From Mytilus edulis (lineage: Eukaryota): a stretch of 64,000 bases of DNA. A model generated the notes under the pieces. That model saw only the letters and a program-made list of their open reading frames with translations. It ran no database searches and was not told the origin of the DNA. Positions 1 through 64,000 of this stretch are shown here, one piece after another; within the stretch, counting starts at the first letter, position 1; each line of letters starts with the position of its first letter. Made by a program: the position numbers and the translations under genes. The DNA lies in assembly GCF_963676685.1 (NCBI RefSeq), contig NC_092355.1, forward strand, positions 23,312,001 through 23,376,000, given 5' to 3'.

Positions 1-19
1 ATCGTAGGAAATCTAATGG

Positions 20-81
20 TGTTTTCTGCTCGTTGGCCAGGTTGTCTGTTTGACACATATCCCATTTCCATTCTCAATTTT
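20..81 (+). mobile_element. 3' fragment of short interspersed family B (ends CCCCATTTCCATTCTCAATTTTA)
   Basis: Homologous to 9640-9930, 17995-18106 and 27670-27861. Confidence 0.7.
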
Positions 82-1329
82 AAGGTTTTTAAGACATTTA
101 CCCATATCATTGGAAATCCAATGGACAAGGTATACTTATAAGTAATGTTGTTGTACACATAGGCAGATATAACTGGGCAATGCTAGGAAGTGTTTCCATG
201 GAATTTAAAAAGTGGGTCTAGCTGGAATTTGGGAGAAAATAAAGAATCAGATCTACTCTAATACTGAACATGCTGAAAGCTTTACGTTCTTTGCACTATT
301 TATGATCATATACATACATGACATATTTATATGCTGTTTTCAGACTTCAAAAATTTTCACTGAAATTTTCTTCTTAGAAATTATAAGAACTCATTGGTAT
401 TATGCTTAAAACAAAGAAGTTTTTAGTTGAATGAGAACCAGTGAGGCACTGTGACAGATTTTAGGTTACACTTGCTGGACTGAGGCAGACATTTTGCCTT
501 TCAATATTGTAATCACCCACAACAAGCTGTTTCATGGATTCATAAAAGAAGCAAAGAACATTTCAATCCCAATTCCAGGTGTCAGAAAACATGTTTTTAT
601 TTTACTCAAGGATGCAACATATTTATTAAAATTACCCCCCCTTTTTTTCCCCCCTAAAAAATCCAAAAAACATAAGAAACGAAGCAAAACAAAAACAAGT
701 CTGCCTCATGTACAAAATATGCCAATTCTGCAAATTGAACTTTCATCTTTTGTGAATAAGTAATGTAACCTGACTACCAGTAGTTACAGGTGTTTTAACA
801 GAATAAACATGTTTTTAATGGTTTGGCGTGTTGTTCAGGGTTGCTCTCTTTAATAGACATAAACCCCACATCTTATTTTATTTATAATCATCCTCCATCT
901 AAAGTCTTTTTTCTCTGCAAGAAACTAAATAATAAAGAGCCTGACATTTTTACCCAACAGTTATTAAGCCACCTACAAAAAAAAATCAAGATTATTTATG
1001 ACTATTTTATTTATAATGAAATATTGTGTGATCTTAGTGACACATCTTTTGAAAAACAATATAATGGCGCCTAAAAAAGGAAAGAGAATATTAATGGTAC
1101 TAGATGTGTTTTTTTTATATGAAAAAAAGATGTAAGTAGAATTGCTGATGAGACAAATTCTCAACAAATATGTTAGTCTTTTTTTCCTTGTCTGTGACAC
1201 AATGATGATATAAAGAAGGATTGGAAAAACAATTGAAATCTGAGATCAATGAAAGTATTTCTTTATATTGTCAAAGACTTAAAAAAGAATCCAGTTTACC
1301 AGTTTAGTTCAATTTTTTTTTATAAGTCT

Positions 1330-1654
1330 AGCTGTAGATGAAGAATTATTTCGAGTGTGGGAAGTTTTGAGACTAGGTAACCCAGGCAGCCATTGAAGAG
1401 GGTAATGAACTCTGGTTAGTATAAATATGTGGAATCAACTATTTACATAACTATGAATTGTTTGAAATGCTAAAAATTTACTGACCCCAGGAGTTAAGAT
1501 TATTTGGCAAAACCTTTCAGAATTTTTGGTCTTGATGCTCTTCAACCCTTTTAACTTTTTTGTTTCAAGCGCCATGATGATGAGCCATTTGTAGACGAAA
1601 AGCTCGTCTGGTGTACAACATTTTTAGGACTGAAATCTTTGATGAGGTATTTCT
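1330..1654 (+). mobile_element. Degenerate retrozyme-like repeat monomer carrying a decayed type I hammerhead ribozyme motif
   Basis: 1569-1614 reads GCGCCA-TGATGATGAG-CCATTTGTAGAC-GAAA-AGCTCG-TC-TGGTGT. GCGCCA/TGGTGT can pair as stem I, and the TGATGA, GAAA and GUC elements are in hammerhead order. 1505-1650 is homologous to 6853-7005. The 5' boundary is approximate. Confidence 0.7.
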
Positions 1655-2973
1655 ATGTATTTTGGATTTCATTATTATTCATTCAGAAGGATTTTTTGTG
1701 TGGATTTTGTGGGTTACATAAATGAATCAGAAAAGTGTTGAGCATAATATATATATAATATATATATATGTTTTTACCAAGATATGTCGTAACCAGAAAA
1801 ACTATCAATAAATCAATCTTCGAAAATTTGTGTCCATGAAAATAAAGAAATCCACATTTGTTATAAGGGCACCAATTCCTCTCATTTGGCTTAAGTTTAG
1901 GGTAACATTGTTGGTCAATAATGATTCAATTATTACCTTCCATAAGATATAATATTGTTCAGGTAATAACAGAACTATTAACCAGCCCTTAATGTTCAAC
2001 CACAAAACAATAAAATATGTAATAGAGATTCGTTTATGACTTGTACTTTCTCCTTTGAAGTGTTGTGTGTATTTCCCTCTACTACACTCTCGTTAAGTGT
2101 GACTGCCTGAGACCTTGAAGGGGAGTGTTTACAAAACGAGGAAAATAAATACTTCAGTAACTCATTACCAGCTGTTCAGCGAAAAAACTAAAACATATGG
2201 GATTTAATACCTGGGATGGAAATTTAGATACATAAGATATTTGATTTTCTTCACAGTGAATTTATGGATTTAGGATATTGACTATTATCTGTAGGTATTC
2301 ATGATTTCTATTTTTAGCACCAGTTGGGGGAAATAATGTATGTTTCACATTTAATGCATGTTAAACTGAAAAGCACACCTAACTGACACCTGTCAAGTTA
2401 TCTCAGTTGTAAATTTCAATGCATGTTGCTATCATTTTGAAATGAAGTTTGGTCTGATATAGTGTAATTATACAACTAAAATGTTAATGGATTTTTATAC
2501 TATTATAGTATATTAAAAAAGAAAATTGTATTGCAAATTTATGACTGGTTATATTTGTGAAATTAATGATTTTTAGAACAGTTGTTTTTCTAACAAAAGA
2601 AAAAAAAATATAATAAAAATCTTTGTGAATCATACATAGTGAAGCAGTTGTGACGATTTTGTATTGTGATTTCAAAGTGCGAATAAAAACTTTTATGTGA
2701 CATCTGTTGTCGAAGAAGATAATCTAGATTTTAATGTAAATGTAGAGAAATGAATTTCACACGTTTGTCCTTGAATTAGACGAATGAAACGGAAGGATAT
2801 ATTTACTGCATAACATAATTTTTTTTAAGTGGATTAAAGTGACCTAAGTTAAATATTTGGTCATCACTTTTTCAAGTGGTGATATCCTGTATTGAAAGTT
2901 GATACAGTATAACTAACAGTCACTGTGGTCAAAGGTTTGTATAAAATAATTGGATACTTACTGAAATTTAGAT

Positions 2974-3031
2974 TTTACTGTTACAAATTTTGGTTTTACT
3001 GTTACAAATTTTGGTTTTACTGTCACAAATT
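2974..3031. repeat. 21-bp tandem repeat, about 3 copies (TTTTACTGTTACAAATTTTGG)
   Basis: Directly visible. Confidence 0.9.
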
Positions 3032-3061
3032 TGATTGTGGAATCTAAAAATGTTACATCAT

Positions 3062-3245
3062 GTATAAAATAAGGAGATCCCAAATATCAGACAGACATTA
3101 AAGGAAGCTGTTATCAGCAACTATTGTTTACCATAGGTCCTTCAACACTGAGCAAAACCCATACTATATAATCAGGTATTAAGGACTACAGCAAGAACAT
3201 TAGAAAAGGCGAAACAGTTTTAACCAGAAAACCAACTGCCTGATT
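3062..3245 (-). mobile_element. Short interspersed family A copy, degenerate and inverted
   Basis: CCTTCAACACTGAGCAAAACCCATAC is the reverse complement of the family A motif GTATGGG.TTTGCTCA.TGTTGAAGG. Confidence 0.6.
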
Positions 3246-3261
3246 TTTTGCTTTCTGGTAT

Positions 3262-3549
3262 AGGGTATGGATTTACTCACTGTTGAAAACTACAGGGGCG
3301 GATCCAGCCATTTTAAAAAGGGGGGGTTCCTAACCTAGGACAAAGGGGGGGTTCCAATTACATGTCCCCATTCAAATGCATTGATCGTCCAAAAAAAAGA
3401 GAGGGTTCCAATCCCCGGAACCCCCCCTCTGGATCCGCGCCTGAACTGTACTATTGTGACTGACCACTAGTTGTTTAACTTCTATGTCATTTTGCCTCTG
3501 GTGGAGAGTTGTCTCATTGACAACCATACCACATCTTCTTATTTTATAT
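3262..3549 (+). mobile_element. Short interspersed family A copy, interrupted by a MITE
   Basis: GGTATGG..CTCACTGTTGAA [MITE] CTGTAC...GGAGAGTTGTCTCATTGACAACCATACCACATCTTCTTATTTTATAT is colinear with 10304-10428. Confidence 0.8.
3293..3443 (+). mobile_element. MITE with TIR CAGGGGCGGATCC / GGATCCGCGCCTG and 5-bp TSD (hAT5-like)
   Basis: The TIRs are visible and the flanks are AACTA/AACTG. Internal ATTCAAATGCATTGATCGTCCAAAA is shared with the copies at 39.8, 48.7, 52.0 and 54.9 kb. Confidence 0.85.
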
Positions 3550-5009
3550 AGCCCTTGATTTTAGGCTAGACTTTTAGGAGCATAATGCATTGTCTTTTCA
3601 ATTAAAGGTAAAAGATTATTTTTACATATATCATGTTTCAGGCAATTTAAATTTTAAATAATAAGAGATATTTATGGTAAATATTTTTTTAGCAAACACA
3701 ATATTTATATTTTTAAGTTATATTTTATATAAAAACTTCCTTGTTATTCTGTATGCATGTATGGAGGTTTTTCTCTGGAAATTTATTACAGAATTTCAGA
3801 TCATTAAACACCACGGGGTTTATATATAGTTTTATGAATTTAGTTTCTTTATTAGAATTAGGATTTCTGCAAATGATGCAAATTGAATTCTGTATTGTGA
3901 TTGGATTAAAAGTCTGAACTAGATTCCTGGACTAATTTGATTTGATTCTTACTTCTTTGAGACCAAAGGGAAATACATTTATCTGACTTCTATGTTTCTG
4001 ACCATTAGTGATTTACCAAAGACCCCCAAAAATGACTTATAATACAACAGTCTGCAATAATTGGTAGTGAAATTGAATGTTTCCTTCGTTGCAGCATGAT
4101 GCACAAGTAAACAAATTTGACAGTTGATAAATTGGTAATGCTAAAACTTCAGTAACACAGAAATGAAATTAACTCTCTCTCATAACTAGTAGTAGCATAT
4201 GTTGCAAACAACATGACATTGCATTGTATTTTAGACATTACTTTAAATTACAGCGATGACTTGTAATCAATGAAAGATTCATATATATAATAATGAATTG
4301 TTCATAATTTGTTGCTTTTAAAAACACATTAACAACAGAATTTTATGTTTCAAAAACACATTGTCAACCACACAAAATTTTAATAAAACAAATTAGACAA
4401 CAAAATTTTTTATGGCCAAAAGACATTGACATCAGAAAGTCATGTTGCCCACACACATTTACAACCAAATAAAATTTTGTGTTAATAAAACACTTTTAAC
4501 AAAAGAGAAACAGACAGTCATGTTGCTAAAGACCATTGTAAACAGCTGGAATCGGTTGATGCTAAAATTTTCATTTCTTAACCATATTGACAAACATTAC
4601 TTTGTGTTAATGAAACAATCTGATTATATGGCACAAAATGATACTTTTTTTCTATCAAAACAGGGGAGGGGTGTATGAGTGACCACCTGAAACTTTAGAT
4701 TGGAAGCTGGGGAACCTTTTGAGTATAGAAATAATCTTTAATTTCTATAGATCAAGGGTCAGTAAGACTAACAAAAGTTTGATTCACCTTTTAGGCTTTA
4801 CTGGCTCTTTACTGGCTTTAGTGGGAGATGATATTAAAGTCACAGTATAAAGATTGATCAGTTTATATTCCAGCATTGTCACATTAATTACGCTCACTTG
4901 CAAATGATTTTTTTAACCACTACTCTTATAGTCGTAAATGATGTAGTTATGGAATTATTATGCTTATTTATGATAAATAAAACATTTATGCCTGCCCAAC
5001 TGCTATATA

Positions 5010-5256
5010 TGTGGAAGCAGTTTGTTTATGTACTAGAGTCTTTTCTTGGTTGCAAGTCGTGCAAATTGAAGTAATTTGTATGTGGACACAGTCACACGTT
5101 TCTTGGTTGGGCATCTTTCAAATCAAAGTAATTTGTATGTGGACTCGATTCTTGGTTGCGCATCTTTCCAATCTAGGCAATATGTATGTGGACTCTTTTT
5201 GTGGCTGCATAGCAAATCCAAGTAATTTTGTATGGGAACACAGTTTTCTTGGTTGC
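5010..5256. repeat. Degenerate ~50-bp tandem repeat, about 5 copies
   Basis: Recurrent GTAATTTGTATGTGGAC...TTTCTTGGTTG. Confidence 0.75.
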
Positions 5257-5500
5257 TATTGTGCAGTCTATGGATTACTGGCAATAGCTTTTAACTGACA
5301 ATTAACTTTGAAAATAGTCTCAAAAGTGTGACAATGTATGGATTATATTTTGAAAGGTATTGTAATATTTTTTTTAACACATATTACAATGTTAAAGATG
5401 ATAATTAGCTCCATAAAAGGAGAAATTGAACAATCTTACATGATGAAAACCTGTTCACAAACACAATTAAAAAGCTGTTGTGGGTTTATTTATGAGAATA

Positions 5501-5709
5501 CTGTTAAATTCAGAAATTATTGCGATGTTTTTATTTTTGCAAAAAAATGCTACAGGGTTATAATTGCAATAATTTAAACTTGAAATTTGATTTTTTTTAT
5601 AATGAATTAAGCAGGATTTTTCTCAATATCGTAAAAAATTAAAAACGCATTTTGGTCTAAAATGACAAAATCGCAATTATTAATAATCGCAATAATTACT
5701 GAATTTACA
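5501..5709 (+). mobile_element. TA-flanked MITE (Tc1/mariner-type), family CTGTAAATTCAGAAATTATTG
   Basis: TIRs are CTGTTAAATTCAGAAATTATTGCG / CGCAATAATTACTGAATTTACA. Homologous copies lie at 12492 and 23656. Confidence 0.8.
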
Positions 5710-6769
5710 TTTAAGTTATTGAAATCTTTTTTGAAAATCTAAACTAGTTTCCTTGCAATGTGAATGTCATGACACTTTAATAGCTGTGAAAATTACAGCT
5801 TATTTTTCTCATGTAAATATCTGTAAATATTATCTAATGTATATCAGCTAACCTTTAAAGGCCAAAGTTTAAATTACTTTTGGTTTAGGGTTTTAACTAC
5901 ATTATAAACTCTTTTATTGCATCAAAATGCCTACCCTTTAGGTTATTTTTGATGAATTTGCACATCTTGAAGTGAATGGGGACGAAAGTTAAGTCCATAT
6001 ACCTGACTTAGAAAAAAAGTTTTTGTTCCTGGCCAATTTTGTTCCTGGAGAAAAGCCCTTAGACTGTAAATTGTTTGGCCTACCGTTATGTGAATTGGAG
6101 CCACGTTTCATCATAAATTCATGCAAAATTAGGGATCATTCATCATTAGCATGTAAGATATATCTCCTTGCACAGTTTTGTGCACAACATATTTTTTTTC
6201 TAAGCAATAAAAGATTGTCTCTCACTTCAATGCATGTACAACAGAATAATTTAGCTAATTGTTGAGCAATGCTACATTTAAGATCAAAGAAGGGGGAAGG
6301 ATAGGGTTAGGGTTTTTTTACTCGATTTTCAGTCGGAATATATGCCAAATAACCAATTCCATTCAAAATAATGCATTAGTGTCGGCATACCATAATAAAT
6401 TCCCAAATTTCTGACAATTGCACTGGCCATTCCAAAGTTCCCTGAACATCAGAAAACAAGAGCATCTGTCCTGGCTCTCAAAAATCACCCATAAAGTCGC
6501 TGGTTTTCTTATCATGATACATACTACATAAGCTTTTACACAATTAACCCTGATAACACCATACTAGAGCCAAAAACCAAGATGTCATATATATGACATT
6601 GCCAAGATACATAAGTGATAACGTTAATCGCCCTTTCTGTTATAATTAGTGTCGCTTTTATTTTTATCATTGTTGTTCCCTCAGTGGCAAACAGTTTGAT
6701 GATTATTCTTAAACAAAAATCATTATCCCTTTCTTGACAATATTTGGATTGACGGAACATACTAATTAT

Positions 6770-6834
6770 TGACTTTTGGTCTCTTGTGGAGAGTTGTCTC
6801 ATTGGCAATCATCACATCTTTTTTTTTTTTTTTT
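6770..6834 (+). mobile_element. Family A 3' fragment
   Basis: GTGGAGAGTTGTCTCATTGGCAATCATCACATCTT followed by a T run. Confidence 0.75.
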
Positions 6835-6852
6835 GTCATTTATGTAAAAGGC

Positions 6853-7006
6853 GAAACCTTACGAAAGTTTTGGCCCTCATTGTTCTTTTACTCATTCTTT
6901 AGCCCTTTTAGTATCCTTGATTTGAGGGTCACTGATGAGTTATAAAGACAAAATACATGTCTAGGATACATAATCTTAAGCCTCCCTGGTTTCTATGATG
7001 AGTTTA
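6853..7006 (+). mobile_element. Second, more decayed copy of the hammerhead-containing repeat
   Basis: GGGTCA-CTGATGAG-TTATAAAGAC-AAAA-TACATG-TC-TAGGAT, with CTGATGA at 6932-6938. The flanks (AAACCTT..TTTTGG; T(A/T)TGATGAG) match the 1.6-kb copy. Confidence 0.65.
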
Positions 7007-8368
7007 ATGTTATACAAGTGGTAGAGTTCAAGGGGTAATGAACAAGTGAGCTGTGCCCAAAATGCACCTTATCCGTATTTGTCTGCCATAAATACAGGAC
7101 ATCACAAAAGTTCCTGTAAAATTTGAGTTCATAATAGAAAATATCTGACCCCACAATTCAAAAGTGATTGTTGTATGACTTTATAAGTTCAAGTGTAACT
7201 GATTCTTAGGGTCAAGCGGGACAGATTCTGAGGTCAAGCCAGACAAATTTCCACTTTTTTAACAGATTTTAACTTTCCTAACTTATTCTACAATTTTTAG
7301 CCGTTCTAGAAAATTGAAAGCAGACATTTAATACAATTTTATATCTTTTGATGTCTAGCCTCTTCTAAGATAAATATAGCGAGCAACTGTAACAGTTGGT
7401 TACAAAAAATTGATTATAGAGAAAAAATTACTTTACATGCAGATGTACATATATTTTTAAAATCTTATTAGCGACCAACTATAAACGAACGACTACTTTA
7501 TGCATGATTTGTCTTTTGCAAAACCATATTTGAATCTTGTACATAAAAGACATATTGAAAACTGTTTATAATTTATGCATTAATCTTGCAGATAGAAATA
7601 TCTTGCTGTGCATACATGATATAGAAAGAGTAATTCTTAATCAAATTGAATTTCTAATATTTTAGTCATGTATTTGAGTTTTGTTAATTAGTATTCTTAA
7701 AACAAAAACACTGCCTGATATATTTAAAATAAAATGTCACTTGCTGAACAATCTTCAACTCTGCGTGTTTAAAATTAATAGGATAAAATATAACTTTATG
7801 AACTTGCAACACAAAATTGTATGCATGCATAAAATCACTGATATGATAGCAGGTTGTTGTTGTATTGAAATTATATCGGCAGAAAATGGCTTGCAAGTTA
7901 TAATTAATAATATAACACAGTGTCCGTGACTCAACTCCTCTGTTAAACTTTGACTGGACATCATGTTGTTGGGTTGCAATTTGAATGATTATTTATATAT
8001 TTGATTTTTTGAAAGTTATACACTTTTCATTTTATTGACTTTTATGATGCAAATTTAGTTAAAACAACACATTTGTGAGTTATGGCCAATATGCACTGAA
8101 TTTTGACACCAGAATTTTTTTTCAAAAAGTCTTTAGTTCATATATAAGTATCACAGCCCACATCTTTATTTATTCATAAATAGGGAAGTATAATCGGTTC
8201 ATGAGACATTTTGAAAGCCTTTCTTCAGGTGTTTCATTATATCAAGAGAAAATCTGTTGGGCTTGATTAATTGTTTGATATTTTTTAAAAGATATATAAC
8301 GAGGTAGAAGATAAAAGGGGGAGGGGGGAAATAACAAACAAGAAATCACAGAAAAACAAACAGCACTA

Positions 8369-8568
8369 CTATGGATTCATTTATTTTTCGTGGGTCCCAA
8401 TTTTCATGGATTAAGGAAACCTTGCACATTCGTGGACATTTAGTTTCATGGTTTTGCCAAATACTGCATAGTGCATTCAATCGAAATTGAACATTTAATA
8501 TTGTGCATGGTTCTTGTGGTTCGACAAAATCCACGGAAATTTGTATCCAACAAATAATGAATCCACTG
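8369..8568 (-). mobile_element. TA-flanked MITE, family CTGTGGATTCATT
   Basis: TIRs are CTATGGATTCATT / AATGAATCCACTG, with TA on both sides. It is a reverse-oriented homolog of 17649-17858. Confidence 0.85.
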
Positions 8569-9639
8569 TATAATAAAAAAGAAAAAGGTTGATTATGACT
8601 ACGCAGAAAACAAGAGATTTAGTAACACAATCCCAACACTAAAGTAGGGGGGAATAATCCAGATTTTAAGTGTCTCAGCAATTAACTGGTACAGAAACAT
8701 GATAAAGTTATGTAATAAACTGAATTAATTCTGGATATGCACATTTTTTATTTCTCATTATATAGCTATTTTCACAGCTACATTGTGCACACTCAGGAAC
8801 TATAAACATATTTATTGTAAGTGTGACATCTGGTAAGAAATGGTGACATATAAAAGTTGAAGTCTTAATTTTGAGTTTAAGAAGCAAAAAAACCGTGAGT
8901 GTTTCCATGAACCTTAATTTTTATGACTAAATTCATTTTCTTTTCTTTTTTATCAAGCCCATAGTCACTTGACCATTGGTACAATTAAAAGAGAAAAAAA
9001 AGGTTTTTTTTGCTATTGATCTATTTTGTGTATAAGTTAACTGAAACACAGGTATTACTTTTGTTGGTCTTAATTTATTCTATGATAAAGATGTTTTTAT
9101 TTTGTATTATATTATCAAGAGTTATATCAGTAATATGTAAATGTATTATAATATAAACAACATATACTATGGTATGTACAACAAATATAAAAACTGACGG
9201 TTCACTGAACTTAAAAAATCGGTATACGTTAAACTACCATAAAATAACATGACAAGTTTTGGAAGTCCTTGAAACTAGAAGTTAGTAATTTTTGATACCC
9301 GCAGGGATATTTTTACTAGAAAAGCATGCATGTTAATTTTTACCTCAGTAAGAAAAAGAGATGTACACCTAGGCCTTGAAACTACAACGTTTTCATAATT
9401 AGTTTTCCTATTACTTATGTTAACATGTAATGTATAAATCGTATTGACGTCAACATGTCATTGTCATGCTGTGGTGATTATGTGACTTTTGGACTTTTTG
9501 TAAATTTTTTATGAAGATGGTTTATGATGGATCATAAGGTCTTATTTAATTTGTTAAGTTTTGTGTTAAGAGAAAAACGCTAATTGTAAGGGTTAGTAGA
9601 ACAACTTAAAAGAATTGTGAACACAAACTAAATATTTTA

Positions 9640-9930
9640 AGTATGACGACCATTATCACTGAACTAGTGCACATTTTGTTTAGGGGCCTTTGGGTGTGGG
9701 ATTTTCTCGCTGTATTGAATAGATATAGGAAGATGTGGTTTGAGTGTCAATTAACTCCATCCAAGTAACAATTTATAAAAGTAAACCATTATAGGTCAAG
9801 GTACGGCCTTCAACATGAAGCCTTGGCTCACAACGAACAGCAAGACCCATAATGGACTCAGCTGAGTGTTTTCTGCTCTTTGATCAGGTTGTTGTCTCTT
9901 TGACATTTTCCCCATATCCATTCAATATTA
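9640..9930 (+). mobile_element. Family B copy with a nested family A insertion
   Basis: AGTATGAC..TCACTGAACTAGT.CACATTTT..AGGGGCC matches 27670. The copy is split at TATTGA|AAGACCC by the insertion at 9719-9841. Confidence 0.8.
9719..9841 (-). mobile_element. Family A copy (subtype ending CTTCCTATATCTAT), inverted and nested
   Basis: The reverse complement matches 62776-62886 (GTTGAAGGCCGTAC.TTGACCTATAATGGTTTACTTTT). Confidence 0.85.
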
Positions 9931-10303
9931 TATTGTAAACAAATTATATTTTGAAGACAAATACATCATATTTTTTTCTTAATAAAAGACATTTTTTGAA
10001 AAATTAATAACCTCTGCCCCAGTAATTATAACCGCATCCATTTTCCCAAACCACAATCGCTACATTTACCCTATTTGTGGTTATTTATTTCGTAGTTAAT
10101 ACACAATTTCTTTTGTTTTAGAGATTATTATTGTCCTAATCAAATATTTATATGGCTTCTCTTTGATCAGTTATTCATCTCTTTTTGTCATACTTTGTGA
10201 AATATTGAGGAAATCAGCTGGTATCAATTAATGATGTCTCCTGTCTTTACCTCTGTGGATTCCTGCAGGAGGCATCCAGTGGGAAACTTTACTTGATAAT
10301 TGA

Positions 10304-10428
10304 TGCGGTATGGGCTTTGCTCATTGTTGAAGGCTGTACAGTGAACTATAGTTGTTAATTTCTGTGTCATTTTGGGCTCTTGTGGAGAGTTGTCTCATTG
10401 GCAATCATACAACATCTTCTTTATTATA
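10304..10428 (+). mobile_element. 5'-truncated family A retroposon with a perfect 16-bp TSD
   Basis: TTTACTTGATAATTGA occurs at 10288-10303 and again at 10429-10444. Confidence 0.9.
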
Positions 10429-10813
10429 TTTACTTGATAATTGAAATCGTGGATCATCTGTCTGTACCTCTGTGGGTTACTACATGAGGTATCTAGTGGG
10501 GAACTGTACTAGATAATTGAAATTTTTGCTCATCACTTGTAAGAATTTGGTTTTTATCACAAAAATATCATGACTAAAATAGGTTGAAAGTTAAATTGAA
10601 ATAGTCAAGACTTAAACAAGTTATTTTTTGTAGGATTTTTTAAGTCACTGAATGGTTTCTAAAAGCATTTAGAATTTCCCTGTTTCCCTCTTTATAGTTG
10701 AGAAAGAGTTATCTCCCTGATAGATAGAATGTTAATTTTATGTTTATTTTCTTCAAGTGTTTGTCAAGCAGCAATCCCCTGTGATTAAAGAATCATGAGA
10801 AATGTACAACTCC

Positions 10814-10940
10814 AAAGGGAGATAATTCTTTCATTTTCAAGAAAGGGAGATAATTCTTAAAAGGGAAATAATTCTAACAATTACAAGAAAGGGAGATAAT
10901 TCTTACAATTTCAAGAAAGGGAGAAAATTCTTACAATTAC
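10814..10940. repeat. Short tandem repeat AAAGGGAGATAATTCTT..., about 5 copies
   Basis: Directly visible; the period is irregular, about 15-30 bp. Confidence 0.8.
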
Positions 10941-11673
10941 TAGAAATGTAGCAGAACATAAAACTTTGAAGGAGGTTTATTATAGAATATTTTAGATGTT
11001 TCAAAGACAGTTTAAGGGATAATTGTGATGATGGGAATTGAGTTCCGCAGCAGACCCATAGCCAGGAGGTCTCAGAAGGTTTGACTTGGAGCCATGACAT
11101 TTTGACTTTTAGAGTCAAACATTCAATCAGAATCTTGAATTTGATAGTCTGTAACAGTATTGATTAGGTTTTCGAATGGAGTGAAACTTTTGACCCCCTC
11201 ATTGATTATGAGTGTGGAAACCTCGTCATTAAAACAGCTCAAACATTTATGATTTTGGACGATTTCAAGCTTCAATTTAAATAAAAATTAAACAACCTTT
11301 AGACTATGTGTAATATAACATTGAACAACAAATATTTATCTATATAATTTTCAAGGACACATTTGTATTGTACATTATGGAGTTATTTTATCATTGACTC
11401 TTGTCTATGATTAGTCAAGCAGAAGATACTATACATGTATAGTATTTCATTGTGATTGTATTCTCTTAAAGTCATGTGACTTAAGTGACAAGTAAAATTG
11501 TATGATATGTTGTAATTTATGACTCCACCTTTCAATGTAAATATGAAAGTCTCTGTGTACCAAAACATATGCAAATATTTCCATATTGAATTTTTTTAAG
11601 GAATTCCATTATCCAGTTGTATTTAGTTTGCTAGGTAATTCTTTAAAAATTGACATTTTATTTACCAGCAATA

Positions 11674-11855
11674 GAGAGGTTGGGATAGGACCTTTACCTG
11701 GACTCCGGGATCAAGTGTTTTTAGGCTCCGGAATTCTTTTTTCGAATTTCAGGATGTCAGGATTTTAATAAATTTAAATGCAGGACCTAGGGATTTCGTG
11801 TTTTTAAGCCCGGGATTTTAGGGTTAGGACACCTCCTACTCCCCCCCCCCCCCTC
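11674..11855. mobile_element. MITE with GAG...CTC termini and 4-bp TSD (Sola2-like)
   Basis: AATA|GAGAGG...CCCCTC|AATA, with internal repeats of a (C)GGGATTT-like motif. Confidence 0.6.
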
Positions 11856-12491
11856 AATAGAAAAGGAATAACTGTTCATGGTTTGATTCCTGTACTGATC
11901 AATCAAATGTTTCCTATTGCTTGTAACAGATCAAATGTTACTGTCTTATTATAAAAAAAAATATTATATTAACGAGGGACATTATTACACATTTCTAGGA
12001 GGAATTACTAAGAAATGAAAGAACCCTTTCCTCTTAAAATCAAACTTTTAAAATTGTTTAACCAATCAAACGCTTCAATTTTCCTCAAGGTTGAGTATAT
12101 TTTTTAAGTTTGATACATATCAAGTACTGAATGTATCCCTCTTTAAAGAATGACTCAGAATATTGCTTGTAGAAGACTACATAGAGACAAATTGACTGTA
12201 TCCCTGTCTTATTATAAAAAATGATTATAATCATGAAGGCCAAGTACACATATTTCTAAGAAGAGAGTGATTTCCACTCTGATAGCAATTTCTCTATAAT
12301 ACATCCATCATCTCTGCTGTTGATGATTAAAATGTTGAATAACAGTATTTATTTTCTGCAAGTCCTTGATAGTTCTTCAAGAAAATCAATACCTGATGCT
12401 TATATTCTATGTGAACACTTGTTGGCTTCATGATGTTTTCTCTACAACATCAAAAACTTCATTTTGTAGAAGGCAGTGGGAGAAGTGATTA

Positions 12492-12640
12492 CTGTAGAAT
12501 CAGAAATTATTGTGATGTTTTTATTATTGCGAAAAAATGCGACAGGGTTATAATCTGAAATTTTTAATATGAATTTAACAGGATCACAAAATTTGAAATC
12601 ACATTTTAGTCTAAAATGATAAAATGGCAATAATAAATGT
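12492..12640 (+). mobile_element. Truncated CTGTAAATTCAGAAATTATTG-family MITE
   Basis: CTGTAGAATCAGAAATTATTGTGATG... is colinear with 5501. The right TIR is missing. Confidence 0.75.
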
Positions 12641-13022
12641 GATCTTTTGTTGGCTTCATAATGTTTTCTCTACAACATCAAAAAGTTCATTTTTGAGAAG
12701 GTAGTGATTATGTAGTAACGTTGTCGTGCTCTCCATGATCATATACATATGTTGTGCTGATCATATACATAGACCTGTGTTGTTGCAATTACGTATTGAA
12801 ACACGAGAAAATTGATTCCTACTAGCTCATTTACACAGAAAACTCAAATTACATGAAAAGAACAAAGAATAGGGGTTTGGCATATATGTAAGGATAACTG
12901 ATATAAGTTGATTTATGTTGAGTTGTGGTGTAGTTTACCAAGAATTTGTGTTATTTCCATAGTCTTAATTTCCTTATGTAATGTTTTAAGGAAACAAAAT
13001 GTAGACTTGAGACAATTAATTG

Positions 13023-13263
13023 TTGATTGATTTATTGGTGTTTAATGCCAATTTCAGCACTATTATGCTATTTTTCTAGCAGTTTGTTTTATTTGGGGAA
13101 GGATTAAGCCTTTAAGAGTGCCTGGATAGAGAACCACTGACCTTCAGTAGGTAAATTGACAATTCTAATTGTCACTCAAGATTTTAAATATAAGCCAACT
13201 ACCACACTCTGGATTCCGACTATACGGTAGTTGGACTTCTTAGACCTCTCTACCAGCAGGGCC
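13023..13263 (-). mobile_element. Degenerate tRNA-derived V-type SINE
   Basis: The reverse complement begins GGCCCTGCTGGTAGAGAGGTCTAAG and ends GGCATTAAACACCAATAAATCAATCAA. Homologous to 43882-44159. Confidence 0.75.
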
Positions 13264-14237
13264 TAGAAACGATTAATCAGACCATAAAATATTCTTTTAA
13301 ATTAGTTGTAGAAAATGTTTCAAGGAGTTGGAAGTTCAGGGGTTTTAGTTATTCTACTCATATTCAAAATTTGTTCTTGAAACATCAAATCCAGTTCTTT
13401 GATTGGTTTATTTTTGAGTCTTATCAGAGAACAATAATTATACTCCAGATTTTCTTGTGGTCATGTGTTGATATATATAAATTGAATTGCCGTATTCATG
13501 TCTATTTCATTTCAAACTATGTGACAACTGATTTAATAAAAATATTATTTAATTTTAATATGACAAGACATTTTTCTTAATTAACAAACACTTCAATATA
13601 TATCCAATGGTTATATAAATATTTTAAATGTACTACCAACTGAAGTTTATACCTTTTAAAAAACAGAAATCAATGCAGGACTTCTTTTAGTAGAATTTAA
13701 TTGTATTAGACCTCAAGTGAAATTTAGATTACATGAAAACTTGTATGTCAATCAATGCACCCATGCTGAACAGTATTTAAATTCTCTCAATCTATAAGTC
13801 CCCTGTTAAAAAAGATATGTTTTATATTCATGAATTCACTCATGGTCGAAGGACAATCAATGTTTTATCAGGCAATTATGTATAGTAGTATTTCTCAATA
13901 CCTGCCATTTTCTTTAAAAAACAGGCTGTCTATAGATTTCCAGTTGCTTGTCAACGACCATGTATAGCGAATTATCTTAAATGCCACTTGAGATCGGCAA
14001 ATATTGAACCGATCATCCGCAGTAAATAGGAAATCGTTAAAAAATTAAGTTTTCGACTGCAATTTATGCTTTTAGGAAATATTGCCTATTAGATGTTTTT
14101 AGCCCCTTGAGAAAAATTTATTGAGTTTGTCTAGTGGGTTGTTAGTTTAGTTTAATTTCAATCAATTTTTGACATGTATTCATGTTAAGTAGAATTTAAG
14201 GGATGTTTGGCTGGGGTAAAAACAAGTGCAAATGTTA

Positions 14238-14319
14238 GTGTTGAGAAAAAGCCGAAGAAAAAGTCGCTGAGAAGAATAAGTGTTGAGAAAAAGCCAAAGA
14301 AAAAGTCACGGAGAAGAAA
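14238..14319. repeat. 42-bp tandem dimer (GTGTTGAGAAAAAGCC.AAGAAAAAGTC...)
   Basis: Directly visible. Confidence 0.8.
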
Positions 14320-14697
14320 ACATACAAATACACAAAGTAAAGATCAATATTATAAGAAAAATTAAATTTACGCCATGCACATCACATGTTTTTCATGAAA
14401 GTTATAGAAAATAAGACTTCATGCATGTCATTGAAAGTAAACTAATGGCATGTTTTATCTGCACTGTAAACATATATATTGATCTATTCAGACTAAATCT
14501 CAGTTACATACTTTACATTTCAAAAAAAGTTACATAAGCGACATATGTATGCTTTATATGTGACATATGTTTGTTAAAAGAATCAGTGACGGTCACATTA
14601 CAGTTTTTGAATTAACTAAGAAAAGTAACAAATGTGAGATAGAAAAACATTTAATAATTTTAAAAACTGTTGTTACATACACATCTATGTAATATAA

Positions 14698-15192
14698 TAG
14701 TTGCATATATATGTAATCTTACATCTAAGCAGTTACATATGTAATTGCAAAAACAGTTACATATGTAACATTGCAAAAATAGTTACATATGTAACATTGC
14801 AAAAACAGTTACACATGTAGCATTACAAAAACAGCTACACATGTAGCATTACATTAAAGCAGTTAATTACACATGTAGCATTACAAAAACAGCTACACAT
14901 GTAGCATTGCATTAAAGCAGTTAATTACACATGTAGCATTACAAAAACAGCTACACATGTAGCATTGCATTAAAACAGTTGCACATACCAAATAGCAAAA
15001 ACAGTTACATATGTAGCATTACGAAAAACAGTTACATATGTAGCATAACAAAAACAGCCACACATGTCATATTAAACTGAAAAAAAGTAACACAAAACAG
15101 CTACATATCACATAACATAAACACTGGCATATGTAACATTAAAATAATAAGTTACAAATTTAGCAATTACGCAAACAGTTACATATGTAACA
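14698..15192. repeat. ~24-bp minisatellite with palindromic core GTTACATATGTAAC and a 58-bp higher-order block
   Basis: AAACAGTTACATATGTAACATTGC recurs. 58-bp blocks start at 14821, 14879 and 14937. Confidence 0.9.
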
Positions 15193-15628
15193 AAAGAAAG
15201 TGACATTTTTCACATGCATATGAAAATCAGTACACCACAAGTTCTATTCATAATTTTCATGAACTGAATGAATAAGACTTCGATATCAATTATATGCTAT
15301 TGTAAAAAAAATCATGTATATCATGTATATATAGTGTATGTACTTCATTTTTACCAAATTTGAATTGTTTTTAAACAGTTTCCTGTGAAATGACTTCATA
15401 TTTCAAGTACTATTTCCTAGATAAACATCTCAAGATCTCTCTGAAATTGTATAATTTTGTAACACATTAAGAAGTACATGTAATATAATACATGAGGACT
15501 GTATTTCGTATTAGAGTTTCATCATCTTATTTTAGAATTGGTACTTATAGAATTAGTTATATATTTTAGGAACATACTGTTTCACAATGTTTAATGCCCC
15601 AGACTATTTAGAGCTCTACATGTTTAAA

Positions 15629-15837
15629 GAGGGGCGTAAAAGGGGGGGGGGGGTATCTGCATGGAAGAACGCGAAATAAATTTGTCATTTCACGATGAAC
15701 GAACAATTTAAAATGTCTTGCATGTTGATCTTTTTACCGATTTTATGAAACACGGTGAATAACAAACCTTTTTCACAGCTGCACGTGAAATAAAAATGGC
15801 AAAACACGTTGCAAGAAAATAACCCTTTACTACCCTC
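15629..15837. mobile_element. MITE with GAGGG...CCCTC termini
   Basis: Imperfect TIR GAGGGGCGTAAAAGGG / CCCTTTACTACCCTC. The interior is CpG-rich relative to the flanks. Confidence 0.55.
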
Positions 15838-15933
15838 GTTAAAGGCACCCCTCTTTTGTTGAAGACTTTTTGGTTAAATAATACGACTAAGATTTCTATC
15901 TCATTTAGGAGTACCTCGCATCTCTTTTGTCAA

Positions 15934-16056
15934 GGAGCTTTGGTGGCAGAGTGGTTTATAGTAATGACTATATATATTCACTCTGAGGTTGTGAGTATGA
16001 ACTCTGTGGTGAGATGGATATGACTTGTAAAGATCTTTATTGACTTACTTTTGTAG
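15934..16056 (+). mobile_element. 5' (tRNA-head) fragment of a V-type SINE
   Basis: GGAGCTTTGGTGGCAGAGTGGT (A-box-like) followed by CTGAGGTTGTGAGTATGAAC (B-box-like). Confidence 0.6.
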
Positions 16057-16146
16057 TATATTGCATTGTGATGAGCAGGTTATTTTAGAAGACTGGAAGA
16101 TGTTCACTTCCTCAACTGGCCTTTGAAATGTCAGTTCTAATGAACC

Positions 16147-16285
16147 CAGTGGCTGATCCAGAAATTTTCATCAGGGGAAGGGAACCTGGCACTGACTGTC
16201 TAAAGAGGGGGGGGTTAAGACTCCAGTCATTCCTAAATAATCAACCAAATTTTTTCCGCTAAAGAGGTGACTGAATCTATGTCTG
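16147..16285 (+). mobile_element. Degenerate CAGTGGC.GATCC MITE
   Basis: Shares CACTGACTG.CTAA..GAGGG...CTCCAGTCAT...ATAATCAACCAAATT with 20023-20156. Confidence 0.65.
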
Positions 16286-17648
16286 TTTATTGTACAAGGG
16301 AAAGATGATTAAATCTGTAACGCAGATACATAACATTGCAAGTCATCTTTAAAAGTTGAATGTACTTAGGAATAACACATTTATGAGAAAATGTCCCAGT
16401 GAAATTTAAGGTAAATGAAGCATTAGGAATTTATAGGATAATCCGACCAGTTCAATTTACTTTTTGTAAAGTGGAGTAACAGTAACATAAAAACGTATTT
16501 TACATGTCATTATTAGATATCCTGAGGGGTTTTCATATTCTAATTTAAAATCGCAGCTTGCAAGCTACCAGGCGATTCACATCTCTGTAATATAATTATA
16601 TAACTTTCAATAAAACAGTGATAGGTAAATATTACCCCTTTTACACTCTCTAAATTAATTTTCTAGTCATAGGGTTGTTCAGTTATTGATACAGATGTCA
16701 CAGGATAAAAGTCAATACTGTTTGGTATATTGCCAATTTTGTCATCTAGTCTTAGCCAATCAAATTTCTCCCTGATGTTCTGTAATTGAGGGCAATGAAC
16801 TCTACTGGCCCACTGACACACTGCCGACTGATTTAACATTACTGGAGCAACATGGTTTTATGTCTATTTTTAGCCATTTGACATGAATACATAAAAATGC
16901 TTAGGATAATTGTAAAACCACATGGTTATGTGTTTAGAAAAGTATTTTTTGGATATTACAATTCATTGTGATGTGAATTATGACACAAAAGTACAGAACT
17001 ATTAGATCTTTACTGTAAGTAATATATTTTTCTTTTCTTGTTTTCAAGTTTAAGTTAGGGAATTCATAATTTTTTTCCTCAAATACTGGTATATATTTTG
17101 ATTGACAGATATTTGTAGGTGTTACCATGTACCTGTGTAGATATACAGTCACACAGTACATGAACTGTTAGTGGTTGTTGTCGCTCTGTTACGTACAAAC
17201 TAGGGGGAAATTCTTACATAAAAATTAGCTTTTGGTTTTATACATGTGACACCCATAGTCAGGGGGCTAGGGAGTGTGGGCCCTTAGGTAAGTTTCTGAG
17301 AAAGATGTGCTTATTATGCATCTTTTCATAGTTTTTATTGACTAATTATTCAGGTTCAAAATCAGGTAGTCAACTTTTTAGGACAATTTAACCCACCACT
17401 GCCCCATACCTGTCCCCTTAATGAAATTTGAGGTTTGTTCTAGAAATTATAAATGATATTTTAAATCTTTTTTTACATTTTTACAAACTTCTTGAATTTG
17501 TCTTCGCTAGGTTATTCTGCTGATTAATGTCATATACAATGAAGACGTCTGAGCCCTGAGCCAGATTAAGAATTCCGGATACATTAAGTGCAGAATACCA
17601 GAAGTTATGAGTATTAAGAATAGATTATTGATGATCATTGAAGCAGTA

Positions 17649-17858
17649 CTGTGGATTCATTATTATTCGTTGGATACCAATTTTCGTGGATTTCGTGGGC
17701 ACAGTCTAACCACGAAATTAAATATTCAACGAATGATAATTTTTCTAATAGGTTTGTATGCAGACTTCGGCAAAACCACAAAATTAAATATCCACGAATA
17801 TGCAAGTTTTTCTTAATCAACGAAAAATTGGTACCCACGAAAATAAATGAATCCACAG
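17649..17858 (+). mobile_element. Intact 210-bp TA-flanked MITE (Tc1/mariner-type)
   Basis: TA|CTGTGGATTCATT...AATGAATCCACAG|TA, a perfect 13-bp TIR that extends imperfectly inward. Confidence 0.92.
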
Positions 17859-17994
17859 TATTAGCCTAGAATAACTCTTTGTTGTGTCTTTGGTATGCCT
17901 TTAGGAGATTAGTCCAACAGCTTTTGGTATCTGATTTAGCAGAAAAAGTTCTTGATGTATATATACAAGGTTGAAGATTCCAAAGTGGAACATG

Positions 17995-18106
17995 CAAGAT
18001 TTTTTCACTATGTTGAAGACCCATTGATTGCCTTTCGCTGTTTACTGCTCTTTGGTCAGGTTGTTGCATTTAGTCTCTTAGACATATTCCCATTTCCATT
18101 CTCAAG
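17995..18106 (+). mobile_element. Family B fragment
   Basis: TTGAAGACCCATTG...CTGCTCTTTGGTCAGGTTGTT...CCCATTTCCATTCTCAA. Confidence 0.7.
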
Positions 18107-18262
18107 TTTATCTAATTGTGGAAACCAAAATTATAACTCAAGCTCATGTGGATATTATATAGTAAACACAACATATATATACAGAAATAACAATGCTGTC
18201 CTCTTCCTTGAGTCGGGTCTAAAAAATTAGACTTATCATCACTGGGTTTGTACTTACATTAG

Positions 18263-18716
18263 CAACATGGCAGGTGGTACTGAGTGGAGCAGGATCTGCT
18301 TACCCTTCCAGAGCTCTGGAGATCATCAACATGGCAGGTGGTACTGAGTGCAGCAGGATCTGCTTACCCTTCCAGAGCTCTGGAGATCATCAACATGGCA
18401 GGTGGTACTGAGTGGAGCAGGATCTGCTTACCCTTCCAGAGCTCTGGAGATCATCAACATGGCAGGTGGTACTGAGTGGAGCAGGGTCTGCTTACCCTTC
18501 CAGAGCTCTGGAGATCATCAACATGGCAGGTGGTACTGAGTGGAGCAGGATCTGCTTACCCTACCAGAGCTCTGGAGATCATCAACATGGCAGGTGGTAC
18601 TGAGTGGAGCAGGATCTGCTTACCCTTCCAGTTCCAGAGCTCTGGAGATCATCAACATGGCAGGTGGTACTGAGTGAAGCAGGATCTGCTTACCCTTCCA
18701 GAGCTCTAGAGATCAT
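18263..18716. repeat. 64-bp tandem array, 7 near-identical copies, probably inside an interspersed element extending ~18230-18870
   Basis: The unit CAACATGGCAGGTGGTACTGAGTGGAGCAGGATCTGCTTACCCTTCCAGAGCTCTGGAGATCAT starts at 18263, 18327, 18391, 18455, 18519, 18583 (70 bp, with a TTCCAG duplication) and 18653. Confidence 0.97.
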
Positions 18717-20022
18717 CATAAGTTTTTTTAGGGGTTCATGCATATTTCTCTGTCTAGAACGGTTTTCGATGTCAGGTTTTGTTTACCATTGTTTGTTGGT
18801 TTTTTGTTTTTGCCATGGCATTGTCAGTTTGTTTTAGACTTATGCGTTAGATTTTCAATTTGGTATATTTTTTAAACAAATTTTGATTAGAATGAAGCGA
18901 AAATAGCATGCAATGAAAATCTTAGCCAACTCTTAAATATGGAAAATAAAACAATATCATTTTAAATAAAAGCAAATTGTGGAATTAATGCCCTTTAACT
19001 TTGGTATTATCCAATCAAAAGAAAAGTTCCAAACAGTGTTGCATTGAGATCTGTGTTTTACTGACTCATTATTTTATCATCAAAAGAAAATCATGGATAT
19101 ATGAAGAAAGATTGAAGGATGTTGAAATGAAATATAAAGATTGATGTTTTCTTAATTTGGGAAATCATCAGCTTGATGACAAATGAAAATCTCAGCATTA
19201 CCCAAAGTAAATTTGACAAGAAATTTCCTGAGAAGCAGAGAATTTGATGACAAAATTTCTACATAATAATGCTATAATTCTGACATAACATAAAACTGTC
19301 TTGTTTTCTCCAGAAATCGGATTCTTCTCTTCAGATTTCTACAAATCAATAATTATTTGATTGCACAATTTCTATGTTCCTTAGTAGCAGCTGAGAGACT
19401 AGTAATGTTTCATGGATTTACATGCAAACAAATTGTCGATAGTTAATTGACTCGCCAGTTGACTAGCGCAGGGATAGCTAGTGTAAAATATAGGATTGGT
19501 TTTCTTATTATAATTTGATGTTTTTCAATTTGTAAAATCTCTTGTATATCTTGTAATTATGTATAATTCTCTGTAGATGCTATTAAAGTCTCATTAAAAG
19601 AGTGATCCTGATATATTTTATATATATTTTATATCAGGTGACGAGAATTTAATTTCCAGAAGGAATATCAGTGGGTAGAAAATGATATACAGGGATCCAG
19701 TCTCAAAGATGTATTCAGAAATTGATGTCAATTAAATCTTTCTTTTATTCTATTGTTTTGGAAATATACAAATTTAGAAGTTGAAAAAATGCTGTATATA
19801 TCATTATGTTTCAAGGGTAACTTTTTTTTAATATTAGAAAAATAGAGGCACAAAAGGGGCAATCAAAAACGTAAAACAAAATCCCCTGTGAATGCCTGTT
19901 GTCCTTGTGTCTATGTGTCTGTGTGTCTGTCTGTCCAGTCTTGTAAGAGCTCTGGCTTGTACATTTTTAACCAGAATTTCTACATTCAAATGCATGTGTG
20001 TAATAATTGTTGCCTCTGCTTT

Positions 20023-20156
20023 CAGCGGAGGCACACTGACTGCCTAACAGAGGGCTTGCTCCAGTCATGCATCAGTGATTCCCCATATAATCAACCAAAT
20101 TCTTCCCAGAAAAGGGAGTTCCCAGCCCCCCTGGGCCCCCTCTCAATCAGCCTCTG
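20023..20156 (+). mobile_element. Internally deleted CAG...CTG MITE with 5-bp TSD GCTTT
   Basis: GCTTT occurs at 20018-20022 and 20157-20161. Homologous to 16147. Confidence 0.75.
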
Positions 20157-20726
20157 GCTTTAACCTGTTGTTAAGTACATACCCTCATCGATGCTATTGG
20201 AGGGCCCTCTTAGTTTGAACATTGCTTCATAGTATCAACTCATCCAAAGAGGGCGATTGTGGGTACCTTTGGCAGTTTGTCCTAAGATGGTCTGACAAGT
20301 AAATACCTAAGCAGGGATCTCCATGGCCTGTTTAATGATGGCTAAGGGTACGTAACATTACATGTGCATATGTTGTGGGAATTCACAACAATATAAGTCG
20401 AAATGTTACCTAAAGGAACCAATGATAGTTATTTTTAGAAAGAACTGTGTAGACATATATTAGACCTAATGGTCTATATTTAGTTGATTATGTAATAATT
20501 GTATGGAACTGAAGTGTTTAAATAGTAGTAAGTACAATTTATTAAGATTTTTCCACATGGAAATTAAATAAAAAATTGAATAAAAAAATACTGTAGAAAA
20601 ATTACTGATAATTGTTGGGATTGTTACAGCAAATAATTGCTTGGGGTATATGTTTATTATGAAACTCAAAAAATAATGCATTTTATTTGGCAGTACGTAC
20701 AATATCTTGTGTGAATTATTTTACAC

Positions 20727-20873
20727 TAGTCATTTTAGGGACCTTTTAGCTTGCTGTTCGTGGTGAACCAAGGCTCTGTCACTTTGACCTATAATGGTTT
20801 AATAACTTCCACAAGCTGTGACTTGGATGAGAGAGTTGCCTCATAGGCACTCATACTATATCTTCTTATATCT
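20727..20873 (+). mobile_element. Family A copy
   Basis: GCTTGCTGTTCG..CCAAGGCTC..TTGACCTATAATGGTTT...GAGAGTTGCCTCATAGGCACTCATAC..ATCTTCTTATATCT. Confidence 0.8.
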
Positions 20874-21717
20874 TTTGACCTGTTTAGTGTTAACCAGTTG
20901 CATCTGATTTTCTGTGGCATATATTGATACAATAAAAATCTTTGTCAGTTTCCTACCTCTGGACCTACCCAAGTTCATAGTGTCATCTGTTAAAGATTTA
21001 ATTGCGTTTCTAGAAAACAATTCGAGGAAAAGATTTTTGTAGCTTGAATTAATAGCTTAATTTTTTACACTACTAATTATTCAGTCAAATATGTTATAGG
21101 ATTAACCTAAAAGAAAGTGAACAAATTGTAAGAACTGTCAACATTGGAAATAACACATGTACTTGATTATGCATATGCAAATTTGTAACCAGATGTTTAT
21201 GTAAATCTGGATCTGAGTCAAAGAAAAACTTACTTTTTCCAGATTTTTTTGATGCACAAAAGAATATTAAAAAAACATAGTGGAAAGACCTTAAAAACTA
21301 AATAAGAATTCCTAAATGGACTTGTTTGGGGGTGAACTTTCAACAATTTTATCTTTAATTTTTATGGTATTTTTATGTCCTCATTGAATCTTTGAACTTT
21401 TTAGGTCTGTCTTATGATTTTTTGTTGGGTTCATGTAGTTCAAATCCTATAATTTTTTTTCGTGGTGTTTAAAAGGTTGTTGTTTATATTTCTAGTTTTG
21501 CTTCCTTACTGGATGAAGGCCATGTGTGGAGCTTTTGTCTTTATAGTTTGTTGTGACCTGTTGTCTTTCTGTAAGCTTTTCAGATTCACAATATATTCTT
21601 TATCTATTTCTTGAGAACCAAGTAACAAAATATTATTCAGCAGAGATGTATATGAAGTTTGTGCATGGTCAACCATGGTCTGATGTATGACTATTGTTGA
21701 CAATCCATGCTGAACAT

Positions 21718-21935
21718 GGTTGACCATGTTGTAAAGCACATCCAAATATTGTTTGACCATGGTGTAAAGCACATCCAAATATGGTTTGACCATGGTGTAA
21801 AGCACATCCAAATATGGTTTGACCATGGTGTAAAGCACATCCAAATATGGTTTGACCATGGTGTAAAGCACATCCAAATATGGTTTGACCATGGTGTAAA
21901 GCACATCCAAATATGATTTGACCATGGTTATCAAT
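21718..21935. repeat. 33-bp minisatellite, 6 or more copies (TTTGACCATGGTGTAAAGCACATCCAAATATGG)
   Basis: TGACCATG occurs at 21721, 21754, 21787, 21820, 21853, 21886 and 21919. Confidence 0.97.
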
Positions 21936-22061
21936 GATGTGTGTAATTACCAGTACTTCTGTGCTGCTTAAGTCAGGAGGGCCCATATAAAATGTACATG
22001 AGACCTTACAAGACACTATAATATACTCCCTTTACAAATCTTTTCAATGAAGGATTGAAAT

Positions 22062-22530
22062 TGATTGTTGGTTGCTTTAATGTACAGTGGCAAAGATTTC
22101 AATACAATCAAATTATTACTGATATATGACCATTGGTAATATTGTACTTGATCAACCATACTTTAACTAAAGTCAACTGTTTTTTTTTCCTCAAAAAATG
22201 CTATACCATGTCCAGTGGCAAATATTTCAAGACAATCAAATTATTATTTATAAATATCCATTGGTAAGCATATGTTTTTGAAAAACAGTTGACCTTTATA
22301 AAAGTCTTAATTGATCAAGTACAATTTCTTATAATTTTCTTTTTTTCAAATGTACTGACGGTGATTGATTGTTGTTTGCTTCAATGTCCAGTGGCAAATA
22401 TTTCAAGACAATCAATTTATTATTCTTTAAATGTCCATTGGTAAGCATGTTTTGAAAAACAGTCGACCTTTATTTAAGTCTCAGTTGATCAAGTACAATC
22501 TTACAATTTTCTTTTTTCAATTTACTGATG
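22062..22530. repeat. Degenerate ~130-177-bp tandem triplication containing an inverted SINE-tail-like segment
   Basis: TGT(A/C)CAGTGGCAAA.ATTTCAA.ACAATCAA occurs near 22081, 22208 and 22385. Confidence 0.75.
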
Positions 22531-22842
22531 GATGATAATTGAAAGGGATGTATATCCTGCTTGAAAGGAAATGATGTGATCATAATTCTTAGAAAGACTT
22601 GCAGCTAGATATGTATAGTAACATTTAATTTGAAAATGCTGTTGTTGAATATATAATTGGGTGTTTGCAGATCTTGTCACATTAGATAGAAATTAGTTAA
22701 AGCTGACATCAGGTGTTATGCTATATTGATTATTCCCTTGTAACAGTTTGTGATGATAGTTCTAGGTCTGACATCTCTGCAGGTTTTCTTTATCTGTGAT
22801 ATGAGAGTCAGAATAACCTTCGCTGATATTGATGAAAGTAGC

Positions 22843-23190
22843 GTCTTGAAGACTTAAAAATCAAAATCGTCACAATGATAGATATATTTGAGTGTCTTGA
22901 ATTAAGACTTAATAATTATCGTCACAATGTTAAATATATATAAACGTCTTGAAGATTTGCATTACAAAATGTTGAATATTTATGAACTTCAAGACTCTTG
23001 TGCCATTTTTAGAATGATGATTGGTTTGGAAACTTTCATGAATGTTGTCTTGAAGACTTAAAAATCGTCACAATGTTGAATAATTTTATTTGAATGTCTT
23101 GAAGACTTGCATGATGAAGGTTAAATATTTATTATCACCAAGACTCTCATGGCATTTTTAGAATGACAATTAGTTTGGAAGGTTTCATGG
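22843..23190. repeat. Compound tandem repeat (GTCTTGAAGACTT...TCGTCACAATG units plus a ~150-bp dimer)
   Basis: Directly visible recurrent motifs. Confidence 0.75.
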
Positions 23191-23655
23191 ATATTGCTGA
23201 ATTTTGATTGGCTTTGAGAGTTTCATCAACATTGTTAAATAAGGTGTTATTTCCATTCTGTCTTTGCTGTATGTTATCTTTGTACATGTCCAACAAACTT
23301 TTATGCCTGGTCTGACATGATTGTTTTCTCTTTTGATCAAAATTGTTACAAGCTTGCAGTCCCTGTTAGTTGGAGGTATAATAGTTGGCCCTATTCATAT
23401 AATTTTTCTTACCAAGTTATTTTGCCGTGAGATATCTTCATGTATTCGTGGTTTTCTAATTTTTTGTGGTGTAACTGTTGACATCAAGCAAAAATTTTAG
23501 TCATTCAAAAAATATGGACTATATAAATGCCTCAGGGCATCATAAAGAGTCAAAGTCTAAAAGTTATCTTTTCTTTCATAGAGTGGTTTTGTCAAATTAT
23601 TAAAACAGTTTTTTGGAAGAAAATTTGTAATTTGATAAATATATATACTTAGTAA

Positions 23656-23851
23656 CTGTAAATTCAGAAATTATTGTGTGTATAAATTGTCGTTTTAGAC
23701 TAAAATGTGATTTTAATTATTGCAAAATCGAGAAAAATCCTGTTTAATCCATACAAAAAACAAACTAAATGCGATTTAAAATTATTGCGATTGTAACCCT
23801 GTGGCATTTTTCGCAATAATAAAAACCGTGCAATAATTTCTGAATTCACAG
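23656..23851 (-). mobile_element. CTGTAAATTCAGAAATTATTG-family MITE
   Basis: 21-bp TIR with one mismatch and TA on the right. Reverse homolog of 5501-5709. Confidence 0.88.
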
Positions 23852-26675
23852 TACTAACAGATTTACCTGTACCCACCAAATATTCAAAAATAAGTGCACA
23901 ATAAGTTATATATAAAACCCACAATACATAAAAGTGAATGACTACACATAATTAGATTTTAAAAACAAATTAAAATTGGTTATAAACAAAGTAAAATTCA
24001 GGCACATTATAATATGACTGATTTTATTTCATATTTTGAGGTTGGGTTTTTTAACACCCACAAAAAAGGCATGTTTTTTGTCTGATTCAAATGCTGTACA
24101 TGCTTCAAATGATTTCACAATTTAAAATAAATATTTTCATCGGACAATAATCCATTATATACAGTATGATTGTATTGAAGGAATAAAATGCCTTTTGGCA
24201 CTAGTTGTGTCAGAGTTGAAGTACTTTAAATGTGTAAAGGTGTCATCTTGAAGAATATATACTCTGTAATTTAAAGTTCATTTAAAAACTCAATTCCTTT
24301 ATAAGCTGTGTTTGTGAAATTGTGTTTTTATCCTGTCCTTTGAAATGGCATAAAGACTTTTAACAAAGTGAATGAAAAAGATAGAATTTTAAAATGATAT
24401 AAACAGAGAGAGAAAAGGTTTATTTCGAGATGTTTCATTTGTGAATAAATTTGCCATTAGCTGATTTTTTTTTACTACAATTACGTGTAAGGTAAATAGG
24501 TGTGGGGTGTAATGTCAATGAGAGCATCCCTGAGATATGGCACTAAAAACCATAAGAAGAAATAGAACTATTTTTATGAGAGTATTTAGTCATTTTAGTT
24601 AGATATTATGTATTTAAATAGTCAATGGGCATGGACCCCATTAGTTTACCTTTGACTGTCACACTGATTTTTGTTAAACACAACCCCCTTGTTAACAAAT
24701 AAGCAGTATTAAAGTCAACATTCTGTGTTTGATTGCTTCATGAAGCCATGTAACCCCCCCTCCCCACTGAATGAATTGGTCACCATACTCCTGGTTCAAT
24801 TTCAAAAGTCAATCAATTAAGTAACGATTCGATTAGGAAAAAAATAACAATTGTAAAAGTGACATATATATTACTTTTCAATATGTGTTAAAATGGTCCC
24901 ACATTTATGTAACTTGCATTATTCTTTAAACCGATGTTCAATGATCGACATAGCTCATTAACTTGTTCTTATATCTTAACACAAAGTATATGTATATAAT
25001 CAAAAGTCAAAGATATTGTATTTATTTTATCATTGATCGTTCTATCGGAACAGTGATGTAAATGTCCCATCGTTTGACGTCACTAGAAGAAGAAAAAAAT
25101 CTTCTCTGGGACAAGGATGTTGTCCTTGTATAAAAAACTCAAATTCTGTAATGTCTAATTTCAATTATGAATATTGATATATTTTTTTGTTGCTATTTCT
25201 CTTGTTTTAAATTAGATTGATTTTCTACGTTATTTGTTCAGGAAAACAAATGATATGTTTTGGTTCAAAGTTTAGAATCAATAACTTACAGTAAATAAAA
25301 AGGATTAATTGGATTAAATGTAATAATTTTACAAGTTATTAAATGGAAGTTTCTGAATCACATTTACAGGTCAGCTCCTAGTTAAATTTAAGATTCACCA
25401 AAATTATTTAAGATTTGTACATAATCTCAGAGACCTGCAGCCAGGGAATCATTATATTTCCAAATACATAAGCAAGTTTAATAATTGCTATTTTCCAGAA
25501 ATGCTGCGTATACAATAATGATATCAAAATTTCAAATGGGGTTTTATAATTGAAATTTTATGAATTTAAAAAAGAAAAATCACAATTTACTGTAGAAATA
25601 TAAATTATTATTTTTTTCAAAGTTTAAAACGCATGCAGGTTACATGATTTGTGACACATATTCCGTTGCAAATTTCAAAATAATATAAACATCTAAAACT
25701 TCTACATTTTATACAGTATTCGTTTGGAATTTCTTGCTCAAAGATGTTACAAATGGAATGAAAGAAATGTTGTGATGAAGTAAATGTTACCACTAATTGT
25801 ATATTCCAAATGCATCATCTGTGTTCCTGCTGGTATCCTAATTAAAATCTTTGTATCATCCTGTCAGGGAACAGATTGTCAGACTATTTATATTGTATAT
25901 ATGTATTTGTTGCACATGTTGCAATTATTGTAACATTATCATTGTGGTTGGTTGGAGTTAATTGTTATTCTATAAAGAGATTACAAAATGAAAATTAATT
26001 TTATGTGAAATCAAATGACATACATTATTTATTAGGTTACTGGATACTGAATTGTTTAAGTTTTTTTTCAAAGTTTCTTACTCCAATTAAAACAAGACTT
26101 TTTTGTATAATTTTTTTTCTCATCTATGAAACTCATGCCACTAAGTTTTGAAGGTAAGATTTAAATGTCATGTGGTTTGCAACGATGGTGGAAGCACCCA
26201 ATGATATCAACGAGTGTAAATCAATGATATTTGGCTGGTGTTAAAGAATTGGCACATCTCATTTTCTAGGCGATTATTTGGTCTTTTAACCCCTGACAGC
26301 CACAGTTCAATGACTTTGAAACTCTTTGATGGTTAACATTAGTGATGCCATTTGAATTTCAACTTGTGTGTCCTATAAAAACAGGTGAGACACATGTCTG
26401 TGTCAACAGAATTCATTGACATTTCAACATAATCCAGATAATAGACTACAACATTGTACTCTTGCCATTTAAAAGAACTTTAAATCTTTGCACTTTGCTT
26501 TTAATGTCTTTTAGTATAGTTGTACTTTTCTAAGGCAAATAAAGTTGCGAGTCATATTTTTTGGACAATTACGATGTTTGTTTTCTCCAACTTATATATA
26601 TTCTTTTTTCCAAAATTATTGTCAAGCAACTTGGCGAAGATATTTTAGAAACATTTGTTATTCTGTAAAGAATTT

Positions 26676-26850
26676 GCAGTTTCAGAATCTAATGCATTCT
26701 GGGTAATATTTTCACAAGCCTACACCAAAATGTTGTGATTGGTTTAAAACGTTCCCTGAAAAATTGAAATTCAACCACTGACGTAACATTGTTTTCATTT
26801 TGGTGTACGAACAATGAGATTACCCATAGTCCTTTAAATTCTGAAAAGGC
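26676..26850. mobile_element. Foldback-type MITE
   Basis: Nested inverted repeats: TTTCAGAAT/ATTCTGAAA, TGGGTAAT/ATTACCCA and TACACCAAAATG/CATTTTGGTGTA. Confidence 0.75.
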
Positions 26851-27669
26851 TATTAGAATTGAACAGACTCACAGTAATGTCCCTTATGTTCCTGTGAATT
26901 CTATCTTATCATATTCAGTTTATATAATTTAAGGATGGCATGTTTTGCTTGTAAATATTGTAAAGGATGAAAGTAAATTAGAGTCTTAATTGACATCCAG
27001 GCTGTTGTATTCAGAGATATGAAATTGATTCTTAAAAGTTACAAATTCTTTCTCAGCAGTGTCTCTGAAGATACTGTGGATTGCTTAAATTGGAAGTTCT
27101 AATGTATTTACACATTCAATTTTGCTTTTTTCTTATTTTCAAGCTTTTATTTTGATGTATTTTGTTGTCTTGATGAAGATAGCATAAATTCCTAAATTTA
27201 CTCATTATAACTTGTTCCTGATCAGACCAACACACTTTCGCAATAATCAGAAGATTCATAATATTGACTGGATACCAATTTGTGTGGGTCTCGTGGGAAC
27301 AGGTGAACAACAAATTTAAATGTTCAACAAATGACAAATTTTCATGAAATGCACTCTGAGAAATTGATAGAACTATTTTTTAGAATCATGTTTAAAAAAA
27401 AAAATCATTTCATTTTCAAACTTGATTTTGATTGAACAGTTTAACTTCCAATACACTAGATCTTGTACTTTATTTTGATTGGACAAACAAACTTTCAATA
27501 CACCAGTTCTTGTTTGTTAATGAAACAGTAAGTACAACAGATGTTTGATTATTATCAATTAATGAGAAATTGTCTGGACATTGTCCATCTTGTGATCAAT
27601 ACACATTTCAGGCCAAGCCAAAAACATTAGTAAAAACATCAGATGTCTGATAGGCATTTACATAATAAA

Positions 27670-27861
27670 AGTATGACTTTCATTTTCACTGAACTAGTAC
27701 ACATTTTTTTTAAGGGGCCAGCTGAGGCCTCAACAGTGACCTCTGGGTGCAGGATTTTCTTACTGCAGTGACGACCTATTTCAGCTGTTATCTGCTGTAA
27801 AAAAAGGTTCATAATGTTGTCTTTTTGACATATTCCCCTGGAATTTCCATTCTCAATTTTA
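27670..27861 (+). mobile_element. Family B copy
   Basis: TCACTGAACTAGTACACATTTTT..AGGGGCCAGCTGA...TTCCATTCTCAATTTTA. Confidence 0.8.
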
Positions 27862-30646
27862 TAAATTATCAATGCTATTCAAGTAAAAATGTATTGCCAA
27901 AATTACTCCTTGGTAAATTGAAAGGGCATGTCCATAAAAACTAACTAAATCAATCCTTAGACTTTGTCAACCTATGGAACATTTCATAGATAACAACTGT
28001 CATATTCTTTATATTGTGCAGGCATTCCCTTAAGAATTTATTTAATTTTCATGTTTAAAAGAATGGGTGAAAAACATCAGTTAATTAGGGGGATATTATG
28101 GTTCAACCCTGAATGCTTTATGGGTAAAAATTATCAGCTATAGAATGTATTTTCTTAGGTATTTTGGTCAAGTAGGAAGACTAAATCAATGCAATTTATG
28201 AAAATTTTATTGTCAGTTTATGTCTGGCCTGAAAAGAACAATTGATTCATCAGCCTGTTTACATTATGTGGCCCGACAATAAAGTCTAAAAAACAAGTCC
28301 CAATGTGGATAAAAAAAGAAGAGAAAACAACAAATAATTTTTTTGTCAATTTTGCAGTATAAAAAGGATTTATTTTATAAATAAACAAATGGCCATGCAC
28401 ATTATACATATTGTTAAAAGAATGACAAAATAACATTAAAGCCAATCCTTTGGATAATGTCCGTATACCCACTGTATATTTTTAGAAAGGGATTATTTAA
28501 AAAGGGCTGTATACGTTTGATAAAATAACATTTAACAATTTGAAATTGCCTAGACTTCCATTCTTAACTCAATCTTTTGTATATAGTTTACACTAGAAAG
28601 GCTTAAAAAGCTACTTCAAAGAATATTTTGGCCAATATGAATGTCCAGTGTTTGTGTATTAGATTTAAATCATTTAAAGACTAGTCAGGTGTATTATTGA
28701 CCCTCAGGGAATAAATAATGATTGTTGTCCAGTCAGACCTGTGTTATGTAAAGTCACATGACTTCATACCTGAATGGCCAGTGTTATGTGTGAAATAGTT
28801 GTACAAACTGAACATTGTCTTTAAGATTGACTGATGACCAGAGGGTGTCTGGCTGACCAATACACACTTGGGAATTACTGCAATACACTAATCTAGGATA
28901 GATAAGAATTTAATTAGATCAATTGCACCTGTGGAACTGACATTGATTCACAGTTTAACTGACCAACATGTGGTTTGTAGGGTGATTGAACCTGGCTTGT
29001 CCAGCCTTGTTGGTCATCAATGGTCAGGTCAGTTCATTGACCACAGTTCTCCTTGGTCAATGCCAGGTTATACTGTAGTGTGCTGATTTATGACACCAAC
29101 ATGGCAACTTGTGGAATTATTGTGTAATATAACTCCTTGGATTTATTAACTTACCAAGAATATTTTTTGTGTACCTGTGGTCAATATTTTAGGATTAATA
29201 ATTTTACAGGTAAGCTGTCATTATATGTGTTCAGGTATAGCTCTTTTCACTGACCATACACAAGTTTCATTTGTAATATTTATGTAGTACATTCATGTAT
29301 GATGTTTACTAAATAATTTTGTAGTTGGTCAGAATATTTTTGTCCAAAATTCTCTCAGTGAACTTTTCTACTTGTGTTAATGCCAATTAGCACCTGGTTT
29401 GGTGGTTATTTAGAAATTATACAAAATTACTACTATAATAACACAGATGCATGTGATATATGAAAATTATATCAGCAACTTACACTTATAATAAGGAAGT
29501 GATCTTTGCATATATATCTGATTGAAAGTGAATGAATAATTTTGAGAGAATGTTATTAGTGAATGGACAATTTTGAAGGAATGAAATTCAGTTTTGATTT
29601 TCTTGGCGTATAAATTATTGTGGTAGAAAAATTTGATTCATGAAATAATTACAATTATAAATCTGACATACTCTATGATGCACTTCTGTGAAATTTAGAA
29701 ATCTATGTATAAATTATTTTAATAGAGTAGAATTTTATGTTAATGAAATGAAAAACTGAAATTCATATATAAAATGTTGAAAGTACAACTAGTATTTTAA
29801 AACTTTATAAATTTACTATACTTTGTTATATTGAACTTTATATGCCATTTACAGGCAATATAAAAAAAAAAAGGTTACACAAATGTTTCCAATAAGTTAT
29901 GAAACTTCATTTTCTGACTAGCACCTTATGGTCTATTTAAGTTATAAAGTCATATTGTTAAATCTTATTTACTGAACATTTTCTTTTTTTCATCTTGTAG
30001 CACACCAACGAATTACATACATCAGGTACAGATCCAAGATTTAAAAAAAGGGGGGACCCTGGCAGACCATAATGTTAAAGTCTATGCATTTATCATATAT
30101 GACTCGATATTGAAAAATAGGGGTGTCATCCTAAATCCAACTGCAGACGCACTCTGGCAAAATCTAATAAGCTTTCCTCAAAAAATGAATAGGTATTAAC
30201 ACTAGCTCTACATGTAGTGTATTATTAGGAAGTTTGTGTAATAAATCTGTTTCAATTCCAACCATATTAAAAAATGAAGAAAAGTTAAGAAAAGTTATGA
30301 TAAAAACACAAAAATACTTAAAATTTGGCATTAAAATAAATCTTTGTTGGTGGGTTTGCCTATAGCATCAAAATTGAATGCTTTTCTGTGAAAATATGCT
30401 AAAAAAAAATCCTTAAACAAACATGTGCTTATAGTTTGAATTTTTTTCAATGACAAAATATTATCCATTTATTTCCTCATTTTAGTGTGTTCTTGTTTGA
30501 CTCTCACATTGATTGATATATAAGTGATTACATTTTGATGATTTACTAGTGATTTCTGGTATTGCCATGAGACCTTGGAGTGTTAAAAATGTATTGTAAA
30601 TTATACAGATGCTGCATTACATGTGTAACAGTAACAGCTGCTTCTC

Positions 30647-31510
30647 TTCCTCAAAGCCTAGATTACACGAGGGTGGACAGGGGTGACTCTTCCTAAGGCC
30701 TAGATTACACGGGGGTGGACAGGGGGTCTTTTCCTGGGGCCTGGATAACATGGGGTGGAAAGGGGTCCCTTCCTAAGGCCTAGATTACATGGGGCTGGAC
30801 AGGGGTTCTTTTCATGGGGCCTAGATTACATTGGTGATGCCAGTGGTTCTAGATTAAATGAGGGTGGACAGGGACCCCTTCCTAAGGCCTACATACCATA
30901 GACGTTGACTGGGGTCCCTTCTTAGGGCCTAGATTAGACGAGGATGGACGGGGGTTTTCTTTTGAAGGCCTAGATTACATGAGAGTGGACAAGAGTTCTA
31001 TTCCTAAGGCTTAAACACGGGGGTGGACAGGGCTTCTTTTCCTATTTTTAAAGCTTAGATTACACAAGGGTGGACAGCGGGTCTTTTCCTGGGGCCTTGA
31101 TTACTTGGGGGTGTACTGTGGGTTCTTTACTTAGACCTTGATTACATGGGGTGGACAGGGGTTCTTTTCCTGGGGCCTGGATAACATGGGGGTTGACACT
31201 TAAAGGTTCCTTTCCTAAGGCCGCCTAGATTACAGGAGAGTGGACAGGGGTTCTTTTTCCTGAGGCCTAGATTACATAGGGGTGAACAGGGGTTCTTTTC
31301 CTAAGGCCTATATTACACAAGGTGAACAGGGGTTCTTTTCCTAAGGCCTATATTACACGAGGTGAACAGGGGTTCTTTTCCTAAGGCCTAGGTTTTATGA
31401 GGATTAACAGTTGTTTTTTTCCTGAGGCCTAGATTACATAGGGGTGGACAGGGGTTCCTTTCCTCGTGCCTTATTGATAACATAGGGGATGACAGTGGTT
31501 CTATTCCTGG
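30647..31510. repeat. GC-rich degenerate ~41-bp minisatellite, about 21 copies (TTCCTAAGGCCTAGATTACA.GGGGTGGACAGGGGTTCTT)
   Basis: GGCCTAGATTACA and GGTGGACAGGGG recur across about 860 bp. Confidence 0.95.
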
Positions 31511-32212
31511 TGACAAAGATTTAACCCCCCTTTTTGTTACCCACAATACATGTAATAGGATTTATTTTAATTTAAACAGATCTATAAAACTTTACATTTG
31601 AATTCAGAATTCTACCTGTCTTACAATCAATTATCAGAGGTGATATTTAGCTTTAAAGATTTAAATACCTGACAATCGTTAAAAAGATATTACTCCCACC
31701 AAAGGACAATAGATTTTTACAAGTTGTAAGGGATTTCAAAGTTTTATAGCTTGGCCTTGATCATTTTTACACATTTGAAAATATGATCATCTTATATTGA
31801 TTAAAATGTATCAAGCATTTGTTGATAAGATTATAATTTATATGTAAATGAGGGTCTAAATTGTACACTGCACTTCTGGATAGAACATGTTGAATTATCT
31901 TGTGTTATTAGGCTTATAAACAAGCTGCGTTCAATCATCATTAATTTTAATCATTGATATTGTTTCATTATTGTCATGGTTATGAAAGAATTATTTAATT
32001 CAGAGGTTTATTTCTGTCCAGAGCTGATCATAATCAGAATCATGGATTGAAGATCTGTTATTAATGGCTCAAACAGGTTTTGATTCTATCCTTCATTCTG
32101 TTTTGGAATATATGTTGTAAGTTCATGTTTTCTTAGACAGCAACCCATCAAAATATGAAAATTTGAAGAAAAAAATAATCCTAGTTATATGTTCATTTGC
32201 ATTAGGATCTTA

Positions 32213-32414
32213 TTGTGGATTCATTTATTTTCGTGGGTTCCTGAATTTTCGTGGATTGAAGAAAACTTGCATTATCATGGATATTTGATTTCCTGCTTTT
32301 GCCAAAGGCAACAGATCAGCTATATGAAATTTGTTATTCGTTGAACATTTAATTTCTTGGTTCATCTGTAACAACGAATTCCACAAAATTGGTATCCCAT
32401 GAATAATAATGAAT
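32213..32414 (-). mobile_element. CTGTGGATTCATT-family MITE
   Basis: TGTGGATTCATTTATTTTCGTGGG...TTGGTATCCCATGAATAATAATGAAT. Confidence 0.8.
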
Positions 32415-32962
32415 TTTTGCTGATATTGAATATAATCATAGATATCATATTTTTTTCTGTTAAATATCTATTGTTATGTAATGAATAAACAAATTTTAAA
32501 TGGTAAAAAAAACCTGTCATTTCCTGTTGAATTAGCTCCAGGTAAACAATCCATCAAAATATCTAATTTATGAATTAGAGATTATTTTTAGTGTGAATTA
32601 ATTTAGAGATTATTTTTAGCTTGAATTAATTAAGTGACAATCTGATTGGATATGATTTAATACATTGTAGAAAAATGTTAATGTGGTTATTGTAATGACT
32701 ACTGCCTATAACTTATTGTAATTACTATATTTAAGATGGAGAAAAACAACTTGATTATCTCCACACATGATTTGAGTGGAAAACAATGCTACGATGTTAC
32801 AAACATATATGTAATTAACAACTTGCATGTACATGTTATATTTGTACAGACCAAAAATAGTGCTTATTATCATACCAGGAGCAGTATCTATATATGATTA
32901 TCTTGGGTCTTTCCAATACAGTGCTCAAAGACCTTTTTGCTTTTTGGATATTTAGTTTGAAA

Positions 32963-33146
32963 TTTGAATGCCCCACACTGGGGGAAAGCAGAGTGAGTGA
33001 GTCTACCCTTTACTGTCTGTCCTTCTGTCTTTCTAACTTGCAGGACTTCTGTCTTTCCCTCTGTCCTTCCCTCTGTCCTTCCCAGTTTCATTTGTGAGAA
33101 GCCTGAGCAGGGCACTGATCCGTGTCATCAGACACATTCATCTTTT
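32963..33146 (+). mobile_element. Short HINE/DINE-1/pearl-like (Helentron-derived) element
   Basis: A T-rich start and a CCCCA-CAC-TGGGG hairpin are followed by a CTGTC(C/T) microsatellite-like tract, a sub-terminal GGGCA, a 3' hairpin GTGTC-ATCA-GACAC and a T-rich end. Confidence 0.55.
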
Positions 33147-33645
33147 ATTTCTTTAATGGATGATATATTACATTGTAACTACCCTCTGCTACCACTGATA
33201 GTTGACTAATTATGGCTTCAATATACAGTCTATTGTCTAACTTAATGTCTTTACTAATCTATAAACAAAACCCACCAAGTAACATGTACTTAAAAATAAT
33301 ATAAACAAAATAATAGAAAACTTAATAGCTAATATTGAATTATGATGTTGTATTATCCAAAACAACAAGATACTGATATATTTTGTGCTTGTAATTGGCT
33401 GATAGTAAGAAAAATTCTTGTCTCATTGAATCTCTGAGTTTGTGACAATAAAATCAATAACTGAGGTTTGCAAGTTAGCTGTTGTAATTAGACTTCACCT
33501 GACCATCCTTGTTGTCTTGTTACATGTACCTGTGATAGGTATATATATATATATATATAGACCAATTATAAACGAATTATAAATATATATATACAGTATA
33601 TGATTAATTTTTAAGAGACAAATTTTTCTTAGGCAATACATGTAT

Positions 33646-33911
33646 GAGGGTATGGAGGGGTTTACGGAATAGAGAATAATAAAATACAGATTAAAAAAAA
33701 GGGGGGGAAATAAGAGAGAAAAATAAGCCAAATATACAAAGAATAGAGATTAATGGATTAGGTACATTGTAGTTAGATATAAAACCTACAAAGAATGGAG
33801 TTAAATGGGCAAAATGTATTTATGTAAAAGGAAGAGAAAAATGCTTAAAAAAATAAAAATACAGAAATTATAGACATCCCCCCTTTTTTCCCCCCACCAA
33901 TCCAGACCCTC
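33646..33911. mobile_element. MITE with TIR GAGGGT(A/C)TGGA and an A/G-rich interior; related decayed copy at ~59921-60200
   Basis: GAGGGTATGGA / TCCAGACCCTC, with internal GAATAGAGA repeats shared with the 59.9-60.2 kb copy. Confidence 0.65.
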
Positions 33912-34138
33912 ATTTAAGTATTTCACATATTATTGAAAGGGTAACACATTGACCCCCTAAGGACATATCTCTGACTTATCTGTACAATAGTACAGCAATC
34001 AGTAGCCTTGATATAATACAAGATAATCTGGCTGATAAAATGGTGGACATTATGTATTGATCTGATGAGGTCATAGACACTAGGGCTACTTGTACTACTT
34101 GTACTGGTCATCGTATCACAGAACATTGACGGGATTCT

Positions 34139-34610
34139 TAAATTAGCCGTAAACATGTTGACTGTTAGACAATGGTTTGAATTGTTGAATTGTATCTACT
34201 ATGGTCTAGGTGACTGAGTTCTCATACTATGGTTGTATTTCAATTAGTGATCATACACATGTACAAGCCTAGGGTTATTGGTATATTTATAAAAGTATGA
34301 AAACTAACAGAATTTGTATTAAGGTATCTGACTTGTACTGTGATGTCATTGTATTAGGGAACATTGGCCGATTTTCAAATTAGCCGAAAACAAATTGTTA
34401 CCCAGTTTGAATTGTATCGACTATGGTGTAGGTGACTGTGTTCTCATGTTGTGGTTTGTGTAATTTTGACTTGTGTGAATTGTATCGTATGGTTTATGTG
34501 ACTGTGTCTCAATGTTGTGGTTTTTGTATACACAAGAATTTCAATTTAGTGATTAAAATGTATAGCTAGGAGTTATATAATCAATCTATATTTGTAAAAG
34601 TGTGAAAACT
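34139..34610. repeat. ~240-bp diverged tandem duplication
   Basis: AAATTAGCCG.AAACA...GAATTGTATC.ACTATGGT.TAGGTGACTG.GTTCTCAT occurs twice. Confidence 0.8.
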
Positions 34611-34620
34611 GCCTGTCATT

Positions 34621-35135
34621 TTCTTGTTAAAAATAATGGATTTATTTCAATAAATTATTGAACATATAGTTCTGAGTTAAAGCAGAGGGCTGGTGTGGAT
34701 AGAAATGGTTGAGAAATATTTTATGATGAAAAACTTGTTCCATTTCATATCCCCCCCCCTTTTTTCCCCAAAAAAGTATTTTTCTTGTTAAAAGTAATGG
34801 ATTTATTTAAATAAATTATTGAACAGTGACTGATCTACCATATAGTTATGAGTGAAAGCAGAGGGCTGGTGTGGATAAAATGTCAGAGAAACAATTTTTT
34901 TGCCAGAAGTTCTGTAATGATGAAAAAGCTTGTTCCGTTTCATATCCCCCCTTTAAAAAAAAAAAGTAATTTTTTTGTTAAAAATAATAGATTTATTTCA
35001 ATCAATTATATAACAGTGACTGTTCTACCTTATAGTTCTGAGTGAAGGCAGAGGGCTTGTGTGGATACTATGTCTTTGCAAGAAGTTCTGAAACTGATTA
35101 AAAAGCTTCCTTTATACATCCCCCCTTTTTTTCCC
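34621..35135. repeat. ~160-190-bp tandem repeat, 3 copies
   Basis: TTGTTAAAA.TAAT.GATTTATTT...GCAGAGGGCT.GTGTGGATA...ATCCCCCC occurs three times. Confidence 0.85.
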
Positions 35136-35835
35136 CTGAAATTAATTATTAAGTTGTGTTATAATGTAACGTTGCATTTGAATTAGTTAGGTCCATGGTC
35201 TTAACTGTTATTTTATTTTGAATTGACCACTAATACATGTAATACAAGGGATTCAGTAATCAAACCTGGGGACTATGTTATTATAATTAAATGATGAATT
35301 TTGAAAATATAGATTGTATATAATTTCATTGCATATTCATATAATTAAATAAAAGAAAAATAGGAAAGGCTCATATTTGACTGCTTAGGAAATCAATATT
35401 TAAATTACATATTGTTCCATTAGTAACCTTGAGTTTCTTCATTTCTTAAAATAGATAGTATGTTTGCAGTCCCGTTTACAATTAATACATATATTAGAGG
35501 ATGTTTGTTTTATAGAATTTACTTAAAGCCTTGATTGCATATTTGTTAAAGGATGTTTTCAGTTATGAGACCTTGTAGAAAAGCCATGCACTGAAATCCA
35601 AATAAACAAGATGATCCACGCTATCATTTTGAATTGGCCATTTTTGGGTTTCTTTAGTGAATAGTAGTATCTTATATGTGGCAATCTCATTCATCTAAGG
35701 AATACAGGAATTTTAAATGGACTTTTAATATATTTCGTGAACTAGGATGAGGTTTTGAGAAAGACGGACTATTATTTATTTGTTATTGATGAGTTGTATT
35801 GTGCCAAAATTGTGAATTGTGTAATGTTGATACTC

Positions 35836-36105
35836 ATATGTCGTTGTCAAGATAAAACGATATTTGTCAAAGGGGGCATTAGCTAAAAGAATGAGTAAAA
35901 AGTAAAATGATAGCAAAACGCAGATAATGCCATGAATTGTATAATTAATGTACTAATATGTTATTGTCAAGTTAAAAAGATATTTGTCAAGGGGGCAAGC
36001 TAAAAGAATGAGTAAAACGTAAAATGATAGCAAAACGCAGTTTATGCCATGAATTGTATAATTTTGATACTAATATGTCGTTGTCAAGTTAAAACGATAC
36101 TTGTA
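35836..36105. repeat. ~118-bp tandem repeat, about 2.3 copies
   Basis: ATATGT(C/T).TTGTCAAG.TAAAA.GATA.TTGT occurs near 35836, 35956 and 36073. Confidence 0.85.
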
Positions 36106-37732
36106 AATAGAACAATCACATGCTAACAAAAAAAATGGTAAAAAGTAAAATGGTAGTGCAACAATTTTGTTATACAGATAATTTTGTGAGAAGAGTTGCT
36201 ACAAAAACTATGAAGTTAAGTGAAATTAAATATGTTTTGAGTAAAATGATAGTGCAACAGTATTTTGTTAGAAGAGATACTACAAAAATTACCAAGTAGT
36301 GAAATAAAATATGTTTTTTTTTCATGTAGTAATTATGTAATGCAAGACTAATATGCATTAATATTAGTGGCAGTTCTTATATCCTATTTCAAACTTGATA
36401 GAAAAAGTAATAATATCATTGGCCAATTTGCCTATCTGATATACAGAAATTCGATTCTTTCTGTTGCACATTAACTACGCACCATAATAAAGAACATATT
36501 ACAGTCATGTTTCATTGTTTACCTATTCAATATATTTCTAAAAAGTTTTAATGAAAATGACCTTCAAAACATTAATAACTATTTAATGATATTTATAAAA
36601 ACAAAGAGTAAAACAAACACACAAAAACAAACACACAAAAACAAAACAAAAAACTCATTATTTACGTATACTTCATGCCATTCATTTGTTATATGACGTC
36701 AAATTGATTAAGTTGGAAAAAAAAACAAAGAATATGTAATATGCATATTTTGTAGAATTGAACATTAACATGTAATGCATTCTCTGCACAATTCATTTTT
36801 GTGAGAAAAAATCTGAGAAGAAAGCAAAACAAATCTTGGCAGTGTTTGACTGTTATCTCTTGATTTCCATCCAACAGGGTAATGCATACATGTTACAAAA
36901 TGTTGAGGTGCCTTAAGGGAGGTATTTAATGTGTAAGATTTTTCATTATTATTATAAAATGTTGTTAAAAACGGCCAAATATAAATTTCACGATTTCTAA
37001 CGCCAAACACTTTTGAAGTTTTCATCATTTTATTTTTTCCAGTTGTTGCATAACCTTTCCTTTATTTGATAAATATTCTTCAAAGTTAAATTCTTGTTAA
37101 AAAATAAAGAACCTAAATTTATTGGTCAGCACTCTGCCTTCTGGTTTTAGACTGGATTCTGTATATATAAATTTTGCATACTCCTAATTTGAGGTATTAA
37201 AGCTTTTTTTCAACATTTTGATCTACAAAACCAAATCAGAGCTGTTATTCACCAGTTTATAAAATACCATAATTTTAATTACCACCAAACTCTTACAACA
37301 TCTGTTACAGCTGATAGATTCATTTTTTTTATAAAAATTTAAAAGAAAAAAAAAAGAAAAAGAAAAAGATTTTTTTTTCAAACATCTGTTCAGCTGATAA
37401 AATTGAAAAAAAAAATTAAAAAAAATTTATAAAAATAAATCAATAACTGAATTTATGAGAAATTGTGATTTCATTTTAGTGAAGTTGTATTTGTATAGTC
37501 ACCATTCTATTTCTAAAAATAGATAATTAGTAACGATTTATAGGTAGAATTAGTTAGAGTAAATCTACGGATCCCCCATATGATATGTAAACCTCCTGTT
37601 GCATATTATGAAATATGTTATGAGAAGCATGTTCTATAGGTATCAGTAGATATAAACTATAAAAAATACCTATGTTGTTTGATTTGTGAGACAGGGATCC
37701 AGTTAATCTACCATGATTTATGTAAGTCATAA

Positions 37733-38010
37733 ATCATACATGTAGATAATAATTTAACAGATATTATGTGTATTTCGATCCCTGATAATAATTTAACAGA
37801 TACTATGTATATTTCGATCCCTGATTATTAGTGATTTTATTCCATTATTGTTACTTGAAATTTCTTATCTATGATTCTTTCCCAAGAAGATCATACATGT
37901 AGATGATAGTTTAACAGATATTATGAGTATTTCGATCCCTGATTATTAGTGATTTTATTCCATTACTGAAACTTGAAATGTCTTATCTGCCGATTCTGTT
38001 CCCAAAAAGA
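37733..38010. repeat. Compound tandem duplication (TTTAACAGATA.TATG.GTATTTCGATCCCTGAT)
   Basis: The motif occurs three times, and there is a ~157-bp dimer. Confidence 0.8.
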
Positions 38011-39118
38011 TAATGAAGAACATCTTTATCTGGTTACCTGATGTTTTTAGTTGCAGAATATAGTGAATGTCCCAAAGTTGATTACTTTAAGTGTTTTAGT
38101 AATTTGTAAGATGATATTGTTTCTTCCGCTAATAACATTTTACCCTGTAGAGTTGATAGTATGAAAGTTTATACACTTGATAATATTGGTAAGATAAGGC
38201 TTGTTTTGCTTTTTCACAAGACAATAGTTTACATATATATGTTATCAATTTAATTTTCTTCAAGAAAACAATTTTAAAATAAGTATTCTTTCAGCTTCTA
38301 TGAATTGATTATTCTTCCTAGCAAGAATATACATTTTAGTGGATTTTGTTGGTACAGGTTAACCACATTTAGAAAATTAATGATGTACACATTTTCTATC
38401 AACTTAGGTATGCATACTTTGGCCAAAACATGAAAATATCCACCAAGTTGTACATTTTTTTTTCAATCCACAAAATAAATACCCAGGAAAATAAAAAAAT
38501 TAACAGCATCCACTTTTACTTCACTTAATTTCTGTTATCATATTATACATTAAAATGTTTAACAATATTTAATGACTCAGAAAAATATTTCGAGATGACC
38601 CCTAGATTTGTTGAGAAAACTTTGAGATGGCCGTTTGACTGGTTTATTAACTGTGAGCCTTGGTCTGTCACTCAATCTTTACATTGCATTAAGTCATTGG
38701 AATTCTAAGTAATATTGTATCTTATCATTGGATTGCATATATTCTTATCTTAATGGGCATATATCTGTGTCTTGTCAGAGTTGGCAGCAGTTGTTTGAAG
38801 TACTTCATATTCTCAGGCACTGGTTATGTATCATGTGCCCAAGAAAATAGAAATGTACAGAATTTTGAAAACTGGTAGTTAGCATAAATTTGATAAGCAT
38901 CAGCTTAGGTACATGTTGTTTATTGATGATATGTAAAGATAAATGGAGATAGATGTTCATTGTTGGGTTGGTGTACAAATGTAGTTAATAAAAGATATAC
39001 CGGTATAGAGAACCCCCCCAGGTAAATAAGCCACAATAAGAAATTGAAACTGAAAAATAACAAAAATGTTGAAGAATTGTTGTCAAAATGCAACCATGGT
39101 TACCATTGCTAACCATAT

Positions 39119-39447
39119 CCACTTTTGTGTCCATGGTTGACTATGGTCAACTATGGTTTTCCACTTTTGTGTCCATGGTTGACCATGGTCAACTATGGTT
39201 TTCCACTTTTGTGCCCATGGTTGACTATGGTCAACTATGGTTTTCCACTTTTGTGTCCATGGTTGACCATGGTCAACTATGGTTTTCCACTTTTGTGCCC
39301 ATGGTTGACCATGGTCAACTATGGTTTTCCACTTTTGTGTCCATGGTTGACCATGGTCAACTATGGTTTTCCACTTTTGTGCCCATGGTTGACCATGGTC
39401 AACTATGGTTTTCCACTTTTGTGTCCATGGTTGACCATGGTTGACCA
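39119..39447. repeat. 42-bp minisatellite, 7 or more copies (CCACTTTTGTG(T/C)CCATGGTTGACCATGGTCAACTATGGTTTT)
   Basis: Units start at 39119, 39161, 39203, 39245, 39287, 39329, 39371 and 39413. Confidence 0.97.
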
Positions 39448-39809
39448 ATTTATTATTTTTATCAGAGTAATTGTAGTGCCAATGTGACAAAATACGATCA
39501 ACAACAAAAAAATGTAAAAGATCTCTTAAATATGTTACAAGACATCAACATGTAGTCTTTAACAAAATGGCAGGTGTTGGTACAATATGTCAAAAGTTTT
39601 ATGTCAAAAGTAAATGTCAGTTCTATTGGCTAAATCTTTTGACATTATAATTTCAAGTATTGATAAATTAGAAGAGTTAATAGATATAAGAATTTTATTC
39701 AGAGGGAAGGATATCTCGATAAGATAACTCATCAATATGTAAGAAAAAATTATTCATATTTTGTCAATATTGTGGCACTCATACCATATCTTCCTATATC
39801 AATGATATA

Positions 39810-39974
39810 ACGGGTGCATCCAGCTAAATGTAAAAAAAAGGGGGGGGGGGGGTGTCCCAACCCAGGATTAAAGGGGGGAGTGTTCCAACCATATGTCCCC
39901 ATTCAAATGCATTGATCGTCCAAAAAAAAAGGGGGAATCCAACCCCCTGACCTCTCCCCCTGAATCCGCCACTG
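39810..39974 (+). mobile_element. GGATCC-TIR MITE (same family as 3293)
   Basis: ATGTCCCCATTCAAATGCATTGATCGTCCAAAA; right end GAATCCGCCACTG. Confidence 0.85.
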
Positions 39975-40927
39975 TATAGGTTAATCTTGTTCATGACATA
40001 GACGAAAAGCTTTGACGAACAGCTACTGTAAATCCATGCTTGATTTGGGGACCTGGAGTTGGTTTCACAAATAAACTAGTGATTAAGATTGATCGTAAGT
40101 CATGAACAATTCAGTGTATTTTTTTTAAGATAAATCTAAGTCATAAGTTTTTTTTGTGCAACTCAGACTCATGTCATTTTATACCTGTACAATAACTAAC
40201 CTTCTACAATTGACATCAGTGTTTTATAGAATAGCAGTATATTGTGTTCAATAAAGTATTTTCCCGTTAAGCAGATGGAGTATATATATATCTAATTGAC
40301 TCTGAAGTGTGAAAACCTATTACCATTGTAAAGTATTTACAAAAATATCTCTGATAGTTTTTCTTATAGAATCACTTGGAAATTGATATAATTGAATTTA
40401 TTAGGGACATTCCATCATGGATTAGTAATCATGGTCCAAATGATAGTGGACAATTGTATTTAAATAAGTTCTCACGACAGCGTTTTTATTGCATTTCCAT
40501 CGTGACAAATAAAAATAAACGAGTGGTCACTCGGCTTAAGCTTTTGTTACGATTATTGAATTTGGCGTTATATGCTTTCCGCTTCATGACAGATTAAATC
40601 AAAATTGTCCTCAGTAGCTTGAAAATAATTGAATGCTCCCAGATTCTAAGCACCCTAATTATATGCATAGTGTTCTGTCACCCTGACACCGTAATTCAAG
40701 CAGGTCAATTTATATCGGATATTTAAAGCTACGTTGACCCCCTAGTTGTTTAAAAATGACGTGAAAATTTGTCACCACGGAAAATATGTCTTAATGGAGA
40801 AATAGGCAGGTGGTTTCAGTAGGAAAAATGTGTTAGAAAGATCACAATTTATTGACAATTTTCTTCACTTGTTGATAATGATTGGGAAGAAAACTTGTTG
40901 GAAATTGATTTCAGTTTTAAGTTTCGT

Positions 40928-41405
40928 TGACTTTGTGATTAGAAGGGAGATTGAACTAGCTCAATTATCTATTGCCTTCTAAATTCTCAGTGCTACACCT
41001 AGCTGTGCTTCAGTGCAGGATAGGTAGTTCGAAAGTTTAATGTCATGTGTTTTTCCTAATAACAAGAAAAAAAGGGGGGTAATTAAGTGTCTTGACTGTG
41101 ATTAGAAGGGAGATTGAACTAGCTCAATTATCTATTTCCTTCTAAATTATCAGTGCTAAACTTAGAAGGATTGGTAGATTGAACATTGACTGTTATATGT
41201 TTTTCAAAATGATGGAAAAAAAGGGAGGGAGGAGGGTTTCTCATCCCTCTCTTGACATTGTGATCAGATGGGAGATTGAATTAGCTCAATTATCTATTGC
41301 CATCTCAAATTCTTAGTTTCTCAGTGCTCACACTCAGCTGTGCATCAGCGCAGGATTGGTTGATTGAACATTGAATGTCATGTGTTTTTCCTGATGACAA
41401 GAAAA
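40928..41405. repeat. ~160-bp tandem repeat, 3 copies
   Basis: TGTGAT.AGA.GGGAGATTGAA.TAGCTCAATTATCTATT occurs near 40934, 41097 and 41259. Confidence 0.9.
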
Positions 41406-43881
41406 AGGGGGATAGAAAGGGAGAAAAAAGGGGGGGGGTGTCTTATCCCTAAATTAATAAGAAGGTGAATGCCAAATTCAGAATTCCCATTAAAATAATT
41501 TGTCTCACTGGCATTCTTGCAGCATGATAATGATTAAATCCCAAAGTCCTCAATTCCATCATCTGGGAAAAGGTCCCTCATCTTCTCTTTCAATGAAATC
41601 TAGGTAATTTAAAACATTATAGTCTTTTCATCTGCATAATTGTTATTTGCTGACTATTTCCACTTTTTGTATCTATGCTGCTTGCTAAGTATCCTTTTGA
41701 CTATGAAGCTATTCAGTATCTCTTTAGGATTGTATAATGGTCTCTCAGGTTCATATTACATTAGTGACTTACTATATAAGTCATTAGTATTTACTATGAA
41801 TCATTGATGTATGCTACTATAATGCAAAAAAAAACCACCATCCACATGGATCAGCTTTTCAATTTTAATTTTCAAATAACTCATCTGTTCAATTGTTAAT
41901 TATTTATAAACAACAATTCCACTACCTGAATAATTCATCTTCAAAAAACGAAATCGTTAGACCGTGTTAATGTTTTATTGCAATAAGTTGATTTTTTTCT
42001 AATAGAGACTGCATTTAATGAATATTGAAAAACAAATTATGAAGTCTGAAATGTTAATTGCTTGTTTTTTGTGATTAATACATTAAGAATTGAGAATAGG
42101 TTAGATAAATTGTGACTTTGATCTTAGATGCATGGACAATAATTAACCATCACATTTACAAAATGGCTAAATTTTTCTGTAAATTATTTACTTCCAATAG
42201 AACTTATTATGCAAATTATATGAGTTAACTGATTTTTATCAGAATTAAAACAAATTGATAATTAAAGACGGCTGTTAGTAAATTGTATCGCAATTAAACA
42301 CAAAAGTGACAGATTTAAACAAAGATAGAAGATATGTTTGAATTTCAAGATGCTTGCATGAATGGGAAGATCTTATTCACAAGTCCTTGAAAAAAATCAC
42401 ACTTTCTGTCATCAGGGAATCTGAACACATTGCCTTTACTATTCGTAAAGTCCCTTAAATTGTTTCAATCAAGGTTTTCCCTCAAAAACAAAGACTTTAT
42501 TTAAGTAAAAGAAAACTTTGAACAAGAAATCTAATGTATTTTAAGTCATATGGTATTAGAATTCAAGGTAATGAATTGAAAGAAAATTTGCACAGAATGA
42601 GTACTGATCTCTTTCCATATGTTTTCTATGTATGTATGTATGAGCAATTGTGAATGGATGTCACCTTACATATTTAATCCAAAAATGAAAAGATTTTCAA
42701 TGTACGAATATCTGCCATCTTGCCCTTTTGTCCTTGGAAACTCTCATATTGTGTGATATGCAGATTCCATTGGAATTTTATACAAATAAACAGACTCTAG
42801 ATATCAATGTCAATTGTTTAAAACAATGGACAGTCCTGAGACCAAAGAAATTGGCTTCAAATCCTAACATCTTTTCAACCACTGTGATTTCTTGTTCAGA
42901 TTTTACAATTCTATGGGTTAGCTGTCAACTATATCTTTCTGTACTTCTGTAAATTGAAAATATTTGTAAAATTCATAAAAGAATAATATAATGGTAAATA
43001 AAAACAACAAATGAGCAATACACAAGCAGTAGTAATAAAATCAATGCCTCTGGTTGTTTGTATATTAAATAGAGGAGATTAATTCCTATGTGATTTATAT
43101 AATATTACTTTGGTATAAGCTGGTTTTAAGGCCATGCTTGATCAATTATTTGTTGTGCTTTAAAAAAAAAATACTGCAAAAATGTAAACAGCCATACTTG
43201 ATTCATTATACTGTATACAAGTTTTTAATGCTATACTGAAGAATGTGATTTATACAATTTTGATCTGCTAGCTGGCTTTACGCCATGCTTGATAATTTAC
43301 TTGTTGTTCTTAAAAAAGTTATGAGTGTTTATAATCACTGTAAAAAAAATGGTGTCTCATGTGCATGTAAACAGCCATTTCAATGCTATACTGTATAAAT
43401 GTGATCTATGTAATACCACTCTATAAACAAAAATAGGAAGATGTATTGATTTTTAGACTTTTTGTCCTTGTACTTAAACATAATGCTAAAAAATGATTAC
43501 TGATTTCAAAAGTAATTTAATTTTTGAGTGAGAGAAATTTTTTTTTTTTGACAGCCAATCTAAATGCTTTGAATTTTACTTTCATTGAAATTGTATTTTC
43601 TACAGTTTTCAATATAAATACTTTTAAATGTTTTATTCTATGATCTGGATCTGATGACATGATTTCGATCAGTTCGTAAAAGCCTCCCCCTTTTTTTTTT
43701 ATATCTTCGACTTAATTACTTTTCAACATTTTACATGAATAACCATTTCTACTGTGAACAAAGAGTTATGATCTTTTTATTCATGGTACTTAATCCTGAC
43801 ACTGGCAATCATACCACATCTTCTTTTTTATATATACAGACAGGCTTGACAAACTGGCGAGGTAAAAATCTTCACACACTC

Positions 43882-44159
43882 GGCAAGCCTAGGTGGCCGA
43901 GTGGTCTAAGTAGTTACTACTGTAATCACTAGTCAGCAGCCAACACTGAGGTTGTTAGTTCGAACCACACTCTTGTGGGTGCACTTGACTCCAATCTTAA
44001 TTGACTAGGATTGTTAGTTTACCTATCGAATTTCAGCGGTTTTCTCCAGGCACTCTGGCTTCCTCCACCAATCAAAACTGGACGCCAGGAAATAGCATAA
44101 AAGTGGAGCTAAACAATGGTGCTTAAAAAGAGGCATTAAAACACCATAAATCAATCAAT
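43882..44159 (+). mobile_element. Full-length tRNA-derived SINE with a V-domain-like core
   Basis: A box TGGCCGAGTGG (43894-43904), B box GTTCGAACC (43958-43966), core GGTTTTCTCCAGGCACTCTGGCTTCCTCCACC, and an (AATC)n tail. Confidence 0.88.
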
Positions 44160-44489
44160 ATTATAAATTCAAGATTGCCCTTTTAGATTTATAAATATTA
44201 AAAATACTTGATGATCTACATCTGTACACAGAAGAGTCCCACTCAATCCAGATGGGAAATGTAACCAACAGATGCAATAGTCTTTAATTTTATTCCTATT
44301 GTTTTAAGAATGTTGTCATAGAATTAATGTAACTTTATCTTGACAACAGATTGGTCACCAGATTTCACTGTTTATAAATTATGTAGAATATATTTATAAA
44401 GATTTTCCCCTCATAAATCTTTTAAGAAACATCTTTTTTTTCAGTCTTAAAACAATTGAACTCAAAAAGTTGACTGGGGAATATTATAA

Positions 44490-45260
44490 TATCCCCTTCC
44501 CCCTTTTCACAATTTATTGATATAGATTGTTAATGAAACTTTGCGATATTATTAAGGTATCATGAGGTTTACAAATTAATTAACCAGTCATTAGAAGGAT
44601 CCCATTATATAAAAAATATCATCTTACAATGAGGTTTAGGTATCAATAAAAAGCCCCCCCCCTTTTTTTTCCTCTCACAATTCATTGATATGTCATTAAA
44701 GAATAAACTCTGTGATATAAAGATACAATGAGTTTTACAAATCAATTTAACCACCCCCTCGGAATTTATTTATATAAATGTGACGATTTAACTCTGTAAA
44801 ACATAGATATTATTAGTTAACAAATCAAACAAAATTAGCACCCCTATTTTAACCAATTATTCATGAAAAATGTTATCAATAAACCTAGAGTTATATATAG
44901 ATACAATGAGGTTTACAAATCAGTCAAAAGCACCCCCCTTTTCACTATTCATATAAAATGTTAAAAATAAACCTAGTGATATATGAATACAACAAGGTTA
45001 ACAAATCAGTCATTAGCGCCCCCCTTTTCACTAATTATTCATATAAAATGTTAAGAATAAACTGTGATATAAAGATACAATGAGATTTATAAATCTATCA
45101 TTACCATCCCCCTTTTCATTATTCTTATTAAATGTGAAGATAAACCTTAGTAAGTGATATACGTAAGATACAATAGTTCATAAAATCAATCATTCAGCAC
45201 CCCCCTTTTCACTATTCATATCAAATGTTGTGATATATAGTTACAACGAGGTTTACTAAT
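44490..45260. repeat. Degenerate ~80-90-bp tandem array, about 9 copies
   Basis: CCCCCTTTTCAC...GATACAATGAGGTTTACAAATCA recurs. Confidence 0.8.
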
Positions 45261-45899
45261 CAATGAAGCAGTCATTAAAAGCAATTTTTGTCCTCAGTTT
45301 ACAAATATATATAATCAACAAAGATCTATTGAATAGGCTGCATGATATAAAAACCAAATGATATACTGCTGCTTTGAGGAGCGACAAAATCACCATTGCA
45401 AGATTTTCTTAATTATAGAAAATTTCATCATTAGTGAGAGAAAATCAATACGGGATTACATTTTTCTGAAGTATTGGCTTCAGAAGTCTATAAGATTCAA
45501 CCAGTGGCTCTCATAACTTGTCTTTTAGCCGAGGTCTTAACGACATTGTCAGGATAATCGTAAATACTAAGTAACTCTTTATCACAGAGACATGGATCGT
45601 CTCCCTCAATCGGTCAGCTATGAAGTGGATTGATTGGAGAACGCATTGAGTTATGCTTTTAATACAACCTTGAATGTTTACGTTTTTCTCCATTGATTTT
45701 TTGCTTGAAAATACAAAAATAATGAAGCTGTCATAGAAAATGGCAATGAAACGGCAGTGATTGTCATGATACTGAAATCACTGCTACAGAAATCTTTACG
45801 GTAAGTCTATAAATATATATATAAATATTTCTACGATTTCCTTATTTAAGGGTTGTCCTGCGACATCTTTGCTTAATGTATATTATATTAAGACTTCTT

Positions 45900-46302
45900 G
45901 ACTGGAGACTTCTTCGATAAAACTTGGGTGGGTTGTATATTGTTGCATGTATTGTAGATTATTGTACCGGGGTAATCACTAATTATACAGCTCTTGAATG
46001 AGGACTTCTTTACAGAAAATGGTAGGGTTGTAATATTCAATGTTGTATTCTTTAAGGTATTGTTATTGTATTCACTTTATATACTCCTAACCTTTGAATG
46101 AGGACTTTCCATAAAATGGTAGGGTTGTATTATTCAATGTTGTTTTCTTTAAGGGATTATAATTGTATTCACTTTATATTCTCTTAACCTTTGAATGAGG
46201 ACTTTCCGTAAAATGGTAGGGTTGTATTATTCAATGTTGTCTTCTATAAAGGATTATAATTGTAAACACTTTATATAATAAGCCTTAGAGTGAAGACTTC
46301 TT
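45900..46302. repeat. ~98-bp tandem repeat, about 4 copies
   Basis: TTGAATGAGGACTT...AAAATGGTAGGGTTGTA.TATTCAATGTTGT is repeated. Confidence 0.88.
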
Positions 46303-47057
46303 TGAAGACATGAAAGGGGGGGAGTTGCATCTTTGTATATGGGGGCATATTACAATGCCCATGATTACTTTTATTCCTGTTGTTCTCTACTCCATTTAAT
46401 TAAACACGTAATTAGTGAGGAGAGTCATGTAATACTGGATAAAGATTACAATGCAATCATTATCTCATGTATTTCTGTAGTAGTATGATTGGGTGCACTT
46501 GAATGGTTGGTAAAATATAAATGTTGTAAAACACAGAAGAATTTGAAGCTTTAAAAATTTACTTTTAACAGTATTACTAATGATAGTTAAAGATTGTGTT
46601 ATGCCTGGCATGTATTTAAGTATATTATATTTTGAAAGTGATAATTTCTTATCTATTCAGACGAGTTGTTATGAATGTGGTATAATAATTTCTGATCTAT
46701 TCAGATGAGTTGTTATGAATGTGGTATTATATAATACAGATTACCGAATCAACATCAAACAAATATAGACAGTTACAATCATTTGTTCGCTGATTGATGA
46801 ATATAAATAATATTTTTAAAAAGAGTGGGAAAATTATTTATGAAAAATATAATTGATTGATAACATTTAGTAATAAATATTAGTGAAACATGATCCTTTG
46901 AAAGTATTTGGTTATTTGTCTTGTTGGTTTGCTGTATATATAGCGTCTTCATTTTATGTATAGAAGAGTCCAGTTTGAAGCAACATCGGCACGCGTCTTC
47001 AACAAGCATTGAATAAATGTACTGTGTATTTATTATTATTTGTTGGATACTGTTGTT

Positions 47058-47161
47058 TACTTTAACAGTCACAATTCAAACAGCACGTTGACTTTAACAG
47101 TGCTTATTTGATTTCCAGGGGGTTCGTCCGAACCCCTCGAACCCCCATGGCTACGGGTATG
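47058..47161 (+). mobile_element. 3' half of the MITE seen at 58185-58339
   Basis: ACTTTAACAGTCACAATT...GTTGACTTTAACAGTGCT...GGCTACGGGTATG. Confidence 0.8.
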
Positions 47162-48715
47162 GAATCCATAGTATTATACTAAAACAAAGGTGATTTTGGC
47201 TTTTATAATAATCGTAAAGCTCCATATATATTGAAGTATTATTATGTATCCTGGCTAAGGTTTTAAAATTTGGGGTAAATCTAGAAAAGTTGTGTTGTAT
47301 TTCAAAATTGAAAAGTTCGAAGTGAAATGAAAAGTGTTGTGTTAATCTTTGATTAATAACATTCTGTGATATCAATACTATATAAAACCTCAGGGTCTAA
47401 TAAAAAATCAAATTATTGAAAAGTTAGCACTTTAAAATTCTATCATTAAAATTTAATGTGAGAAATAAAACAAAAAAGGTGAAATTTCCCCGATATGGTA
47501 ATGTGTTTGCCCTGAGTTAACTAAATGTGAATCAATGATGCATGTATCATTAATTGTATGGTATGGACCAAAACACCTTCCTCGGGAACGTAATGTGTTA
47601 TAGCAATTCTTAGTTACCATCAGATAAACTCCGCTGTTTACACACAGGAGGAAAGACTGAGTATTGATTCATTCCTGTCACAAAAGAATTGTAATTGATT
47701 TGCAACACACGAAGTAAAATGTACATTTCGTAATTGAGTTTTTGTCATCGGAGCTATATACAGTTGGAGAAAGAATAACAAAATGATGAACTACGGATCT
47801 GGTGTCGTCAGTAACGTTTTGTTTTTCATTACGTGACTTCAAGTTAGACCATTAAGACTGACAATCGCTGTGTTATTTCCTGAAAACTTTATGTAAAGTT
47901 ACCGTAACTCCATAAGGGATGGTAATGAATTGATAGAAATGTATTTGGTATCTAGTAACAGGCAGTCTGATTGGCTGGACTGAGGTTAGAATACAGGTCT
48001 GAAACAATTGTTACATGGAATTATTGTTTTAACAATACAGCTGCTCCGATGATTTGATAGAGGGCTAAAATCCATGAGAAATAAATGAATCCACATACAT
48101 GCCAAGTTATCAAAATGACCATGGGGGTTTTATGTGCAATATTATTCCCATAGTCCTACATAACCTATTAAAGGGGCCTTCAAATTTATTTTAATGTTGT
48201 TTATTTGCTTCTTCATACTTTAACATTTCTATATCCATGGTAAAATTGATTGTTTTGTTTAAAATTGTGGACAACATTTGCTCTTTCAAAATTTCCATTA
48301 GGGGGCTAACATGGTGGAAATACCCCTCAACTAGTGACAGTTGGCAGGTATGAATCCACAGTAGGTCATTTTGATTACAAAAAGGTAGTGTATTTGCATT
48401 AAAAATATACCTGCAAATTTTTGACATGCTATTTTTAATCTAAGAATGGAATGTGCAAATAACATAACATTTTATGCCTGAAGTGCAGTAATTTAGTGCT
48501 TCTAGTTTTAATATGTAACAGAACGTCTTTGCACACACGTGTTTACTTACAAGCCTCAAAATCCGTCTTTCTTTTTATTTCCTTAAACTTATATTGCTTT
48601 TGAAGCTCAGATGTTCATGAAAATTTTACTGGCATATAACATGAAAACTTTACTGGCATATAATTTTTTTTTTTACTGGTACTCGGGCTTCAACTGTTGT
48701 TTCAATGCATCCAAT

Positions 48716-48860
48716 TAGGATGGCAGGTCTAGCCATTTATAAAAGGCAGAGTTCCCAACCCAGGATAAAAGTAACTATATGTCCACATTCTAATGCATTG
48801 ATTTTCTAAAAAAAAAAAGGGAGGTTCCAACCTGGAACCCTCCCCCTGGATCCGCCACTG
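48716..48860 (+). mobile_element. GGATCC-TIR MITE with a degenerate left end
   Basis: Ends CCCCTGGATCCGCCACTG; the interior is homologous to 3293. Confidence 0.8.
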
Positions 48861-49097
48861 CTTTGAAAGTTTCTTACTACATCATGTGACATGTTTTAGC
48901 CAATAGAATTGCACAGATTATATAAGATGAATTACCTACTATAAATATGACAGTGTGGCATTAGAATGTTTAACTGCATTTATTTCTCACAGGGTTATGC
49001 ACTGTGGGTGAATTGCGAAAATTAAAAGGTTACGATTCTTATCAAAATGTTACCAGATATCATTAGTAACCAGAAAGATTTTAAGACATACCAAAAC

Positions 49098-49317
49098 GGC
49101 ATGTACTAAAAGGTGGAGTGGAGTGGAGTGGTGTGCATCTGGATACTGTTGAAACATTTATTCTATGGTTTTTATAGCTAAACATGTATACAAAAATGTC
49201 TTATAATTTGGTTCAATTTCCTAATTCCATGTTTTCACTCCTTGACTCCACTCATAAACTCCAACACTCCACTCCACTCCACTCCACTCCACTCCACTCC
49301 ACCCTTTAGTAAATGTC
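49098..49317. mobile_element. MITE with (GGAGT)n/(ACTCC)n built into its TIRs and a 9-bp TSD (MULE- or Merlin-like)
   Basis: GGCATGTACTAAAAGGTGGAGTGGAGTGGAGTGG / CCACTCCACTCCACTCCACCCTTTAGTAAATGTC, flanked by TACCAAAAC / TACAAAAAC. Confidence 0.8.
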
Positions 49318-49586
49318 TACAAAAACCTGGGAGAAACTTGTGGTTTGTTCAATATACCAATAATAGAATTATAATCAGGAACATATATATTGTTAGATAT
49401 ACTGTTCCCAGTTATAATTAAATATGCATGTAAAAGTATGGTCAAGTAGGCATGCAGTTTCTTTTGTTAAAAAAATAAGTAGAAAAGAATTGCTCATAAT
49501 CTCTGTGGTAATAAGTATTTGACTTTAATTGGTTTTGACAGTTGCATTCCAAAACGTCTTCAAAGAGACAATGTGGTTTTGATAAA

Positions 49587-49855
49587 AGCTGATTAATCAG
49601 GGAAATGTTTTGATCAGAGCTGATTAATCAGGGTAATCTCAATAATGTTATGATAAGGAGCTGATTAATCAGGGAAATCTCAGTAACGTTTTAATTGGGA
49701 GCTGATTAATCAGAGAAATCTCAATAACGTTCTGATTTGGAGCTGATTAATCAGGGAAATCTCAATAATGTTCTGATTAGGAGCTGGGGAATAATCAGGG
49801 AAATCCAAATGATGTTCTGATTAGGAGCTGATTAATCAGAAAAATCTCAATAATG
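49587..49855. repeat. ~41-bp minisatellite, 7 copies, with palindromic core CTGATTAATCAG
   Basis: AGCTGATTAATCAGGGAAATCTCAATAA.GTT.TGAT recurs. Confidence 0.92.
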
Positions 49856-50221
49856 TAATACAACCAATATTAATTCCAAAGAAATAATGGTTATTATCTA
49901 GTATTTCATTGATGTATGCCTAAGCAAGAAAAGTATAATCGAAAATAAAGTGAAATGGTATTTTTTGCAAGGCCGATCTGCGTTTAATAGTTATGTATCC
50001 CCTGGCAGACGTTGATAAGGTTCTGGTTGATGTATATCGTGAGTAGTAACATTGGGAATGTTTAGACTTCGGCAGGTTGTTCTTGCTGATAAATAGTTAG
50101 ATTTAATTGAATCATTATTAAATAAATTTTCTGACATATAGCAGACCTATTATTACTGGTAGTGTTTGTTTGTAGATTACTCTCAGCTGAATATGAGGAT
50201 TTGATGTGGAATGAAATACTA

Positions 50222-50623
50222 CAGTGGATTTATTTATTTCCGTTGGCTACCAATTTTCATGAATTTAGGCAAATTTGTATTTTTGTTAATTTTTCGTTTT
50301 TACAAGCTGAAAATATTTTGAAATCCCAGTGCACAAAATCAGGGACTTTCTATACTATACAAGTATAGACTGTCCCTGACAAAACCCACCATCTTTTCTG
50401 GAAATTGCAAAATTTCTCAATACTTGAATATAAAATTATTGTTTCTTGTCAAAATATCTTCGTAACACATCTCTCCATCAAATAAGGGGTAATTAATCTG
50501 TATTTGACAAAGTCTGCATGCATACATGCATTTAGATTCGTTTAAAATTTAAATTCATGGTTAACCATATACCCACAAAATCCACGAAAAATTGGTATCC
50601 AATGAACAATAAGGAATACACAG
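50222..50623 (-). mobile_element. CTGTGGATTCATT-family MITE split by ~200 bp of other sequence
   Basis: Left part TA|CAGTGGATTTATTTATTTCCG; right part ATCCACGAAAAATTGGTATCCAA...TACACAG|TA. Confidence 0.65.
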
Positions 50624-51991
50624 TATCTTAGAGCTGATAAATGTCCCTAAAAGAATTTCTACGAAGTTTGACTTTGTTATCTAGGGATAATTAGAAGCCT
50701 AGATAACCAAAAATATTACAAAAACTTAGAAATGTAACCAAATGAAAGTGATCTGTCTAACTCCAAGTGTTAATCGTTAATCATACTTTTATAGGGAATC
50801 ATATAATAGAATTGTACATAAAAGCAGTAAGATATACAAAGGAGTCATACGAATTATGAAGTTCAAATAAAAGCCATTTATGTCACCTTATATCTTTAAC
50901 ATCCCAAGTTAAAATCCCAGAACATACAATAGAAAAGAAGCTTGTTGAAAGTGATATATTGATATATACAAATATTTGGATATAAATCTTCATTGATCCT
51001 TTTCTTATGGGAATTCTTGATTTTGAATTTTGAATGGTAAAATAGGCAAGCATTTGTTATCTCTTGTAAGTGCATAAAACCTTCTGCACTAAAGATATGT
51101 ACAATAAGTTCATGGCAGTGTCACTGTAACTTTGGTGCAACTCTCACAGAACTTTATTACTTTAACAGACAATATTAAGGAATGATTCTTTAGTTTTGGC
51201 TTTCTGAATGCAAGAGGCTTTAAATGGGAGACCTACATGAAGCAGATGGAGTTTATTACTTTAACAGACATTATTGACTAGCTACAATTCCCTTTCTTTT
51301 ATTTCTTACATACTAATTTATATGTTTACTGAAAACTGCCAGTATATACTGATTGTCCTCTGCAGATGTCAGAATAATGGTAATCTCTTAGTATATAACA
51401 GTCAAATTGGTAGAAGGACAAAACTAAAAAAAAATAATAAGGAAGGGACATGTAGCAAGTCTAATGGGATACCTACATTAAGCAGATAAATTTTATTATT
51501 TTAACAGACAATTTTGAGGAATGAATCTTTAATTATAGTGCAAGAGGCTTTAAATGGAAGATCTATCTATGTATAACAGATGTACTGCCAATTGTTATAT
51601 TTTAATGCCATTATATTTTATAAAATCAATTTGATCTCAGTTTTCCTGGAATAAAAGAAAAAGGGAAAGTCATAGAGATGTGTCATTTCAAAAGTCAGCT
51701 AGTCTAAATTAAAATAAAAGTTTTGGAATCAGTATTATATAATACTAGAGACATTATGCAATGCAATAGTTTTTGTTGTGAAAATATGTAACTGTGTGAG
51801 GTTTTGTTTCTGATTATCACATTATGTATTGCTTGCTCTTGTCATGATTTGAAATGATATTCACAAAGACAGCTTTTTACAAAGTCTCACGGTTTGAAGC
51901 TGTTTTCTAACAGTACTTGAAATGAGTTTGTTGAAGTTTCTCAAACTCATCTGCAGACCTGCAGTGATATATTTCAGTTGAACAGAAAAGG

Positions 51992-52142
51992 CAATGGTGG
52001 AGTGCTGAGGAGTGGGGGTTCTGGGGGTTGGAATCCCCTTTTTTTGGACGATCAATGCATTTGAATGAGGACATGTGGTTGGAACCCCCACTTTGTCCAG
52101 GGTTCGGTCCCCCCCTTTTTAAAATGACTGGATCCGCCCCTG
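51992..52142 (-). mobile_element. GGATCC-TIR MITE with perfect 5-bp TSD AAAGG
   Basis: AAAGG (51987-51991) | CAATGGTGGA...GGATCCGCCCCTG | AAAGG (52143-52147). Confidence 0.88.
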
Positions 52143-53810
52143 AAAGGACAACTTTGAAGTCAATGAGAAGTCAGTTTCTCATGATAAAATATGTCTGTCA
52201 GGTTCTGATCAAAATCAAAATTTAGACTGGATAGACTTCGGGTCCCTGTCCTTTCATTATGTTTAATGTTTTGAAACCTGGTGTCTGGTACATGTATTAT
52301 AAACCACACAAGAAGACTCAGATATTTAAAAATGGAAATTGATAAAAAAAAAAACTTTCTAATGACTTCTTTTTACATTAGATGAATATGTTTCGACTAT
52401 CTTATTCCTAACACATTTCTATAAATTTTCTTATCTTGAGACTTCAAAGTGAAAGCATAAGTGGATTTTATTTACACATTAACTGCAGGAGTTATATAAT
52501 ATAGTATATGAATAACTCCATTGAGATTATAGGTCACCATTTGTCAACTGGCTCCCTGCTGTGATGTAAATAAAGTGGAAACCAGCAGGTTTTATGGCAT
52601 TTAGAAATAGTTTATGAGTCAATTTCACTGGGGCACTTACAGGGCATATGTAAATACATAAAAGATTTTTTTTTATGGAAACAAGGTTTCATTTGGGGTA
52701 TTAAACAAATAGCTTTTGTGTGTACATCATATTAATACTGAATAATGGCATTACGCAATTCCCTTTATTGTATTCCTTGTAACCCTTTAAAAAAAAGAAA
52801 GGATCTGAAAATTTAGCAATTATGCATTTTGTACTTTGTGTGAGTTCAATTACCCTTTCCTTGGCTTTTATGAAAGTTTTGCACTTTTTTATAGGACTAT
52901 AACTGTTTATATTGAGATTTCTGTTTTCATTACGACATTTTTCCTCTGTCAGACATCCATGGAAAACACATTATAGAAATTCGGTGAATGAATAAGATTA
53001 TATAAATCTCAAAAGAATTACAAGGGTACATATCAGTAACTGTTCTCTAAGTTTTGTCTGAATTGTTTGAGTTAACTAAGGGTATGAGTTATACTCATTG
53101 GTGAAGGCTATAAGGGGAGTAATTTAGTTGCTTACATCAATATTATTTGGACTCAGGTGGTCAATTTAATAGTTGTCCTATTTGGCATACCACAAGGTCT
53201 CCTCTCATTATTAAGTTACCCGCTATATCATTTGAAGAAAGATGAATCAAATTCTGTAATGAGTTTATATTTTTCTTTGGAAAAGATATTTTCATGAGTT
53301 CAAGTTTACCTGGTGACAATTAAAGAGCAGCAGACTCGTGAAAAATATAAATTAAGCTGAAGTGCATTTTGCATGTTATACTTTTGGGACAGTTTCTGCT
53401 TGTCCTAATGAATCAATTTCTGTTGAGAACTAAGTCGACAGCAGCTGGTATGAAAGAGAATATTACATATGTTTGTACCACAAAGACATTTACCAGTGTA
53501 ATTTCTGTTGTTAGTAATTAATGTACAGAACATTCTCCATTCTGACAGCTTGAAAGGTGAAAATAGTACGTAGAGAATACATTTGTCTTAAGGTATAGCA
53601 GTAGGTAGAAGGGAAATTGTTCAAAAGTAAAAGTTTACAAAGAAGAAATCTAGTGCATACAGCTCTTTTTAAACGAAGACATTATGGGGAAAAATTTTTT
53701 TTTTTTTCCAAGTATTGTTTTAAGTTCTAGTGATGTTTAATGTACCCTTGATCATTTGTTAAGTCTGTTCTTGTGTGTCTTTATGTATACACTAGGTTTT
53801 AGTTTAAACA

Positions 53811-54064
53811 TATTTATTTATAGTGGATTGGGAAACAAGTTTTGCAACTTATATGAATCCCTTTCCACTTTGCGGGTGTGAGTGCTGCCTTGTAGCGGCA
53901 TTAGCCTGCTCTTTTTTCGAAAACTACAAGGGTGTCTTTAACGTGCAAGTGATGTGGCTCTCTCTTAACACAGGTCAGCCATTTATAGTACCCTTCCGAC
54001 GGACTATCATTGTTTCCTCAAGACCATACTCACAAATGGTGTCAAGAGAGAGCCGAAAATTCAG
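53811..54064 (-). mobile_element. 5'-truncated SINE with a Deu/Nin-like central domain
   Basis: The reverse complement contains GTCCGTCGGAAGGG..TAAA...GCACGTTAAAGACACCC...TTTTCGAAAAAAGAGCAGG, which resembles the Deu domain, and ends in (ATAA)n. Confidence 0.7.
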
Positions 54065-54881
54065 TTTTTGGCTTGTCCACCAATGGAGGAAGCAAATTCA
54101 TTTGTTAAATGTTAGTGTTAATGTCACTTTCCATGTGCACAAGATTGTAGTCTGTCATAGTCAAATATCAGAACTCTAAAGTGGTGACTATTTTCACAAC
54201 TAGTATTTACATACACAGTTGAGTGACTCTATTCACCCCTCTTTATGTAAGGTCTCAGCAGTTGCAATAGTTTTAAACCAATTGCTGTACTCAGCCTAAT
54301 CTCTCCATCCTGTAAAATATGAACAGAGGAATTTAAATTATCTCTATAAAAAAAATGGCTGTAAGCCATGTAAACTTGCATATACAGAATCAGGGTAAAT
54401 AATTGGTACTTGTCAAAGATTTGTATAATTGTAAACATTTACTCTAGAGTTATATTGGTCAGTGACCTTGGACCTTGTTTATCATAGTTTATAGTTATTG
54501 TATGATTCACGATCAACCGCCTACTGTAAAAATATAGGCCATTATTCTGTTGGTTATTCAATAAACAAACAGTGCTTTAAATATGTGTGATATAATGAAA
54601 ATAGTACAATTGTTCCTGAACTTGTGCAGTTTGTGACGCCATTTATATAAAAGTCCAAAGTCCTGCAGAATGTGGACTCTAAAACAAAGGTGTATTTCAA
54701 AACTCATCTATGAAATAAACATATTATGGGGGTGTTTGTATATTTCATTCTATTTGTTTTGTATTCTTGTTTGTAATTTTTGTATACCATCAACTGTGCA
54801 TTTGAAATAAATATAAACTAATTTATAATACATTGACAATGCCTTTTCATATGGTGATCCTGACACTTAGTATATGTATTG

Positions 54882-55021
54882 CCGTGGTGGATCCAGGGGG
54901 ATGTGTCAGGAGGTTTGAACCCCCCTTTTTTGTTGGACGATCAATGCATTTGAAGGGGGACATATAGTTGGAACCCCCCTTTGTCCTGGTTTGGGAACCC
55001 ACCTTTTTAAAATGGCCCCTG
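54882..55021 (-). mobile_element. GGATCC-TIR MITE with TSD TATTG/TGTTG
   Basis: CCGTGGTGGATCCAGGGGG...GGACGATCAATGCATTTGAA...TTTTAAAATGGCCCCTG. Confidence 0.85.
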
Positions 55022-56429
55022 TGTTGCCATGATTTCATTTTGTGTACAATAGTTTACATAGTTATTTGATCATTTCTTGCTTATAAAGTTCAACCTGAAG
55101 CATATTTAATTTTAGTCTTTTTCCTCCACTAAGGTATTCTTCATGGATTAGACATGTTTGAGTCAGTTAAAGTATATATGTACCTTAAATTTACCTGAAA
55201 AGTCATTTTAAAGTTTAATTTCTCGTCAAATGCAATATTAAAAATACAACAGTTAGTAAAATACCAACACTGTTCTTGTAATTTAAACTTGAACTTTATT
55301 GAAATGCCAGTCAATAATTAAAGACTTAAAATAAATTAAACAATATTCGTAAAAAAAACCAAACTATTGTATTTGTTAAAAGGCTTTTTGCACTATTATA
55401 CAATAATATTTGTTTATTAAAGAAAAGAAAAAGGACTTTAACGGACCTGTGCATTCAATTTTAAAGGCCTGACACAAATATTCATACCAAGTTTTATTTT
55501 CAGTCGATATTAAAGAGAATATTGTATGAATTTGGTAGTGCATAATGTTTTTTACATGAACGCACAAATAGTTTACTTATAAAAGCCATATAAAATCCAT
55601 TTTAAGTATACTTTTAAATTTTCCTATTTCTAAACGTTAATTGTCTATGGTAGTATTATTCAAACATTTGGGAACATAATTAAAAAAAAACCGAATAATT
55701 GTTCAGTTAAAATGCTCAGTTGACAATTAAGTTTTAAATTAATGGCCTTGAGAAAATTATGATAGCAATTTTTGTTCTTATCAATGTTTGTGTTAGACAA
55801 AAGTAAATAAATTCTTAATGAGATTTTAGAAAGGAGAATATTTTTAGCATGTACATTTTTACTTCTTTCTTCATCTTTAATGTTAAGTTTTAATATACAA
55901 TATGTTTTATATATGTTATCCAATATTTCATGTTATACACAATGTTTTATATGTATATTGGAATGTATAATGTTATTCAAGTGGTGAGACTTTAATAAAC
56001 TATTGAATCTGAATCTGTTAATACAAAATGTAATTGAATGCAGTAATTAGGAGAGCTGTGAATTTAGTCAATTTTCAGATATATATAGTTAATCATTATG
56101 ATATAGATCTAAAAGTTTTGATAGAAATATTTGTTGATCTTGATGTTTTTTTTGTGTTTTTGAACAAGGTTGCAGAAACTCATTAATGACTATTCTTATA
56201 TCTCTTTTTATTCAAAAGTTGAAATCACTAAACAAAATTTAAAAAAATGTGGTATCATCTGAAATTTTCTTGGTTGACACAGTCTGCACGGTTTAAGCCA
56301 CTTGAGTCAGATGCCCCAGACTAGTAAAATTTCATTTTGGACGTAAGTATGTTTTTGCAAAACTTTGTTTAGACCAATAAGAAAAATGTCAGAATACATT
56401 GGTCTTTGCAGGACTACGTGGTTGAAAAA

Positions 56430-56980
56430 GTTTTTTGTGCAGACTGATTCAAAAATGGCGTTTCCTGAGTCCTGTCCGTGCATTTACTTTGTTCAACCTT
56501 AGCTTTTCAAATTTTAATATGTTGTTTACTGATGACAAAATGGAGGTCAAGTTCAATAATGTAGATTTTGACTTTTATTGTTCAGGAGTTAGGGTTCTTG
56601 AAAGATCGAAAAATGACGTTTCCATTCATGTTGTTGCATTTACTCATGAACCATTCAACCTTAGCGTTTCAAATTTTGATATGTTGATACTGATGATAAA
56701 ATGGAGGTCAATTTGATATTGACGATTTTCACTTTCACCGTTCATCAGTTATGGTTCTTGATATTGCCAGGACACAAATAAATGTTAACAAATCTGGTTT
56801 GCTGTCATTGTGACAGCCTCTTGTCCTATTTATATCTATGGTAAATTCAAAAATTATTGCATGTGTTTGTAAATCTGATTTGTTAAAATTTGTGAAAAAA
56901 ATTGGAAAAATCTGAGATTCATGAATACAATTTATGGGCATATATCAATAAGTCAGAAGAGGCGATACACATCTTGTCTC
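56430..56980. mobile_element. HINE/pearl-like element with an internal ~156-bp tandem dimer
   Basis: CATTTACT...TTCAACCTTAGC.TTTCAAATTTT.ATATGTTG..ACTGATGA.AAAATGGAGGTCAA...GTT(A).GGTTCTTGA occurs near 56481 and 56637. The dimer is certain; the element class is an inference. Confidence 0.55.
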
Positions 56981-57586
56981 TTTTTTCACCTTAATAAAAC
57001 CATCATGAAAATAATGAATTTACAGAATTTACAGTATTTATATTGAAAATTAACGACCTTTTGTAAAATAAATAAAAAAAAGGATTTTGTGTCGGAAATT
57101 AAATCTTGAGTAATCCATATTTGCAGTTTAATCCTCTTATTGTCTGCTGTGAGAGATAATCCCACTGATCCGGTTTCATTTCAGACATTAAACTGAACAA
57201 CATTAAAAGGACTACGTCTTTGCACAAATGTGTTTAATTGAATCTTATATGGTTTAACTACTGCCAAGTCAGACAGAGTCGCCTTGTGAAGGGGAAACTA
57301 GTATTTGGATAGAGCGAAAATCATATTTAAGTGAATATTTCATGTACATGTAATGTAGTTTTGCAAAGGTCTGCATCTGCATACAAGTGCAAGTGGATAA
57401 AGTAAACTTGTACCTGAAATTTAACACAAAAGTAATTTAAAGATTAATTTTTCATCAGTTGCAAAATTAAAATCAACAGTAAATCGTCATACCAAACAAA
57501 GTATATTTCGACAATTACTTCCTTGGATCCCAATTTATCATCACCCATGAAATCCATGACAATTAATGGAATCCAACATTTAATAA

Positions 57587-57825
57587 GGCCAAATAAAAAT
57601 ATATGTGTGGTTCCAGTTACCCTACCGTCCCTACTTTTTTGTCTTGAAAATAGCCTTAACCCTAAAGATTTTATTGTCATTTTTCATCAAGCACTATTCA
57701 AGTCAGAATGTTGCTCCCATAGACTCAATGTAAAAAAAAACCATAAAATAAACAAAAATCCCTGCCTACCTACCCTAACTTATTTTCAGATGTAACTGGA
57801 ACCACACATACTATTTTATTTGGCC
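57587..57825. mobile_element. Intact 239-bp MITE with ~34-bp TIR starting GGCC and TAA TSD (PIF/Harbinger- or Zator-type)
   Basis: TAA|GGCCAAATAAAAATATATGTGTGGTTCCAGTTAC ... GTAACTGGAACCACACATACTATTTTATTTGGCC|TAA. Confidence 0.9.
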
Positions 57826-58184
57826 TAACAATAGACAGTTATATATATATAGTATTATTTTATGAGATTAATGTCTCTAAAGGTACTTCTCTTTTGACAG
57901 TTATTGGTAGACATTGGTAAAAGTACTTTCATTCCAAACTTCATGTTCTAATTCAATTTTTGTGTAACATTTTTTCATTGGCTAAAATTTACTGTTAAAT
58001 ACACAGTTGACAAAACCCTATCTTTGTGACTGTCAAATCATCGATTGATGACAGCAACTCTTCAACTCCTGTACAGTTATTTGTTGATTTAAAAGAGAGG
58101 AGAAAGATTCTGGAGGGGACAATAAAACTGATAAGTCAAAAAATAAACTTACAAGGCCATGGGAAAAAAATATATAATAATATG

Positions 58185-58339
58185 CAGGCCCGTAGACAGG
58201 AATTTCCAAGGGGGGGTTATTTGGACTCATGAACCCGACTTTAACAGTCACAATTTGAACAGAATGTTGACTTTAACAGTGCTAATTTGGTTTCAAGGGG
58301 GGGGGGGGGGGTCGGACGAACCCCCTGGCTACAGGTATG
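58185..58339 (+). mobile_element. MITE CAGGCCCGTAG...CTACAGGTATG with 5-bp TSD ATATG
   Basis: ATATG occurs at 58180-58184 and 58340-58344. A partial copy lies at 47058. Confidence 0.82.
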
Positions 58340-58459
58340 ATATGACTCTTTCGAGATCAGTCAAAAGTTAAAGGATCCTACAATGTTTATAATCGAGCAA
58401 AGGAACAGTTTCTATTGTAGTTCTACTACTCTATATCCACACAGTCTTAACATTATTTA

Positions 58460-58726
58460 GGAGCTTCAGTGGCCATTAGTGATCTATGTAGTTCTACTAC
58501 TATAAGCACTTAGGCCAGTCAACACTGAGGTTGATAGTTCAAACCCAGCTGGTGCTAGTGCACTCAACTCCAATCTTAATACTTAAGGATTGTCAGTTTT
58601 CCTATCGACGGTCAGTGGTTTTCTCTGGGCACTCAGGTTTCCTCCACCAACAAAATCTGATCACCACAAAATAGACTAAACGCGGTGCTTAAAAGTGGCG
58701 TTAAACACAAAAAATTTAAATCAATC
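58460..58726 (+). mobile_element. Full-length tRNA-derived V-type SINE with a 12-bp TSD
   Basis: Homologous to 43882. B-box-like GTTCAAACC. TSD TAACATTATTTA (58448-58459) / TAACAATATTTA (58727-58738). Confidence 0.9.
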
Positions 58727-59235
58727 TAACAATATTTACTGTTATTACAGAGAAACATAGATCAGGACATGTTTAAATAGGATCAATCATTTAGTCGTTA
58801 AACTATTTTGATTGATTTACATTAATCAGGAAATTAACAAGTATTTTAACATTTTAATTTCCTTTCAAAATATTTTTTTTTATGTAATGGATTACATTTT
58901 ATTTGTTTTGAAACTGTTGTGATTCACTTGTATATTAGTCATGATAAGAACTCTAAACTTGTGACAAAATCGATTTTACGAATATTTAAAGTTTGATTAC
59001 TTTTGTTTTATGTGAAGACCTTGAATAGGACAATATCTGAAACCTTGTTTAAATACCAATAGTAATTAATATGGGGGCATCAATGTTATTGTAAAATTGT
59101 AAGAAACCATTTGTTGGAACTTTCCCTGCATTGCCATGATAGGAAGGAAGACTAGATTTTGAGTTTTATCCTGTTTTTCCAAATTTTTGACTCAAATGAA
59201 GGTTTTTAACAATTTTTTGGAATACCATTTATTAC

Positions 59236-59405
59236 CCCTGTTAAAATGCAACCATGGTTGACCATTGATAACCATGGTCAAACCATGGTTGGATGTGCTA
59301 AAATTTAACCCATGGTCAACTATGGTTTTCCACGTTTGTGACCATCGTTGACCAAGCTCAAATCACAAGTGGTTGGTTGCATGACCATAGTCAATTTGAA
59401 ACCAT
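59236..59405 (+). mobile_element. CCATGG-palindrome-rich interspersed element (unamplified relative of the 21.7-kb and 39.1-kb arrays)
   Basis: AAAATGCAACCATGGTT is shared with 39085. It contains single copies of both minisatellite units. Confidence 0.75.
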
Positions 59406-62267
59406 TTGTTGTTTTCAACCTTTACTACTACGGTTGATACTATGGAAGTTGAGTTATAAAAAAGTTGAGTGAATTATGTGCAATTAACAATTGTCTTTTT
59501 TTCAAGCTCCTTTTCTCAGATTCAATATGGACAGTGATATTCTGAATCTATGTAAAAAGTAAAAAAATATTGTTGAGATGTTGGGAAATTTGAGAAAGAA
59601 CTTATGGAAACTCTTGAGAATTCCGGTGGAACTGACAATTGCATTGGACTTTAAAATTGAGTGAATCTCGGTTTACATATGTTTACATGAATAAGGTGAC
59701 TTATCGAAGGCCTCTTTAGAATTCTGGTAGAATTGACAATTGGATGGGACCATGCAAACAGTCTCAGTTTACGGATGTTTACTGTGAAACACAATTTTAA
59801 TACTAGATAGACATATAAATCTTTTACACAGTGGTAAAAATCTTAAAATGAGGAGTTTCAAATTTCAGCCATATTGAAATGTCCACTGTGTTTTAAAAAC
59901 TTAAAATACTGTGTACATGTGTGAGTCTGGATGGGGTTTGACATTATAGAGATTTATGACCAAATTTACAGAAAAATGGCCCAACAAATAAAAGAATAGA
60001 GAAAAAAATAGGGTTTAAAAGATAAAGAAGAGAGAATTATTGGTAAAAAAAAAAAAGAGTATAGAAAATAAGGGGTAAAAAAATTAAGGAATAGAGAATA
60101 ATGGGCATAATGGATTAAAAGAAATATATGAGAAAATCAAATGTAGAATAGATCTGAAGTAAATGACCAAATTGTTAACGAATACAGAATACAGATTAAG
60201 ATCCGTATGTCATTTCCATGAAGACTGTTTTCCATGCTGTAGATCCCCCCTATTATCTTTTGATCTTGATGCACTCTTCTCTAACTGTCTTATCTCTCTA
60301 CATTATACTGTATGTTAAAATTTCATGTACTTTTGATCTCACTGTAAAGGTAAATATTTTTTCCACATGATGACACTATATAATTTACTTCTATACATAT
60401 AATTGTCCTTGAATCGACACACTAATACAAAGTCCTTAACAATTGTATTACATTTGTATAGTTTTAAATAGCTGATATGTTAATGGTTTTAAATTTGTGT
60501 AATCGTTTCGTGTCCTTGGACGAGGTTTTTATCTGATTGAAGAGCCGTGTAGTAAACAAATGAATTTTAATCTGGTGTGTGGTGTTTTCAACGTTGGGAA
60601 ATAGAGGTGTGGATTTATAACCGTTTAGTGTGGGACAGGGAAATAACGTAGGATTTTTCAATTGGATTAATTTTAGTGTGCAACGAATGTGTATTTCATA
60701 AAAGTTTATGGCCATTTATTTTTCTTTTATTTGTGGATTTCTATTTGTTGTTTAAAGGCAAATGGTTGTATTAGAATTTTAATGGATTTAAAAAATACAA
60801 TTCACATGTTTTGATAGTGAAACATGTTTTTACGGAATGACATGTGAACATTATGGATTTATTTTTATAACCACGTTGGGTCGCCCATGCTTACTGGTAA
60901 CATCATCTTTCGATTAAAAACTACTGTAATTGTATATGGAAATAGAAACGCAAATACATTATTTGTTGGTAAGTTTCATTTATACCAGTATATCCGATTT
61001 ATTATTCAGTATGAAGTGACAAATGTGTTCTGTCAAACTGTTGATAGTTGTTGTTTATTTGATAATGTCCAGTGACAAATGTTTCATACATTGTAATGGA
61101 CGTTTAAACTGCATACAATATTCTAAAAAAAGACAAGTCATTTGACTTTTCCAAATCACTTTATATTGTAAAAGTATATATAAAAGGTGACAGCAATATA
61201 TGAGTCCTATCAAATTGTTGAAGTCAAGACCGTTAACTTTGAAAAAGTGTTGTACAGTTGGTTCACAGATTTACTTAGGGATACTTAAATATTTGTAAAG
61301 TGCCCATTTTCATGCAGGTCATGGGGTATAGGTGAATATTGAATTTAAATATTTAACATAGAACAAAAAATGTTAAAGTCAGTTACACAGAGTTTGACAA
61401 AACTTAGAAATACAGTTTTCCATCGGAATCCAACAAAGTTGGTATAAATGAAAATAAATAAATTTGATTTACATTCATTAAACAAAAAGTTTCAGTATAT
61501 GTGTAAAAGTGCAAAACCTGTGAAAACCAGATAGTAACTATAACCTCTCTTAAAAGTCTGTTTCTGTTCTCATAGATACTTAGAAAAAGATTAATTCAAA
61601 GTAGCAGTAATAAGTAACAGAAAGACTTGTCGTATGAGAATTTCCCTACCTTCGTTTTTTTCCTGGTTAATTGGCTGTGATGTAATAGTTGGGTCACTAA
61701 ACTTTGGTAAGATTTCTAACATAGTTTCTCTGGGAAAAAGACTTATGTTTCGGATCTAGGGGTATTGTCTGAGACCCTGGTTAAACACCTTCATAGTATA
61801 AGTCTTAAGGGGCCCAACCTGAACCACAATACGAAAGATTAAATTAAACTTTATTAGCATTTTCAGCTCTGATTTAAGAGACCAGTCAAAAATTAGTAGC
61901 CTGGGCTTAAGTTTACTTGGGGGCCCCTAAAATCTCATCAGCCATTAACCCTGTTATTTCACTGAATCTTTTATTTTTCTTGAAGCACATGTGGAACTAC
62001 ATAGATAAGTAAGAATGTATGTTTGATTTGTTTTTAAATTAACCTTTTAACTCAACATCATGGTCGTTAGGTAAACTGTCAGAAAGTAAAATAGTTAAAA
62101 ACTTATTGAAGTGTAAAAATTATCAAAGCCTTAAAGAACATAAAAAAGGAAAAATACATATTTGTATACATAATGGTTGTCAAAGTCAGTCTAAGTTGAT
62201 GTTTAAATAAATAACATTACTGTGTAATAGATTATAGTTGTAAAAACATATGACTGAAGAATTCATA

Positions 62268-62459
62268 CAGTAAAACCTGTTATAAAGTCACCCTCTATTA
62301 AGTGAAAATCTGTCTAGATAAGTCAGGTCACCTTCAGTTGTTCCACTGTCTGTAGTCATACTTTAGGATTTTGGACCTGTATCTAAAGTTCAGCTCTCTT
62401 ATAAGGTCTGAGTTTTCTCTAGTCCTACGAGTTACTTTCTTTTTATACAGGTTTGACTG
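62268..62459. mobile_element. Tc1/mariner (pogo/Tigger-like) MITE
   Basis: TA|CAGTAAAACCTGT ... ACAGGTTTGACTG. A second right end, GGTTTGACTGTA, lies near 62613-62624. Confidence 0.7.
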
Positions 62460-62640
62460 TCTAAAAAATATTACTACTATGGATTACATGTAGTTTATTT
62501 TCACAGTTACCTGTAATTCTCGTGGATTTCGGGAAAAAAAAGAAGTTTTTCTTGGATATAATTGATTTGATGGTGTTCAGTCCTTTAAGTTGTCCTAAAT
62601 ATTATAAGACTGAGGTTTGACTGTACTGAAAATACTAAAC

Positions 62641-62972
62641 CATGTGTATTATTTATTTTCATGTGCACCAATTTTCCAGGATTGAGAAAAAATCTGATTT
62701 TGGTTGATATTTGATTTCATGGTTTTCCCAAATCTCAATTCCAAATCTCAAATCTCAAATCTCAATTCCAGCATAACTCTGTGTTGAAGGCCGTACATTG
62801 ACCTATAATGGTTTACTTTTTTTAAAATTGTTATTTGGATGGAGAGTTGTCTCATTGGCACTCACACCACATCTTCCTATATCTATATAGAAATTTCTAT
62901 TTCATTAAAAATTTAAAATTGTGGTTCACATGTTCCAGTGAAATCCATGAAAAGTTTATAATGAATCCATAG
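62641..62972 (-). mobile_element. Old CTGTGGATTCATT-family MITE interrupted by a family A insertion
   Basis: ATTTATTTTCATGTGCACCAATTTT...GGTTTTCCCAAA [insert] ...ATAATGAATCCATAG. Confidence 0.65.
62776..62886 (+). mobile_element. 5'-truncated family A copy, nested
   Basis: GTGTTGAAGGCCGTACATTGACCTATAATGG...GGAGAGTTGTCTCATTGGCACTCACACCACATCTTCCTATATCTAT. Confidence 0.88.
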
Positions 62973-64000
62973 ACCATAAGAGTCTAATTTTCAAACAACC
63001 TGTTTAAATTAACAGTTCAACAACTTTGGTTAACTTAATTTTGATATGATGTAAAAACAAAACACCTCTGTTCTAAGAGTGGAGCTCGATCTTGTGAAAA
63101 AGCAAAGTGTCTTTAGAATTACTATATGATTTTTTTTTTGTGTGCCGTGATTAATATAAACATTTTGTAATTCAAACAGATGGCATAATGCTTTAAAAGT
63201 ACACAATGACTGAAAAGGTTCTACGGAGCATTAAAAGTGCTATTGAAATTAGAAAGTGAGAGTTTTTTTCATGCATAAATAAAATCGTCATTTTAAAGAA
63301 AAACTATCAGTTGATGTAATTTTGGCATTCAAAATTCAAAAGAAAAATGTGTTTTTACATGATTGAAGTTTTGAAACTTAAATTGAAACATCATTAAAAT
63401 TTGAAAGAAACAGAAAGCTAAAAATAATCTGGAAAAAAAATCCTCTGTTCCTATCTGATGCATATTGCATGTATTTTATTTTAAACTGCAATATAAATAT
63501 TATGTCATCAAATTTTAATCAGAATGAAATCTAGTTTGAAAAAGCGATAAATTTTACCTGGGATGGTTTTGTAAATATTAATCCAAGGACGCGTTTATTT
63601 GATAAAGAAATGCTTATTTTGTAGTCAACGTACAATAGAAGTGTTTGTATGACTGTGAATACTAATGCTTTCACATGTACCGGGTGTGCATGTGGACTCT
63701 CATTATTCATAATGGTGTCAGAGTTGACGGCAGATTTTGGGTTGTTCCTGAACTTGTATATATAGTAACAGGTTGAAATGAGAAGGCTCCAGTTCAGGTT
63801 CTTATGTTGTCATATTAGTGCCTTCATTTTGTTTAAGCATCTTGAAAAATATCAGGCTGGAGTCTTCTTTTAACTATCTTAAGAAATTACAGATTTGAAG
63901 CCCTGTCAGACCAGTTCATGATACACATCTGTAGACAAAAAACAAGTCAGCTATAAAAAGCCCACAGACAAGACAAAATGTTGGTTTTTGTTTGTTTGAT

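What the first reader, a model, noticed from the sequence alone, without database searches (positions are those of the whole stretch)
1569..1614. Decayed type I hammerhead ribozyme within a ~320-bp retrozyme-like monomer
Seen: GCGCCA (1569-1574) can pair with TGGTGT (1609-1614) as stem I. It is followed by a TGATGATGAG core in which the C of CUGAUGA is lost and TGA is duplicated. Then come a short G....TTTGT-AGAC stem II, GAAA (1597-1600), a 6-nt quasi-palindromic stem III (AGCTCG) and a GUC cleavage triplet. Known: this is the layout of metazoan type I hammerheads with a tiny palindromic stem III, found in Penelope-like elements and non-LTR retrozymes. Such retrozymes have been reported from Mytilus and yield small circular RNAs. 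Inference: 1330-1654 is roughly one monomer, with GATGA..(T)ATTT-like motifs at both ends as expected from copying a circular template. This copy is probably catalytically dead.
Basis: partly seen in the sequence, partly recalled or inferred. Interest (0 to 1): 0.72.

Follow-up and report, generated by a model that had tools for sequence, protein, structure and literature searches.

The report
Dead retrozyme fragment from Naiad-linked family
This is a clipped, mutated and likely inactive leftover of a very common, already described mussel-type repeat that carries a self-cutting RNA, so the spot itself is ordinary, but the repeat family shares a predicted RNA hairpin and a fixed end point with Naiad jumping genes, which likely identifies the enzyme that copies it.

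Summary
The hammerhead layout at 1569-1614 is real. It lies in a decayed copy of a 364-bp hammerhead repeat (6,221 exact intact cores in this genome) that fits the published mussel non-LTR retrozyme. The copy is not a ~320-bp monomer: it spans about 1406-1652, is 5'-truncated, and 1330-1412 is unrelated DNA. Core, stem II and helix III are broken, so it is very likely dead; no RNA reads cover it. The family is the interesting part. 72 of 87 arrays end about 47 nt past the cleavage site, just before a ~60-nt 'head' hairpin with compensatory changes. The same hairpin opens two abundant Naiad (Penelope-like) families, whose copies also end just before it despite unrelated tails. One Naiad family also carries a core-dead homologue of the hammerhead region in its 3' UTR, so the whole retrozyme unit aligns to two Naiad pieces. 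Inference: Naiad RT copies circular or uncut tandem retrozyme RNA, starting just upstream of the head. This scan noted the Naiad-head link before on other DNA (three notes, read after I had reached it); the dead hammerhead in a Naiad was not in those notes. Cleavage, circles and RT binding are untested.

The parts
1406..1652 (+). 5'-truncated, decayed retrozyme copy (about unit positions +146 to +364, then +1 to +47, counted from the cleavage site); firm alignment 1433-1648, 5' edge uncertain between 1406 and 1433; two internal deletions of about 11 and 17 nt
   Evidence: nhmmer E 3e-30; pairwise alignment; BLAST to 29 other loci
1569..1574 (+). hammerhead stem I, 5' strand; 6 of 6 pairs with 1609-1614
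1575..1583 (+). broken CUGAUGA box: 2 nt longer than in intact copies, C3 lost; no register gives CUGANGA or the U3-A8 variant
1584..1596 (+). stem II and loop; 2 of 4 pairs left
1597..1608 (+). GAAA box (intact), helix III (1 of 2 pairs; 4 of 8 as dimer) and GUC triplet; nominal cleavage after 1608
1609..1652 (+). stem I 3' strand (1609-1614) and tail up to the family's fixed 3' end at about 1652; the head hairpin that follows in tandem arrays is absent here
6845..7006 (+). second, shorter and more decayed copy of the same family, ending at the same fixed 3' end; CUGAUGA kept, GAAA box and stems II-III lost
   Evidence: nhmmer E 6e-15

Best explanation
The stretch 1406-1652 is a 5'-truncated, mutated copy of an abundant 364-bp hammerhead repeat (a non-LTR retrozyme) with a broken ribozyme core that is very likely inactive, and it was likely inserted by the reverse transcriptase of a Naiad-clade Penelope-like element, which is predicted to bind a hairpin shared by both elements and to start copying just upstream of it. 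Shown: family membership, truncation, broken core, the fixed 3' end of retrozyme arrays about 47 nt past the cleavage site, the shared head hairpin, and the same end position in two Naiad families with unrelated tails. Inferred: intact arrays are transcribed, self-cleave and are ligated to circles (published for the mussel family); the Naiad protein nicks AT-rich DNA and primes on the U-rich stretch 5-8 nt before the head, at an internal site of a circular or uncut tandem RNA; it copies backwards through the hammerhead and usually falls off early, as here (median array 220 bp), or goes round more than once (21 of 87 arrays exceed one unit). Confidence by step: dead truncated retrozyme 0.95; Naiad as helper 0.8; head sets the start site 0.6.
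For: Family: 6,221, 4,977 and 422 exact matches to three core patterns, reversed controls 0; periods 364, about 355 and 350 bp. Fixed end: 72 of 87 subfamily-A arrays end at +43 to +56, agreement with the unit falls to background after +48, 5' ends are scattered; 28 of 35 subfamily-B arrays end at +36 to +50; RNA depth over one unit drops 3- to 4-fold at the same point in 2 of 2 raw RNA-seq runs. Partner: 1,007- and 1,000-aa open frames; the first has N-terminal GIY-YIG and C-terminal RT and the CxC and DKA marks of Naiads (PMC8557442 section 6). Head: unit +38 to +113 aligns to the Naiad-1 5' end at 75% (score 66, shuffles at most 26); 18 of 20 Naiad-2 loci carry it before the frame (of the other two, one is 5'-truncated and one has no hit); 7 of 23 pairs change on both sides, 110 of 111 cells pair, 0 of 500 shuffles; its central 11-mer stands near the start of 11 published Naiad consensus records. 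Naiad ends: 23 of 25 Naiad-1 loci and 20 of 20 Naiad-2 loci end just before the head. 19 of 19 Naiad-1 loci hold a 230-290-nt homologue of the retrozyme body (E 1e-18 to 1e-35; score 235, shuffles at most 50). Inverted 5' partners, a Penelope-like mark: 4 of 87 arrays at the 5' side (2 retrozyme, 2 Naiad), 0 of 87 at the 3' side, plus locus L229. A purified Penelope-like protein initiates internally, needs RNA 3' of the start site, cuts at ATT and does not need hammerhead cleavage (PMC11167929, parts 1-2 read).
Against: No biochemical test. RNA data do not show cleavage or circles: no pile-up of ends at the cleavage site in 4 runs, reads on both strands alike, and the 17 and 42 reads that join unit end to unit start fit tandem DNA as well as circles. 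No target-site duplication signal (mean longest shared word 5.0 against 4.9 in shuffled pairs, 55 arrays). The inverted-partner counts are small, and 6 of 87 arrays also have same-strand Naiad DNA at the 3' side, so Naiad pieces are common neighbours. The covariation count rests on 5 sequences and a structure folded from them. Tail-head junctions would also arise if both were simply RNA ends. Only two Naiad families were examined; other Penelope-like clades in this genome were not searched. Arrays sampled come mostly from the first part of one contig. Identity with the published mussel sequences could not be checked (supplement unreadable).
Confidence: 0.75

Rival explanations
1. Same partner, different rule: the head is the promoter or 5' end of a linear, uncut transcript, the 3' end of insertions is set by the U-rich tail itself, and tandem arrays come from end-to-end template jumps rather than from circles.
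For: All four tails end in a short T-rich run. Penelope-like elements have internal promoters near the 5' end (PMC8557442 passages). No ends pile up at the cleavage site. Hammerhead mutants do not affect insertion in vitro. L236 has at least 14 tandem 83-bp copies of the head alone.
Against: The tails of Naiad-1, Naiad-2 and the retrozymes are otherwise unrelated while the distance to the head is constant. The head's stems covary, which points to a folded strand rather than a double-stranded promoter. Mussel retrozyme RNA is mostly circular (PMC7229834), and a circle has no end at +47.
Confidence: 0.25
2. The head is only a relic of the retrozyme's origin from a Naiad terminus; another Penelope-like clade or a LINE now moves it.
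For: Canonical hammerheads occur in the other Penelope-like clades, not in Naiads (PMC8557442 passages); Xenopus retrozymes match pLTRs of annotated PLEs (10.64898/2026.07.22.740005). I did not search those clades here.
Against: Three retrozyme subfamilies that differ by 20-40% in the body keep the head at 85-89% with paired stems, and the two whose ends were counted end at the Naiad position; many Naiad frames are intact and near-identical.
Confidence: 0.12
3. The window stretch is a remnant of the Naiad-1 3' UTR rather than of a retrozyme.
For: It covers nearly the same part of the unit as the Naiad-1 homologue.
Against: It scores 204 against subfamily A, 157 against B, 98 and 81 against two Naiad-1 copies; it keeps the GAAA box that the Naiad homologue lacks, ends at the retrozyme end and has no other Naiad DNA beside it.
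Confidence: 0.03
4. One reading: 1330-1654 is one whole monomer with a short terminal repeat left by copying a circle.
For: A look-alike of the 3' motif at 1337.
Against: 1330-1412 has no significant similarity to the unit; the head is missing; the unit is 364 bp.
Confidence: 0.02
5. The repeat spreads as DNA (Helitron-like rolling circle or satellite-type recombination) and the hammerhead is a passenger.
For: Tandem arrays, one fixed end, no target-site duplication.
Against: The fixed end is shared with RT-encoding elements; the hammerhead is kept with compensatory changes in subfamily D (12 of 12 pairs valid).
Confidence: 0.04

Closest known systems
Mytilus galloprovincialis non-LTR retrozyme (Cervera and de la Pena 2020, PMC7229834; parts 1-4 of 6 read, supplement not readable)
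   Same: Type I hammerhead in 350-390-bp low-GC tandem units, thousands of copies, two similar ribozyme families, short palindromic helix III; published clone size 353 against about 355 and 364 here.
   Different: The window copy is a truncated, core-broken fragment. The parts read report neither a fixed 3' end nor a partner; the 2020 review (PMC7761336, passages) says the repeats show no motif that names the helper. Sequence identity to the published clones was not checked.
Naiad clade of Penelope-like elements (Craig et al. 2021, PMC8557442; section 6, passages and supplement part 22 plus search hits read)
   Same: The partner has the permuted EN-RT order, CxC and DKA marks, tandem pLTRs, 5' truncation and no canonical hammerhead.
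   Different: The paper's main text has no hit for 'stem-loop' or 'hairpin' and its passages on hammerheads name no retrozyme link; here a Naiad family carries a core-dead hammerhead homologue and all families examined share a structured 5' head.
Retrozymes as non-autonomous PLE derivatives (Li, Clavereau, Pollet, bioRxiv 10.64898/2026.07.22.740005; parts 1-4 of 5 read, supplements closed)
   Same: Retrozyme units are homologous to PLE termini.
   Different: Shown for Xenopus only; no mollusc sampled, Naiad found only in a coral and not tied to a retrozyme, no analysis of insertion ends; it proposes local tandem amplification.
PAc Poseidon element, internal RT initiation (Frangieh et al. 2024, PMC11167929; parts 1-2 of 4 read)
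   Same: Internal start site, RNA needed 3' of the start, ATT target, hammerhead cleavage dispensable.
   Different: Other clade; start lies in an AC-rich stem-loop inside the frame, here it lies just before a 5' UTR hairpin and is inferred from insertion ends only.

Membership tests
Type I hammerhead ribozyme (Rfam RF00163), window copy | Intact CUGANGA and GAAA boxes and UH triplet | tested here: not met
   GAAA and GUC present, CUGANGA absent in any register; no Rfam hit
Type I hammerhead ribozyme (Rfam RF00163), window copy | Three paired helices | tested here: not met
   9 of 12 pairs; stem II 2 of 4, helix III 1 of 2
Type I hammerhead ribozyme (Rfam RF00163), intact relatives | Core and helices intact | tested here: met
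   12 of 12 pairs in subfamilies A and D; Hammerhead_1 hits in 3 of 8 loci given, hammerhead type III model hits in 2 more, all under the gathering score
Metazoan non-LTR retrozyme | Type I hammerhead in tandem units of 150-450 bp | tested here: met
   Family units 364, about 355 and 350 bp; the window copy is about two thirds of one unit
Metazoan non-LTR retrozyme | Low GC, non-coding | tested here: met
   Unit GC 37%; no open frame of 120 aa or more in window 1-13,000
Metazoan non-LTR retrozyme | No LTR, PBS or PPT | not tested
   No search for PBS or PPT was run
Metazoan non-LTR retrozyme | Expressed as linear and circular monomers | tested here: inconclusive
   Family reads present, but unit-to-unit joints fit tandem DNA too; no reads on the window copy
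Metazoan non-LTR retrozyme | Self-cleavage | not testable with these tools
   Published for a mussel clone; no pile-up of read ends at the site here
Metazoan non-LTR retrozyme | Target-site duplications over 4 bp when present | tested here: inconclusive
   No excess over shuffled pairs in 55 arrays; two insertions into known repeats show none (L091, L112); the paper says 'when present'
Naiad PLE (the partner element) | N-terminal GIY-YIG endonuclease before a C-terminal RT | tested here: met
   Pfam GIY-YIG at 138-226 (E 1e-4, 22.5 bits against cut-off 22.6) and weak RVT_1 at 753-856 of 1,007 aa; Naiad-2 was assigned by 68% identity in this region, not scanned
Naiad PLE (the partner element) | CxC motif and DKA in place of DKG | tested here: met
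   Read by eye in the printed frame against the paper's description; no tree was built
Naiad PLE (the partner element) | No canonical hammerhead; tandem pLTR structure | tested here: met
   0 of 40 motif matches (overlapping loci, so fewer copies) keep the core; head-to-tail units in L177 and L225-L228

The most novel reading that the evidence does not exclude
Naiad retrotransposons from bivalves to hemichordates begin with a conserved, unlisted RNA hairpin that anchors their telomerase-like RT and fixes the start of reverse transcription a few bases upstream on a circular or tandem template; mussel retrozymes are minimal parasites built from this anchor plus a hammerhead, and a Naiad family has kept the hammerhead fold in its 3' UTR with the core switched off, because a live one would cut the frame away from the start site.
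Probability: 0.45. Interest if true: 0.75.

Novelty: new variant of a known kind. Interest (0 to 1): 0.5.

Why it matters
The locus alone is ordinary: one dead fragment among thousands. The family analysis bears on an open question stated in print, namely which enzyme copies animal ribozyme circles into the genome and what it recognises. It names a candidate (Naiad RT), a candidate signal (a 60-nt covarying hairpin) and an exact predicted start site, so the question becomes testable with the in vitro assay already published for another Penelope-like protein. It also suggests that Naiads, described as hammerhead-free, are tied to hammerheads both through a parasite and through a dead copy in one family.

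Tried and rejected
Rfam on the window copy: no hammerhead hit. Idea that 1330-1375 is a coding exon: no RNA support (depth 0 in 3 of 4 runs, 0.27 in one); dropped. Alternative registers for a live core, including the U3-A8 variant: none. Target-site duplications: no signal. A pseudoknot in the head: suggested by the mussel sequences, rejected because the partner strand is not kept in Naiad-2 or in the oyster-labelled consensus records while the other strand is. The head as a known RNA family: no Rfam match. A Naiad with an intact hammerhead: three candidate loci turned out to be retrozyme copies; not found, not excluded. Direction of exchange between Naiad-1 and the retrozyme: tree unresolved (supports 34-59); heads are closer to Naiad-2 (79-85%) than to Naiad-1 (68-71%) and the Naiad-1 segment stops at the retrozyme's fixed end, which favours capture of a retrozyme by Naiad-1 over simple deletion from it, but does not settle it. 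Search of earlier notes by sequence: nothing. Literature: 7 searches showed no paper linking a mussel retrozyme to Naiads or describing the head; subscription journals, Repbase and closed supplements (PMC7229834, the 2026 preprint) could hold it.

Full report
1. Observation. Stem I (1569-1574 with 1609-1614) pairs fully and forms in the predicted fold. Rfam finds no hammerhead here. A search of the own genome (1.37 Gb) with 1480-1660 gave 790 candidates, 40 scored; the 39 other than the window itself are 70-84% identical. These relatives carry an intact type I hammerhead: Rfam scores the best at 32.5 bits, just under the gathering score, and one 24-letter core pattern occurs 6,221 times, its reversed control 0 times. 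Two further patterns give 4,977 and 422 matches. Tandem periods are 364 bp (subfamily A), about 355 bp (B) and 350 bp (D, locus L222). D has a different hammerhead with 12 of 12 valid pairs; on a six-row alignment 4 of 12 pairs change on both sides, a weak result (18 of 500 shuffles; the window row was out of register). Size, copy number, GC content and two similar ribozyme families fit the Mytilus retrozyme of PMC7229834. That the organism is a mussel is an inference from this fit; no tool named it.

2. The window copy. A profile from 10 tandem units matches 1433-1648 at E 3e-30 and a second copy at 6845-7006. Pairwise alignment extends it to about 1406-1652. Identity to subfamily A depends on the method: 83-85% of ungapped columns in local alignments, 68-71% in a multiple alignment. 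The stretch 1330-1412 is not homologous: 604 of 3,406 background stretches score as high, and a genome search with 1290-1500 finds other copies only from 1432 on. So this is about two thirds of a unit, not a monomer with repeated ends. The CUGAUGA box is 2 nt too long and lacks C3, stem II keeps 2 of 4 pairs, helix III 1 of 2 (4 of 8 as a dimer). Single changes at C3 or G8 abolish cleavage (PMC11167929), so the copy is very likely dead. No reads at 95% likeness cover 1501-1800 in 4 of 4 RNA runs; these runs are from other animals and only 19-25% of the two raw runs was read.

3. One fixed end. I mapped both ends of arrays around intact cores in 90 loci chosen by the core pattern alone (first part of one contig; overlapping arrays merged; one core, in L071, could not be anchored). 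72 of 87 end at +43 to +56 from the cleavage site, and agreement with the unit falls to background after +48; 5' ends are spread over the unit; median length is 220 bp and 21 of 87 exceed one unit. In subfamily B, 28 of 35 end at +36 to +50. Both window copies end there too. RNA reads laid on one unit drop 3- to 4-fold at this point, with mixed flanks beyond. A fixed 3' end with ragged 5' ends is what target-primed reverse transcription leaves (established knowledge of non-LTR elements). As the end lies past the cleavage site, the template must have been continuous across that site: a ligated circle or an uncut transcript (inference). No target-site duplication signal was found.

4. The partner. 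An RT fragment beside one array led to a very abundant element (51,089 candidates, 148 scored) with an intact 1,007-aa frame: GIY-YIG first, RT last, CxC and DKA marks, that is a Naiad as defined in PMC8557442. All 19 loci examined match the retrozyme profile in their 3' UTR. The whole B unit is covered by two Naiad-1 pieces: +38 to +113 by the 5' end before the start codon (75%, score 66 against at most 26 in 300 shuffles) and the other 290 nt by a 3' UTR segment (75% local, 66-69% in the multiple alignment; score 235 against at most 50). That segment holds a hammerhead homologue with stems I and II paired but both boxes changed in all 40 matches (overlapping loci). A second Naiad family (1,000 aa, 3,370-bp tandem unit) has the head but not this segment. 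The window copy is nearer to retrozyme A than to the Naiad segment (scores 204 against 98).

5. The head. It folds alike in A, B, D and both Naiads; 7 of 23 pairs change on both sides and 110 of 111 cells pair (five sequences, structure folded from them). Its central 11-mer occurs 11 times in the supplement of PMC8557442, each time near the start of a Naiad consensus (records labelled CGi, Sglo, Tgra, Pmar, Mcor, Mgal, Bpla, 1_Skow, 1_Pfla, 2_Pfla, Cmel; the total number of Naiad records was not counted, the table has over 50 rows; the taxa behind labels other than Mcor and Mgal are recalled). Rfam has no match. Naiad-1 copies end just before the head in 23 of 25 loci (one ran 7 nt further, one did not align) and Naiad-2 copies in 20 of 20, with tails unrelated to each other or to the retrozyme's apart from a short T-rich end. 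Four of 87 arrays have an inverted piece abutting the 5' end, two of them Naiad DNA, none at the 3' end; in L229 a 5'-truncated Naiad-2 is joined head to head to an inverted retrozyme array. These counts are small.

6. Mechanism. Shown: sections 1-5. Taken from papers: self-cleavage and circles in mussel (PMC7229834); internal initiation, need for RNA 3' of the start, ATT targets and dispensable hammerhead in a purified Penelope-like protein (PMC11167929). Inferred: Naiad RT binds the head, primes 5-8 nt upstream, copies back through the hammerhead and usually stops early. The main rival keeps the partner but lets the tail, as a true RNA end, set the position. My RNA data cannot decide: family reads are present (1,584 and 6,641), equal on both strands, 17 and 42 join unit end to start, and no ends pile up at the cleavage site. 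Whether Naiad-1 captured a retrozyme body or gave rise to it is unresolved.

7. Novelty. The locus is an ordinary dead member of a described family. That retrozymes derive from Penelope-like termini is proposed in a 2026 preprint for Xenopus. In 7 literature searches I saw no report of a Naiad partner, the head hairpin or the fixed end; closed supplements and databases could hold one. Three earlier notes of this scan, on other DNA, state the Naiad-head link; I read them after and do not count them as support. Their visible text does not mention the dead hammerhead homologue in Naiad-1. Verdict: observation partly confirmed, interpretation partly supported, interest 0.5, carried by the family and not by this copy.

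Noticed in passing
window 6845-7006 (+): Second decayed copy of the same retrozyme family with the same 3' end, directly after another common short repeat (6774-6834).
   Followed up: partly
window 18194-18870 (+): The 64-bp tandem array and the DNA after it match the 3' UTR of Naiad-2: a minisatellite born inside a Naiad remnant.
   Followed up: partly
L177:5481-5764 and 5243-5451: Naiad-1 3' UTR holds the retrozyme-like segment one and a half times in tandem; the first copy stops at stem I of the dead hammerhead.
   Followed up: partly
L236:1-1230: At least 14 tandem 83-bp copies of the head hairpin in front of an intact Naiad-2 frame; suggests repeated re-initiation at the head or a tiny circular template.
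   Followed up: partly
L229:1107-1593: Inverted retrozyme array fused to the truncated 5' end of a Naiad-2 copy, both 3' ends pointing outwards: possibly one integration event using two RNAs.
   Followed up: partly
L222:554-2960: Third retrozyme subfamily (350 bp) with a hammerhead differing by compensatory changes, the same head, and an inverted 5' piece.
   Followed up: partly
L091 and L112: Retrozyme insertions into known repeats, so the empty site can be read: no duplication in either, about 4 nt lost in L112.
   Followed up: partly
PMC8557442 supplement part 22, record Naiad_Mphi: By eye its 3' UTR has a stretch resembling the Naiad-1 dead-hammerhead segment, which would make that segment old; not aligned.
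   Followed up: no
window 3293-3443, 3461-3552, 5505-5680: Short dispersed repeats with many RNA reads from other loci; not classified.
   Followed up: no
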